Origin: Nostoc sp. PCC 7120 = FACHB-418
GTDB taxonomy: Bacteria > Cyanobacteriota > Cyanobacteriia > Cyanobacteriales > Nostocaceae
Length of the DNA stretch: 32,000 nt
Reading direction: 5' to 3'
NCBI RefSeq assembly: GCF_000009705.1
Contig: NC_003272.1
Location: 2,190,001 to 2,222,000 of the forward strand
Shown here: positions 1 through 32,000 of the stretch, piece by piece
Numbering within the stretch: position 1 is the stretch's first letter
How the letters are laid out: every line of letters begins with the position of its first letter
The notes under the pieces: generated by a model
Databases searched by the model: none
The model's input: the letters and a program-made list of their open reading frames with translations, nothing else
What the model was told of the DNA's origin: nothing
Position numbers and translations under genes: made by a program

Positions 1-716
1 ATCGGTGGATTACCTAAAAAAGTTGCCACCATTTGATTAGCAGGACGAGCATAAATCCCTTGAGGTTCGCCAATTTGTTGAATCCGTCCGCCACTTAAAA
101 CCACAATCTTATCAGCCAAAGTCATCGCCTCGACTTGATCATGGGTGACGTAGATAGTTGTAATGCCTAATTGTTGATGTAACTGCTTTAATTCTGCCCT
201 AGTATCATCTCGCAATTGGGCATCTAAATTAGACAATGGTTCATCTAATAAAAATACTTGTGGTTCACGGGCGATCGCTCTCCCTAATGCTACCCGTTGT
301 TGCTGACCCCCGGAAAGTTGTTTGGGTTTGCGATCTAACAGATGATCCAAAGAAAGCGATCGCGCCACATCCACCACCCGTTCTTGGACAATTTTCGGGT
401 TAATTTTCCGCATTTTCAACCCAAAGGCGATATTTTCCGCCACCGTCATGTGGGGATAAAGAGCGTAATTTTGGAACACCATCGCCACATCGCGCGCTCT
501 TGCGGGGATGTTATTTACCAAGCGATCGCCAATAAACAGATTACCTGATGTGGCATTTTCTAAACCAGCGATCGTTCGTAAAATTGTAGACTTCCCACAA
601 CCAGAAGGCCCCACCAAAACCCAAAACTCACCATCCGGAATTTCAAAGGAGATTTCCTCAATTGCGGTGACATTGTTAAACCGACGCTTTATATCTTCTA
701 AACGAACTTTTGCCAT
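1..716 (-). CDS. ABC transporter ATP-binding subunit (MalK/UgpC-like importer ATPase); C-terminal part lies beyond the left window edge
   Basis: My reverse-strand translation from ATG (716-714) gives MAKVRLEDIKRRFNNVTAIEEISFEIPDGEFWVLVGPSGCGKSTILRTIAGLE... Motifs seen: Walker A GPSGCGKST, signature LSGGQQQRVALGRA, Walker B VFLLDEPLSNLD, H-loop YVTHDQ. It is absent from the ORF track because there is no stop in the window. The + ORFs 342-548 and 508-762 are its antisense shadows. Confidence 0.9.
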   Translation of the reverse strand, partial: MAKVRLEDIKRRFNNVTAIEEISFEIPDGEFWVLVGPSGCGKSTILRTIAGLENATSGNLFIGDRLVNNIPARARDVAMVFQNYALYPHMTVAENIAFGLKMRKINPKIVQERVVDVARSLSLDHLLDRKPKQLSGGQQQRVALGRAIAREPQVFLLDEPLSNLDAQLRDDTRAELKQLHQQLGITTIYVTHDQVEAMTLADKIVVLSGGRIQQIGEPQGIYARPANQMVATFLGNPP

Positions 717-766
717 TATCCTATCTGAGATTTTGAATTTGGCGACTGGAAACTTTCCCTAATTTT

Positions 767-997
767 TCATTCCAGCAATGCGATAAACTCTTCTCTTGTA
801 AGTTCAGCATCGCGTAATATTTTACTGAGCCACCCTCTACCTATTGTTTTACCAGCATGAACAGGAACAGTGACTAAACGACCGTCATCATGTTCCATTT
901 GTACGTGACTACCTCGTTGACGCACCACTTGAAATCCTAATTTCTCAAGGGTATTAATAACTTTTTTTCCAGTTAAACCTGGTAATTTCGGCATCAA
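767..997 (-). CDS. hicA: HicA-family toxin (mRNA interferase)
   Basis: 76 aa. The motifs LEKLGFQVVRQRGSHVQM...VTVPVHAGKTIGRGWLSKILRDA are typical of HicA/YcfA. It overlaps the upstream antitoxin gene by 4 nt. Confidence 0.85.
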   Translation of the reverse strand: MMPKLPGLTGKKVINTLEKLGFQVVRQRGSHVQMEHDDGRLVTVPVHAGKTIGRGWLSKILRDAELTREEFIALLE

Positions 998-1212
998 ATC
1001 ACTACCTTTTGAATACCGATAAATTCTGGTTTATTTTCATCAGTTTCAGTTTCTAAACATAGTTCGATTACTTCTTTCATATTTATCATTAGTTCATCAA
1101 TGGTTTCTCCTTGGCTATAACAGCCTTTTAGTTGGGGAACTTCTCCCACATAATACCCATCATCATCCCGTTCAATGATGACGTAAAATTCTCGTTTAGT
1201 AGCATTACTCAT
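994..1212 (-). CDS. hicB: HicB-family antitoxin (UPF0150-like)
   Basis: 72 aa. FYVIIERDDDGYYVGEVPQLKGCYSQGETIDELMINMKEVIELCLE matches the HicB N-terminal fold pattern. It is translationally coupled to hicA. Confidence 0.8.
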   Translation of the reverse strand: MSNATKREFYVIIERDDDGYYVGEVPQLKGCYSQGETIDELMINMKEVIELCLETETDENKPEFIGIQKVVI

Positions 1213-1253
1213 AAGTCATTGGTCAGTTGTCATTAGTTCTTTTCTTTCCCTTC

Positions 1254-1286
1254 CCCCAATCCCCAATCCCCAGTCCCCAATCCCCA
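1254..1286. repeat. STRR1-type heptamer array (CCCCAAT/CCCCAGT, about 4.7 copies)
   Basis: Direct reading: ccccaat ccccaat ccccagt ccccaat cccca. The array abuts the gun4 stop codon at 1287. Confidence 0.9.
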
Positions 1287-2003
1287 TCACTTAGACCAAG
1301 CAGGATGAGCAAATAACGAAGCAAGCACCCGCACACCCCGCAATTGATTAGACAAGGGTAGATGACCTCTGGGCGCAGTTAAATCCCAAGTAAAGCTGTT
1401 GGGGTAGCGAGTCCAATTATTACCGCTTTTCCAGCCAATTTTCGGCCAGAAATTATCCCAGTTTTTCCCTAAACTCAACCAGATGTCTCTTTGTACGGAA
1501 AAGCCAAACTTACCTTCAGAGTGAACTATCCACAGTTGATTAATGGTTTGTAGGTCATCGGTGGGAAAACTATCCACGTCAGTGAAATACAGCCATTTCC
1601 TTTTGACAGCCATCGGCCCTGCTATTTCGCACATGGTTTCGATGGTCAGGAGGTCTGCTGCTTGGAAATCTTGTTGAGCTAGTAATTGTTGCAAAGGATT
1701 GTAATTAATCCCGCAGCTTGATTTTAGAGTTACAATGCCCTCAGGAAAATTATTTTGCAAAAATTCCTGGGCTTGAGGTGCATCCGACTCGTAAAGGACT
1801 TGGTAGGCCTTCCCATCAATCCAAGTCGCTGGGTTCTCACGACGTTTCAGTAAAAATTCCATCAAAACATCTAATCCTTCATTGCCCACATCAGCTAACT
1901 GTAGGATTATCTGTTGTTGGACTTGGATAGACCCAGCGATTAGCCGTTGCCGGAGGGAGTCGATGTCATTAGCAGTGCCTGATACAATCATTGGGTCTGT
2001 CAT
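1287..2003 (-). CDS. gun4: GUN4-domain protein (porphyrin-binding activator of Mg-chelatase, Ycf53-like)
   Basis: 238 aa. The C-terminal half (WIVHSEGKFGFSVQRDIW...WDLTAPRGHLPLSNQLRG) matches GUN4 domain hallmarks. The N-terminal half is a helical domain. Confidence 0.85.
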   Translation of the reverse strand: MTDPMIVSGTANDIDSLRQRLIAGSIQVQQQIILQLADVGNEGLDVLMEFLLKRRENPATWIDGKAYQVLYESDAPQAQEFLQNNFPEGIVTLKSSCGINYNPLQQLLAQQDFQAADLLTIETMCEIAGPMAVKRKWLYFTDVDSFPTDDLQTINQLWIVHSEGKFGFSVQRDIWLSLGKNWDNFWPKIGWKSGNNWTRYPNSFTWDLTAPRGHLPLSNQLRGVRVLASLFAHPAWSK

Positions 2004-2260
2004 GCCATTACTCGTAATTAGCGGGAGCGTGAAAAAGCGGTCAGCTATCGGCCTTCTTTATGGCGAAGCAATGATAGCGAAAAGTAGTTTACTATTTTTG
2101 ATCGTACAAAATTGCGGCGGTTTCACTGAAAATCCTATACCGAAATCCTCCAATGCTGTAAAAAGATGAATAGGGGGAAAATCTGCGACTCAATGAATGA
2201 GGGAGTGGGAAGAGGTAGGAGAGCAGGGAGTAGAAAGTAGAGGCGAAAACAACAAAAAAT

Positions 2261-2301
2261 CCTAATCCCCAGTACCCAATCCTCAATCCCCAATCCCCAA
2301 T
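2261..2301. repeat. STRR1-type heptamer array (degenerate CCCCAAT, about 6 copies)
   Basis: cctaat ccccagt acccaat cctcaat ccccaat ccccaat, about 30 nt upstream of the icd start. Confidence 0.85.
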
Positions 2302-2332
2302 ACACAACGTATCTTTGTGGAGTGTGTGAAAT

Positions 2333-3754
2333 ATGTACAACAAGATTACCCCCCCTACAACCGGAGAAAAAATTACCTTCAAAAATGGTGAGCCGGTTGT
2401 GCCTGACAATCCAATTATCCCCTTTATTCGGGGCGATGGAACAGGAATTGATATTTGGCCGGCTACAGAAAAAGTACTAGATGCGGCGGTAGCCAAAGCG
2501 TATCAAGGCAAGCGTAAAATTAGCTGGTTTAAGGTTTACGCTGGGGATGAAGCCTGTGATTTATACGGGACTTATCAGTATTTACCAGAGGATACATTAA
2601 CAGCCATTAGGGAATATGGTGTGGCAATTAAAGGGCCTTTGACTACCCCTGTCGGTGGTGGTATCCGTTCCTTAAATGTGGCACTCAGACAAATTTTTGA
2701 CCTATATGCCTGTGTACGTCCTTGCCGTTATTATGCAGGTACACCCTCACCCCACAAAAATCCTGAAAAACTTGATGTAATTGTCTATCGGGAAAACACG
2801 GAAGATATTTATTTAGGGATTGAGTGGAAACAAGGTAGTGAAATAGGCGATCGCCTCATCTCTATCCTCAACAAAGAACTCATCCCCGCCACCCCAGAAC
2901 ACGGTAAAAAGCAAATCCCCCTCGATTCTGGTATAGGGATCAAACCCATCAGTAAAACAGGTTCCCAGCGCCTAGTACGCCGCGCCATTAAACACGCCCT
3001 CACATTACCCAAAGACAAGCAACAAGTGACTTTGGTGCATAAGGGTAACATCATGAAGTACACCGAAGGCGCTTTCCGTGATTGGGGTTACGAATTAGCT
3101 ACAAGTGAGTTCCGCCAAGAGACTGTCACTGAACGGGAATCTTGGATTTTAAGCAACAAGGAGAAAAACCCGAACATTTCCTTGGAAGACAACGCCCGTC
3201 AAATTGACCCTGGTTTTGATGCCCTTACTCCAGAGAAAAAGGCGCAAATTGTCAAGGAAGTAGAAACAGTTCTTAACTCAATTTGGGAAAGCCACGGTAA
3301 CGGTAAGTGGAAAGAAAAAGTGTTAGTCAATGACCGGATTGCTGACAGTATCTTTCAACAAATCCAAACCAGACCAGATGAGTATTCAATTCTGGCGACA
3401 ATGAACTTAAACGGCGATTACTTGTCTGATGCGGCGGCTGCTATTGTCGGCGGCTTAGGAATGGGGCCAGGGGCAAATATTGGCGATTCCTGCGCTGTGT
3501 TTGAAGCCACTCATGGTACAGCACCTAAACACGCTGGCTTAGACAGAATTAACCCAGGTTCAGTCATTTTATCTGGGGTAATGATGTTGGAGTATATGGG
3601 TTGGCAAGAAGCCGCAGACCTAATTAAGAAAGGTTTAAGCGATGCGATCGCTAACAGTCAAGTCACCTATGATTTAGCTAGATTACTCGAACCACCAGTT
3701 GAACCTCTAAAATGTTCTGAATTTGCCGACGCAATTATCAAACATTTTGGTTAA
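2333..3754 (+). CDS. icd: NADP-dependent isocitrate dehydrogenase
   Basis: 473 aa. [51 protein letters not shown] and [12 protein letters not shown] are classic IDH motifs. The length and N-terminus resemble cyanobacterial Icd. Confidence 0.95.
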
Positions 3755-3770
3755 TTAACCTGAGTTCGGG
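3752..3770. repeat. Left arm of a 19-nt inverted repeat (TAATTAACCTGAGTTCGGG); partner at 5042-5060
   Basis: The reverse complement CCCGAACTCAGGTTAATTA differs at one position from 5042-5060 CCCGAACTCAAGTTAATTA. This arm starts on the icd stop codon. Confidence 0.8.
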
Positions 3771-3880
3771 ATAAGGAAAGGGACAGGTAGTAAGCTGAAA
3801 ATAGTGTTAAACCCAGCAACCTGTCCTACTGATGAAGTGCCATTAACTAAATCTTTGGTTGGGAGTGGTATATAAAGTGT

Positions 3881-4144
3881 ATGCACCAACAAGATACTTC
3901 ATCCTTTTATGTGCGCGTCCCTGCAAGAGTTTTAGGATGTCTACGTGCTGGTGAGATTACTATTATTCTATTTCCTGGGCATGGGTTAGTGCTAACAGAA
4001 CCAATCGAAACCTATCTCATTCCTGAAAGCTTGAGAATGCCCAATAGTGAGTTTTATGTGTTGTTCAAACATCCAGGGCGAGAGATGATCCGAATCTTAC
4101 GACACAACGAATTTTGCCCAGAAATCGATGCAAACAATAAGTGA
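3881..4144 (+). CDS. hypothetical protein (weak call)
   Basis: 87-aa ORF in the AT-rich cassette with no recognisable motif. It is convergent with the 4148-4543 gene. Confidence 0.3.
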   Translation: MHQQDTSSFYVRVPARVLGCLRAGEITIILFPGHGLVLTEPIETYLIPESLRMPNSEFYVLFKHPGREMIRILRHNEFCPEIDANNK

Positions 4145-4147
4145 AGT

Positions 4148-4543
4148 TTAACTTATTTCAAGCATTGGAGAATCGACATCTAAAAGCCAATTCTCATCAA
4201 TAAATTCTAGATTTTCATCATAAACAAGAACTAATTCACCAATCTTTTGAGTATGATTATTCTGCGCTTGTATGGCATAAGTACCAAAAGCTCTAAGTGA
4301 AAACTTTAGTTGTAAAAAACGTTCAGTGTGAGTAACACCAATAGAACTGCTAACTAATTCCGTTTCTAGGGGACGAGGTAACGTAATTTTTTCATAATAT
4401 TTATCTTGTTCATCCCAGTAACCGCATACTTTATAATCAGATTGTTCAAGATGTTCTTGAACAAGAATATTACCATCTAAATTTTCTAAGATTTCAGTTA
4501 AATCTCGCCAAACTTGATGATTTTTTAATTCGAGTCTTGTCAT
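4148..4543 (-). CDS. hypothetical acidic protein, second gene of a two-gene unit
   Basis: 131-aa ORF, rich in D/E. It lies 12 nt downstream of the 4556-4864 gene on the same strand. No motif recognised. Confidence 0.5.
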   Translation of the reverse strand: MTRLELKNHQVWRDLTEILENLDGNILVQEHLEQSDYKVCGYWDEQDKYYEKITLPRPLETELVSSSIGVTHTERFLQLKFSLRAFGTYAIQAQNNHTQKIGELVLVYDENLEFIDENWLLDVDSPMLEIS

Positions 4544-4555
4544 AGTTATGTGGGT

Positions 4556-4864
4556 TTAATGTTCTGTTACCAAACCAGGGAAGTGTAATATACCATCAAT
4601 GAATTTTGCATGAAATCGGCGGTCGCCACCTTTACCTAAGACTTTAGATTTCAAATCGTAACCTGATTCTTGGGAAGCCACCAACCCAACATTACCGCGA
4701 AGGGGTACTTGCCCTTTCTCAATGGCTTTTAAATGTTTCCCTTTCTGATCATATTTTAATCCTATTTGTATTTGTTCACTAGCAAACGAAACTAGCAGAC
4801 CACTGATTGAAACATATACAGTATCAGGTTGAATATCTGTCCAAGTATCTGGTAAGGGTTCCAT
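4556..4864 (-). CDS. hypothetical protein, first gene of a two-gene unit
   Basis: 102-aa ORF with no recognisable motif. An AT-rich, promoter-like region lies upstream at 4865-5040. Confidence 0.5.
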   Translation of the reverse strand: MEPLPDTWTDIQPDTVYVSISGLLVSFASEQIQIGLKYDQKGKHLKAIEKGQVPLRGNVGLVASQESGYDLKSKVLGKGGDRRFHAKFIDGILHFPGLVTEH

Positions 4865-5041
4865 GAAAATTATACTGAAAATGAAAGCACAATTTATTTG
4901 AGTTGAGTAAATCCTTTAAGTAACTACGTTATTTAATTACTCAATATTAATATCCTCAAAGGCTTGTTCTAGAAGTATTCTTAGAATCAACCTAAGAAGC
5001 CTAGCCTTCATCTTGACTTGGTTTTACCTTCTTATCTTTAA

Positions 5042-5060
5042 CCCGAACTCAAGTTAATTA
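5042..5060. repeat. Right arm of the 19-nt inverted repeat (CCCGAACTCAAGTTAATTA)
   Basis: See 3752-3770. It lies about 66 nt beyond the nagZ stop codon. Confidence 0.8.
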
Positions 5061-5108
5061 GGGTGATTAGTCATTAATCAACAGTTAAAAATGAAGGTTT
5101 TTAATCAT

Positions 5109-5136
5109 GGACTATTGACTATTGACTATTGACTAT
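5109..5136. repeat. Heptamer array GACTATT x4 (STRR-like)
   Basis: gactatt gactatt gactatt gactatt. The array overlaps the nagZ stop codon (5126-5128). Confidence 0.9.
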
Positions 5137-6223
5137 TCTCAAAACAACAGGCGATCGCTAATTCGGCATGACGGACTAAAGTATCTTTATCTAACGCCTG
5201 TACAGAATATTCTGGAGTTACTGCCAATAGTCTTTCGATTCTCTCCTTAGCGGACTCTACCACTGACTCAGCCAAGCTACCATCAGTTAAACAATCAGTA
5301 AAATCTTCCGCAATTTTATATGTACGCTCGATAGAAGACGCGTGGATATTACGAGAAACAATAAATAAATCACAGCCAGCATTAAAAGCCCGCGCGACTG
5401 TACCACTTTGCATAAACATATCTGAAACTGCTTTCATGTCTAAGTCGTCAGATACGACCACACCCTGAAAACCAAGTTCTTTCCGCAATATAGTTTTGAG
5501 GATGGGGCGGGATAGGGTAGCTGGTAAATCTGGGTCGATTTTGGGAAATAAAATATGGGCGGTCATAATGAGGGGAATCCCTTCTTCAATCAAAGCTTTG
5601 AAGGGAATAAGTTCTCGATTTTGTAATTCCTCTGGAGTCAGGTTGAGAATTGGTAATTCCACATGGGAGTCCTTACTCGTATCACCATGTCCGGGGAAAT
5701 GTTTGGCGCATCCCACAATTCCAGCTTCTGTCAGTCCCAAATAATATTCCCGCGCACCAGCCGCCGCCGTATCAGGGGTATTACCAAAAGCGCGAGAACC
5801 GATAATAGGATTTTGCGGGTGGGAATAAATATCAGCTACAGGCGACCAAGATAAGTTGATGCCCAAAGATTTTAATTCAATTGCCGTGGCTTTTGCTACT
5901 TCACGAGCCTGCGATCGCAACAACAACGCCTGAGGAAATCTCGTAATCGGTAAAGGTGTCCTTACAACGCGTCCTCCCTCATGGTCTAAGGTAAAAAACA
6001 TGGAATCGCGTTCTGCATATTCTTGTATCTGGCTATGTAACTCCTGAAAAGTTTCCAGCCAAACCGCGTAAGGTACACCATCTAAAAAGTTTTTAGCAAA
6101 GAATATTACCCCTATTGGTTTCAATTCACCCAAAGCGCGTTTATCTTCATCACTCAAACTAGTACCAGAAATACCCATTATTAAGTGATTTCCAAAGCGT
6201 TCTAGTCTCTGCAATGCTGGCAT
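5126..6223 (-). CDS. nagZ: beta-N-acetylhexosaminidase, glycoside hydrolase family 3
   Basis: 365 aa. LDHEGGRV, NLSWSPVADI, GSRAFG and CAKHFPGHGDTSKDSH are GH3/NagZ signatures. Confidence 0.85.
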   Translation of the reverse strand: MPALQRLERFGNHLIMGISGTSLSDEDKRALGELKPIGVIFFAKNFLDGVPYAVWLETFQELHSQIQEYAERDSMFFTLDHEGGRVVRTPLPITRFPQALLLRSQAREVAKATAIELKSLGINLSWSPVADIYSHPQNPIIGSRAFGNTPDTAAAGAREYYLGLTEAGIVGCAKHFPGHGDTSKDSHVELPILNLTPEELQNRELIPFKALIEEGIPLIMTAHILFPKIDPDLPATLSRPILKTILRKELGFQGVVVSDDLDMKAVSDMFMQSGTVARAFNAGCDLFIVSRNIHASSIERTYKIAEDFTDCLTDGSLAESVVESAKERIERLLAVTPEYSVQALDKDTLVRHAELAIACCFENSQ

Positions 6224-6518
6224 AATGCTTAACCTATAGTTGTGTAGCTAAAGACTGGATTAACAGCATAAATAATCTCAGCCCCTATCCTACACTCTCA
6301 ATAGAGATAGTTCACATCTGAGCTATTGATAAGAAGCAGGCGGAGGGAAACCGTCCTTGCGACTCCTCTTCCTGCTCCCCTGCTTTTTCATTGTCCCCAG
6401 TCCCCTGTATAAACTTTTTTCTAGAAGCGATCGCACAATTACTGCCAAATGTAACGGATTGCAAAGTATAATGAGAACGGCAAAACCATTAAGAAATATT
6501 GAAGAACAGTAGGTTTAA

Positions 6519-8874
<2,356 letters not shown>

Positions 8875-8879
8875 AAATT

Positions 8880-8900
8880 AGTCAATAGTCAATAGTTACC
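8880..8900. repeat. Heptamer array AGTCAAT (about 3 copies, last degenerate)
   Basis: agtcaat agtcaat agttacc, starting 6 nt after the crtB stop. Confidence 0.7.
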
Positions 8901-8904
8901 AGTG

Positions 8905-9050
8905 AAATAGTGCGTTCCTGAGCCACCCCCGTGGGCGGGTTTCCCGACTTGAGGGAGTGGCGTGTCGCCTTGCGTCAGAAAACAACTATCGTTTCCCGTT
9001 CGCGGTAGCGTCTTCGCAGGAGCAGGGGTTATCCTAAAGTACCTTAAGGG
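8905..9050. repeat. GC-rich intergenic hairpin element (dispersed-repeat/MITE-like); related in inverse orientation to 11925-11985
   Basis: It contains GCCAC...GTGGC closing a GC-rich hairpin (gagccacccccgtgggcgggtttcccgacttgagggagtggcg). Its composition contrasts with the flanks. The 66-aa ORF 8889-9089 lies wholly inside it and is probably not coding. Confidence 0.5.
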
Positions 9051-9087
9051 GCAATAGTCCAGAGTAAAAAACCCTTGACTAAAAACC

Positions 9088-9129
9088 ACTAACTACTGAC
9101 TACTGACTACTGACTACCGACTACCGACA
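9088..9129. repeat. Heptamer array ACTGACT/ACCGACT (6 copies)
   Basis: actaact actgact actgact actgact accgact accgaca. Confidence 0.9.
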
Positions 9130-9181
9130 AAAACTATTTGACATCAACAAAAATAGCTGCTAGTATTTATTCTTGTCACCT

Positions 9182-9273
9182 TGGAGAGGTGGCTGAGTGG
9201 TCGAAAGCGGCAGATTGCTAATCTGTTGTACGGCAGGCAACTCCGTACCGAGGGTTCGAATCCCTCCCTCTCC
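9182..9273 (+). tRNA. tRNA-Ser (anticodon GCU), class II with long variable arm
   Basis: Folded by hand. The acceptor stem is GGAGAGG/CCTCTCC with discriminator G. The anticodon stem is GCAGA/TCTGT with loop TTGCTAA (anticodon GCT). The variable arm is long (tgtacggcaggcaactccgtacc). The T arm is GAGGG-TTCGAAT-CCCTC. Confidence 0.9.
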
Positions 9274-9294
9274 GTTTTTATTGCTTGTCAACAG

Positions 9295-9323
9295 GATATT
9301 AGTGTTAATAGATAACACTAATA
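9295..9323. other. Perfect palindrome: 12-bp arms ATATTAGTGTTA / TAACACTAATAT with a 5-nt spacer
   Basis: Read directly. It sits between the tRNA-Ser 3' end and the natB-like gene, and could be a tRNA terminator hairpin or an operator. Confidence 0.6.
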
Positions 9324-9461
9324 TTAGGGGTAAGTACTTCTATCTCTAAAGGTGGATGTTATCATTTAACATTTAGAGTCCTGTTAAGATTAAGCTAACT
9401 TGAAAATTTAGTTTAAATCTTACTTTTAGGCTCCCGCATCTTTGAGGAGTGAAAGTAATCT

Positions 9462-10787
9462 ATGCAAAGAATTAGTGCTGCCCTCAGTTTAGGTTTAGCT
9501 ACCTTCACCGCAGGTTTTCTTTTAGCAGCTTGTGAAACAAGTAATACCACACCTAATGGCGCAGCTAACAATGGCGCAACTAGTACCCCAGCCACAGACA
9601 CCACTGCGACCAGTGGTGGGTCAGGGCTAAAAATTGGTTCTCTCCTGCCAGCAACAGGCGATTTAGCATCTATTGGACAACAAATGGCTGCGGCTGTTCC
9701 CTTAGTAGTAGAAACAGTCAACGCTTGCGGCGGTGTGAATGGTCAACCTGTTAGCCTAGTGGCTGTAGACGACCAAACAGACCCGAAAGCAGGCGCGGCT
9801 GGTATGACTAAACTAGCAACTGTAGATAAGGTTGCGGGTGTAGTCGGCTCTTTTGCTAGCAGCGTTTCCACAGCTGCCGTCTCCATTGCGGCCCAAAATA
9901 AAGTCTTACTAATTTCCCCTGGTAGTACCAGTCCCGTATTTACCGAAAAAGCGCAGAAAGGCGACTTTAATGGCTTTTGGGCGCGGACAGTTCCCCCTGA
10001 TAGCTATCAAGGCCCAGCCTTAGCCGAACTTGCCAACAAGAAAGGCTTTAAGCGAGTTTCCACCATTGTGATTAACAATGACTATGGAGTGGGTTTTGAA
10101 AAAGCATTTGTCCAAGCTTTTGAAAAACTCGGTGGGACTGTAGTTAACAAAAATAATCCTGTACGCTACGACCCCAAAGCAACCACCTTTGAAACCGAAG
10201 CGGCGGCGGCCTTTGCTGGTAAGCCAGATGCAGTTCTTGGTGTTTTTTACGTAGAAACAGGTAGCTTACTACTAAAATCAGCCTATCAGCAAGGTGTGGC
10301 TCAAGGTGTACAAATCATGCTGACAGATGGCATGAAATCCGATGAGTTTCCGGCGCAAGTCGGTAAAACTGCTGATGGTAAATTTATCGCCTCTGGCATC
10401 ATTGGCACAGTTCCTGGTTCCGATGGTAAAGGATTAGAAGCCTTAACAAAGCTTTGGCAATCGAAAAAAGGCAGTGCGCCAGGAGAATTCGCACCCCAAG
10501 CATGGGACGCGACAGCCTTGTTAGTGTTGGCAGCCCAAGCCGCCAAGGAAAATACTGGTGTGGGTATTGCTGGTAAAATCCGTGATGTATCTAGTGCGCC
10601 TGGTGTAGAAGTTACTGATGTTTGTGAAGGGCTAAAGTTACTCCAGGAGGGCAAAGATATCAACTATCAAGGAGCTAGTGGTAACGTTGATATTGATGCA
10701 AATGGTGATGTCATCGGTGTCTATGATGTGTGGACAGTAGGCGACGATGGCAAGATTAAGACTATTGACAAAGTGACTCCTAAGTAG
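9462..10787 (+). CDS. natB: Periplasmic amino-acid-binding lipoprotein of an ABC transporter (LivJ/Peripla_BP_6 family, NatB-like)
   Basis: 441 aa. It has a signal peptide with lipobox FLLAAC, then a Thr/Asn/Gly-rich linker, then LIV-binding-protein-like motifs (GSLLPATGDLASIG, VAGVVGSFASS, PGSTSP). The natB symbol rests on my recollection that Anabaena natB sits next to pds-crtB. Confidence 0.75.
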   Translation: MQRISAALSLGLATFTAGFLLAACETSNTTPNGAANNGATSTPATDTTATSGGSGLKIGSLLPATGDLASIGQQMAAAVPLVVETVNACGGVNGQPVSLVAVDDQTDPKAGAAGMTKLATVDKVAGVVGSFASSVSTAAVSIAAQNKVLLISPGSTSPVFTEKAQKGDFNGFWARTVPPDSYQGPALAELANKKGFKRVSTIVINNDYGVGFEKAFVQAFEKLGGTVVNKNNPVRYDPKATTFETEAAAAFAGKPDAVLGVFYVETGSLLLKSAYQQGVAQGVQIMLTDGMKSDEFPAQVGKTADGKFIASGIIGTVPGSDGKGLEALTKLWQSKKGSAPGEFAPQAWDATALLVLAAQAAKENTGVGIAGKIRDVSSAPGVEVTDVCEGLKLLQEGKDINYQGASGNVDIDANGDVIGVYDVWTVGDDGKIKTIDKVTPK

Positions 10788-10798
10788 TTGAAAGAGGT

Positions 10799-10828
10799 GG
10801 GGATTGGAGGACATTAATCCCAATCCCC
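10799..10828. repeat. Inverted pair of STRR1 units forming a 9-bp hairpin (GGGGATTGG ... CCAATCCCC)
   Basis: Read directly, downstream of the natB-like stop in the convergent intergenic region. Confidence 0.7.
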
Positions 10829-10897
10829 CATCCAAGGTAAAAGTCAAAAGAAAAAATCTTTTACTTTTTACTTTTTTATCCCCAATCCCCTATTCAA

Positions 10898-11719
10898 CTA
10901 GAAGCCAGAGAAATTATAGCCGACACCTATGAGTAGACCGATATCAGTGCTATCGAAGAAGCCAGCATTGACGGCGGCTGTGGCGGTAAATTGAGCATTT
11001 AGTGGCAAGTCAATACCACCGGAGGCTAAAAACCCTACTTGGGATTCATCACCAGTTTTAATGGCTGCACCAATACCGATGTAAGGTGCGATCGCTAGGG
11101 GTTCACTAAAAGCGTCTGCGGCTTGTAGGGTAAAATCGTAGGTGATGGGAACTAAAATTGTGGTGTTACTTCCAAACACTGCTGATGGTCTAACGGAGAT
11201 AGCATTCGTCAACCCGATTTTGCTAATGGCTGCGAAGTTACCATCACTCAGAGATGAGTCATCACCACTTATACCAATATTACCGGCAACACCAATGTAG
11301 CTTCTACCGCCACGAGTTGGTCTACCTGGGTCAATATCTGATTGTGCAATTGTGGATGTAGATGATGGTATAGCAGATGGTTGAGCAGAAGGTTCTACAT
11401 ATTCTGGTGCTAGGGTAGCTGATGTAGTAGCTACTGTCCCAGGAACAGGTGTGATGATACGAGTAGCTGTATCCTGTGTATTAACACTGGGAAACTGCTG
11501 TGTTTCAGTTGCATTAGATATAGGGTAAGCGATCGCCGAATCTTGATTTTGTGCCTCTGTGTCTGCTGACACGGTTGCAGATGATTCAGTCAACTGTTGA
11601 CTCTCAGCAGGAATAACTGTTTGAGCCTGAGCAGAGAAACTATTACCAAAAACTGCTAGAGCAGCTAAACCTGGCAACAACAAAAATTCTTTACGAATAA
11701 AAATATTGTTCACGTTCAC
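10898..11719 (-). CDS. Putative outer-membrane beta-barrel protein with signal peptide and Ser/Thr/Gln-rich linker
   Basis: 273 aa. There is an N-terminal signal (LLLPGLAALAVFGNSFSAQA) and a low-complexity middle. The C-terminal roughly 140 aa show alternating hydrophobic residues and end in ...GVGYNFSGF, a terminal Phe typical of OMP barrels. Confidence 0.55.
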   Translation of the reverse strand: MNVNNIFIRKEFLLLPGLAALAVFGNSFSAQAQTVIPAESQQLTESSATVSADTEAQNQDSAIAYPISNATETQQFPSVNTQDTATRIITPVPGTVATTSATLAPEYVEPSAQPSAIPSSTSTIAQSDIDPGRPTRGGRSYIGVAGNIGISGDDSSLSDGNFAAISKIGLTNAISVRPSAVFGSNTTILVPITYDFTLQAADAFSEPLAIAPYIGIGAAIKTGDESQVGFLASGGIDLPLNAQFTATAAVNAGFFDSTDIGLLIGVGYNFSGF

Positions 11720-11869
11720 TCCTAAAAAATAGGTTCCACAATAGATAATTCTAGCAATTGCTCTAAATTCCGAGAATTTCTAGTAATAAGAAAACTCTAG
11801 CACCAGAAAATCTATTGGCACATCCTTATATAGGTGGAAATAGGGAATCAACGCCGTGTGCAACTTTTT

Positions 11870-12000
11870 TCAAACCTAACCCCCAACCGCTTCCCTACAA
11901 GGGAAGGGGAGCAAGAATTAAAGCTTCTACGCCACTTGCTACAACGGGGGGAACCCGCGCAACGCAGTGGCTCCTCCTTGCAGGGGATGCACATCGGGTG
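11870..12000. repeat. GC-rich intergenic hairpin element (dispersed-repeat/MITE-like), directly downstream of the mrp operon
   Basis: Hairpins CTTCCCT-aca-AGGGAAG and GCCACT...AGTGGC. It shares the anchors ACGCCACT / GGRAACCCGC / GTGGCTC with the reverse complement of 8911-8975. ORFs 11815-12009 and 11939-12232 overlap it and look spurious. Confidence 0.5.
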
Positions 12001-12018
12001 AATCAATAATTTGGTTGC

Positions 12019-12681
12019 TTACAACAATCCGCGATAACGAATAAACACCAAAATAGCTGCCCAGGAACCCAATGCAACTTTGATTGCTACTAGGATATTC
12101 AGTAATGGTATTACCCCACCACTGAAAAGAGCGCCCATCTCTCCGTGGGGTAATTCTAATCCGGACAAAGTTATTACTGCCAGGATGATGAAGACTAAAA
12201 CTGAAATCTTTTCCCAGGTGGCGGCGTGCCAACGCTTGTAAATCGCTTCCATCCGCTCTGGTGATGAGGTAATGGCTACAAGGCCGATTGCCGTCCCACC
12301 GGCCACACCAGCCGCAAAGCCACCACCAGGAGTTAAATGTCCGCGAATAGCCAACTCAATACTCACCAAAGAGGTAATTGTTGCTCCCAAACGCGCTAGC
12401 ACAATTGATGGTTTATCTGTGAAACGATAGATGGCGCAGGATGGCCTTTCATTAGCCAGCAAGAAATAAGCGCCCATGATGGCGATTGTAAATACTATTA
12501 CCTCGAATATAGTGTCATACAACCGATTTCTGAGAATGATGACTGTCACGGCATTGGGTATACCACCATCTTTAACTATCGATTCCACGATAGAGAAATC
12601 CAGCAGTTTTGGTGCGGAATTCGGCAGGACGAGCATTTTTATATACAGCGCTATCCCGGCGGCAATGTAGATCCATTTCAT
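12019..12681 (-). CDS. mrpB: Na+/H+ antiporter Mrp subunit B (MnhB domain)
   Basis: 220 aa, polytopic membrane protein and last gene of the mrp cluster, with a 4-nt overlap with the upstream gene. Confidence 0.75.
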   Translation of the reverse strand: MKWIYIAAGIALYIKMLVLPNSAPKLLDFSIVESIVKDGGIPNAVTVIILRNRLYDTIFEVIVFTIAIMGAYFLLANERPSCAIYRFTDKPSIVLARLGATITSLVSIELAIRGHLTPGGGFAAGVAGGTAIGLVAITSSPERMEAIYKRWHAATWEKISVLVFIILAVITLSGLELPHGEMGALFSGGVIPLLNILVAIKVALGSWAAILVFIRYRGLL

Positions 12682-13259
12682 TTATGCTCCTCCCCTAACT
12701 CTGGTGTATTTACGTAGGTGAGGACTGCTGCTGGTGATGCAAGTTCGCTTTGCATGATTTCATAGATGCGTTTCACCCTAATGGCAGTCTGGTAAGAGAG
12801 GTCTTCAGACCCGTTGTCATGTTCCAATCTGCTACAGGTTGCATGAACTTCTTTGTCTATGAGCGCCCGTTCCAAAGCTTGGTTATTGGGGTAGGGAACT
12901 AGTTCTAGACGCATATAGCGTTTGCCAAAAATTTTGCGTAACTCATCCATTAGTTGCCCAAAACTACTTTCAGCCTCACTTACTGGGTCTTCGATGATAC
13001 CAAGACGCATAACTAAGGATGAACGAACAGCGATCGCATACAAAGTTATGGCCAACATCGTACCCACTAATGCTTCTGTCAAAGCCACATCTGCCGCACC
13101 CAAAAGCGTATAGGCTAAGGCCGCCACTGCTCCCAGGATGCCCCTAATTACCAAGGCATGGTATGGGTTAACTTGTACTATTAGTAGACAAGCAGACAAC
13201 GGTAGTAAAGCGGTAATGATGTAGATGAAGAGATCGTATTTAGTCATCTTTACCCCCAT
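12678..13259 (-). CDS. mrpA: Short MrpA-like subunit (DUF4040/MrpA C-terminal-type), cyanobacterial form
   Basis: 193 aa. The N-terminal roughly 90 aa are membrane helices (ALVIRGILGAVAALAYTLLGAADVALTEALVGT) followed by a soluble tail. The call is supported by position in the CDEFGAB order. Confidence 0.65.
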   Translation of the reverse strand: MGVKMTKYDLFIYIITALLPLSACLLIVQVNPYHALVIRGILGAVAALAYTLLGAADVALTEALVGTMLAITLYAIAVRSSLVMRLGIIEDPVSEAESSFGQLMDELRKIFGKRYMRLELVPYPNNQALERALIDKEVHATCSRLEHDNGSEDLSYQTAIRVKRIYEIMQSELASPAAVLTYVNTPELGEEHK

Positions 13260-13518
13260 TACTAGAACAGTATGCTAATACATACCCCAACATTGTGTTC
13301 CACATCGCCAAGCAAATGATACCTAGAATGAGCAACGGCCATTCTTTGGGTCTTTGCAAGAGCAACCCAAAGACAATACCAATTGAGCCAAGGGTATCCG
13401 ATACTGAGAGGGTATGCAGCTTGAATAATAGCGATCGCTTACCCAATAGGAAAGATGTTCCCCAAAACCAGAAGATAATGCCTATAAATATGCAGGTATA
13501 ACTTAAGACATCTATCAT
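13240..13518 (-). CDS. mrpG: Mrp antiporter subunit G
   Basis: 92 aa with 3 TM helices. FKLHTLSVSDTLGSIGIVFGLLL resembles the MnhG RxH..x.DTLG motif. Confidence 0.75.
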   Translation of the reverse strand: MIDVLSYTCIFIGIIFWFWGTSFLLGKRSLLFKLHTLSVSDTLGSIGIVFGLLLQRPKEWPLLILGIICLAMWNTMLGYVLAYCSSNGGKDD

Positions 13519-13766
13519 ATATCACTCATCCGTTTCAGCACATTTGCCAACAGCATTAATCCAGCATTACCTACACTGAGGATCATCACCCCAACAATGC
13601 CGATCATCCAATCATCGCGTAATACGGATACCATCAAGATGAGAACGGCAGATTTGGAGCAGATGCTGGCCAATGCCAACATTTTTTGCCAAATATGCTC
13701 ATTCTTCCAAGCCTCATAGATAGGTATGAGCAAAGCCAGAATCATTGCTATCAATAACAGGTTCAT
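13515..13766 (-). CDS. mrpF: Mrp antiporter subunit F
   Basis: 83-aa small membrane protein. Called on position and size, with 4-nt overlaps on both sides. Confidence 0.7.
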   Translation of the reverse strand: MNLLLIAMILALLIPIYEAWKNEHIWQKMLALASICSKSAVLILMVSVLRDDWMIGIVGVMILSVGNAGLMLLANVLKRMSDI

Positions 13767-14152
13767 GGCTTTTTCCTCCGTTGAATCCGGTGTACTTCAT
13801 ACCAGCCATCTTCGTGGTATTTCACAACAATGGTTTTTGGTGTAAAGGTAATGATGAATATATCCAGGAATATGAGTCCGGGTGTCCTTCTGGCGGGGAC
13901 ACGTTCCATAACTATCACTTCTTCATCATGGGGAGTGAGGATGATTTCCAATGCTTCCTTATAGGCAATGGGAAATGCCATGATGCTTTGCCACAAAGCC
14001 CGTAACCAATCCTTCAATTTTTCCTGGGTTTTGTCGTTATGTGGCAATAAGAGCGCAATACTCACACCGATGATGATATTTGCCACACTCAGATTGGCAG
14101 TGAGCAGGAACCAGATAGCCAATCGCAATAAAACATTTAGATATCCGGTCAT
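13763..14152 (-). CDS. mrpE: Mrp antiporter subunit E
   Basis: 129 aa. The N-terminal LRLAIWFLLTANLSVANIIIGVSIALLLP is MnhE-like. Position in the operon supports the call. Confidence 0.7.
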   Translation of the reverse strand: MTGYLNVLLRLAIWFLLTANLSVANIIIGVSIALLLPHNDKTQEKLKDWLRALWQSIMAFPIAYKEALEIILTPHDEEVIVMERVPARRTPGLIFLDIFIITFTPKTIVVKYHEDGWYEVHRIQRRKKP

Positions 14153-15576
14153 GCTAATACCATCCAGAAGAGTAGAACTAACATCAGACTCATGAAACCG
14201 ACAAGATGCTCAAATTGTTCTAGTACACGGGGGAGTTTAATAGTCAATCTTTGAACAATAAACAAATACACTAGCCAGCCAATGCCGATAATTGCTAGTG
14301 CTTTGATGATGTTGTCAACTGTATAAGCGTCATAATAAACGATATTAGCGACGATCAACGCACTGATCAGGAGTATCACTCCAGGCCATAAACCTTGTTT
14401 TACCTCACGTTTTCCCCCATGTGGCAAAAATATGAACTTGGCAAACGTTATAGCTGTTCCCAAAGCCGCAACGTTCATAACGATAACTTGCCAAGGTAAC
14501 AGATTCTTCATTGTCAACAACTTTGCCCCAAAGCCGGAAAACAATGGAAAGCCGGATATGGATAAGCTGCCTATAACTAAAGCAATCCAGACAGAGGTAT
14601 TTATGGGCTTATTTTTTAACTCCTTAAAGTTTCGGCTTGGTAAGGAGCCTGCTATTAAGAACAGCACTGATTTTACTAAGCCGTGTGTTAGTGCGTAAAA
14701 ACCAGCAACCTCTGGCGCGGACATAATCCAGCCTAATTGCGAAATCGTACTCCATGCCAGCATACGCTTGGTATCTTTCTCAAAGATTGCATAGCTTACT
14801 CCCAGAAGAGCTGTTCCTGCTCCCAAGATTCTAATTACGGGGTCAACCTCGTCTAAAATCAGCGCACAACGTACCAGGGGATAGACGCCAGTTTTGACTA
14901 CAACCCCCGAAAGCAATGCGGAAACTGGCGTGTCTGATTCGGAGTGGGTTAAGGGTAGCCACAATCCTGATACAAATACCCCACCTTTTACCAGTAGCCC
15001 TAAAAATATCAGGGCTAGCGCTTCCGGTGGTGCGCCGCGTAAGGAAGAAAAAGCAAACGAGTGATTGGTTTGATAGGCCAGCACCGCACCTACCAAATAA
15101 AACAACATGGCTACGTTGCTGATAAACAGATAGCGCAAGCCTACCCAAATTGATCTGTCCGTTCGAGGATAGGCAATCAAGAGAAACGCCGCAATCCCAC
15201 TTACCTCTAGCGCTACGTATAAACTGATAAAATCCGTGCAGGCAAAAGCGGCATTAACGCTACCATGTAACATCATGGTTTGGACGTAAAAAAAAGCCGT
15301 CTTATCACTTTGCCAACAGTAGAGGATAACGGCGATCGTTACCAGGGCGTTTGTGAGGATAAAGTAGCCCGTTAATTCGTCCAGTGTGAGGGTGACACCG
15401 AAGTTATCCAGTAATCTCAGTTCTAGGGGTGACTGAGCCACAAATAACTGGGCTGCGTATCCGGCCGAGGCAAGAGCCGCACCCAGAGCGAGGTATTTGT
15501 CAAGTTTGGGAACAAGATAAATGATGAACCCTAGTAAAAACGGTAGTGTAATCCAGGTGAGGGTAATAGTAGTCAT
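14149..15576 (-). CDS. mrpD: Mrp antiporter subunit D (NuoN/NuoL-like proton-translocating subunit)
   Basis: 475 aa and about 14 TM helices. WLPLTHSESDTPVSALLSGVVVKTGVY and STISQLGW are complex-I antiporter-like subunit motifs. Confidence 0.85.
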   Translation of the reverse strand: MTTITLTWITLPFLLGFIIYLVPKLDKYLALGAALASAGYAAQLFVAQSPLELRLLDNFGVTLTLDELTGYFILTNALVTIAVILYCWQSDKTAFFYVQTMMLHGSVNAAFACTDFISLYVALEVSGIAAFLLIAYPRTDRSIWVGLRYLFISNVAMLFYLVGAVLAYQTNHSFAFSSLRGAPPEALALIFLGLLVKGGVFVSGLWLPLTHSESDTPVSALLSGVVVKTGVYPLVRCALILDEVDPVIRILGAGTALLGVSYAIFEKDTKRMLAWSTISQLGWIMSAPEVAGFYALTHGLVKSVLFLIAGSLPSRNFKELKNKPINTSVWIALVIGSLSISGFPLFSGFGAKLLTMKNLLPWQVIVMNVAALGTAITFAKFIFLPHGGKREVKQGLWPGVILLISALIVANIVYYDAYTVDNIIKALAIIGIGWLVYLFIVQRLTIKLPRVLEQFEHLVGFMSLMLVLLFWMVLA

Positions 15577-15908
15577 GGGGTATTGTTCTTCTCGATTTCG
15601 TTGCTTTCCAATGTGGGATTATCCCGTGCCAACTTCATGACACCAACCAGCATTAAGGCTTGAATCGAAAAACCGATAACGATCGCCGTCAATATAACCG
15701 CCTGGGGAACCGGATCGGCGTAAGTCCCCTTTTGTTCACTTGCTAAAATTGGTGTGAACAAACCTTCTCTGGAGGCTATCAATACGTAATAGGCGATCAC
15801 CCCTGTACTCATGACATCCATTGAGATGATCTTCATGACAAGGCTTTTTTTGAGGATAATGCCGAAAAATCCACATAAGATTGTGGCGAATACGCTTGCT
15901 TCTAACAC
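15573..15908 (-). CDS. mrpC: Mrp antiporter subunit C (NuoK-like)
   Basis: 111 aa with 3 TM helices. ADPVPQAVILTAIVIGFSIQALMLV is NuoK/MnhC-like. It is the first gene of the cluster. Confidence 0.8.
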   Translation of the reverse strand: MLEASVFATILCGFFGIILKKSLVMKIISMDVMSTGVIAYYVLIASREGLFTPILASEQKGTYADPVPQAVILTAIVIGFSIQALMLVGVMKLARDNPTLESNEIEKNNTP

Positions 15909-16232
15909 AGGAATCGTCTTTTTAGTAAGGGTTAACCGTAGTTATTTGTAAAAAAAATCTATTATTTAAACAAGTTTCACCACAATCAGGGATAAAATTC
16001 GGTTACAGCCTTGAAATTGAGTCATTTTCGTAACTTTTCATTAGAAAGGTTGTGGTTGCCATTGAGCAAATTTACATAAGATTTCGGTACACCAATGACC
16101 TTTGGTGTCCCTCTGTGGTTCTACTGATGAGTTTACACGGATTTCATATCAAGAATAGGTGGTATCCGGTACCCAAATCAAGAAATTGCCATAGGTAATC
16201 CCTATGGACTGCATACATCAATAATAATGATT

Positions 16233-16260
16233 AAAAAAAATCCCTCAGCAACTCTAAGGG
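16233..16260 (-). terminator. Rho-independent terminator of the M50 protease gene
   Basis: On the minus strand: CCCTTAG-agttg-CTGAGGG (7-bp stem with one G-U pair) followed by T8, starting about 35 nt after the stop at 16295. Confidence 0.65.
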
Positions 16261-16294
16261 ATTTGATAGAAGGAGCGTTTTTTCGATGAGAAAA

Positions 16295-17464
16295 TTATGC
16301 AGGGTTAGGTTGGGTTCCGTTTTGCAATAGCTGGATGATAGCGGCTTTTTCTAAAATGCCTAGTAGTACGCCATTGTCAAGAATTACGGGGAGGGCAGAC
16401 AATTTTTGTTGCTCTAGTAATTGCACTACTTCTAACAATGGTTGACTAGATTTGATGGTGGTAGATTGAATCGGCCGCATCACTTGTTGAATTTGAGTTT
16501 CTGTCCAGGATATGGTGGGGATGTTTCGCAAATCATCAAGAGCGATCGCACCTACTAATTGTCCTGCGTTGTTGGTAACTAAAAACCGTCGCCAGTTCTG
16601 TCCTTGAATGATCTGATCATCAGCAAATTCTCTCAAGCTAAGATGGGCAGAAACAATAGGGCTATCTGTCGTTACAGCGTCGGCTGCTGTTAAGCCTGTG
16701 AGTTTTTCTTGCACTCTGGCAAATTGGGCTGCGTTACCAGCGTTTTGTAGTAAAAAGAAGCCGATTAACAAATTCCACACGTTGGCGAAGCTACCAAAAT
16801 ATAGTATGGGGAAGATACCAGAAGCGATCGCCACCCAACCAAATATTTGTCCTACGCGACTAGCAAAAGTGACACCTTTATATGGATTACCTGTCACCTT
16901 CCAAACAATGGCTTTGAGGATGTTTCCGCCATCCAAAGGTAAGCCAGGAATCAGGTTAAACAATGCCAATGCTAAGTTCACAGAAGCCAGAACTCCCAGA
17001 ATCGCCGCCAATGGCCCTGTGACTGCCGTAGTCACGCCAATTGTTGTGACGGTACCACATAATAATAAACTGACCAAAGGCCCGGCGATCGCTACCCAGA
17101 AGGCTCCGGCTGGTGTTTTGGACTCTTTTTCTAAGCTAGCCAAGCCACCAAAGATAAATAGTGTGATGGAATTAACGTTAATTCCTTGACGGATAGCAAC
17201 AAAGCTATGTCCTAATTCATGGGCGACGACAGACGCAAACAACAACAACGCCGTCGCCAATCCCAGCACCACAGCCAGCCTCCCAGAAAGTTGGGGAAAT
17301 TCTGCTAAGAGTCCACCGCTATAACTCCAGGTAACTAAGCCTAGAACTAAAAACCACGACGGATGGATATAAAAAGGAATGCCGAAGAGATTGCCGGCGC
17401 GGATTGTGCCATTCATGTCGTTCACCTTGAATTGCAGAGTGCGAGTTTTTGTTTTTATCTTCAC
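16295..17464 (-). CDS. Site-2 protease family (peptidase M50) with C-terminal CBS pair
   Basis: 389 aa. It has the HELGH zinc motif, NLIPGLPLDGG, multiple TM helices, and a C-terminal roughly 120 aa with CBS-like repeats. Confidence 0.85.
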   Translation of the reverse strand: MKIKTKTRTLQFKVNDMNGTIRAGNLFGIPFYIHPSWFLVLGLVTWSYSGGLLAEFPQLSGRLAVVLGLATALLLFASVVAHELGHSFVAIRQGINVNSITLFIFGGLASLEKESKTPAGAFWVAIAGPLVSLLLCGTVTTIGVTTAVTGPLAAILGVLASVNLALALFNLIPGLPLDGGNILKAIVWKVTGNPYKGVTFASRVGQIFGWVAIASGIFPILYFGSFANVWNLLIGFFLLQNAGNAAQFARVQEKLTGLTAADAVTTDSPIVSAHLSLREFADDQIIQGQNWRRFLVTNNAGQLVGAIALDDLRNIPTISWTETQIQQVMRPIQSTTIKSSQPLLEVVQLLEQQKLSALPVILDNGVLLGILEKAAIIQLLQNGTQPNPA

Positions 17465-17579
17465 TCGCTGTTCTTAGTGTAACGAAGTGTTAAGCAATTT
17501 TAATATTTCCAATGGTAGTGGTGTCCGTCTGTTTAGGTGTGGTTTTTGGGATAAGGGACTGGAGATTGGTAGAAAAGAA

Positions 17580-17628
17580 CAACAGTCAACGGTCAACAGT
17601 CAACAGTCAACCAACAACTGACAACTGA
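17580..17628. repeat. STRR3-type heptamer array (CAACAGT and variants, 7 copies)
   Basis: caacagt caacggt caacagt caacagt caaccaa caactga caactga, just upstream of trmB. Confidence 0.9.
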
Positions 17629-17649
17629 CTAATTGCTATATTTAAAGTT

Positions 17650-18309
17650 GTGATTTCAGGAGTGTCAGCTTTGCCATTTGTTCGCGTCCGTCAGCACGTC
17701 AACCCACTAGCGCAAAAATATCTCACCCCAGCCAATCCTCTGGAATGGGAAAAAGCTTATAGCACTCCGCACCAACCGCTACACCTGGATATTGGTTGTG
17801 CTAGGGGTAGATTTGTGTTGCAAATGGCGCAGGTAGAACCCAATTGGAATTTCCTGGGGTTAGAAATTAGAGAATCTTTGGTAATAGAGGCAAATCAGTT
17901 TCGTTCTCAGTTGGGTTTAACCAACCTCCACTATTTATATTGCAACGCCAATAATTCACTACAGCCCCTATTATCCTCTTTGCCTACAGGGATTTTACAG
18001 CGTGTGACCATTCAATTCCCTGACCCTTGGTTTAAAACTCGCCACGCTAAACGCCGTGTAGTCCAACCAGAGTTAGTTCAAGATATAGCTAATTATTTGG
18101 CCGTGGGCGGCGTGGTATTTTTGCAATCAGATATGGAATTTGTGGCTGTGGAAATGTGCGATCGCTTTGCTGCTAATCCAGCTTTTAAGAAAGTTGGCAC
18201 AGGAGAATGGTTAACCGAAAATCCCCTCCCAGTGGCTACAGAGAGAGAAACCACAACCCAGAATCGGGGAGAACCAGTTTATCGGGCTTTGTTTGAGAGA
18301 AGCAGTTAA
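17650..18309 (+). CDS. trmB: tRNA (guanine-N7)-methyltransferase
   Basis: 219 aa. [26 protein letters not shown] and [16 protein letters not shown] are TrmB motifs. The start is uncertain: GTG at 17650 or TTG at 17671. Confidence 0.85.
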
Positions 18310-18313
18310 GTAT

Positions 18314-20383
18314 TTACACTGACCCGCTTAGTGCTGGGGATAGGTGGAAAATACTGGCCACTACGGAAATTAATTTGTTGGGATCAATCGGTTTGGAGAG
18401 GTGATGCTGAAATCCAGCTTCTATAATTTGCTGGCGGTCTTCTTCTCGTGAATATGCGGTTAAAGCGATCGCGGGAATCTTACCACCTTGTTCTGGTGGT
18501 AAGGAGCGTAATTTGCGGATGAGACTATAACCGTCTTGTTCCGCCATGCCAATATCACTAATTAGGATATCTGGTTTTAACTGTTCGATAACGGCTAACG
18601 CAGTCTCGACTGATGCACTGGTGGAGGAAATCGCCCCATATTCTTCAAACAAGAAGCCTAAAAAGTTGCGAGTATCGGTTTCATCATCAACAATGAGAAC
18701 TTTTAAGCCTGCAAGGGGAGAAGAGTTAGCAGCATCCCCAGAAAGTTTTTCCGTTGGTGTTGGTCGAGTTTCCCTATTTTCTTGAATGAGGGGAAATCTC
18801 ACAGTAAAGGTAGCTCCTTTGCCCACACCTGGACTTTCTGCCAAAATCGTACCGTTGTGCAGTTCCACTAAATGGCGGACAATTGCCAACCCTAACCCTA
18901 ATCCATTATGCGATCGCGTGGTGGTACTATCTGCTTGGCGGAAACGCTCAAAGACTTTAGGCAGAAATTCACTTGCAATGCCAACACCTGTATCAATGAC
19001 TTGGATTTGAGCATGAGTCAAATCATCAGATAATTCACCATTTATCCCTTCTAATCGGATTTCTACTTGACCTTCTTTCGGTGTGAACTTAATCGCGTTA
19101 GTCAGGAGATTCCAGACAATTTGCTGTAATCTGGCAAAATCGCCACTGACGGGACTTAAGGTGTAGTCAAGTACAGTGTTGATGGTCATATTTTTTGTAT
19201 CTGCTAGGGGACGCACTGCTTCTAGAGCTGCTTCCACCACAGTTATCAAATTGACGGGAGATAAATTTAGCCGCAGTTGACCGCGAATAATCCGGGATAC
19301 ATCTAAAATATCTTCTATTAATTGCACTTGTGAATTAGCATTGCGTTCAATTGCTTCCAAGGCTCTGGCTGTGGCTTTTTCGTCTAGTTTTTTGGCACGG
19401 AGAATTTTTGACCAGCCCAACATGGAAGTTAGGGGGGTGCGGAGTTCATGGGAGAGAACAGCCAAAAATTCATCTTTCATCCGATTTGTCGCCTCTGCTT
19501 CTTGTCTGGCGGTTTGTTCGCGGATTACCTGAGCGCGAATTTCTTCGGATTGCTTACGGGCGGTAATATCTTCAAGTGTACCGACATAGCCAAGCAATTC
19601 ACCATTACCAGAAAGCATTGGTGAGGAGCGTACTTGCACCCATCGCAGGCTACCATCCACTGTTTGAAAGCGGAATTCATCTGAATAGTCGCCGCCTTGA
19701 TAAATATAAGTAGACCAACTAGCGATCGCTCTTTCCTGGTCTTCTGAATGCACAGATTCCAGCCATCTTTTATCTAAACTCTCTGTCGCATCCAAGCCAC
19801 AAATTGCTTGATAGCGGGGATTTGTATATTTACAACATCCTGCGGTATCGGTTTCAAAAATACCTATGGGCGAGCAGGTACTCAAGGAACGGAAGCGTTC
19901 TTCACTTTGTCTTAGTTCGGCGTTAATCGCCGCCAGTTGCGCTGCTTGGTGTTGGATTGCTTGAGTTTTCTTAAAAAGTTCAACAAATACTGTAACTTTA
20001 GAAGTGAGAATATTTGCATCTATGGGTTTGAGAAGATAATCAACTGCTCCTAGTGCATAACCCTTGAACAGCATTTGGTCACTGGTACTGAAAGCCGTGA
20101 GAAAGATAATCGGAGTTTGGCGCGATCGCCCACGATTACGAATGAGGGTGGCAGTTTCAAAACCATCCATCCCTGGCATCTGTACATCTAACAAAATTAC
20201 TGCAAAATCTTGGTGCAGCAGACACCGCAAAGCTTCCTCCCCAGAAGTCGCCCTGACTAAATTAGCGCCTAGACGCTCCAAAATTGCCTCTAGTGCCAGT
20301 AAATTTTCCACTTTATCATCCACTAAGAGGATGTTGACTTTGGGTTCTGGCTGCATGAGTTCATTTCCGTGTAGAGTAACCAA
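18314..20383 (-). CDS. Hybrid sensor histidine kinase: REC - coiled coil - PAS - HisKA - HATPase_c - REC
   Basis: 689 aa. The N-terminal receiver is ILLVDDK...ILLDVQMPGMDGF. The PAS region is SPIGIFETD...RWV. The H-box is FLAVLSHELRTPL, with N and G boxes NLLTNAIKFTP, DTGVGI and GLGLGL. The C-terminal receiver is VLIVDDE...ISDIGMAEQDG. Confidence 0.9.
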   Translation of the reverse strand: MVTLHGNELMQPEPKVNILLVDDKVENLLALEAILERLGANLVRATSGEEALRCLLHQDFAVILLDVQMPGMDGFETATLIRNRGRSRQTPIIFLTAFSTSDQMLFKGYALGAVDYLLKPIDANILTSKVTVFVELFKKTQAIQHQAAQLAAINAELRQSEERFRSLSTCSPIGIFETDTAGCCKYTNPRYQAICGLDATESLDKRWLESVHSEDQERAIASWSTYIYQGGDYSDEFRFQTVDGSLRWVQVRSSPMLSGNGELLGYVGTLEDITARKQSEEIRAQVIREQTARQEAEATNRMKDEFLAVLSHELRTPLTSMLGWSKILRAKKLDEKATARALEAIERNANSQVQLIEDILDVSRIIRGQLRLNLSPVNLITVVEAALEAVRPLADTKNMTINTVLDYTLSPVSGDFARLQQIVWNLLTNAIKFTPKEGQVEIRLEGINGELSDDLTHAQIQVIDTGVGIASEFLPKVFERFRQADSTTTRSHNGLGLGLAIVRHLVELHNGTILAESPGVGKGATFTVRFPLIQENRETRPTPTEKLSGDAANSSPLAGLKVLIVDDETDTRNFLGFLFEEYGAISSTSASVETALAVIEQLKPDILISDIGMAEQDGYSLIRKLRSLPPEQGGKIPAIALTAYSREEDRQQIIEAGFQHHLSKPIDPNKLISVVASIFHLSPALSGSV

Positions 20384-20933
20384 GATTTACTAGTAGGGGA
20401 GAAATTTCTGAAAGTGACACAATCCAGTCTACTGTAACGGCAGATATTGCTGCTGTCGGCATGATGGCGCTGGCGGCTGTGGTGGGTTCCTGCACAACAG
20501 TGATACCCCCCCTAGCTTTAATTTTTTTCAGCCCTTGCATACCGTCCTGATTAGCCCCTGTTAATATTACACCAATGACTTGTTCCCCATAAATATCGGC
20601 AGCTGATTCAAACAGTACATCAATAGATGGTCTGGCATAAGAAACAGGCTCATCAGTAGACAGGGCAAAATAACCGGGTTCAACCAATAAATGATAATCG
20701 GCTGGAGCTAGGTAAACTTGTCCTGGTAAAATTTCGTCCTTGTCTTCCACCTCTCTAACGGGTAACAAAGCAGATTCTTGGATCATTCCCCTGAGAGTGC
20801 CATCAGAATTTTTATGACGATGTTGGACGATCGCCACTGGAAGTTGGAAGTCAGCCGGTAAATTTCCGAGAACAGTTTGCAGTGCTGATAATCCCCCTAA
20901 AGAAGTGCCAATAACTACAATTTTATAAGACAC
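20361..20933 (-). CDS. cheB: CheB-type protein-glutamate methylesterase, catalytic domain only (no receiver)
   Basis: 190 aa. VVIGTSLGGLSAL, VQHR and GVILTGANQDG are CheB_methylest motifs. It overlaps the kinase gene by 23 nt. Confidence 0.85.
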   Translation of the reverse strand: MSYKIVVIGTSLGGLSALQTVLGNLPADFQLPVAIVQHRHKNSDGTLRGMIQESALLPVREVEDKDEILPGQVYLAPADYHLLVEPGYFALSTDEPVSYARPSIDVLFESAADIYGEQVIGVILTGANQDGMQGLKKIKARGGITVVQEPTTAASAIMPTAAISAVTVDWIVSLSEISPLLVNLGYSTRK

Positions 20934-21769
20934 TAGTTTAGCCTCCGGTAGAGTTTCTCACCCTTGGCTATTTCTTCATAATACTGCTCGTAAGGAGTGA
21001 ATCTAATAGATTCTTGCTTTCCTAAACCCAAGATGCCAAAACTGCATAAACTATTGTGAAAAAGTGTGTGTACTCGTTTTTGCAGTATCTGATTGAAGTA
21101 GATTAAAACGTTCCGGCAGAATATGACATTAAACTCATTAAAAGAACTATCCGTGGCTAGATTATGCTGGGCAAAAATAATATTTTCTCGTAATGATGCC
21201 CGAAATATCGCATGGTCATAAGCCGCCGTGTAGTATTCGGAGAAAGACTGCTTACCACCTGCTTTTAAGTAAAGCTGAGTATATTCCTGCATCATTTTGA
21301 GCGGAAAAATCCCACTTTTGGCATTTTGTAATACTTTCTCATTAGTGTCGGTGGCATAAATCCGGCAACGGTGGTAAAGATTTTCTTCCTGTAGGAGGAT
21401 TGCCATTGAGTAAACTTCCTCTCCACTGGAACAGCCAGCGTGCCAAATACGGATAAATGGATAAGTGCGGAGGATGGGTACAACTTGATTTCTGAAAGCC
21501 AGATAGAAACTGGGGTCACGAAACATAGATGTGACATTTACCGTCAAACTCAGCAAAAATCTTTCTAGACAAGTGCGATCGTGCAGTAGTTGTTCTTGTA
21601 ATGCTGAAATATTATCTACACCCTCCAAGCGCATAAAGCTGTAAATGCGGCGTTTGAGCGAAGACACAGCATAGTTGCGGAAGTCATGACCGTAGTATTG
21701 GTAAACACCTTCTAACAGCAACTTGATTTCTATATCTTCTAAGCTGGGTTTGGGCAAAATCATAAACAA
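20933..21769 (-). CDS. cheR: CheR-type protein-glutamate O-methyltransferase
   Basis: 278 aa. TSMFRDP, IWHAGCSSGEEVYSMAI, ATDTN and IFCRNVLIYF are CheR SAM-MTase motifs. It overlaps cheB by 1 nt. Confidence 0.9.
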   Translation of the reverse strand: MFMILPKPSLEDIEIKLLLEGVYQYYGHDFRNYAVSSLKRRIYSFMRLEGVDNISALQEQLLHDRTCLERFLLSLTVNVTSMFRDPSFYLAFRNQVVPILRTYPFIRIWHAGCSSGEEVYSMAILLQEENLYHRCRIYATDTNEKVLQNAKSGIFPLKMMQEYTQLYLKAGGKQSFSEYYTAAYDHAIFRASLRENIIFAQHNLATDSSFNEFNVIFCRNVLIYFNQILQKRVHTLFHNSLCSFGILGLGKQESIRFTPYEQYYEEIAKGEKLYRRLN

Positions 21770-21792
21770 TTCAACATTAAAAATAAGAAAAC

Positions 21793-21811
21793 ACTCACAG
21801 AGTGAGTTTTT
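21793..21811 (-). terminator. Possible terminator hairpin downstream of the 21917-22735 gene
   Basis: ACTCAC-aga-GTGAGT, a 6-bp stem flanked by T/A runs on both strands. The loop is very short, so this is a weak call. Confidence 0.35.
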
Positions 21812-21916
21812 CAGCTATTGAGTTGGAGAAAATTTGACAGTTCATCGGCTGATGAAAACTTCAAGATATGAATTTGAGCCAACCAAATAATTATTGACTA
21901 GGAACTCAGCACTTTA

Positions 21917-22735
21917 TTACTTGCGTTTTTTATTTTTCTTTTGCTTCTTCGGCTTCTTACTCACAAGTGGTGCAAAACCACGGGGTTGTCCAAGTTCCTG
22001 CTTGTAGTAATTGATTAATTCTTCCAGCGCAAACCTTTTTTCGGGAACTTCTTCACGGGTTTTCAACCCCAATTCCACCTGTACATCATCCCAATCACCG
22101 ACAATGAAAGGTGGTACTCGATTAGCCACAAACGCTTGTTCTATCACTGGTGCAGACTCGACAGCTTGTAAATCAAGCAATTCACCAATCAAAAAAGCGT
22201 TAAATTCTGGGTCATTATTGGCAAAGTCTTCTAACCTTTGCGTCAACACTGCTACACATCGGTCACGTAAATCAGGATGTTTCTCAGCAATTTTAGTTAA
22301 GGCTGTAGCCGCATCGGCGAGTTGGTAAGCATCATGAGAAGAATCCCCCAGATATGCTTCTAGTGTAGGAATCGCCGCAGCCCCAACTGTAGCAAAGTAC
22401 TCAGCTAATTCGCCTGGTGTCCAATCGTCATCGACTTCGTGAAATAGATTTACCAGGGGTTGAATTGCTGCTTCTGCACTTAATTGAGTCAATACCCGTA
22501 TCGCATGGACTGGACTCCAGACTTCTACACTATCTTGGTCAGCATTATTTAATTCCGCATCGGTCGCCATGCGAATTAAGTCAGGAACATGGTCTGCATT
22601 AAAACCAAATTTCTGCACATAGTTGGGGATATCTCGCATCTTACTACAATCACCGTAGGTCAATAGCTTATCTACTGGAGATGGATAAATAGACGCTGCC
22701 ATATTAGTTATCTCTGCCTTTTTGGTTGTAACCAT
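21917..22735 (-). CDS. Hypothetical helical-repeat protein with Lys-rich C-terminal tail (possibly DUF1186-like)
   Basis: 272 aa, predicted all-alpha and acidic, ending in KKPKKQKKNKKRK. The family assignment comes only from recollection of similar cyanobacterial proteins. Confidence 0.6.
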   Translation of the reverse strand: MVTTKKAEITNMAASIYPSPVDKLLTYGDCSKMRDIPNYVQKFGFNADHVPDLIRMATDAELNNADQDSVEVWSPVHAIRVLTQLSAEAAIQPLVNLFHEVDDDWTPGELAEYFATVGAAAIPTLEAYLGDSSHDAYQLADAATALTKIAEKHPDLRDRCVAVLTQRLEDFANNDPEFNAFLIGELLDLQAVESAPVIEQAFVANRVPPFIVGDWDDVQVELGLKTREEVPEKRFALEELINYYKQELGQPRGFAPLVSKKPKKQKKNKKRK

Positions 22736-22894
22736 TATCCCTATGATTTGCCATCACTTGGAACAGAACTATTTGAACTACTTATATTTAGCATTGCCAA
22801 ACACTTATAAACTGATACAACGCTAAAGATGTAAAATTTTTGTTAAATTCATCGAGCATCAATAGTTTCCCATCATCCTTATCAGGTACTCAGC

Positions 22895-25108
22895 ATGACT
22901 GCAATCACACCCAAGGCTTCGTCAGCGCTTCCCGAATTTTCAGAAGGTATTCAATATTTTGGTGAGGCGCTACCAGATTTTGAAACTTATGGTGCCACAC
23001 CTGCGATAGAATCGGGAAAAGTAGCGATCGCAGATCCGAAAGACCCAAAAGCTGTGTATCAAACCTTACTAGCTGCTGATGCCCTCCGCTACTTAACACT
23101 ACAAGTCACTGCAAGTAAGGCATCTGGGCATCCCGGCGGCTTTGCTAGCCAAGCAGAAGCCTATGCAGCCTTGGTCATGCTGGGGTATAAAAACATTATT
23201 ACCGAAGTCGGACATCACGCACCAGGGTTTTATAGTGCCATGTTCCTCGATCGCTCCTTAGAGGATATGGGCATATCTACAGTACAACAATTGCGCGATC
23301 GCTTCCGCGAAAAGCATGGACTCTTAGGACACCTCTCCGGTTACATCCCCGGTATTCTCGCCCCCGCCGGCCCTCTAGGACAAGGACAGCACTTTGCAAT
23401 GGCGGCTGCACTCCTCCACCGTGACAAACTTTTCCCCTTCACCCTCGGCGACGGTGGACTAGGTGAACCCTACATCATGAGTTCAATGGCGCACTTTAAC
23501 ACCGCCTATCCCAGCGTCACCAACTTCTTACCGGTGTTAGTGTGGAACGGTTACAGCCAAGAACATCACAGCATGGTTTCCCTGAAAACCAACGCACAGA
23601 TGACAGCATTCTGGCAAGGTAATGGATTTGAGGAAGTCATCTTAGTTGATGCCAAAGAATTTGACGACCAAAACCAACCAGGGGATTATGTTGATAGTAC
23701 CGCCTTTTCCCTTGAGCAACGCCTAGCCTTTACCAAAGCGATACTCGTAGCTGTAGATAAAGCTGCCCGTTCCGCCCTGGGTGGGAAGTTAACAGTCTTT
23801 ATTATCAAACAACTCAAAGGTGCAGGCGTTCACGCCAGAGGTGCAAAATCACACAACCTCTACCCCAAAGACACCCTAGACGCACCCCACATTGTGAGTG
23901 CATTAAAAACCCGTGCATTACCCCTAGAAGCTTGGCAAATCGTCAGAACCAACGCCGAACGCGCAGGTGGCGGCCCCGCAGCTAAGACAGTGGTGACAGA
24001 ATTTGAGTTACCATTGCCAGATTTAGGCGCGTTACCTTTAGAAGAATACGCAGTAGGCGGCGAACCCAAAGTTTCAACCACCGCAATGGGACGAATTGTG
24101 GGTGCAGTCGGACAAAAAGATGCGAAATTCCTAGTCACCAACGCCGACGGAAACGAAGCATCAGGTATTGGTAACATCAACCAAGCCTTAAAGATTATCC
24201 ACCCCACCACCGACGAATTATATAACCAAGCACCAAACGGGCAAGTTTACGAACCCCTGAGTGAAGATGCTTGTGCAGGTTTAGCCGTTGGTTTATCCTT
24301 GATGGGTGCAAGAACCCTCTGGTGTTCTTATGAATCTTTCGCCATCAACGGTTTACCAATTTGGCAAACCGTCATCCAAGCAATGGCAGAATTACGCCGC
24401 CAAACACCTTCAACAATTACCTTATTCACCGCCGGCGCATTAGAACAAGGACGCAACGGTTGGACACACCAACGTCCTGAAATCGAAGCTTATTTTGCTT
24501 CCATGATGCGGAACGGCAATGTTTTTCCAGTATTCCCCCCCGATGCTAACAGTACCCAAGTTTGTTATGACTGGGCGTTGACAACTAAGAATAAAGGAAT
24601 TGTCATCACCACCAGTAAATCACCCTTACCAATTCGCACCAGTTTTGCACAAACTCGCCAAGGTTTAGAAGATGGCGCAGTAGTGTTACATGAAATTGCT
24701 GGTGGTAAGACAGTTGTGTTTGCTGTCATTGGTGATATGACATTAATTCCAGTATTTGAAGCCGCAGCTTTCTTAGAAACTGAAGGTATCGGAGTGAAGA
24801 TAGTTTCTATCATCAACCCCCGCCGTTTGTATCGTTCTCATGATGTAGCTTGGGATACCTGTTCTGAAGCTGATAACGGTTTCATTGATGATGCTAAATT
24901 CGCCGAATTATTTGCTGGCGATGCCTTAATTGGTGTCACTGGTGGCGCGGCGGCGATGTTAGAACCAATCATGTTGCGGAGTAACAGCAAGCGCGATACC
25001 TTCGCCTGGAAGCGTGGGGAAACTACAGCTAGTGCTGGTGAGTTGATGGCGTTTAATGGTTTGACTGCTGAGGCGTTGACTAAGCGGGCTATTGAATTGG
25101 TGCATTAA
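22895..25108 (+). CDS. Thiamine-diphosphate-dependent enzyme of the transketolase/phosphoketolase superfamily
   Basis: 737 aa. The motifs are transketolase-like SGHPGGFAS and a TPP-binding GDGGLGEP...N segment. The N-terminus does not look like a canonical Xfp phosphoketolase. Confidence 0.6.
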   Translation: MTAITPKASSALPEFSEGIQYFGEALPDFETYGATPAIESGKVAIADPKDPKAVYQTLLAADALRYLTLQVTASKASGHPGGFASQAEAYAALVMLGYKNIITEVGHHAPGFYSAMFLDRSLEDMGISTVQQLRDRFREKHGLLGHLSGYIPGILAPAGPLGQGQHFAMAAALLHRDKLFPFTLGDGGLGEPYIMSSMAHFNTAYPSVTNFLPVLVWNGYSQEHHSMVSLKTNAQMTAFWQGNGFEEVILVDAKEFDDQNQPGDYVDSTAFSLEQRLAFTKAILVAVDKAARSALGGKLTVFIIKQLKGAGVHARGAKSHNLYPKDTLDAPHIVSALKTRALPLEAWQIVRTNAERAGGGPAAKTVVTEFELPLPDLGALPLEEYAVGGEPKVSTTAMGRIVGAVGQKDAKFLVTNADGNEASGIGNINQALKIIHPTTDELYNQAPNGQVYEPLSEDACAGLAVGLSLMGARTLWCSYESFAINGLPIWQTVIQAMAELRRQTPSTITLFTAGALEQGRNGWTHQRPEIEAYFASMMRNGNVFPVFPPDANSTQVCYDWALTTKNKGIVITTSKSPLPIRTSFAQTRQGLEDGAVVLHEIAGGKTVVFAVIGDMTLIPVFEAAAFLETEGIGVKIVSIINPRRLYRSHDVAWDTCSEADNGFIDDAKFAELFAGDALIGVTGGAAAMLEPIMLRSNSKRDTFAWKRGETTASAGELMAFNGLTAEALTKRAIELVH

Positions 25109-25133
25109 TTTTCTATTTAATTGAGATATTATA

Positions 25134-25167
25134 TCCCTGCCAATTTTACAAGATGGTAGGGATTTTT
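25134..25167 (+). terminator. Rho-independent terminator after the TPP enzyme gene; also the left edge of the accessory region
   Basis: TCCCTGCCA-attttacaaga-TGGTAGGGA (9-bp stem with one G-U pair) followed by TTTTT. Confidence 0.7.
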
Positions 25168-25299
25168 CATATTGTAAATACTGAATTAAATACTCAGCTT
25201 TTCTTTAATTTGTTCATGATAATTCAATATTTTCCTATTTTTTTATCTAAAGTGCTACAGTAATTTTCATACTTAAGCTAACGTAATAACTCTTAGACC

Positions 25300-26013
25300 G
25301 TGATGCCTTCCAACTTCGAGCTAAGACTCAAACACTTAGAAGACAACATTAGACAAGACCAAGATTTGCTCAAAAAGTATCAAGATTCTTTGCGATATGA
25401 AGATGATCCACGCCGCCAGGCTAAGTACGAGCGGGAAATTCAGCAATTGCGTGAATCGGCTAATTGTTATCAGAAGGAATACGATGAACTGCAAATGCAA
25501 ATAACTGGTGAGTCAACTGTACAGATGCAGAACGTAGCTACCCAGTTGCAGCAGATGAACACCAAAATAGATAGATTGTATGCTGGTCAGAAGGCTATCT
25601 ATGAAAACATTAATCACTTACGTCAAGGACTACTAGCTCGTTATGATGCGGGTGAACAGAGGATAATTGCGGCACTTACTGAACAGTTAGATCAATCTCA
25701 GATGATTATGATTGCTACGGTTTTAGATGCAATAGAAACTAATCAAGTAACAGATGGAGAAATGCAATTAATCTTACAAGGAATACAGCAAAATATCAAT
25801 AAATTACAACAAAGTGGTACTGCTTTACCTCCTAGTCAATCAGCATTAGTGGAAGTGATCAATGCCCCTGAATTAGATTTCAAGCACAGATTGAAAGTTG
25901 GTATACCTATTGTCCCTTTTATTTTGGACTATGAAGGTGAATTAGAGCTAGGGACAGGAATAGACTTAGAAGCTGCTTGGAAAACTTTGATTATGCGATT
26001 GAAAGGAAAGTAA
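25300..26013 (+). CDS. Coiled-coil protein A of the ABC-3C/Lamassu-like operon; N-terminal helical hairpin shared with protein B, C-terminal hydrophobic/Gly motif
   Basis: 237 aa (GTG 25300 or ATG 25303). Heptad-rich throughout, with no catalytic motif seen. The C-terminus reads KHRLKVGIPIVPFILDYEGELELGTGIDLEAAWKTL. There is a 3-nt gap to the next gene. Confidence 0.75.
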   Translation: MMPSNFELRLKHLEDNIRQDQDLLKKYQDSLRYEDDPRRQAKYEREIQQLRESANCYQKEYDELQMQITGESTVQMQNVATQLQQMNTKIDRLYAGQKAIYENINHLRQGLLARYDAGEQRIIAALTEQLDQSQMIMIATVLDAIETNQVTDGEMQLILQGIQQNINKLQQSGTALPPSQSALVEVINAPELDFKHRLKVGIPIVPFILDYEGELELGTGIDLEAAWKTLIMRLKGK

Positions 26014-26016
26014 ATT

Positions 26017-26646
26017 GTGGAGATGGAGCAAGAACGTGAACAAGATTTAAAGAAACACATTGAAGAGGATAGAAAATTACAAAAAAAATTAGAAGATCAA
26101 TATCGATATACAGAGAATGAAAAAGAGAAGATTAAATTAGAAAAGGATATCAAAGAAATTCGACAAAGAATTTCTGGTTGGGAAGAAGAAATAAGCACAA
26201 TTAGTATGCAACGAAGAGAATCTATAGCTCGTGAAATGCCCTCTATTACATTTGATGAGCTAGATGTTGTGACTAAATTTATTCTTGGTATGCAACCTGC
26301 TTCTCCTGAAATTAACTTTAGCCTCACAGACATAACACAAAAAATATCAAAAAATCATCTCACCCAAGAGGTTCATTCTCTAATAACAATGGGAATGGGT
26401 AAAGTCAAAGATGTTGGTCGTTTTATTGAACATAATGCTGTTCTACGTCCTGAATTTCCAGACAAATTGACAGCAGGATTTCTTACGGAGTATCAAAAAT
26501 TATTACAAAAAGGAATTACAGGAGACGCTTTATTTGAGTCTTTACGTCAATTTTCCTGTGGTAATAGTTCAGATTTTAGGAAAGCCGCAGCTGGCTTGGC
26601 AGTTCTATCATATCTCTTCGAGAAATGTGAGGTGTTTGAGCGATGA
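26017..26646 (+). CDS. Protein B: N-terminal helical hairpin plus a C-terminal helical domain resembling ABC-three-component-system C-terminal (CTD) domains
   Basis: 209 aa (GTG 26017 or ATG 26023). Its stop overlaps the ATG of the next small gene (ATGA at 26643-26646). The C-terminal end AAAGLAVLSYLFEKCEVFER resembles endings I recall from ABC-3C effector-component CTDs. This is unverified. Confidence 0.7.
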   Translation: MEMEQEREQDLKKHIEEDRKLQKKLEDQYRYTENEKEKIKLEKDIKEIRQRISGWEEEISTISMQRRESIAREMPSITFDELDVVTKFILGMQPASPEINFSLTDITQKISKNHLTQEVHSLITMGMGKVKDVGRFIEHNAVLRPEFPDKLTAGFLTEYQKLLQKGITGDALFESLRQFSCGNSSDFRKAAAGLAVLSYLFEKCEVFER

Positions 26647-26787
26647 CCAATTCTATAGAATATTCTTCTACTTATAACTCCTCATTGATTTTACCAACAA
26701 AACATATTTCTACTATAGGAATCCTATTTGATTTGTGAACAAGACCAAGAGATAATACGGAGAGGGATAAAAGTCTAATAGTAAACA

Positions 26788-27357
26788 ATGAAAAGTCAGC
26801 ATTTACAAGCTACTACACTTGCGGGGGAAGTATCGCAGCAATATTTAAAAGAGGAAACTGCACTGAATGCGATTGCTGAATTACAAGATTTTATAGATAT
26901 GTGTCCAGATGCGCGTGAAGTAAGGAAAGCATTGGCAGTCAAGCTAGTTTATCAAGGTTACTTGTATGATGAAATCCAAAAAATTTTAGACGTATCGCGA
27001 GGGTCAATCACAGGCTGGAAGCAAGCCTATGAAGAAACTGGAATTGACGGACTGCGACTAAACTACAAAGGGAGAAAGAGCTATCTGAATGCTAAACAAC
27101 TCCAAGAGGTGTTGAGCTGGCTACAAACAAAAGATTGTTGGGAGCTTGGGGAACTAGAGTATCAACTAGCTTTTGAGTATGACGTAGTTTATGAGTCAAA
27201 GCAAAGCTACTACGACTTGTTCTCCGAAGCAGGAATCAGTTGGAAGAAAACCACAAAGGTAAATCCGAAAGCCGATGAGAATGCTGTTGCAGAAAAAAAA
27301 AAGAGATTGAAACATTGCTGGCAAATAACCGAGAAGAAATCGAAACAGGAAAGTTAA
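26788..27357 (+). CDS. IS630 transposase, N-terminal (HTH DNA-binding) frame
   Basis: 189 aa with helix-turn-helix-like segments (YDEIQKILDVSRGSITGWKQAY). An A10 run at 27293-27302 lies inside the overlap with the downstream frame. Confidence 0.85.
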   Translation: MKSQHLQATTLAGEVSQQYLKEETALNAIAELQDFIDMCPDAREVRKALAVKLVYQGYLYDEIQKILDVSRGSITGWKQAYEETGIDGLRLNYKGRKSYLNAKQLQEVLSWLQTKDCWELGELEYQLAFEYDVVYESKQSYYDLFSEAGISWKKTTKVNPKADENAVAEKKKRLKHCWQITEKKSKQES

Positions 27358-27899
27358 GAGTATTGTTAATTGATGAGTGTCATTTAATGTGGGGAGATTT
27401 AAGTGGTTATGTATGGGGAAAAAGTGACCAAGAAATCGCAGTCCCAGTTGTCAACGAGCGAGATAAGCAGACATACTATGGGGCAGTTGACTATCTCCTT
27501 GGAGAATTAGTTCTCAAAGCTTATGATGCTGGAAACTCAAAAAATACTATCAACTACCTAGAATACTTACTAGCTAACTCTCCCGACCAGCGATTACTAA
27601 TTTTTTGGGATGGGGCTAGCTACCACCGTTCCAAGGAAATTAGAGGTTTCTTGGACTCTGTTAATCAAAGCTTACCAACCGAGCAATGGAAAATACACTG
27701 TGTCCGTTTTGCCCCTAATTGCCCAGTACAAAATCCGATAGAGGATATTTGGTTACAAGCCAAAACATGGGTTAGACGTTTTTGTGCTTTAATTCCTTCA
27801 TTTTCACATTTAAAGTGGATATTTGAGTGGTTTATTAGACACACTACCTTTGATTTTGACACTCTACAGATGTACGGAACTTATTCAAAAATCAAATAG
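27315..27899 (+). CDS. IS630 transposase, catalytic DDE frame (-1 relative to the upstream frame; frame open from 27279)
   Basis: The motifs are LLIDECH, IFWDGASYHRS and NPIEDIW (DDE/D triad). A -1 shift on the A10 run would read ...AEKKKEIETLLANNREEIETGKLRVLLIDECH, a continuous transposase of about 370 aa. Confidence 0.85.
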   Translation: MLANNREEIETGKLRVLLIDECHLMWGDLSGYVWGKSDQEIAVPVVNERDKQTYYGAVDYLLGELVLKAYDAGNSKNTINYLEYLLANSPDQRLLIFWDGASYHRSKEIRGFLDSVNQSLPTEQWKIHCVRFAPNCPVQNPIEDIWLQAKTWVRRFCALIPSFSHLKWIFEWFIRHTTFDFDTLQMYGTYSKIK

Positions 27900-28102
27900 G
27901 ATTCCTATAGTTACTCTTTGTTAGGAGTAGGTGCTAAAATATTAGAACAATTGTACCAACCAAGAACAGTTTCATCTCTTTGGAGTGCTGTTTCTACCAT
28001 GCCAGAGGTTGCTACATTTGAACGTTTTGTACTAACGCTTGATCTTCTATACACTATAGGAGCAATTGAGATGGAGATGGGATTACTTCGGAGGTGTCAT
28101 CA

Positions 28103-29854
28103 ATGATTCATGCTGTTCGTTGTAATCAGCCATCATTTAAAACAGTTGAGTTCAGACCTGGTTTAAATATAGTTTTAGCAGATCGTACAGAAGATTCTGG
28201 ACAAAGAGATTCCCGTAATGGATTGGGTAAATCTACTCTCATTGAAATTATTCACTTTTGTCTTGGAGGAACAATTCAGAAAGCTAAAGGACTTGGTTCT
28301 AGAAATCTTCGTGGTTGGGCTTTTAGTTTAGAGCTTACACTTGCAAATCAAATTATCACCGTCACAAGAAATACTGAAGATAAGACTGAGGTAGTAATAG
28401 ATGGAAATACTACTAACTGGCCTATTCAACCCAAAGAACAAGAAGGTCACAAGGTTCTCAGTTTGGATGACTGGAAGGCTGTTTTAGGAAATTTAACATT
28501 TGGATTAAGCATTGATTATGATAAGAAATACAAGCCTACTTTTAGAGGACTTATTTCTTACTTTATCCGTCGTGGAAGAGACGCATTTTCTACACCATTT
28601 GAGCATCACAAAAATCAACTGAGTTGGGAAAAACAAATTAATAATTCTTTTCTCCTTGGTCTGGCTTGGGAAGACGCAAGAGAATTGCAACTTTTAAATG
28701 ATAAACAAAAACTGATAACAGATATTAAAAAACTTAAAAAAGATACAGAATCTGGCGTTGCGATTGGAATTTTAGGTTCGTTAGGTGAGCTTGAAGCGTT
28801 AAAAGTTCAGGTCGAAGCTCAACTACGTGAAAGAAAAGAAACATTGAACAATTTTCGTGTAGCAGAGCAATATCATGAATTAGAAGAAAGAGTTAATTTT
28901 TTAACATCGCAAATTCATGAGGCAACAAATAAAAATATTACTGACCAGAAATTACTAGAGTTTTATCAATCTAGTCTTAAATCAGAAGATGAACCAAGAC
29001 CAGATGATATCGTTAGTATATATGAGAATGCTGGCATTGAATTGCCAGGATTAGTAGTTAGAAGGCTAGAAGAAGTAGAAATATTTCATCGCCGATTAAT
29101 AGAAAATCGTAGAGAGTTTTTAGGAAGTGAAATCAAACGTCTTAGGCGGGATCTAGTTTCTAGAGAAAATTTTATTCGAGAAAAAAGCAATGAGCGTGCG
29201 GAATTATTAGAAGTTTTAAAGACGCACGGTGCTTTGGAAGAGTATACAATGCTACAAGAAATTTATCTTGATAATGTAGCTAACCTAAACGAAATTAATA
29301 AACGTATCGAAGAATTAAAACAATTTGAAGAAGAAAGAAGTAGCCTAAAAATTGAAAAAGAACTCTTGCTTCAACGTGCTAGACGCGACTATGGAGAACG
29401 AAATGAGCAAGCTGAACGTGCTATTGATTTATTCAGAATAAACTCTCGATTTCTCTATGATACTCCTGGAAGACTTATCATTGATGTAGGTAAAAATGGT
29501 TTTACTTTTGGAGTAGAAATTGGGCGAGATGGTAGTGAAGGTATCGATAAAATGAAGATATTTTGCTATGATTTAATGCTGGCACAGCTTTGGTCAGAAC
29601 GAGATCCTTCACCCCGAATACTAATTCATGATAGTACAATTTTTGATGGTGTAGATGAAAGACAAATATCTCTTGCTTTACAGTTAGTAGATAGAGAGGC
29701 TAGAAGCCGTGGCTTTCAATATATCTGCACATTAAATTCAGACATGATTCCACAGTCAGAGTTTTCTGCACTTGACTTTAATTTTCATTCCTTTGTCAGA
29801 CTTAGACTTACAGATGAGAATGAAGAAGGAAGATTATTAGGTATTAGCTTTTAG
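28103..29854 (+). CDS. SMC/Rad50-like ABC ATPase with long coiled-coil insert (ABC-three-component / Lamassu LmuB-like; DUF2326-like)
   Basis: 583 aa from ATG 28103 (the ORF track starts at GTG 28094). Walker A is SRNGLGKST. There are about 250 aa of heptad repeats (residues about 190-440), then GSEGIDK, Walker B RILIHDS and D-loop FDGVDE. The ATG overlaps the stop of the small gene (ATGA). Confidence 0.8.
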   Translation: MIHAVRCNQPSFKTVEFRPGLNIVLADRTEDSGQRDSRNGLGKSTLIEIIHFCLGGTIQKAKGLGSRNLRGWAFSLELTLANQIITVTRNTEDKTEVVIDGNTTNWPIQPKEQEGHKVLSLDDWKAVLGNLTFGLSIDYDKKYKPTFRGLISYFIRRGRDAFSTPFEHHKNQLSWEKQINNSFLLGLAWEDARELQLLNDKQKLITDIKKLKKDTESGVAIGILGSLGELEALKVQVEAQLRERKETLNNFRVAEQYHELEERVNFLTSQIHEATNKNITDQKLLEFYQSSLKSEDEPRPDDIVSIYENAGIELPGLVVRRLEEVEIFHRRLIENRREFLGSEIKRLRRDLVSRENFIREKSNERAELLEVLKTHGALEEYTMLQEIYLDNVANLNEINKRIEELKQFEEERSSLKIEKELLLQRARRDYGERNEQAERAIDLFRINSRFLYDTPGRLIIDVGKNGFTFGVEIGRDGSEGIDKMKIFCYDLMLAQLWSERDPSPRILIHDSTIFDGVDERQISLALQLVDREARSRGFQYICTLNSDMIPQSEFSALDFNFHSFVRLRLTDENEEGRLLGISF

Positions 29855-29902
29855 TTAAATGTTAGTTAGGTTAAGGCGCAAGCTTGCATATTTGCAGCAC
29901 AA

Positions 29903-29953
29903 CGAATTAATACTTACGCCGTAACCCAACACTAACCCCTGATAAATAGTAAT
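29903..29953 (+). repeat. Copy 1 of a direct repeat preceding a toxin cassette
   Basis: CGAATTAATacTTaCgccGTAACCCAACAC...CCTGA..GATAAATAGTAAT. The first 30 nt match 30790-30819 at 24 of 30 positions. Confidence 0.7.
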
Positions 29954-29991
29954 GAAGGTAAAAATATTAAAATTTAGCAACAAGGGCGATT

Positions 29992-30360
29992 TTGAATAAA
30001 GAGGATATAATCTACCAACAAGTTATAGCAATTGCTAGTAGTTACGGAATTTTTGATTGCATTCCCTGTGCTAGAGCAATCAAAGAATTTTTGATCAGAC
30101 AAAGTATTCATGGCAAGCATATTAAAATAGATACAAATTCTCAAGATTCAATTTATGGCAGGATTTATGATGATAGCATTGGTGAATTGATTGCTACTAC
30201 AGGTCATCATGAAGGTGTTATAATTGAGGTAAATGGCTTAGAAATTGTTTTTGATAACATCCACCATCAAGGAATAACGCGATTAGACTGGATACAAAAT
30301 CTCTATTCACCTATTCTAGATGCAGGATTAGAGTTTCAAATCACAGAAAGTTACTTTTAA
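29992..30360 (+). CDS. Stand-alone papain-fold-like toxin domain protein (Tox-PL-like), TTG start
   Basis: 122 aa with no Met other than the TTG-encoded start. The Cys is at a helix N-terminus (GIFDCIPCARAIKEFL), followed by GHHEGVIIEV and VFDNIHHQG. That is the Cys...His...Asp/Asn order of papain-like peptidase/deamidase toxins. The assignment is by eye and unverified. Confidence 0.5.
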   Translation: MNKEDIIYQQVIAIASSYGIFDCIPCARAIKEFLIRQSIHGKHIKIDTNSQDSIYGRIYDDSIGELIATTGHHEGVIIEVNGLEIVFDNIHHQGITRLDWIQNLYSPILDAGLEFQITESYF

Positions 30361-30383
30361 CCTAGAGAATTAGTGAGTCAAGT

Positions 30384-30725
30384 ATGAATAATTTATACAA
30401 CTTACTGCAAAAGATCAAAAAAAGACCTGCGATGTACTTAGGTAGAAATTCTATTTTTAGCCTGCAAGCATTTTTAGACGGCTACTACTTTGCACGTCGA
30501 GAAATTGGTATTAACTTAACAGAAGAAGAAGTAGAATTTCAAAACTTTTTACAATGGATAAGACACAGATTTAATGTAGAAACAGGTCAGTTATGGTCAA
30601 GTATTATTCTTTTCCATTCAGCAGATGAAAAAAGTGCAGTGGATAGATTTTTTACTTTGTTTGAAGAATTTAATCAACAGCATAAAAATCAGGAAATAGA
30701 AAAAATTGATCAGGTGGTTACGTAA
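30384..30725 (+). CDS. Putative cognate immunity protein
   Basis: 113 aa, 23 nt downstream of the toxin-like gene. The N-terminal KKRPAMYLGRNSIFSLQAFLDGYYFA pattern recurs in polymorphic-toxin immunity proteins, by my recollection. Confidence 0.45.
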   Translation: MNNLYNLLQKIKKRPAMYLGRNSIFSLQAFLDGYYFARREIGINLTEEEVEFQNFLQWIRHRFNVETGQLWSSIILFHSADEKSAVDRFFTLFEEFNQQHKNQEIEKIDQVVT

Positions 30726-30789
30726 CAATTCAGATACCCTAATTCTAAGATTGATGATTTTGATGATCGAAAAATCTTAAAAAGAAGTC

Positions 30790-30852
30790 CGAATTAATGT
30801 TTGCATTGTAACCCAACACCAAAATACCTGAATTTCCCCCAGATAATGTAAT
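30790..30852 (+). repeat. Copy 2 of the direct repeat preceding a toxin cassette
   Basis: CGAATTAATgtTTgCattGTAACCCAACAC...CCTGA...GATAATGTAAT, about 40 nt upstream of the vapB-like start. Confidence 0.7.
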
Positions 30853-30889
30853 CAGAAAATTTATTTGTTAGGATTTAAAGTTATTCATA

Positions 30890-31120
30890 ATGCTGCAAAT
30901 CATCAAAGCAACCTGCACCAACGGCGAACTTATTTTAAGTGAAAAACTCAGTTCCGAATTAGAAGGTAAAACCCTGCAAGTTATGATTATTGAACCCAGC
31001 GAACCTAATCAAGATCATCAAGCCTCAAAAATACAGCAATTTCTAGCACGAGTTAATAACTACTCTTTCCAAATACCCGTAGATTACAAATTTAATCGAG
31101 ACGAAATTTATGAAAGATAA
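30890..31120 (+). CDS. VapB-type antitoxin (small beta-rich N-terminus, cyanobacterial type)
   Basis: 76 aa. IIKATCTNGELILSEKL...LQVMIIE is typical of antitoxins paired with PIN toxins. It overlaps the PIN gene by 11 nt. Confidence 0.6.
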   Translation: MLQIIKATCTNGELILSEKLSSELEGKTLQVMIIEPSEPNQDHQASKIQQFLARVNNYSFQIPVDYKFNRDEIYER

Positions 31121-31430
31121 AATTTTTCTCGATACTAACCTCTGGATTTATCTCTATGCTAAAAATCCGCTCGAAAAATCCCAACAAGTTGCAGAAATCA
31201 TTAAAAATAATTATTCATTTCTGCTAGTTAGCACTCAGGTCTTAGGTGAATTATTTCATTTTTTAACCAGAAAAAAATCACATCTAAAACTGATGCAACC
31301 ACGATTATATCAGATATAGTTAATACCTTTCCAATTCAGGCAATTAACACAACAGAGGTTATACAAGCATTAGAAATTCACGCTAAATATAACTACTCTT
31401 ATTGGGATAGTTTGATTATACAGCACTTTG
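31110..31430 (+). pseudogene. vapC: PIN-domain (VapC) toxin gene, frameshifted in an A7 run (31271-31277) and 3'-truncated by an IS
   Basis: Frame 1 reads MKDKIFLDTNLWIYLY...VSTQVLGELFHFLTRKK. Continuing in the -1 frame gives ITSKTDATTIISDIVNTFPIQAINTTEVIQALEIHAKYNYSYWDSLII. The sequence then breaks off at TA 31429-31430, where the IS begins. Confidence 0.7.
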
Positions 31431-31477
31431 TCTAACGGTTTGGTACAGTAGTTGAGAAGATAAAAGTAAAAAATCAG

Positions 31478-31837
31478 ATGAAACCCTACTCAGTAGACCT
31501 GCGCTCAAAAATTATTAGCGTTTACGAAGCGGGAAATACATCTATTCGCAAAGTAGCAGAAAGATTCAAGGTAAGTAAAAATACAGTACAAAACCTCGTG
31601 AAGCGAAAACGAGAAAAAGGGACGCTAGAGCCAAGTGTAGCGACAGGAGGAAAACCAAGCCAAGTATCTGGTTATGAACAACAGATAGAGCAAATGGTAG
31701 CAGAACATCTAGACTATACCCTAGCCGAATACTGTGAGTATTGGGAAGAAAAGACAGGGGTAAGGTTAAGTGAGAGTGCAATGTGCAGATTTCTTCAGAA
31801 ACAGAAGCTCACCCTCAAAAAAAACAGTACGAAGTAG
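31478..31837 (+). CDS. IS630-family transposase, N-terminal HTH frame
   Basis: 119 aa. YSVDLRSKIISVYEAGNTSIRKVAERFKVSKNTVQNLVKR is a typical IS630 HTH. The frame ends just after an A8 run (31817-31824). Confidence 0.85.
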   Translation: MKPYSVDLRSKIISVYEAGNTSIRKVAERFKVSKNTVQNLVKRKREKGTLEPSVATGGKPSQVSGYEQQIEQMVAEHLDYTLAEYCEYWEEKTGVRLSESAMCRFLQKQKLTLKKNSTK

Positions 31838-32000
31838 TCAAGCAGGAACAGAAATTACACAAAATAAAAGGCTTTCTTACTGGGAAAGCGTCCGAGATAT
31901 TGTTGCAGATGACCTAGTTTTTGTAGATGAAATGGGCGTATTACTCGGATTAACGAGAGGAATGGGCAGAAGTAAAAAGGGAGACAGAGTTTATGATGTC
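31818..32000 (+). CDS. IS630-family transposase, catalytic frame (+1 relative to the upstream frame), partial
   Basis: It reads KKTVRSSQAGTEITQNKRLSYWESVRDIVADDLVFVDEMGVLLGLTRGMGRSKKGDRVYDV, with the first DDE Asp in VFVDEMG, and is open to the window end. Confidence 0.8.

What the first reader, a model, noticed from the sequence alone, without database searches (positions are those of the whole stretch)
25300..29854. ABC-three-component / Lamassu-like conflict operon with coiled-coil proteins where an enzymatic effector would be expected
Four same-strand genes are packed with a 3-nt gap or ATGA start/stop overlaps: A (25300-26013), B (26017-26646), a small gene starting at 26643 (now split by an IS), and a 583-aa ATPase (28103-29854).

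The ATPase has an N-terminal Walker A (SRNGLGKST) and about 250 aa of heptad-rich sequence. A degenerate signature-like GSEGIDK, Walker B RILIHDS and D-loop FDGVDE follow at the C-terminus. This is a split SMC/Rad50-type ABC head. The Walker B Asp is followed by Ser, not the usual catalytic Glu.

The order 'variable protein, small helical protein, coiled-coil ABC ATPase' is that of the computationally defined ABC-3C systems (Krishnan, Burroughs, Iyer and Aravind 2020). That class includes Lamassu LmuA/C/B and Vibrio DdmABC.

In those systems the first protein normally carries a nuclease, protease, Sir2 or similar domain. Here I can find no catalytic motif in A or B; both are largely coiled coil. 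That makes this a variant with an unknown killing or sensing mechanism.
Basis: partly seen in the sequence, partly recalled or inferred. Interest (0 to 1): 0.85.

Follow-up and report, generated by a model that had tools for sequence, protein, structure and literature searches.

The report
Lamassu operon with hairpin-docked partner protein
This is an IS-disrupted four-gene Lamassu (SMC-like ATPase) anti-phage operon of Nostoc PCC 7120 in which the usual nuclease has been replaced by a small helical docking hairpin, also found on an extra upstream protein that belongs to a large, unnamed family paired in the same way with many other bacterial immune sensors.

Summary
alr1851 (A), alr1852 (B), a small gene split by an IS630-family element, and a 583-aa ABC ATPase form one tightly packed operon.

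Removing the IS restores an 89-aa ABC-3C middle component (MC6). The ATPase is a short LmuB (DUF2326; PADLOC PDC-M68B). B is PDC-M68A, a CTD10-type LmuA. The locus is therefore a type II short Lamassu.

In the sister clade, found in many phyla, the CTD10 protein carries an N-terminal HNH nuclease and there is no A gene (0 of 62 loci). In cyanobacteria a 65-aa helical hairpin replaces the HNH, and A is always directly upstream (21 of 21 loci). A begins with a homologous hairpin (hhalign 98%, E = 2e-14).

A is not an orphan: at least 950 representative clusters match it. In sampled metagenome loci, 42 of 45 stand-alone A genes are followed directly by a gene whose product starts with the same hairpin. 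Those partners are STAND NTPases, FGE-sulfatase, GUN4, SIR2-TPR or CTD10.

My reading is a split LmuA. B docks A to the LmuB/LmuC sensor. A's C-terminal helical domain, which has no Pfam, PDB or BFVD match, is the probable output, and its biochemistry is unknown.

The operon is probably inactive in PCC 7120 because of the IS. I classify it as a new variant of a known kind.

The parts
25303..26013 (+). Gene A (alr1851), 236 aa from the ATG (an alternative GTG lies at 25300). It is the constant 'A unit': an N-terminal hairpin plus a C-terminal all-helical AC domain.
   Evidence: ORF. Identity to alr1851. AF2 model is all-helical with pLDDT 80. Profile search finds 953 representative relatives.
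25312..25506 (+). Hairpin docking module of A (residues 4-68: helix, YEDDP turn, helix).
   Evidence: hhalign of the A family against the B family: Prob 98.3, E 2.1e-14, A 5-68 aligned to B 4-67. Helices H4-32 and H36-68. HP HMM E 2e-30.
25510..26010 (+). AC domain of A (residues 70-236), with the conserved tail motif P.LD.KH.LK...PIIP..L.YEGE.EL.G.NL...W. Biochemical function unknown; putative output domain.
   Evidence: Conservation. No match in Pfam, NCBIfam or PADLOC. No Foldseek match in PDB or BFVD. No TM segment; acidic and soluble.
26017..26646 (+). Gene B (alr1852), 209 aa: the LmuA equivalent, lacking an enzymatic domain (PADLOC PDC-M68A).
26023..26217 (+). Hairpin docking module of B (residues 3-67). 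It occupies the position of the HNH nuclease of the sister clade.
   Evidence: alignment shows the HNH replaced. AF2 H3-31 and H35-76 with pLDDT above 90.
26218..26643 (+). CTD10-type C-terminal domain of B (residues 68-209). By analogy with solved Lamassu complexes it is the LmuB/LmuC-binding and oligomerisation domain.
   Evidence: PDC-M68A 1.3e-40 over residues 65-208. Pfam CTD10/CTD11 at 0.007/0.01 for B itself. 12 of 22 family members hit CTD10 at 1e-3 or better.
26643..26715 (+). 5' fragment of lmuC (ABC-3C middle component MC6), codons 1-24.
26716..27907 (+). IS630-family insertion sequence interrupting lmuC. TA target duplication at 26714-15 and 27908-09. Transposase in two frames (26788-27357 HTH; 27315-27899 DDE_3) across an A10 run.
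   Evidence: Present in all PCC 7120-lineage assemblies examined.
27910..28106 (+). 3' fragment of lmuC (MC6). Joined to the 5' fragment it gives an intact 89-aa protein.
   Evidence: Restored ORF. Pfam MC6 PF20293 at 3.7e-18, above the gathering score. Orthologues of 75-89 aa in IS-free loci.
28103..29854 (+). lmuB: short SMC/Rad50-like ABC ATPase, 583 aa (DUF2326; PADLOC PDC-M68B). No zinc hook. Walker B is HDS.

Best explanation
The locus is a type II short Lamassu (ABC-3C) defence operon: a CTD10-type LmuA, an MC6-type LmuC and a DUF2326 LmuB.

The effector protein has been split in two. B keeps the CTD10 domain. In solved Lamassu complexes the equivalent domain is sequestered by an LmuB dimer plus LmuC, and it drives oligomerisation of LmuA once DNA ends are sensed. 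The ancestral N-terminal HNH nuclease of B has been replaced by a 65-aa helix-turn-helix hairpin.

The extra upstream gene A starts with a homologous hairpin. I infer that the two hairpins pair, probably as a four-helix bundle, so that A rides on B. Release and CTD10-driven clustering of B would then cluster and activate A.

A's C-terminal helical AC domain would be the output of the system. Its biochemical activity is unknown.

The hairpin/A unit is a general device. The same A gene directly precedes genes for hairpin-STAND NTPases, hairpin-FGE-sulfatase, hairpin-GUN4 and hairpin-SIR2-TPR. The logic resembles CARD-CARD recruitment and the EAD principle.

In PCC 7120 itself the operon is interrupted in lmuC by an IS630 element and is probably inactive.

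**Shown:** family memberships, the HNH-to-hairpin replacement, hairpin homology, strict A/hairpin co-occurrence, and the breadth of the A family.
**Inferred:** physical hairpin pairing, activation by clustering, and A as the output.
For: **Lamassu membership**
- DUF2326 1.8e-41, PDC-M68B 6e-201, PDC-M68A 1.3e-40 and MC6 3.7e-18.

**Replacement of the HNH**
- B residues 65-209 match proteins of about 250 aa with HNH_2 plus CTD10. The alignment shows HNH and hairpin as alternative N-termini.
- ATPases of the two clades are 39-55% identical.

**Co-occurrence**
- 21 of 21 hairpin-B loci have A 3 nt upstream. None of the 62 non-hairpin loci has A: 58 HNH, 2 PNP-nucleosidase, 2 truncated.

**Hairpin homology**
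- hhalign Prob 98.3, E 2.1e-14, confined to A 5-68 and B 4-67.
- Both are modelled as helical hairpins.
- Negative control: none of the LmuB ATPase ORFs in the loci censused, each with a long coiled-coil region, was hit by the hairpin HMMs.

**Independent parallel**
- Rhizonema L022 has a different helical module on its CTD10 protein. That module matches the C-terminal tail of the adjacent Peptidase_C14 caspase (35% identity, E 1e-8).

**Generality**
- 953 representatives of the A unit.
- 42 of 45 stand-alone A genes with downstream sequence are followed directly by a hairpin-first gene.
- Partner types: STAND NTPases 17 or more, FGE 6, CTD10 6-7, GUN4 3, and also KAP, PBP, HEAT, SIR2-TPR and caspase-TCAD9-EAD7.
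- The hairpin sits at the N-terminus of NB-ARC/NACHT-TPR proteins that have no other effector. That is the effector/adaptor position.
- Cognate hairpins are more alike than non-cognate ones (39.5% vs 33.6% identity, p about 1e-4).

**Lamassu mechanism from the literature**
- CTD sequestration, release on DNA-end sensing and CTD-driven tetramerisation.
Against: - No physical evidence of hairpin pairing exists, and AlphaFold-Multimer was not available.
- The AC domain has no recognisable catalytic, pore-forming or membrane motif and no structural match.
- In several other contexts the A unit accompanies or is fused to classical enzymatic effectors: SIR2, caspase, TIR, SEFIR and SLOG. There, A need not be the killing agent.
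- A recurrent TIR+AC protein without hairpin or partner would fit AC being a sensor or assembly domain.
- B's own Pfam CTD10 score is below the gathering threshold, and its model found no LmuA CTD in the PDB.
- Coiled-coil composition can inflate profile scores.
- Whether CTD10 behaves like the solved CTD7/CTD12 domains is an extrapolation.
Confidence: 0.6

Rival explanations
1. A docks to B through the hairpin as proposed, but its AC domain is not the executioner. It is a sensor, regulator or higher-order assembly scaffold. The actual toxic activity would then come from elsewhere: other A-unit or hairpin proteins encoded in trans (TIR-A, SLOG-A, hairpin-SIR2 and the like), or from LmuB/LmuC acting on DNA.
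For: - The A unit is fused to or paired with bona fide enzymatic effectors: TIR, SEFIR, SLOG/Cap17-like, DUF4062, SIR2 and caspase.
- It occurs C-terminal to STAND NTPases, REC and cyclase domains, positions typical of sensor or output-regulating modules.
- TIR+AC single-gene proteins have no hairpin and no partner.
- AC has no enzyme-like or membrane-active signature.
- Kaur et al. note that EAD-type adaptors recruit effectors encoded elsewhere in the genome.
Against: - In the commonest context, stand-alone A with hairpin-NB-ARC/NACHT-TPR, no other candidate output exists in the module.
- The same holds for the four-gene Lamassu cassette, which moves as a self-contained unit between unrelated genomic sites.
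- The search with A found no other A-family protein from PCC 7120. That search is word-seeded and could miss distant paralogues.
Confidence: 0.27
2. This is an effector-less Lamassu in the sense of the published 'Clade O'. The effector domain was simply lost. A is an unrelated neighbour or a minor accessory. The system acts without a dedicated effector, or it is degenerate.
For: [quoted passage not shown]
- No enzyme is found in the four genes.
- The PCC 7120 copy is IS-disrupted.
- An eroded deletion chimera exists (L158).
Against: - The HNH was replaced by a conserved, confidently folded 65-aa module, not merely deleted.
- A is present in 21 of 21 hairpin-B loci and in 0 of 62 others, with a 3-nt gap and a homologous hairpin.
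- A is well conserved (mean 68% pairwise identity) and co-varies with LmuC and LmuB (r 0.74-0.80).
- The Rhizonema variant couples a caspase by the same logic.
Confidence: 0.05
3. A is an inhibitor or antitoxin-like cap. By binding B's hairpin it keeps B from self-associating, and the toxic species is oligomerised B or the LmuB complex.
For: - The constant 5' gene followed by a variable 3' partner resembles some toxin-antitoxin and chaperone layouts.
- A is acidic and non-enzymatic.
Against: - B and most partners (TPR, FGE, GUN4, HEAT, PBP) have no toxic domain for A to restrain.
- The A unit is often fused in cis to effectors.
- AC, not the hairpin, holds the family's most conserved motif.
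Confidence: 0.08

Closest known systems
Short type II Lamassu / ABC-3C with HNH-CTD10 LmuA, MC6 LmuC and DUF2326 LmuB (PADLOC candidate system PDC-M68)
   Same: LmuB is 39-55% identical, with the same MC6 middle component, the same CTD10 domain, the same gene order with ATGA overlaps, no zinc hook and an HDS Walker B.
   Different: The sister clade has an N-terminal Cap5-like HNH nuclease on the CTD10 protein and three genes. Here the HNH is replaced by a helical hairpin and a fourth gene, A, is added. PADLOC models cover only B and the ATPase; neither MC nor A has a PADLOC model.
Structurally solved Lamassu complexes: V. cholerae DdmABC/LmuACB, Salmonella LmuACB, Bacillus LmuAB
   Same: An SMC-like LmuB with a Walker B that deviates at the catalytic Glu position, a small LmuC, and an LmuA whose CTD is sequestered and then oligomerises after DNA-end sensing. 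The proposed mechanism is borrowed from these.
   Different: Those systems use Cap4 nuclease with CTD7/CTD12 and MC3. There is no sequence match to any PDB chain for the ATPase and no fold match for B. Here the output is supplied in trans.
Lamassu 'Clade O' (Haudiquet et al. 2025), short Lamassu whose LmuA 'seemingly lost the effector domain'
   Same: A short LmuA without an enzymatic domain, next to intact LmuC and LmuB.
   Different: I could not determine whether Clade O is this clade, because no supplementary data are held. The paper reads the architecture as a loss. Here the domain is replaced by a docking hairpin with a dedicated partner gene.
Effector-associated domains (EAD1-11) and the EAD-coupling principle (Kaur, Burroughs, Iyer, Aravind 2020)
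   Same: A small, all-helical, non-enzymatic module with one copy on a core component and one on the product of the adjacent gene. Adjacent copies are closer to each other. It occurs in the same world of STAND, TIR, caspase, FGS and GUN4 proteins of multicellular bacteria.
   Different: No Pfam EAD model matches the hairpin. Here the constant partner is one specific protein of about 170 further residues (AC), not a varied set of effectors. Coupling to Lamassu/ABC-3C was not found in the literature I could read.
Lamassu-Protease with an accompanying hydrolase-like protein (four-gene Lamassu)
   Same: A Lamassu operon with an extra accessory gene next to lmuA.
   Different: There both proteins are enzymes and LmuA keeps its effector domain. 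No shared docking module is reported.
CARD-CARD recruitment in the apoptosome (Apaf-1 and caspase-9), from general knowledge
   Same: A homotypic helical adaptor at the N-terminus of a STAND NTPase recruits a separately encoded output protein carrying the same adaptor.
   Different: The fold is unrelated (a two-helix hairpin, not a six-helix Death fold). The recruited protein has no known enzymatic domain. This is an analogy only.

Membership tests
Lamassu / ABC-3C (type II, short) | SMC/Rad50-like ABC ATPase LmuB with the DUF2326 C-terminal head half, Walker A and a coiled-coil insert | tested here: met
   PF10088 DUF2326 1.8e-41; AAA_23; PADLOC LmuB models down to 3.7e-10; PDC-M68B 6e-201 over the full length. 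Walker A is invariant. At 583 aa it falls in the short class of about 600 aa.
Lamassu / ABC-3C (type II, short) | Small middle component (LmuC / MC1-8) encoded between lmuA and lmuB | tested here: met
   The restored 89-aa ORF hits PF20293 MC6 at 3.7e-18 (65.7 bits; gathering score 27.2). Intact orthologues occur in IS-free loci. In this window the gene is split by an IS.
Lamassu / ABC-3C (type II, short) | LmuA with one of the CTD1-12 C-terminal domains | tested here: met
   B matches PDC-M68A at 1.3e-40. B's own Pfam CTD10 score is 17.3 bits, below the gathering score of 28.1. It aligns end to end with HNH-CTD10 proteins, and 12 of 22 aligned members hit CTD10 at 1e-3 or better.
Lamassu / ABC-3C (type II, short) | [quoted passage not shown] | tested here: not met
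   The N-terminal 67 residues of B form a helical hairpin with no enzymatic family hit.
Lamassu / ABC-3C (type II, short) | Walker B in LmuB that deviates at the catalytic Glu position | tested here: met
   hhhHDS is invariant in 73 of 73 members. The literature reports E-to-Q or otherwise deviant motifs in LmuB.
Lamassu / ABC-3C (type II, short) | LmuB2:LmuA1:LmuC1 complex; DNA-end sensing; anti-phage or anti-plasmid activity | not testable with these tools
   This needs biochemistry and phage challenge. No multimer prediction was available.
PADLOC PDC-M68 (candidate defence system) | Adjacent PDC-M68A and PDC-M68B genes | tested here: met
   1.3e-40 and 6e-201. They are separated here by lmuC and the IS.
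Effector-associated domains (EAD principle, Kaur et al. 2020) | Small non-enzymatic, all-helical domain | tested here: met
   A two-helix hairpin of about 65 aa. It has no enzymatic hits.
Effector-associated domains (EAD principle, Kaur et al. 2020) | One copy on a core component and a second copy on the product of an adjacent gene | tested here: met
   21 of 21 Lamassu loci. 42 of 45 sampled stand-alone A genes. Also L087 and L088.
Effector-associated domains (EAD principle, Kaur et al. 2020) | Copies encoded by adjacent genes are closer to each other than to other copies | tested here: met
   39.5% against 33.6% identity across 29 non-redundant pairs; permutation p about 1e-4. The effect is modest.
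Effector-associated domains (EAD principle, Kaur et al. 2020) | Sequence membership in one of the described families EAD1-EAD11 | tested here: not met
   No Pfam EAD model hits A or B at E up to 1. EAD7 occurs as a separate domain next to the A unit in some proteins.
Effector-associated domains (EAD principle, Kaur et al. 2020) | Homotypic physical interaction of the two copies | not testable with these tools
   Requires AF-Multimer/AF3 or pull-down experiments.

The most novel reading that the evidence does not exclude
The A unit (hairpin plus AC domain) is a previously unnamed, widespread output module of prokaryotic immunity. It would be a non-enzymatic, or cryptically enzymatic, executioner or signalling hub. 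A dedicated two-helix adaptor recruits it to very different sensors: NB-ARC/NACHT STAND NTPases, KAP NTPases, FGE/GUN4/TPR binding proteins, SIR2 proteins and an SMC-like Lamassu complex.

This Lamassu would then be the first SMC-based defence system whose effector is delivered in trans by adaptor pairing. At least some Lamassu clades described as effector-less would in fact be adaptor-coupled.
Probability: 0.35. Interest if true: 0.85.

Novelty: new variant of a known kind. Interest (0 to 1): 0.68.

Why it matters
Lamassu is among the most widespread SMC-based defence systems. Current structural models explain activation as release and CTD-driven oligomerisation of an enzyme-bearing LmuA. A clade in which LmuA carries only a docking hairpin gives a natural test of that model with an unknown, apparently non-enzymatic payload.

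This also changes how the published "loss of effector" in short Lamassu can be read: for this clade the effector domain was replaced, not lost.

More broadly, following gene A uncovered a large family with no model in Pfam, NCBIfam or PADLOC. It has at least 950 clusters at 50% identity. It is the constant partner of hairpin-tagged STAND NTPases and other sensors in cyanobacteria, and is also found in an Acidobacteriota genome. That provides an experimentally tractable handle (a 236-aa soluble protein and a 65-aa adaptor) on how these poorly understood NLR-like systems produce their output.

Nostoc PCC 7120 is genetically tractable. IS-free cassettes are available in cultured strains, for example Cylindrospermum stagnale PCC 7417.

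Tried and rejected
1. **Hidden enzymatic domain in A or B.** Pfam, NCBIfam and PADLOC on single sequences and on all family members gave only coiled-coil noise for A.
2. **Structural matches.** AF2 models of A (pLDDT 80) and B (pLDDT 81.5) had no significant Foldseek hits against PDB or BFVD. The best E values were 0.33-0.59. The only local matches were generic dimerising hairpins such as ING4 and encapsulated ferritin.
3. **A as a paralogue of B, with AC as a divergent CTD.** Rejected: hhalign homology is confined to the first 64 residues.
4. **A as a membrane protein.** Rejected: the maximum 19-residue Kyte-Doolittle score is 0.86, and A is acidic and soluble.
5. **The downstream Tox-PL-2 toxin as the missing effector.** Rejected: it is not conserved next to the cassette in other genomes.
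6. **Sequence match of the ATPase or CTD10 to solved Lamassu structures.** None was found. Only the HNH of the sister clade matches Cap5-type HNH-SAVED entries.
7. **An IS-free allele in the PCC 7120 lineage.** None was found among the assemblies examined.
8. **Promoter and terminator scans.** Uninformative: 16 promoter-like sites against 15.3 expected, and no terminators.
9. **Literature.** Krishnan et al. 2020 (NAR) could not be read, so I cannot exclude that it mentions adaptor-type CTD proteins. No paper mentions PDC-M68. alr1851 and alr1852 are not mentioned in any held paper; the only hit of that search, an RNA-seq study, mentions alr1853 and alr1854.
10. **Automatic locus retrieval with diverse A alignments.** This failed for lack of a conserved stretch. 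A hand-made degenerate DNA pattern was used instead.

Full report
**1. The observation**

The window is from Nostoc/Anabaena sp. PCC 7120. Gene A is alr1851 and gene B is alr1852. On the + strand lie:
- A at 25300/25303-26013.
- B at 26017-26646, after a 3-nt gap.
- A small gene starting at 26643 in an ATGA overlap.
- A 583-aa ATPase at 28103-29854, which starts in an ATGA overlap with the stop of a 62-codon ORF.

Between the two halves of the small gene sits an IS630-family element at 26716-27907. It has perfect 19-nt terminal inverted repeats and a TA target duplication, and it encodes HTH and DDE_3 transposase ORFs. Removing it together with one TA copy gives an uninterrupted 89-aa ORF.

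G+C drops from about 0.45 to about 0.35 from position 25000 onward, as expected for an island.

**2. Family assignments**

- **ATPase.** It matches Pfam DUF2326 (1.8e-41), AAA_23, several PADLOC LmuB models, and PDC-M68B at 6e-201 over its full length.
- **Small protein.** The restored protein is an ABC-3C middle component, MC6, at 3.7e-18.
- **B.** It matches PADLOC PDC-M68A at 1.3e-40 over residues 65-208, and weakly Pfam CTD10/CTD11. Of the aligned relatives, 12 of 22 hit CTD10.
- **ATPase motifs.** Walker A, a signature-like S-x-G and the D-loop are conserved. The Walker B reads hhhHDS in 73 of 73 relatives, and none has a CxxC zinc hook.

A Walker B that deviates at the catalytic glutamate is a recognised LmuB trait. 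At 583 aa, with CTD10 and MC6, the system belongs to the short, diverged Lamassu sub-family (CTD6-12, MC2-8) described in the structural papers.

The LmuA equivalent is B, not A.

**3. What replaced the effector**

Homologues of B fall into two classes. Cyanobacterial proteins of about 210 aa match over the full length. Proteins of about 250 aa from many bacterial and archaeal phyla match only B residues 65-209, and carry an N-terminal HNH_2 domain.

The alignment shows a common CTD10, from EMPxVTFxEL to CEVFEK, preceded either by an HNH (CxxC...AHI...H...CxxCH) or by the cyanobacterial helical segment. That HNH is related to Cap5-type HNH-SAVED effectors.

I fetched 80 loci from reference genomes and took a census of them together with the four IS-free loci:
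- All 21 loci whose CTD10 protein has the helical N-terminus have an A gene 3 nt upstream, followed by MC6 and the ATPase.
- None of the 62 other loci has A. Of these, 58 are HNH-CTD10, two are Planctomycetota loci with a PNP_UDP_1 nucleosidase fused to CTD10, and two are truncated.

ATPases of the cyanobacterial clade are 72-87% identical to the window's. Those of the HNH clade are 39-55% identical.

IS-free four-gene cassettes sit between unrelated genes in Cylindrospermum, Tychonema, Coleofasciculus and Waterburya. The four genes are therefore one mobile unit. The downstream Tox-PL-2 gene is not part of it.

**4. A and B share a docking hairpin**

Profile-profile comparison of the A and B families gives 98.3% probability and E = 2.1e-14, restricted to A 5-68 and B 4-67. 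The shared motif is L..HI..D..L.K..ED.LRYEDDP+.K.K....I..L......Y..EL.

AlphaFold2 models this region as a helix-turn-helix hairpin in both proteins (A H4-32/H36-68; B H3-31/H35-76, pLDDT above 90). In each protein an all-helical globular part follows.

The hairpin HMMs never hit any LmuB ATPase ORF in the loci censused, even though each has a long coiled-coil region. The signal is therefore not merely coiled-coil composition.

The one cyanobacterial exception is informative. In Rhizonema sp. PD37 (L022) the CTD10 protein carries a different N-terminal helical module. The upstream gene encodes a Peptidase_C14 caspase (5.6e-22) whose C-terminal 55 residues match that module at 35% identity, E = 1e-8. 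The same coupling logic has thus arisen twice on this Lamassu backbone, once with a recognisable enzyme.

**5. A is not an orphan**

A full HMM search of 1.84 billion representatives with the A-family profile found 953 proteins at E of 1e-3 or better and 546 at 1e-10 or better. The whole A unit (hairpin plus AC domain) occurs in two forms:
- **Stand-alone**, at about 230-250 aa.
- **Fused**, to REC, TIR, SEFIR/TIR, DUF4062, SLOG/Cap17-like, guanylate cyclase, EAD7, TRADD-like-N and STAND NTPase domains.

None of these proteins has a Pfam model covering the A unit.

Three gene contexts were then examined:
- A stand-alone A-like gene overlaps the start of an 807-aa SIR2-TPR gene whose product begins with the hairpin (2e-17).
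- A TRADD-N/A-unit protein follows a caspase-TCAD9-EAD7 protein that carries the hairpin internally (1e-28).
- A third stand-alone A-like gene (Waterburya) sits in another four-gene Lamassu cassette.

A scan of the metagenome collection with a degenerate pattern for the invariant AC tail motif returned 80 loci, 75 of them real. Of the 45 stand-alone, hairpin-bearing A genes with room downstream, 42 are followed directly, mostly with a -4 or +3 nt spacing, by a same-strand gene whose product starts with the hairpin and lacks AC.

Partner types among the 48 partners found:

| Partner type | Count |
|---|---|
| NACHT/NB-ARC STAND NTPases, often with TPR | 17 (plus 3 further P-loop proteins among the unclassified) |
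| FGE-sulfatase | 6 |
| CTD10 (complete Lamassu cassettes) | 6-7 |
| GUN4 | 3 |
| KAP NTPase, periplasmic-binding-protein fold, HEAT | 1 each |
| Unclassified or truncated | 13 |

Cognate A and partner hairpins are more alike than non-cognate ones (39.5% vs 33.6%, p about 1e-4), and some pairs are nearly identical.

In a rough NJ tree the partner types are interleaved, and Lamassu-coupled A proteins fall into two groups. A is therefore a constant component whose hairpin-tagged partners are exchanged.

This matches the three architectural criteria of the effector-associated-domain (EAD) principle of Kaur et al. 2020. The hairpin itself matches none of the Pfam EAD families.

**6. Mechanism**

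*Established for other Lamassu systems.* An LmuB dimer and LmuC sequester the CTD of a monomeric LmuA. Sensing of DNA ends releases LmuA, which oligomerises through its CTD and thereby activates the N-terminal effector.

*Inferred here.* B's CTD10 plays that role. B's hairpin holds A through a hairpin-hairpin bundle. Release and clustering of B then cluster and activate A.

*Why A is the likely output.* In the commonest context the hairpin occupies the N-terminal effector/adaptor position of NB-ARC/NACHT-TPR proteins that have no other output domain. The Lamassu cassette likewise contains no other candidate.

*What AC does is unknown.* It is soluble and acidic, has no TM segment, has no fold match, and carries its strongest conservation in the tail P.LD.KH.LK...PIIP..L.YEGE.EL. 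Candidate activities are a toxic oligomer, a cryptic all-helical enzyme using D192/H195/Y210/E211/E213, or an assembly platform.

*The main rival.* AC may be a sensor or scaffold and not the executioner. This is supported by its frequent association with classical effectors (TIR, SIR2, caspase, SLOG) and by TIR+AC single-gene proteins.

I put about 0.6 on the split-LmuA model with A as output, and about 0.27 on the model in which A docks but is not the killer.

**7. State in this genome**

lmuC is split by the IS in every PCC 7120-lineage assembly examined. The window is identical to another complete genome across the operon. LmuC is an integral part of type II complexes, and the IS separates A and B from lmuB. 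The system is therefore probably inactive in this strain. All coding sequences are otherwise intact, which suggests a recent event.

**8. Novelty**

Lamassu/ABC-3C is known, and B and the ATPase are already catalogued as the PADLOC candidate PDC-M68. Short Lamassu without an LmuA effector domain has been noted, and read as a loss.

In what I could search, the following appear to be new:
- The replacement of the effector by a docking hairpin.
- The obligatory fourth gene.
- The size and partner range of the A family.

Caveats:
- Krishnan et al. 2020 could not be read.
- Clade O could not be mapped onto this clade.
- All interaction claims are inferences from sequence.

Noticed in passing
window 29992-30725, with repeats at 29903-29935 and 30790-30822: A Tox-PL-2 papain-fold toxin gene (PF15643, 2.7e-30) is followed by a 113-aa probable immunity gene. 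The pair is bracketed by a 33-nt direct repeat (79% identity). This looks like a small toxin/immunity cassette and is not conserved next to the Lamassu cassette elsewhere.
   Followed up: partly
window 30890-31319 and 31478-31837: A small overlapping gene pair lies at 30890-31319: a 76-aa ORF plus a 69-aa PIN-like ORF (weak PF01850 in L210), apparently truncated. A second, different IS630-type HTH transposase ORF follows at 31478-31837. The region from 25 kb to 32 kb is a low-GC island of defence and mobile genes.
   Followed up: no
window 27290-27303 (inside the IS): The IS630 transposase is read in two overlapping frames across an A10 run. The gene caller of another PCC 7120-type genome reports a single 370-aa product from identical DNA. 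This is either a programmed frameshift or an annotation join.
   Followed up: partly
window 26017-26646 versus L001, L010-L020: B occurs in divergent allelic types on otherwise similar cassettes. Pairwise identities of B correlate poorly (r 0.3-0.4) with those of A, LmuC and LmuB, which co-vary with each other (r 0.7-0.8). For example, Nostoc loci have an ATPase 86% identical to the window's but a B only 44% identical. This suggests recombination or diversifying selection on the adaptor/CTD protein.
   Followed up: partly
window 28979-29269 (ATPase residues 293-389): The Pfam CTD10 model hits the coiled-coil apex region of the ATPase at 5e-8 (34 bits, above the gathering score). That is stronger than its hit on B's own CTD10. 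Orthologous ATPases show the same hit. It is either a helical-composition artefact of the model or a real relationship between the LmuB apex and the LmuA CTD.
   Followed up: no
L022 3174-4791 (Rhizonema sp. PD37): This Lamassu variant has a CTD10 protein with a different N-terminal helical module, matched by the C-terminal tail of an upstream Peptidase_C14 caspase. It is a second, independent adaptor-coupled Lamassu, this one with an enzymatic effector.
   Followed up: yes
L026 3313-4590 and L027 (Planctomycetota): A PNP_UDP_1 (nucleoside phosphorylase/nucleosidase) domain is fused to CTD10 in the same LmuB clade. This appears to be a further Lamassu effector type.
   Followed up: partly
L158 12494-12952; L165 3035-6378: These are eroded or rearranged cassettes. 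In L158, B (residues 1 to about 80) is fused in frame to the ATPase from about residue 385, a deletion chimera. In L165 the A-like gene lies convergently downstream of the ATPase instead of upstream of B.
   Followed up: partly
L093, L099, L101, L115, L126, L162 (metagenome): Recurrent proteins of about 320-354 aa have an N-terminal TIR domain and the AC domain but no hairpin, and where downstream sequence is present (L093, L099) no hairpin partner gene follows. This may be a single-gene system, and it bears on whether AC is a sensor/assembly domain or an effector.
   Followed up: partly
L107, L111, L113, L136, L143 (metagenome): A nearly identical two-gene module was seen repeatedly: a stand-alone A (227 aa) with a 325-aa hairpin-FGE-sulfatase protein. 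FGE/FGS domains are the DGR-diversified binding domains of cyanobacterial conflict systems. I did not look for diversity-generating retroelements nearby.
   Followed up: no

Follow-up and report, generated by a model that had tools for sequence, protein, structure and literature searches.

We identified a two-helix hairpin at the N-termini of two neighbouring genes of Nostoc sp. PCC 7120, alr1851 (gene A) and alr1852 (gene B), which in B stands in front of the CTD10 domain of an ABC-3C system and which in other genomes leads a whole series of different proteins encoded next to A. In Lamassu and ABC-3C systems, as they are currently understood, a sensor ATPase is combined with a middle component and with an effector that is fused to a docking CTD. 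We propose, with a probability of roughly 0.6, that the hairpin is a homotypic adaptor of the effector-associated domain (EAD) type, that it displaced the nuclease in an ABC-3C system and that A is recruited in trans as the output. An adaptor replacing the effector domain, matched by a second copy on a separate, highly conserved protein, would extend the modularity of Lamassu-type systems from fusion in cis to recruitment in trans. The features of the locus are listed in Table 1, with positions counted within the window, i.e. the whole analysed stretch of 32,000 nucleotides.

Table 1: Genes A and B, their domains and the adjoining ABC-3C genes.
Feature	Position	Strand	Basis and remarks
Gene A (alr1851, 237 aa)	25300..26013	+	ORF; hairpin and all-alpha C-terminal module; constant gene of the cassette
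Hairpin domain of A (residues 7-69; helices 5-33 and 37-69)	25318..25506	+	HHalign against B family (99%, E 2.8e-18); hairpin HMM (E 1.7e-27); AF2
C-terminal module of A (residues 73-237)	25516..26010	+	AF2: long helix 74-127, then five shorter helices
Motif with the highest conservation in the A family (residues 188-227), P.LD.KHKLK...PIIP.LL.YEGE.ELGSG.NL...W	25861..25980	+	Conservation among 155 non-redundant members; columns almost invariant
Gene B (alr1852, 209 aa)	26017..26646	+	ORF; hairpin and ABC-3C CTD10; LmuA position, without enzymatic domain
Hairpin domain of B (residues 5-67; helices 2-31 and 35-76)	26029..26217	+	HHalign; AF2; hairpin HMM (E 1.2e-20)
CTD10 domain of B (residues 69-209)	26221..26643	+	PADLOC PDC-M68A; weak Pfam CTD10; relatives with PF20275
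MC6 (middle component) gene, 5' fragment	26643..26715	+	N-termini of intact orthologues correspond to its translation MTNSIEYSSTYNSSLILPTKHIST
IS630-family insertion within the MC6 gene	26716..27907	+	Terminal inverted repeats; TA target duplication; transposase with HTH_33/HTH_23 and DDE_3
MC6 gene, 3' part	27910..28106	+	Pfam MC6 (4.5e-13); listed ORF from TTG at 27918
ABC ATPase (DUF2326, 586 aa), LmuB-like	28094..29854	+	Pfam DUF2326 (1.8e-41), AAA_23; PADLOC PDC-M68B (6e-201)

The N-terminal hairpins of A and B

At the protein level gene A matches alr1851 of PCC 7120 with 100% identity, and translation probably starts at the ATG at 25303. A literature search for alr1851, alr1852, alr1855 and alr1856 found none of them mentioned in any paper. 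The original prediction had aligned residues 23–61 of A (nt 25366–25482) without gaps to residues 21–59 of B (nt 26077–26193) with 11 identities in 39 positions, and both the peptides quoted there and the alignment itself could be reproduced. None of 100,000 trials with B shuffled in register attained the BLOSUM62 score of 67 of this alignment (mean −16), and the best 39-mer on the same A–B diagonal scores 77, a value that was reached in none of 5,000 comparisons of shuffled B1–64 with A1–110 (mean 26, maximum 56). BLASTP of A against B with composition adjustment gave an E-value of 2e-5.

Both regions form heptad-like helices rich in Glu, Lys, Arg and Gln, as would be expected if the likeness were only a chance similarity between charged coiled-coil sequences, and shuffles that preserve the hydrophobic/polar pattern do attain the pairwise score of 67 in 209 of 100,000 trials (0.2%). 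This explanation is refuted by the controls and we consider its probability negligible. A profile alignment with shuffled controls had been suggested along with the original prediction, and HHalign of the two family profiles (A 7–68 with B 5–66) resulted in a probability of 99.0%, an E-value of 2.8e-18 and a score of 87.3, against 17 for the reversed profile and a maximum of 21.1 (mean 10.9) for 150 column shuffles. Moreover, 47 diverse hairpins align without a gap over 65 columns and have the motif L-L-K-x-[YL]-E-D-x-L-R-[YL]-E-x-D-P-[RK] in common, which serves as the signature of the family, and a hairpin HMM found A and B as its sole matches within the window and had no match to seven coiled-coil-rich ABC ATPases from metagenome loci. 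The strictly N-terminal position of the hairpin and the strict adjacency of the genes in 101 loci, described below, also speak against chance.

AF2 predicts the hairpins of A and B with a pLDDT of ~90–97, within an all-helical model of A (pLDDT 80) and a model of B with a pLDDT of 84 and a pTM of 0.72, and puts the break between the helices at the same site in both proteins, as had been proposed. At the level of sequence it is thus confirmed that both N-termini are homologous two-helix hairpins of ~63–65 residues. The original wording of a helix-turn-helix hairpin needs correction, as the fold is an antiparallel alpha-hairpin (coiled-coil hairpin) and not a DNA-binding helix-turn-helix. In PDB and BFVD, fold and sequence searches with A and B gave nothing significant, only generic hairpins. 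The dimerising alpha-hairpins of the ING4 dimerisation domain (4afl) and of encapsulated ferritin (5da5), which pair into four-helix bundles, can be superimposed locally with an rmsd of 1.1–1.6 Å over 63–67 residues, but with Foldseek E-values above 1 this is not significant and represents a generic resemblance with no sequence relationship.

The ABC-3C locus and the position of the nuclease

Behind its hairpin B runs on into a CTD-like domain, as predicted: residues 65–208 match PADLOC PDC-M68A with 1.3e-40, the Pfam model CTD10 is matched weakly (17.3 bits, below the cut-off of 28.1), and the C-terminal two-thirds of B are 41–52% identical to HNH-CTD10 proteins of ~250 aa that carry PF20275. 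Thus, the first product of the locus ends in a system-specific CTD of the CTD1–11 series, with a Pfam score of B itself that is sub-threshold. It is followed by a small MC gene, the ATG of which overlaps the stop codon of B (ATGA), and by an ABC ATPase of the DUF2326 type with a coiled-coil insert, in whose translation the Walker A motif GLGKST and the C-terminal Walker B LLIHD are visible. The order of CTD protein, middle component and ABC ATPase and the homologies of MC6, DUF2326 and CTD10 are shared with ABC-3C and Lamassu systems (LmuA-LmuC-LmuB; PDC-M68). The match of the ATPase to the PADLOC LmuB models is weak (3.7e-10 and worse, against 6e-201 for PDC-M68B), neither the LmuA nor the LmuC models of PADLOC matched at the locus, and the candidate system PDC-M68 is matched best. 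A literature search on DUF2326 and on LmuA and adaptors returned nothing relevant. Two further differences are that an enzymatic domain is missing from the N-terminus of the CTD protein, since residues 1–67 of B are hairpin only where its relatives carry HNH, and that a fourth conserved gene, A, is located upstream.

The MC6 gene, which lies between the genes for the CTD protein and the ATPase as in other ABC-3C systems, is split in PCC 7120 by an IS630 element with terminal inverted repeats of ~28 nt (26712–26743 and 27880–27911) and a transposase that is itself split over two ORFs. Excising the element together with one TA copy restores the MC6 frame, and intact orthologous loci are free of the element and have an unbroken MC6. 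Examples of intact operons are Cylst_3850 with the next three genes in Cylindrospermum stagnale PCC 7417 and the locus of Tychonema LEGE 07199. Because of this insertion the copy in PCC 7120 is probably crippled or inactive, and the locus therefore allows no statement on activity in this strain.

The nearest relatives of B without a hairpin are the HNH-CTD10 proteins, in which HNH is found where B has the hairpin. Their loci consist of three genes (HNH-CTD10, MC6 and DUF2326) and gene A is absent. The complete cyanobacterial loci with hairpin-CTD10 all possess A, which is located directly upstream of B except in the loci L059 and L060, where A is convergent to the B-MC-ATPase operon. From this comparison it follows that the hairpin displaced the nuclease, and A would therefore be recruited in trans. 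In Lamassu only the CTD of LmuA contacts LmuB and LmuC, and it oligomerises once released (10.1101/2025.03.14.643221); as the contacts are made by the CTD only, the N-terminal domain should be freely substitutable.

The A family and its variable partners

Relatives of A fall into 953 clusters at 50% identity (E<1e-3) and belong to no Pfam, NCBIfam or PHROG family; no relative was found in viral contigs. Together the hairpin and the A module represent an unnamed domain pair with more than 900 sequence clusters for which neither Pfam nor NCBIfam has a model. As a search with the hairpin only in a collection of 5.8 billion proteins gave just four short fragments, the census of partners was taken from A-seeded loci. 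Alignments of hairpins or of diverse A proteins varied too strongly to provide patterns for scanning the collection. The inspection of other hairpin proteins and their neighbourhoods, which had been proposed as a check, came out in favour of the original prediction, as had the profile comparison: besides the HNH-CTD10 loci without A, it showed that a hairpin-led gene directly follows A in 101 of the 112 distinct loci. Of these partners 30 run on into CTD10 and 71 into other modules, namely NB-ARC/NACHT STAND NTPases, FGE-sulfatase, GUN4, TIR, HEAT/Clp_N and EAD7. The 55 non-redundant partners comprise NB-ARC (11), AAA_16/22 (~8), NACHT (3), FGE-sulfatase (8), GUN4 (4), HEAT (4), Clp_N (3) and TIR (3) proteins in addition to EAD7. 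Of the 63 hits that are neither A nor CTD10 proteins (L049–L128), 61 have a hairpin beginning no later than residue 30, mostly at residues 1–8. The cassette network spans cyanobacteria, Chloroflexi and filamentous or consortial archaea.

The split adaptor that had been predicted for ABC-3C systems is therefore supported as an architecture (hairpin-CTD10 accompanied by A) but is not restricted to them, as 71 of the 101 partners are of other types. A is not specific to ABC-3C, and the module is thus better described as a mobile cassette of A and hairpin that captured CTD10. The pair links ABC-3C, STAND NTPases, TIR, FGE-sulfatase and EAD7 in one network. Fusions occur as well: STAND NTPase, hairpin and A are joined in single polypeptides (L032, L040, P0236, P0237, P0289), and EAD7-A and REC-A fusions are present.

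Within the window A and B share one reading frame with TAA-ATT between them, and B starts with GTG, so one could read them as one protein whose stop is read through or results from a recent nonsense mutation, the two hairpins then being an internal repeat. The in-frame 3-nt spacer is indeed kept in 52 of 87 junctions between A and partner. Against this very improbable reading, the stop is conserved across all loci, 21 of the 87 junctions show a frame-shifting 4-nt overlap, A and the B operon are on opposite strands in L059/L060, and not one fused A–B protein exists among the 953 clusters of the family. The last codons of A also contain a Shine-Dalgarno-like GGAG upstream of the start of B. This motif and the spacing or overlap of the junctions indicate that A and its partner are translationally coupled.

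Similarity is higher between the hairpins of neighbouring genes than between those of non-neighbours, with a mean score of 118.5 for own partners and 105.1 for non-partners (68 unique pairs), a difference that is confounded by shared phylogeny; none of 10,000 permutations attained the observed value, to which the same confounding applies. In the archaeal loci the hairpins of the partners are 60–77% identical.

In several respects the hairpin corresponds to the EADs (EAD1–12, bacterial Death-like domains; PMC7159879, PMC8195603). Like these it is a small, non-catalytic, all-alpha terminal domain that is found on a core component as well as on a separately encoded neighbour, in the window on A and B. 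Adjacent copies of EADs are more alike than non-adjacent ones (PMC7159879), as are the hairpins of adjacent genes, although phylogeny confounds the latter. Both are fused to STAND NTPases, TIR, FGE/FGS, GUN4 and similar modules and are enriched in filamentous or multicellular prokaryotes, and the hairpin even co-occurs with EAD7. In contrast to EADs, the hairpin consists of two helices with ~63 residues instead of a Death-like helical bundle, it is linked here to an ABC-3C CTD, and it goes with a single constant partner in the fixed order 5'-A/3'-hairpin-X, where EADs serve many alternative effectors. By sequence it is not a member of the named families (EAD1–12, bDLD; Pfam PF199xx), as the Pfam EAD models gave no match to A or B at E<0.1 and EAD7 is a separate domain in some partners. 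The effector-associated-domain logic suggested in the original prediction nevertheless agrees with the published principle (PMC7159879, PMC8195603), as the same hairpin is present on A and on variable neighbours in 101 of 112 loci.

Possible roles of A

For the locus described here we infer that the hairpin of A binds that of B, probably in a four-helix bundle, so that each B would carry one A. In analogy to Lamassu, where a sequestered and then oligomerising CTD offers a ready model, the complex of ATPase and MC would hold the CTD of B until foreign DNA is sensed and then release it. Oligomerisation of the CTD might bring the bound A molecules into clusters, and the C-terminal module of A would act as output. 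The same logic would apply to a STAND NTPase partner that oligomerises on activation. That A is the likely output is suggested by archaeal loci flanked by housekeeping genes, in which A is paired with hairpin-NB-ARC-TPR and no other candidate output is present.

Neither an enzyme signature nor a recognisable catalytic fold is present in the C-terminal module of A, and a transmembrane segment is also missing (maximum Kyte-Doolittle mean over 19 residues 0.86). A is therefore termed an effector by elimination, as its module has neither a TM segment nor an enzyme signature nor a structural neighbour in PDB or BFVD. A membrane pore formed by the C-terminus was considered as well and finds no support, given the same maximum hydropathy of 0.86. 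The module can also be found alone or behind TIR, SIR2, CHAT, REC, STAND, EAD7 and DUF4062. The fusion of A behind bona fide effectors (TIR, SIR2, CHAT, Cap17-like) fits a scaffold, a regulator or a sensor as well as an effector. We regard the A module as a candidate component of prokaryotic immunity, either as a new output or as a scaffold.

More tentatively, the A module may be a non-enzymatic executioner or assembly module of multicellular prokaryotes that acts purely by induced proximity as the common output of varied sensors, all connected through the two-helix adaptor. These sensors would be Lamassu-type ABC-3C ATPases, NB-ARC/NACHT STAND NTPases and FGE/GUN4/TPR binders. If this applies, the cassette would be the prokaryotic counterpart of Death-fold adaptor signalling with a different and much simpler fold, and the locus the first Lamassu-type system with an effector recruited in trans. 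In CARD-CARD or Death-fold recruitment in STAND signalling (Apaf-1/caspase-9, NLRs) an N-terminal adaptor is likewise matched on a separate downstream protein, whose activation would result from induced proximity, and NB-ARC/NACHT/AAA_16 proteins account for ~20 of the 55 partners. The analogy is functional only, as fold and sequence are unrelated and the recruited A has no protease or other known activity.

A clearly less probable alternative is that the homologous hairpins make no contact with one another, and that each instead mediates self-association of its own protein or both dock to a common third surface such as the coiled coil of the ATPase, with A as an accessory regulator or safety factor (an antitoxin-like inhibitor or a chaperone). 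Coupled pairs of a constant upstream and a variable downstream gene do resemble toxin-antitoxin or regulator layouts, the hairpin is similar to homodimerising hairpins like that of ING4, and A shows no recognisable effector features and is often fused to real effectors. However, many partners (STAND+TPR, FGE-sulfatase, GUN4, HEAT/Clp_N, CTD10) contain no toxic domain that would have to be restrained, no output other than A can be named for the two-gene archaeal loci, and the partner-specific similarity of the hairpins is what is expected of a contacting pair.

Signalling could also run in the opposite direction, which we find rather unlikely: A would be a constant sensor or trigger recogniser whose hairpin relays the signal to variable modules, and in the present locus it would feed or gate the ABC-3C system via B. 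Constant components of related conflict systems such as EACC1 have been proposed as sensors or coordinators (PMC7159879), and some of the partners, the TIR proteins, are effectors. Yet A is highly conserved (60–80% identity across cyanobacteria, above the conservation of B), unlike sensors in an arms race, most partners are classic sensor or switch proteins (NB-ARC/NACHT with TPR), and the sister ABC-3C systems have an effector nuclease at the position of the hairpin.

The hairpin, being small, should offer a tractable model for the specificity of adaptors. With respect to gene layout the cassette is similar to the EACC1 two-gene system (Kaur et al. 2020, System 4), in which a constant 5' gene also precedes a 3' gene with highly variable domains. 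The identification of A as EACC1 was rejected, as EACC1 is a single-TM domain, its partner begins with a caspase and the two proteins have no domain in common, whereas A is soluble and all-alpha.

Locus type and the hairpin common to A and B

Proteins A (alr1851) and B (alr1852) are chromosomally encoded in Nostoc (Anabaena) sp. PCC 7120, where A, B, an IS630-family element, an MC6 ORF and a DUF2326 ABC ATPase follow in this order downstream of the xfp phosphoketolase gene, all on the + strand. The ABC-3C/Lamassu-like framing of the original prediction was right, as the locus matches MC6, DUF2326 and PADLOC PDC-M68A/PDC-M68B. PDC-M68A covers B residues 65-208 (1.3e-40), for which the Pfam CTD10 and CTD11 matches are weak. 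Since the PADLOC LmuB models also match the ATPase weakly (3.7e-10), the system is, as judged from its sequence, probably a relative of Lamassu and not canonical Lamassu. Among the papers searched, none mentions alr1851, alr1852, alr1855 or alr1856.

Features of the A/B locus (window positions)
Feature	Position	Strand	Size and matches
Gene A	25300-26013	+	237 aa
Gene B	26017-26646	+	209 aa
IS630-family element	26716-27907	+	1,192 bp
MC6 ORF	downstream of IS630-family element	+	62 aa, Pfam MC6 4.5e-13
DUF2326 ABC ATPase	downstream of MC6 ORF	+	586 aa, Pfam 1.8e-41, PADLOC PDC-M68B 6e-201

The predicted similarity between the N-termini of A and B was confirmed by shuffling, BLASTP, HHalign and HMM searches. 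The peptides and coordinates quoted for it are correct and give 11 identities in 39 positions with a BLOSUM62 score of 67, which was reached by none of 100,000 in-register shuffles and by 0.2% of trials when the hydrophobic/polar pattern was preserved. The best-window score is 77 (0 of 5,000 composition-matched shuffles of B1-64 against A1-110 reach it) and BLASTP aligns A and B with E = 2e-5. Using family profiles of 115 A and 64 B sequences, HHalign places A 7-68 on B 5-66 with 99% probability (E 2.8e-18), and the score of 87.3 stands well clear of the controls (reversed profile 17; 150 column-shuffled profiles, mean 10.9, maximum 21.1). An alignment of 47 diverse hairpins is gapless over 65 columns and shows the signature L-L-K-x-[YL]-E-D-x-L-R-[YL]-E-x-D-P-[RK]; the derived HMM matches solely A and B in the window and none of seven coiled-coil-rich ABC ATPases from fetched metagenome loci. 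AlphaFold2 predicts the helices at 5-33 and 37-69 in A and at 2-31 and 35-76 in B (pLDDT ~90-97 in the hairpin), with the break where it had been placed. The domain is an alpha-hairpin and not a DNA-binding helix-turn-helix.

The A family and its cassette

A has no family in Pfam, NCBIfam or PHROG and no significant structural neighbours in PDB or BFVD. Its own family is large, with 953 clusters (50% identity) below E 1e-3, 191 of them below E 1e-30. In the predicted structure, which contains only alpha-helices, the hairpin is followed by a long helix (74-127) and five shorter ones, and no transmembrane segment was found (19-residue hydropathy maximum 0.86). Identity of A with EACC1, which is the constant part of a different two-gene system, was rejected as EACC1 is a transmembrane domain (PMC7159879). 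Among 155 non-redundant members, conservation is highest in the hairpin and in a C-terminal motif, P.LD.KHKLK...PIIP.LL.YEGE.ELGSG.NL...W. From the 150 best-scoring representatives 148 were fetched, and many of the 70 with at least 285 aa that were scanned carry extra N-terminal domains, namely AAA/STAND NTPases, DUF4062, EAD7, TIR and Cap17-like domains, and further WD40, REC, CHAT, SIR2, GUN4 and nucleotide cyclase.

The search for the hairpin on other proteins and for their neighbourhoods was made with A-seeded scans of genome and metagenome collections, which yielded 123 loci. Where 250 nt or more follow A (112 distinct loci), a hairpin-led gene lies directly 3' of A in 101, and at the examined junctions the hairpin mostly starts at residue 1-8. 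In 30 of these genes the hairpin leads into CTD10, and genes for MC6 and the DUF2326 ATPase come next; in the remaining 71 it leads into something else. Among 55 non-redundant partners Pfam found NB-ARC (11, with TPR), other AAA_16/22 STAND-like ATPases (~8), FGE-sulfatase (8), GUN4 (4), HEAT (4), NACHT (3), Clp_N (3) and TIR (3), and partners with EAD7 or TPR only were also found. Hairpin, A module and a STAND NTPase even occur in single polypeptides (L032, L040, P0236, P0237 and P0289).

From 87 unique junctions 52 have exactly a 3-nt in-frame spacer and 21 a 4-nt overlap, and a Shine-Dalgarno-like GGAG lies within the last codons of A (window junction 26011-26019). This arrangement indicates tight translational coupling of the two genes, and a read-through fusion across the junction is unlikely. 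In 68 unique pairs, hairpins of adjacent genes resemble each other more than those of genes that are not neighbours, and none of 10,000 permutations reached the observed value; the comparison is confounded by phylogeny.

In archaea (L035, L045, L048 and L086, from ANME-1, Methanotrichaceae and related metagenome contigs) the cassette consists of A and a hairpin-NB-ARC-TPR protein. The paired hairpins of the ANME-1 and Methanotrichaceae loci share 60-77% identity, suggesting recent duplication or concerted evolution. As the pair has housekeeping or metabolic genes on both sides, A is the sole candidate output in these two-gene loci. In L045 the pair comes after a HerA-Mre11-Rad50 operon.

Three loci (L062, L072, L083) have two hairpin-led genes behind one A (L062: 5789-7057 and 7117-8316), and a single A may thus serve several partners. 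On the Tolypothrix sp. PCC 7601 conjugative plasmid (L129, NZ_CP064884.1, 46826-59479), A and a hairpin-TPR protein (201 aa) have an AAA_21/SMC_N-type ABC ATPase on their upstream side and a vWA protein of 752 aa on their downstream side, which makes this another ATPase-linked context. In the Tychonema locus L003 the gene immediately before A, which lies on the other strand, encodes an 80-aa NCAB1 (NACHT-associated) protein (7661-7903) and adjoins a ParE/RelB pair, an additional tie to the STAND conflict-system network.

The hairpin at the effector position

The nearest hairpin-less relatives of B are proteins of ~250 aa with an N-terminal HNH nuclease, whose C-terminal two-thirds carry PF20275 CTD10 and share 41-52% identity with B. 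Their loci consist of three genes (HNH-CTD10, MC6, DUF2326) without gene A and adjoin a type IIG/ISP restriction enzyme, whereas A adjoins the hairpin-CTD10 gene in all complete cyanobacterial loci, directly upstream except in L059/L060. In these two, A lies on the opposite strand, convergent to the B-MC6-ATPase operon, and A and B are neighbours that are not co-transcribed. By this comparison of sequences the hairpin of B occupies the position of the effector in the sister systems and appears together with gene A. The adaptor interpretation that had been proposed is supported by two independent lines, the displacement of HNH and the conserved cassette of A and a hairpin-led partner.

In NTP-dependent conflict systems of multicellular prokaryotes, effector-associated domains (EADs) are small non-catalytic helical domains that occur both on a core component and on proteins encoded by separate genes; copies next to each other are most alike and recruitment is thought to be by homotypic interaction (PMC7159879, PMC8195603). 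The A/B hairpins follow the same pattern, but they match no named EAD model, form a two-helix hairpin instead of a Death-like bundle and are accompanied by one constant partner module. Hairpin and A are best filed as a putative new EAD-like adaptor with a new constant module, a cassette that has captured an ABC-3C CTD among other things.

In Lamassu structures LmuA touches LmuB/LmuC through its CTD only, which is sequestered in the complex and oligomerises once released, so that the N-terminal domains of LmuA are freely exchangeable (10.1101/2025.03.14.643221). From this behaviour we propose that CTD10 of B would, by homology, be docked in the MC6/ATPase complex, that A would be held by the hairpin of B, and that release and oligomerisation of CTD10 might then cluster A.

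The disrupted MC6 gene and its surroundings

The MC6 gene of PCC 7120 (split across 26643-28106, its start overlapping the B stop) is interrupted after codon 24 by the IS630-family element, which has terminal inverted repeats and a TA duplication; its removal in silico restores the frame (...HISTSYSLLGVGAK), matching intact orthologues. It is therefore probable that the system is inactive in PCC 7120 or has been altered there. A different IS630 element sits 9 nt away in the MC6 gene (6620-7900) of L004, a syntenic metagenome-assembled genome with 84% nt identity in the flanks, which points either to a hot spot for insertion or to repeated inactivation; recurrent disruption hints that carriage of the system is costly. 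In the cyanobacterial loci L022, L044, L047 and L076 deletions join the B hairpin or a truncated A to the C-terminal ATPase part, which suggests frequent loss of function.

Between the window and L004, xfp, A, MC, ATPase and flanks share 84-85% nt identity, whereas the B genes (26017-26646 and L004 6001-6633) show 44% protein identity, with nt similarity ending ~50 nt into B and the difference concentrated in CTD residues ~65-140. It seems that B comes in two alleles that have diverged deeply and are swapped as a cassette.

Directly after the ATPase (29992-30725) a 122-aa Tox-PL-2 papain-fold toxin domain protein (Pfam 2.7e-30) is followed by a 113-aa ORF of no family, possibly a toxin/immunity pair of the polymorphic-toxin type. 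Judged by eye, small ORFs resembling an antitoxin and a truncated PIN-like (VapC-type) toxin (30890-31319) come next, and after them, at 31478-31837, the HTH N-terminus of a further IS630-like transposase. The stretch 30890-31837 looks like an island of defence genes and mobile elements in decay.

Follow-up and report, generated by a model that had tools for sequence, protein, structure and literature searches.

Background

Defence systems of the Lamassu/ABC-3C/DdmABC type combine an effector (LmuA), a small middle component (LmuC) and an SMC-like ATPase (LmuB). All components are essential wherever this has been tested (PMC10586767). LmuC stabilises the sequestration of the effector and also binds DNA, and a triple mutant in DNA binding loses defence; over-expression of Lamassu is moreover toxic, and mutations at the interface make it hyperactive (bioRxiv 2025.03.14.643221). 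Where such systems have been studied, the C-terminal domain of the effector is held against the ATPase dimer by the middle component. One of the closest known counterparts of the locus described here is the 'diverged' Lamassu sub-family, which is characterized by docking domains CTD6-12, middle components MC2-8 and an LmuB of ~600 aa. A second point of reference is the PADLOC candidate system PDC-M68, whose model has neither a middle component nor a component corresponding to our gene A. No experimental report of defence by MC6/CTD10/DUF2326 systems, which PADLOC lists as 'candidate', was found in the literature.

We analysed a window of 32,000 nucleotides from the chromosome of Nostoc sp. PCC 7120 (NC_003272.1, positions 2,190,001 to 2,222,000); all coordinates below are those of this window. 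It holds an operon of four genes (alr1851, alr1852, an MC6 gene and a DUF2326 ATPase gene) with an insertion sequence (IS) inside the MC6 gene.

A Lamassu-type operon with four genes

All four genes lie on the forward strand. Gene A (25300..26013), an all-alpha protein that is presumed to be a separate effector or partner, is followed by the LmuA-like component, gene B (26017..26646); both are 100% identical to alr1851 and alr1852 of Nostoc sp. PCC 7120, respectively. The MC6 gene comes next in two pieces: a 5' fragment of 24 codons plus 1 nt (26643..26715), which carries the invariant peptide ILPTKHIS, and a 3' fragment (27910..28106), which covers codons 25-89 of the restored gene and thereby the whole predicted winged-helix core. 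The operon ends with an intact LmuB-like coiled-coil ABC ATPase of the DUF2326 type (28103..29854). The small middle gene is coupled at both ends, as had been claimed from the sequence: its ATG (26643) is merged with the TGA stop of gene B in an ATGA at 26643-26646, and a second ATGA (28103-28106) combines the stop of its 3' fragment with the ATG of the ATPase.

The order of a CTD protein, a small middle component and a coiled-coil ABC ATPase with overlapping stop and start codons is that of Lamassu, MC6 being the equivalent of LmuC. Once the IS is excised, the small middle component stands between the CTD protein and an SMC/Rad50-like ATPase, as in ABC-3C systems. Intact relatives carry a canonical HNH-CTD10/MC6/DUF2326 trio, again with overlapping stop and start codons. 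The locus departs from Lamassu in that its CTD protein has a coiled coil instead of the N-terminal enzymatic effector domain, that there are four genes in all and that the ATPase has no CxxC zinc hook in its sequence. There was no sequence match to a solved Lamassu chain. The two PDC-M68 proteins are co-located here with the IS between their genes; gene B resembles PDC-M68A (E 1.3e-40), but only over positions 107-251 of the 253 in that profile, and its N-terminal domain differs.

The ATPase, of 583 aa, contains the P-loop NGLGKST and matches PDC-M68B (E 6e-201), LmuB (E 5.5e-10 over aa 13-424) and DUF2326 (E 1.8e-41), with AAA_23 just under the cut-off at 25.2 bits; PDB sequences gave no match. 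The Walker B motif reads IHDS rather than DE, which fits a review in which LmuB is considered putatively hydrolysis-defective. The protein aligns over its full length with orthologues at 83-86% identity, in agreement with the original prediction that the ATPase was left intact by the insertion.

The insertion sequence belongs to the IS630 family

The IS measures 1192 bp (26716..27907) and lies on the forward strand, in the same orientation as the operon. Its left end (26716..26743) reads TAGGAATCCTATTTGATTTGTGAACAAG and its right end (27880..27907), in reverse complement, TAGGAATCCTATTTGATTTTTGAATAAG; a check on the sequence bore out that these terminal inverted repeats are identical at 26/28 positions and are bordered by TA at 26714-26715 and 27908-27909. 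A repeat search reported the same pair of ends as 32 nt with 94% complementarity, the 2 extra bases per arm arising because the target ACTAGT is itself palindromic. In related IS copies the homology begins and ends at the same bases as in this element. The same ends with an adjoining TA were found at 107 distinct flanks, and in metagenomes TA adjoins 121 of 124 IS ends.

Two overlapping transposase frames are present, both on the forward strand. The first, orfA (26788..27357), encodes helix-turn-helix and winged-helix DNA-binding domains (Pfam HTH_33, E 1.2e-14, and HTH_23), whereas the second, orfB (27315..27899), encodes the DDE catalytic domain (Pfam DDE_3, E 4.9e-15). On the NCBIfam model transpos_IS630 they occupy positions 2-134 and 139-298, jointly spanning 2-298 of 299, and orfB reaches 114.9 bits against a cut-off of 100. 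A DDE_3 transposase with N-terminal HTH, a TA duplication and terminal inverted repeats around an element of ~1.1-1.2 kb are the marks of the IS630 family, and all are present here; the assignment made from the sequence thus stands, and no departure from the family was found. The size of ~1.2 kb, the short imperfect repeats and the TA duplication are likewise those of this family, within the IS630/Tc1/mariner superfamily. Elsewhere in the window, a PIN toxin gene is interrupted by another element of the IS630 family.

The orfA frame contains the slippery heptamer A_AAA_AAG (27297..27303, forward strand) inside an A10 run. The -1 frameshift at this site fuses orfA and orfB to a transposase of 370 aa. 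The NCBI record CP183817.1 has a product of this very length called from 1112 nt, which appears to reflect an annotated -1 slippage, and a single-frame transposase gene occurs in none of 14 related full-length copies. The A_AAA_AAG frameshift motif has been reported for IS895 (PMC2246112), an element that is mobile in Anabaena sp. PCC 7120 (PMC5101192). Judging by the shared host strain and motif, our element is probably IS895 or IS895-like. From the gene order, with alr1851 and alr1852 immediately upstream, its reading frames would be alr1853 and alr1854, both of which have been listed as IS630-family (PMC3141674).

Excision restores a complete middle component

The target TA lies within the palindrome ACTAGT, at codon 25 of the MC6 gene, and is now present in two copies (26714..26715 and 27908..27909), whereas orthologous empty sites have a single TA. 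IS630 itself prefers CTAG, and the insertion likewise took place in a CTAG core. In-silico removal of 26716-27909 yields an ORF of 270 nt and 89 codons; choosing the other TA gives ...HISTI followed by a stop, so that the reading frame does discriminate between the two, as was originally argued. Left unexcised, the 5' fragment reads into the IS and ends as a product of 31 aa (MTNS...HISTIGILFDL-stop).

A profile search with the reconstructed 89-aa protein, which had been suggested as a check, returned the anticipated family: Pfam MC6 (ABC-3C middle component 6) with 65.7 bits (E 3.7e-18, cut-off 27.2). The alignment runs from position 1 to 75 of the 76 in the profile and crosses the junction in a single register with no gaps; the 3' fragment by itself reaches 49.4 bits (positions 13-75). 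Uninterrupted 89-aa orthologues are 84-88% identical to the restored protein and show the identical junction peptide ...KHISTSYSLLG..., so the comparison with relatives, which could have revealed another junction or no continuous frame, supports the reconstruction. At the DNA level the exact empty site TCTACTAGTTACTC (TCTAC-TA-GTTACTC), with a single TA, is found in two orthologous loci (L001 and L005). Because the MC6 score rises in one register, the orthologues share the junction peptide and these two loci preserve the empty site, the restored frame is far beyond chance. No closely related strain was found in which the site is empty, and the pre-insertion state is the one that orthologues at ~85% identity indicate. 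We regard the element boundaries, the target duplication, the exact pre-insertion sequence and the family assignments of all parts as established.

The MC6 model predicts three helices (28-37, 45-52, 61-73) followed by a beta hairpin (77-86), and its best fold matches are generic winged-helix domains only. Residues I16, L17, P18, K20 and H21 are invariant among 50 members of the MC6 family and all lie upstream of the break. The insertion would thus separate the invariant N-terminal peptide (ILPTKH) from the winged-helix core, leaving no complete middle component.

The insertion is fixed in the PCC 7120 lineage

The site is filled in all 12 PCC 7120-lineage contigs examined, and CP183817.1 is 100% identical over 9.6 kb. 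One might suspect that the split is an artefact of assembly or annotation, with the IS misplaced in a single assembly. Nothing was found in favour of this; that short-read contigs end at the IS tells no more than that the element is a repeat. All 12 contigs, which stem from independent NCBI, ENA and Logan assemblies and include one complete chromosome, have the same left junction, and two JGI contigs start inside the right end of the IS and contain the right junction. An artefact is effectively refuted and deserves practically no credence. The insertion is now fixed in the lineage; it is no laboratory event of recent date that would still show as a polymorphism.

The original prediction had also called the insertion recent. 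The undecayed state of the gene fragments, one of its two arguments, holds: both MC6 fragments have a dN/dS of 0.17-0.28 against orthologues and no decay is visible. The near-perfect terminal repeats, on the other hand, do not serve for dating, as IS copies of 81-85% identity have equally good ends.

Consequences for the system and alternative explanations

Overall, we consider it highly probable that an IS inserted into the MC6 gene of a four-gene Lamassu/ABC-3C-type operon with a split effector, that the TA was duplicated and the insertion became fixed, and that the system is most likely non-functional as a result. In the proposed course of events an IS630-family element would have transposed into the TA of ACTAGT at codon 25, duplicating the TA, and would then have been fixed. 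By analogy with the studied Lamassu systems, where the middle component is required for defence, a locus without a complete one is likely to be non-functional even though genes A and B and the ATPase are intact. An insertion of this kind is an ordinary and well-documented form of gene disruption, and disruption of defence genes by IS elements is commonplace.

A contrary reading, in which the insertion is not inactivating, holds that the ATPase and the winged-helix core (a product of 62 aa starting at TTG 27918, or a shorter one) are still expressed, so that the system works as before or in a different manner. The IS is co-oriented with the operon, no terminator-like site was found in 25000-30400, and the 3' fragment retains both the complete predicted fold and its score on MC6. 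A candidate outward hybrid promoter (27884..27911, forward strand; TTCAAA, 16-nt spacer, TATAGT) has its -35 box in the IS end and its -10 box across the junction of IS, TA and target; it is weak, with 9/12 consensus matches, and promoter-like sites in the region are not above the shuffled control (19 vs 17.5). A transcript from it would begin at about TTG 27918, which has no Shine-Dalgarno sequence. Expression of the 3' fragment from the IS, as first proposed, is doubtful on that account, whereas expression of the ATPase, the other half of that proposal, is possible by read-through since no terminator was found; the ATPase also has its own GGAGG, 8 nt upstream of its ATG. In the Mojavia locus L009 the 5' end of the middle component gene is replaced and the protein starts from an ATG at the equivalent position without the N-terminal peptide, which might hence be dispensable; this locus, however, is truncated where its contig ends and could be degenerate too. 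The five invariant residues, moreover, are missing from the 3' fragment. Altogether we find continued function improbable.

As to why the disrupted allele was retained, a cost of the system or autoimmunity may have favoured its loss, or a neutral insertion may have drifted to fixation. Independent internal deletions of the operon are seen in 3 of 13 related genomic loci (L010, L012 and L013), to which the replaced 5' end in L009 can be added, and among metagenome copies of the PCC 7120 allele, one has additionally lost 23 bp of the ATPase gene, with a shift of frame. The toxicity and hyperactive mutants known from Lamassu point in the same direction. Defence genes as a class are nonetheless often lost, which proves no cost in this case; any suitable TA can receive an IS630 element, and the element in the PIN toxin gene suggests plain high IS activity in the island. 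Selected loss therefore seems to us rather unlikely, though less so than continued function.

Genes A and B share a coiled coil

Gene B has an N-terminal coiled coil of ~65 aa where relatives carry HNH_2. The remainder (aa ~72-209) aligns with HNH_2+CTD10 proteins of ~250 aa, relatives with precomputed PF20275 matches, and the alignment contains 20 invariant columns, including the C-terminal motif AAGLA..F.EKCEVFE. On the Pfam model CTD10 itself the score is 17.3 bits, below the cut-off of 28.1; we count gene B among the proteins with a docking domain (CTD1-12) through its alignment to CTD10 relatives. Gene A matches no Pfam family. Its AlphaFold model is all-helical (pLDDT 82.6), has no fold match in the PDB with E<0.8 and shows no recognisable enzymatic fold. 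Its N-terminal ~60 aa form a coiled coil homologous to the N-terminus of gene B (BLASTP E 2e-5, aa 9-68 against 7-66). Such a coiled coil common to B and its upstream partner occurs in two different loci, the partner in Rhizonema being a caspase-like protease.

These observations suggest a split effector, in which B, composed of a coiled coil and CTD10, would act as an adaptor and recruit the upstream protein via the matching coiled coil. The upstream effector would be exchangeable: Nostoc has the all-alpha alr1851 in this place, Rhizonema a caspase-like protease. The arrangement recalls the effector-associated adaptor domains (EADs) of NTP-dependent conflict systems, reportedly described by Kaur et al. 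in 2020, in that a short module is common to a core protein and a separately encoded, swappable effector. It differs in that the shared module is a simple coiled coil, and no Pfam EAD family matched these proteins at E<=0.1. We tentatively put forward, as a reading with nearly as much for it as against it, that the operon is a previously undescribed four-gene split-effector variant of Lamassu, of which PCC 7120 carries a natural and cleanly repairable knock-out of the middle component.

Implications

Annotation pipelines currently present an 'MC6' fragment of 51 or 62 aa as an ordinary gene and do not mark it as disrupted, and defence-system finders will mis-score the locus. Nostoc (Anabaena) sp. 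PCC 7120 is the standard model of filamentous cyanobacteria and a cyanophage host. The probable silence of the only Lamassu-type operon it has bears on how the sensitivity of the strain to phages and its conjugation efficiency are read. With the exact pre-insertion sequence at hand, one clean deletion (26716-27909) would give an isogenic pair for the MC6/CTD10/DUF2326 sub-family. If the split-effector reading is true, this one precise deletion would bring a silent defence system back to life in a host that is amenable to genetics and has well-studied cyanophages.

Excision of the element restores a middle-component gene

The reading frame starting at ATG 26643 overlaps the stop of gene B (TGA at 26644-26646) and runs for 24 codons before it enters the insertion sequence (IS) with TAGGAATCCTATTTGATTTGTGAACAAG at 26716. 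The original prediction of its structure holds on the sequence: the terminal inverted repeats agree in 26 of 28 bases (27880-27907 reads TAGGAATCCTATTTGATTTTTGAATAAG as its reverse complement) and TA copies flank the element at 26714-26715 and 27908-27909. A repeat search reports the IS ends as a pair of 32 nt with 94% complementarity; the two additional bases per arm occur because the target ACTAGT is itself palindromic. In-silico excision of 26716-27909 yields a 270-nt ORF of 89 codons, of which the TGA overlaps the ATG of the ATPase gene (ATGA at 28103-28106). The alternative choice of TA breaks the frame, as had been claimed. Removal of both TA copies was ruled out for the same reason.

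A profile check of the 89-aa product, suggested beforehand, identifies it as Pfam PF20293 (ABC-3C middle component 6, MC6) with 65.7 bits (E 3.7e-18), residues 17-86 falling on positions 1-75 of 76. By itself the 3' fragment of the middle-component gene (MC; 27910-28106) scores 49.4 bits and spans only positions 13-75; therefore the first twelve positions are provided by the 5' fragment (26643-26715), in the same register. A search of 5.8 billion proteins retrieved many uninterrupted 89-aa orthologues (84-88% identity), and their junction peptide ILPTKHISTSYSLLGVGAKILE is identical to that of the restored MC. The predicted empty site is also present as DNA (...CATATTTCTAC-TA-GTTACTC...) in Scytonema tolypothrichoides (locus L005) and in a MAG (locus L001). 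We looked for relatives with another junction or lacking a continuous ORF; the uninterrupted relatives have the same junction. The restored reading frame is real and no chance product.

The IS630-family element

The element carries two transposase ORFs, orfA (26788-27357, with HTH_23 and HTH_33 domains) and orfB (27315-27899, with a DDE_3 domain). They cover positions 2-134 and 139-298, respectively, of the NCBIfam IS630 model (299 positions), and orfB by itself exceeds the curated cut-off. A -1 shift at A_AAA_AAG (27297-27303, in the orfA frame and within an A10 run) joins both into a 370-aa transposase. In the record of the complete chromosome CP183817.1, a 370-aa product encoded by 1112 nt is placed here; we take this to be annotated -1 slippage. 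A single-frame transposase gene is found in none of 14 related full-length copies from metagenomes and plasmids, and 4 of the 5 copies having the A10 run give a clean fusion by a -1 shift. The division into two ORFs is therefore native to the element and does not reflect decay.

In plasmid copies of Nostoc commune (81-85% identity) the homology limits are exactly TA/TAGGA...TCCTA/TA, and in metagenome contigs the terminal 24-mer is followed by TA in 121 of 124 occurrences, with 107 distinct flanks. The IS is 26716-27907, measures 1192 bp and has a 2-bp TA duplication. From gene order its ORFs are alr1853 and alr1854, which are listed among the IS630-family genes of PCC 7120; transcripts of this family rise 5.6-fold 6 h after nitrogen step-down (PMC3141674). 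IS895 of PCC 7120 is known to be mobile (PMC5101192) and to use A_AAA_AAG (PMC2246112). The element described here is probably IS895 or closely related to it.

The near-perfect inverted repeats had been read as a sign of recent insertion, but they are a family property and provide no clock for this copy. That both gene fragments are undecayed is borne out by dN/dS values of 0.17-0.28 against orthologues.

Related alleles and fixation

A and B show 100% identity with alr1851 and alr1852, respectively, of Nostoc sp. PCC 7120; over window 21523-31146, CP183817.1 is likewise a 100% match. All 12 representative contigs with exact alr1852, assembled independently (NCBI, ENA and Logan), enter the IS at the same base. 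At its right end, two JGI contigs begin inside the element. Since many contigs break there, the IS is a repeat in the PCC 7120 genome. No empty-site variant was found among all contigs matching alr1852 exactly, and the insertion is fixed in the sequenced PCC 7120 lineage.

The proposed search for an empty site in sister strains and metagenomes succeeded for orthologues (L001 and L005) but not for any near-identical strain. The scan of genome contigs, in which the source genome itself was not among the matches, gave no locus above 86% identity, and the protein database contains no intact MC above 88-91% identity. The empty site is therefore known only from orthologues.

Some PCC 7120-like contigs differ elsewhere. 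Metagenome contig L015 (JGI 3300014786) has the same IS junction and is otherwise identical to the window, with a 23-bp deletion at the equivalent of 29341-29364. The resulting frameshift leaves the ATPase as pieces of 418 and 95 aa; this could be further decay of a silenced operon or an assembly error. In a set of assemblies represented by L139 (Logan SRR35767320, 7 samples) the 272-aa gene upstream of phosphoketolase (window 21917-22735) is called as 110 + 104 aa, which may be a sub-strain mutation.

A diverged relative of Lamassu with a putative split effector

Gene B (26017-26646) matches PADLOC model PDC-M68A (1.3e-40), and the ATPase (28103-29854) matches PDC-M68B (6e-201), LmuB models (5.5e-10) and Pfam DUF2326. 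No NCBIfam model matches A, B, MC or the ATPase, and no PDB sequence matches the ATPase or the MC6 profile. ABC-3C belongs to the same superfamily as Lamassu/DdmABC, with LmuA as effector, LmuC as middle component and LmuB as ATPase (PMC10586767). The combination of CTD10, MC6 and an ATPase of ~580 aa places the operon within the 'diverged' sub-family (bioRxiv 2025.03.14.643221). A literature search found no paper on this disruption or operon.

A, B and the ATPase align over their full length with orthologues. A single A-B gene interrupted by a stop was considered and dismissed, as A and B are separate in all relatives; they share a frame in the window and in most loci, but not in the orthologous locus L011. 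B shares only 41-46% identity with its counterparts in six orthologous loci (L001-L004, L006 and L011), in which the neighbouring genes for A, MC and ATPase reach 78-89%; its identity with the Scytonema counterpart is 73%. This putative adaptor seems to exist in two divergent allelic classes inside a conserved operon. The coiled-coil middle of the ATPase (aa 290-386, window 28970-29260) matches Pfam CTD10, a domain that would be expected on the effector protein, with 34.1 bits, above the cut-off; BLASTP of B against the ATPase gave no similarity, and the match may be compositional.

Distant relatives of B (~250 aa) combine an N-terminal HNH_2 nuclease with a C-terminal domain as in B. Their three-gene unit (HNH-CTD10, 75-aa MC6 and 580-aa DUF2326, with overlapping stops) adjoins an MmeI-like restriction gene. 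In the cyanobacterial clade, by contrast, B carries a coiled coil of ~65 aa in place of the HNH domain. Gene A, upstream of B (25300-26013), encodes this coiled coil in its N-terminal part as well (E 2e-5). In Rhizonema sp. PD37 (L007:3174-4791) the A position is occupied by a caspase-like Peptidase_C14 protein, of which the C-terminal 55 aa are similar to the N-terminus of the adjacent B (E 1e-8, 35% identity); here the similarity involves the C-terminus of the upstream protein, unlike A of the window, which matches B through its N-terminus. From these sequence matches we infer that the effector is split in the cyanobacterial operon: B would be an adaptor docking to MC and ATPase, and the matches suggest that the upstream protein is an effector that can be exchanged and that a homotypic coiled coil links it to the CTD10 adaptor. 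The predicted structure of A is all-helical, and a structure search with this model gave no fold relative with E<0.8.

Consequence of the insertion

In the predicted MC6 structure, residues 1-18 are disordered and residues 28-89 form a winged helix, helix 1 starting at residue 28. A fold search returned generic winged-helix domains only (E>=0.03), with no Lamassu LmuC chain in the top 50. MC6 orthologues occur in 89-aa and 75-aa forms, the difference being a 42-nt block right after the ATGA overlap with B (window 26643-26684); the 14 extra residues are variable and predicted to be disordered.

Residues I16, L17, P18, K20, H21 and S27 are invariant in 50 family members. The IS parts this invariant peptide, left in the 5' fragment, from the winged-helix fold, which according to the model is entirely retained in the 3' fragment; the 5' product now ends ...HISTIGILFDL-stop. 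In the Lamassu systems studied, LmuC binds DNA and keeps the C-terminal domain of the effector in place at the LmuB dimer (bioRxiv 2025.03.14.643221), and every component is required (PMC10586767). Together with the separation of peptide and fold, this requirement argues that loss of function is the most likely outcome.

It had been proposed that the 3' fragment and the ATPase could still be expressed from the IS. A TTG is indeed present at 27918, 11 nt beyond the end of the IS, but it lacks a preceding ribosome-binding site. The ATPase is equipped with a GGAGG of its own. At 27884-27911 there is a hybrid promoter-like site (TTCAAA-16-TATAGT); in the promoter scan such sites were not enriched over shuffled sequence, and the terminator scan found no terminator-like sites. 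Judged from these sequence features, the ATPase may well be made by read-through.

Selection for loss or drift

The loss may have been selected for, as had been suggested for a costly or autoimmune system, and several observations are consistent with the operon being lost often. Independent internal deletions are present in 3 of 13 related genomic loci (L010, L012 and L013). In Nostoc sp. NMS2 the deletion extends from A codon ~97 to the MC end, in Anabaena sp. CCY 9613 it removes the stretch between A codon ~63 and ATPase codon ~325, and in a Rivularia MAG it reaches from B up to ATPase codon ~390. In Mojavia pulchra (L009:1-130) the 5' end of MC is replaced at almost the same position as the IS insertion, the gene starting at the equivalent of codon ~26, right after an unrelated ORF and 308 nt from the contig end. 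Furthermore, the extra 23-bp frameshifting deletion in the ATPase of contig L015 affects a metagenome copy of the PCC 7120 allele. High local IS activity combined with drift is an equally good explanation: 3.5 kb downstream, a second IS630-family element truncates a PIN toxin gene that is itself frameshifted.

This PIN-domain toxin gene (window 31110-31480) has its frameshift at an A-run near 31270 and is cut at ...GATTA-TA/CAGCACTTTG (about 31427). The element concerned is a different one, with a transposase start at 31478 and continuing beyond the window end; from gene numbering it is probably alr1858/59. A putative 76-aa antitoxin is located upstream of the PIN gene (30890-31120). Directly 3' of the ATPase, window 29992-30725 contains a Tox-PL-2 papain-fold toxin gene (E 2.7e-30), followed by a 113-aa ORF without family match that is probably its immunity partner; the region looks like a small conflict-gene island. 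Elsewhere, tandem heptamer repeats occur at window 1240-1313, 2253-2313, 5102-5158 and 8856-8906 (CCCCAAT/CCCCAGT, and ACTATTG in inverted pairs adjoining GCGATCGC). Similar short tandemly repeated repetitive sequences and HIP1 palindromes are typical of heterocystous cyanobacteria.

Significance

The finding of an IS within the middle-component gene is correct and thoroughly supported. It concerns an ordinary event in a long-sequenced genome of which the parts were individually annotated. Its practical value is that it flags a putatively silent Lamassu-type system in a model organism, for which the exact edit that would revive the operon is now known. In addition, the analysis brings to light what would be a split-effector variant of the Lamassu family.
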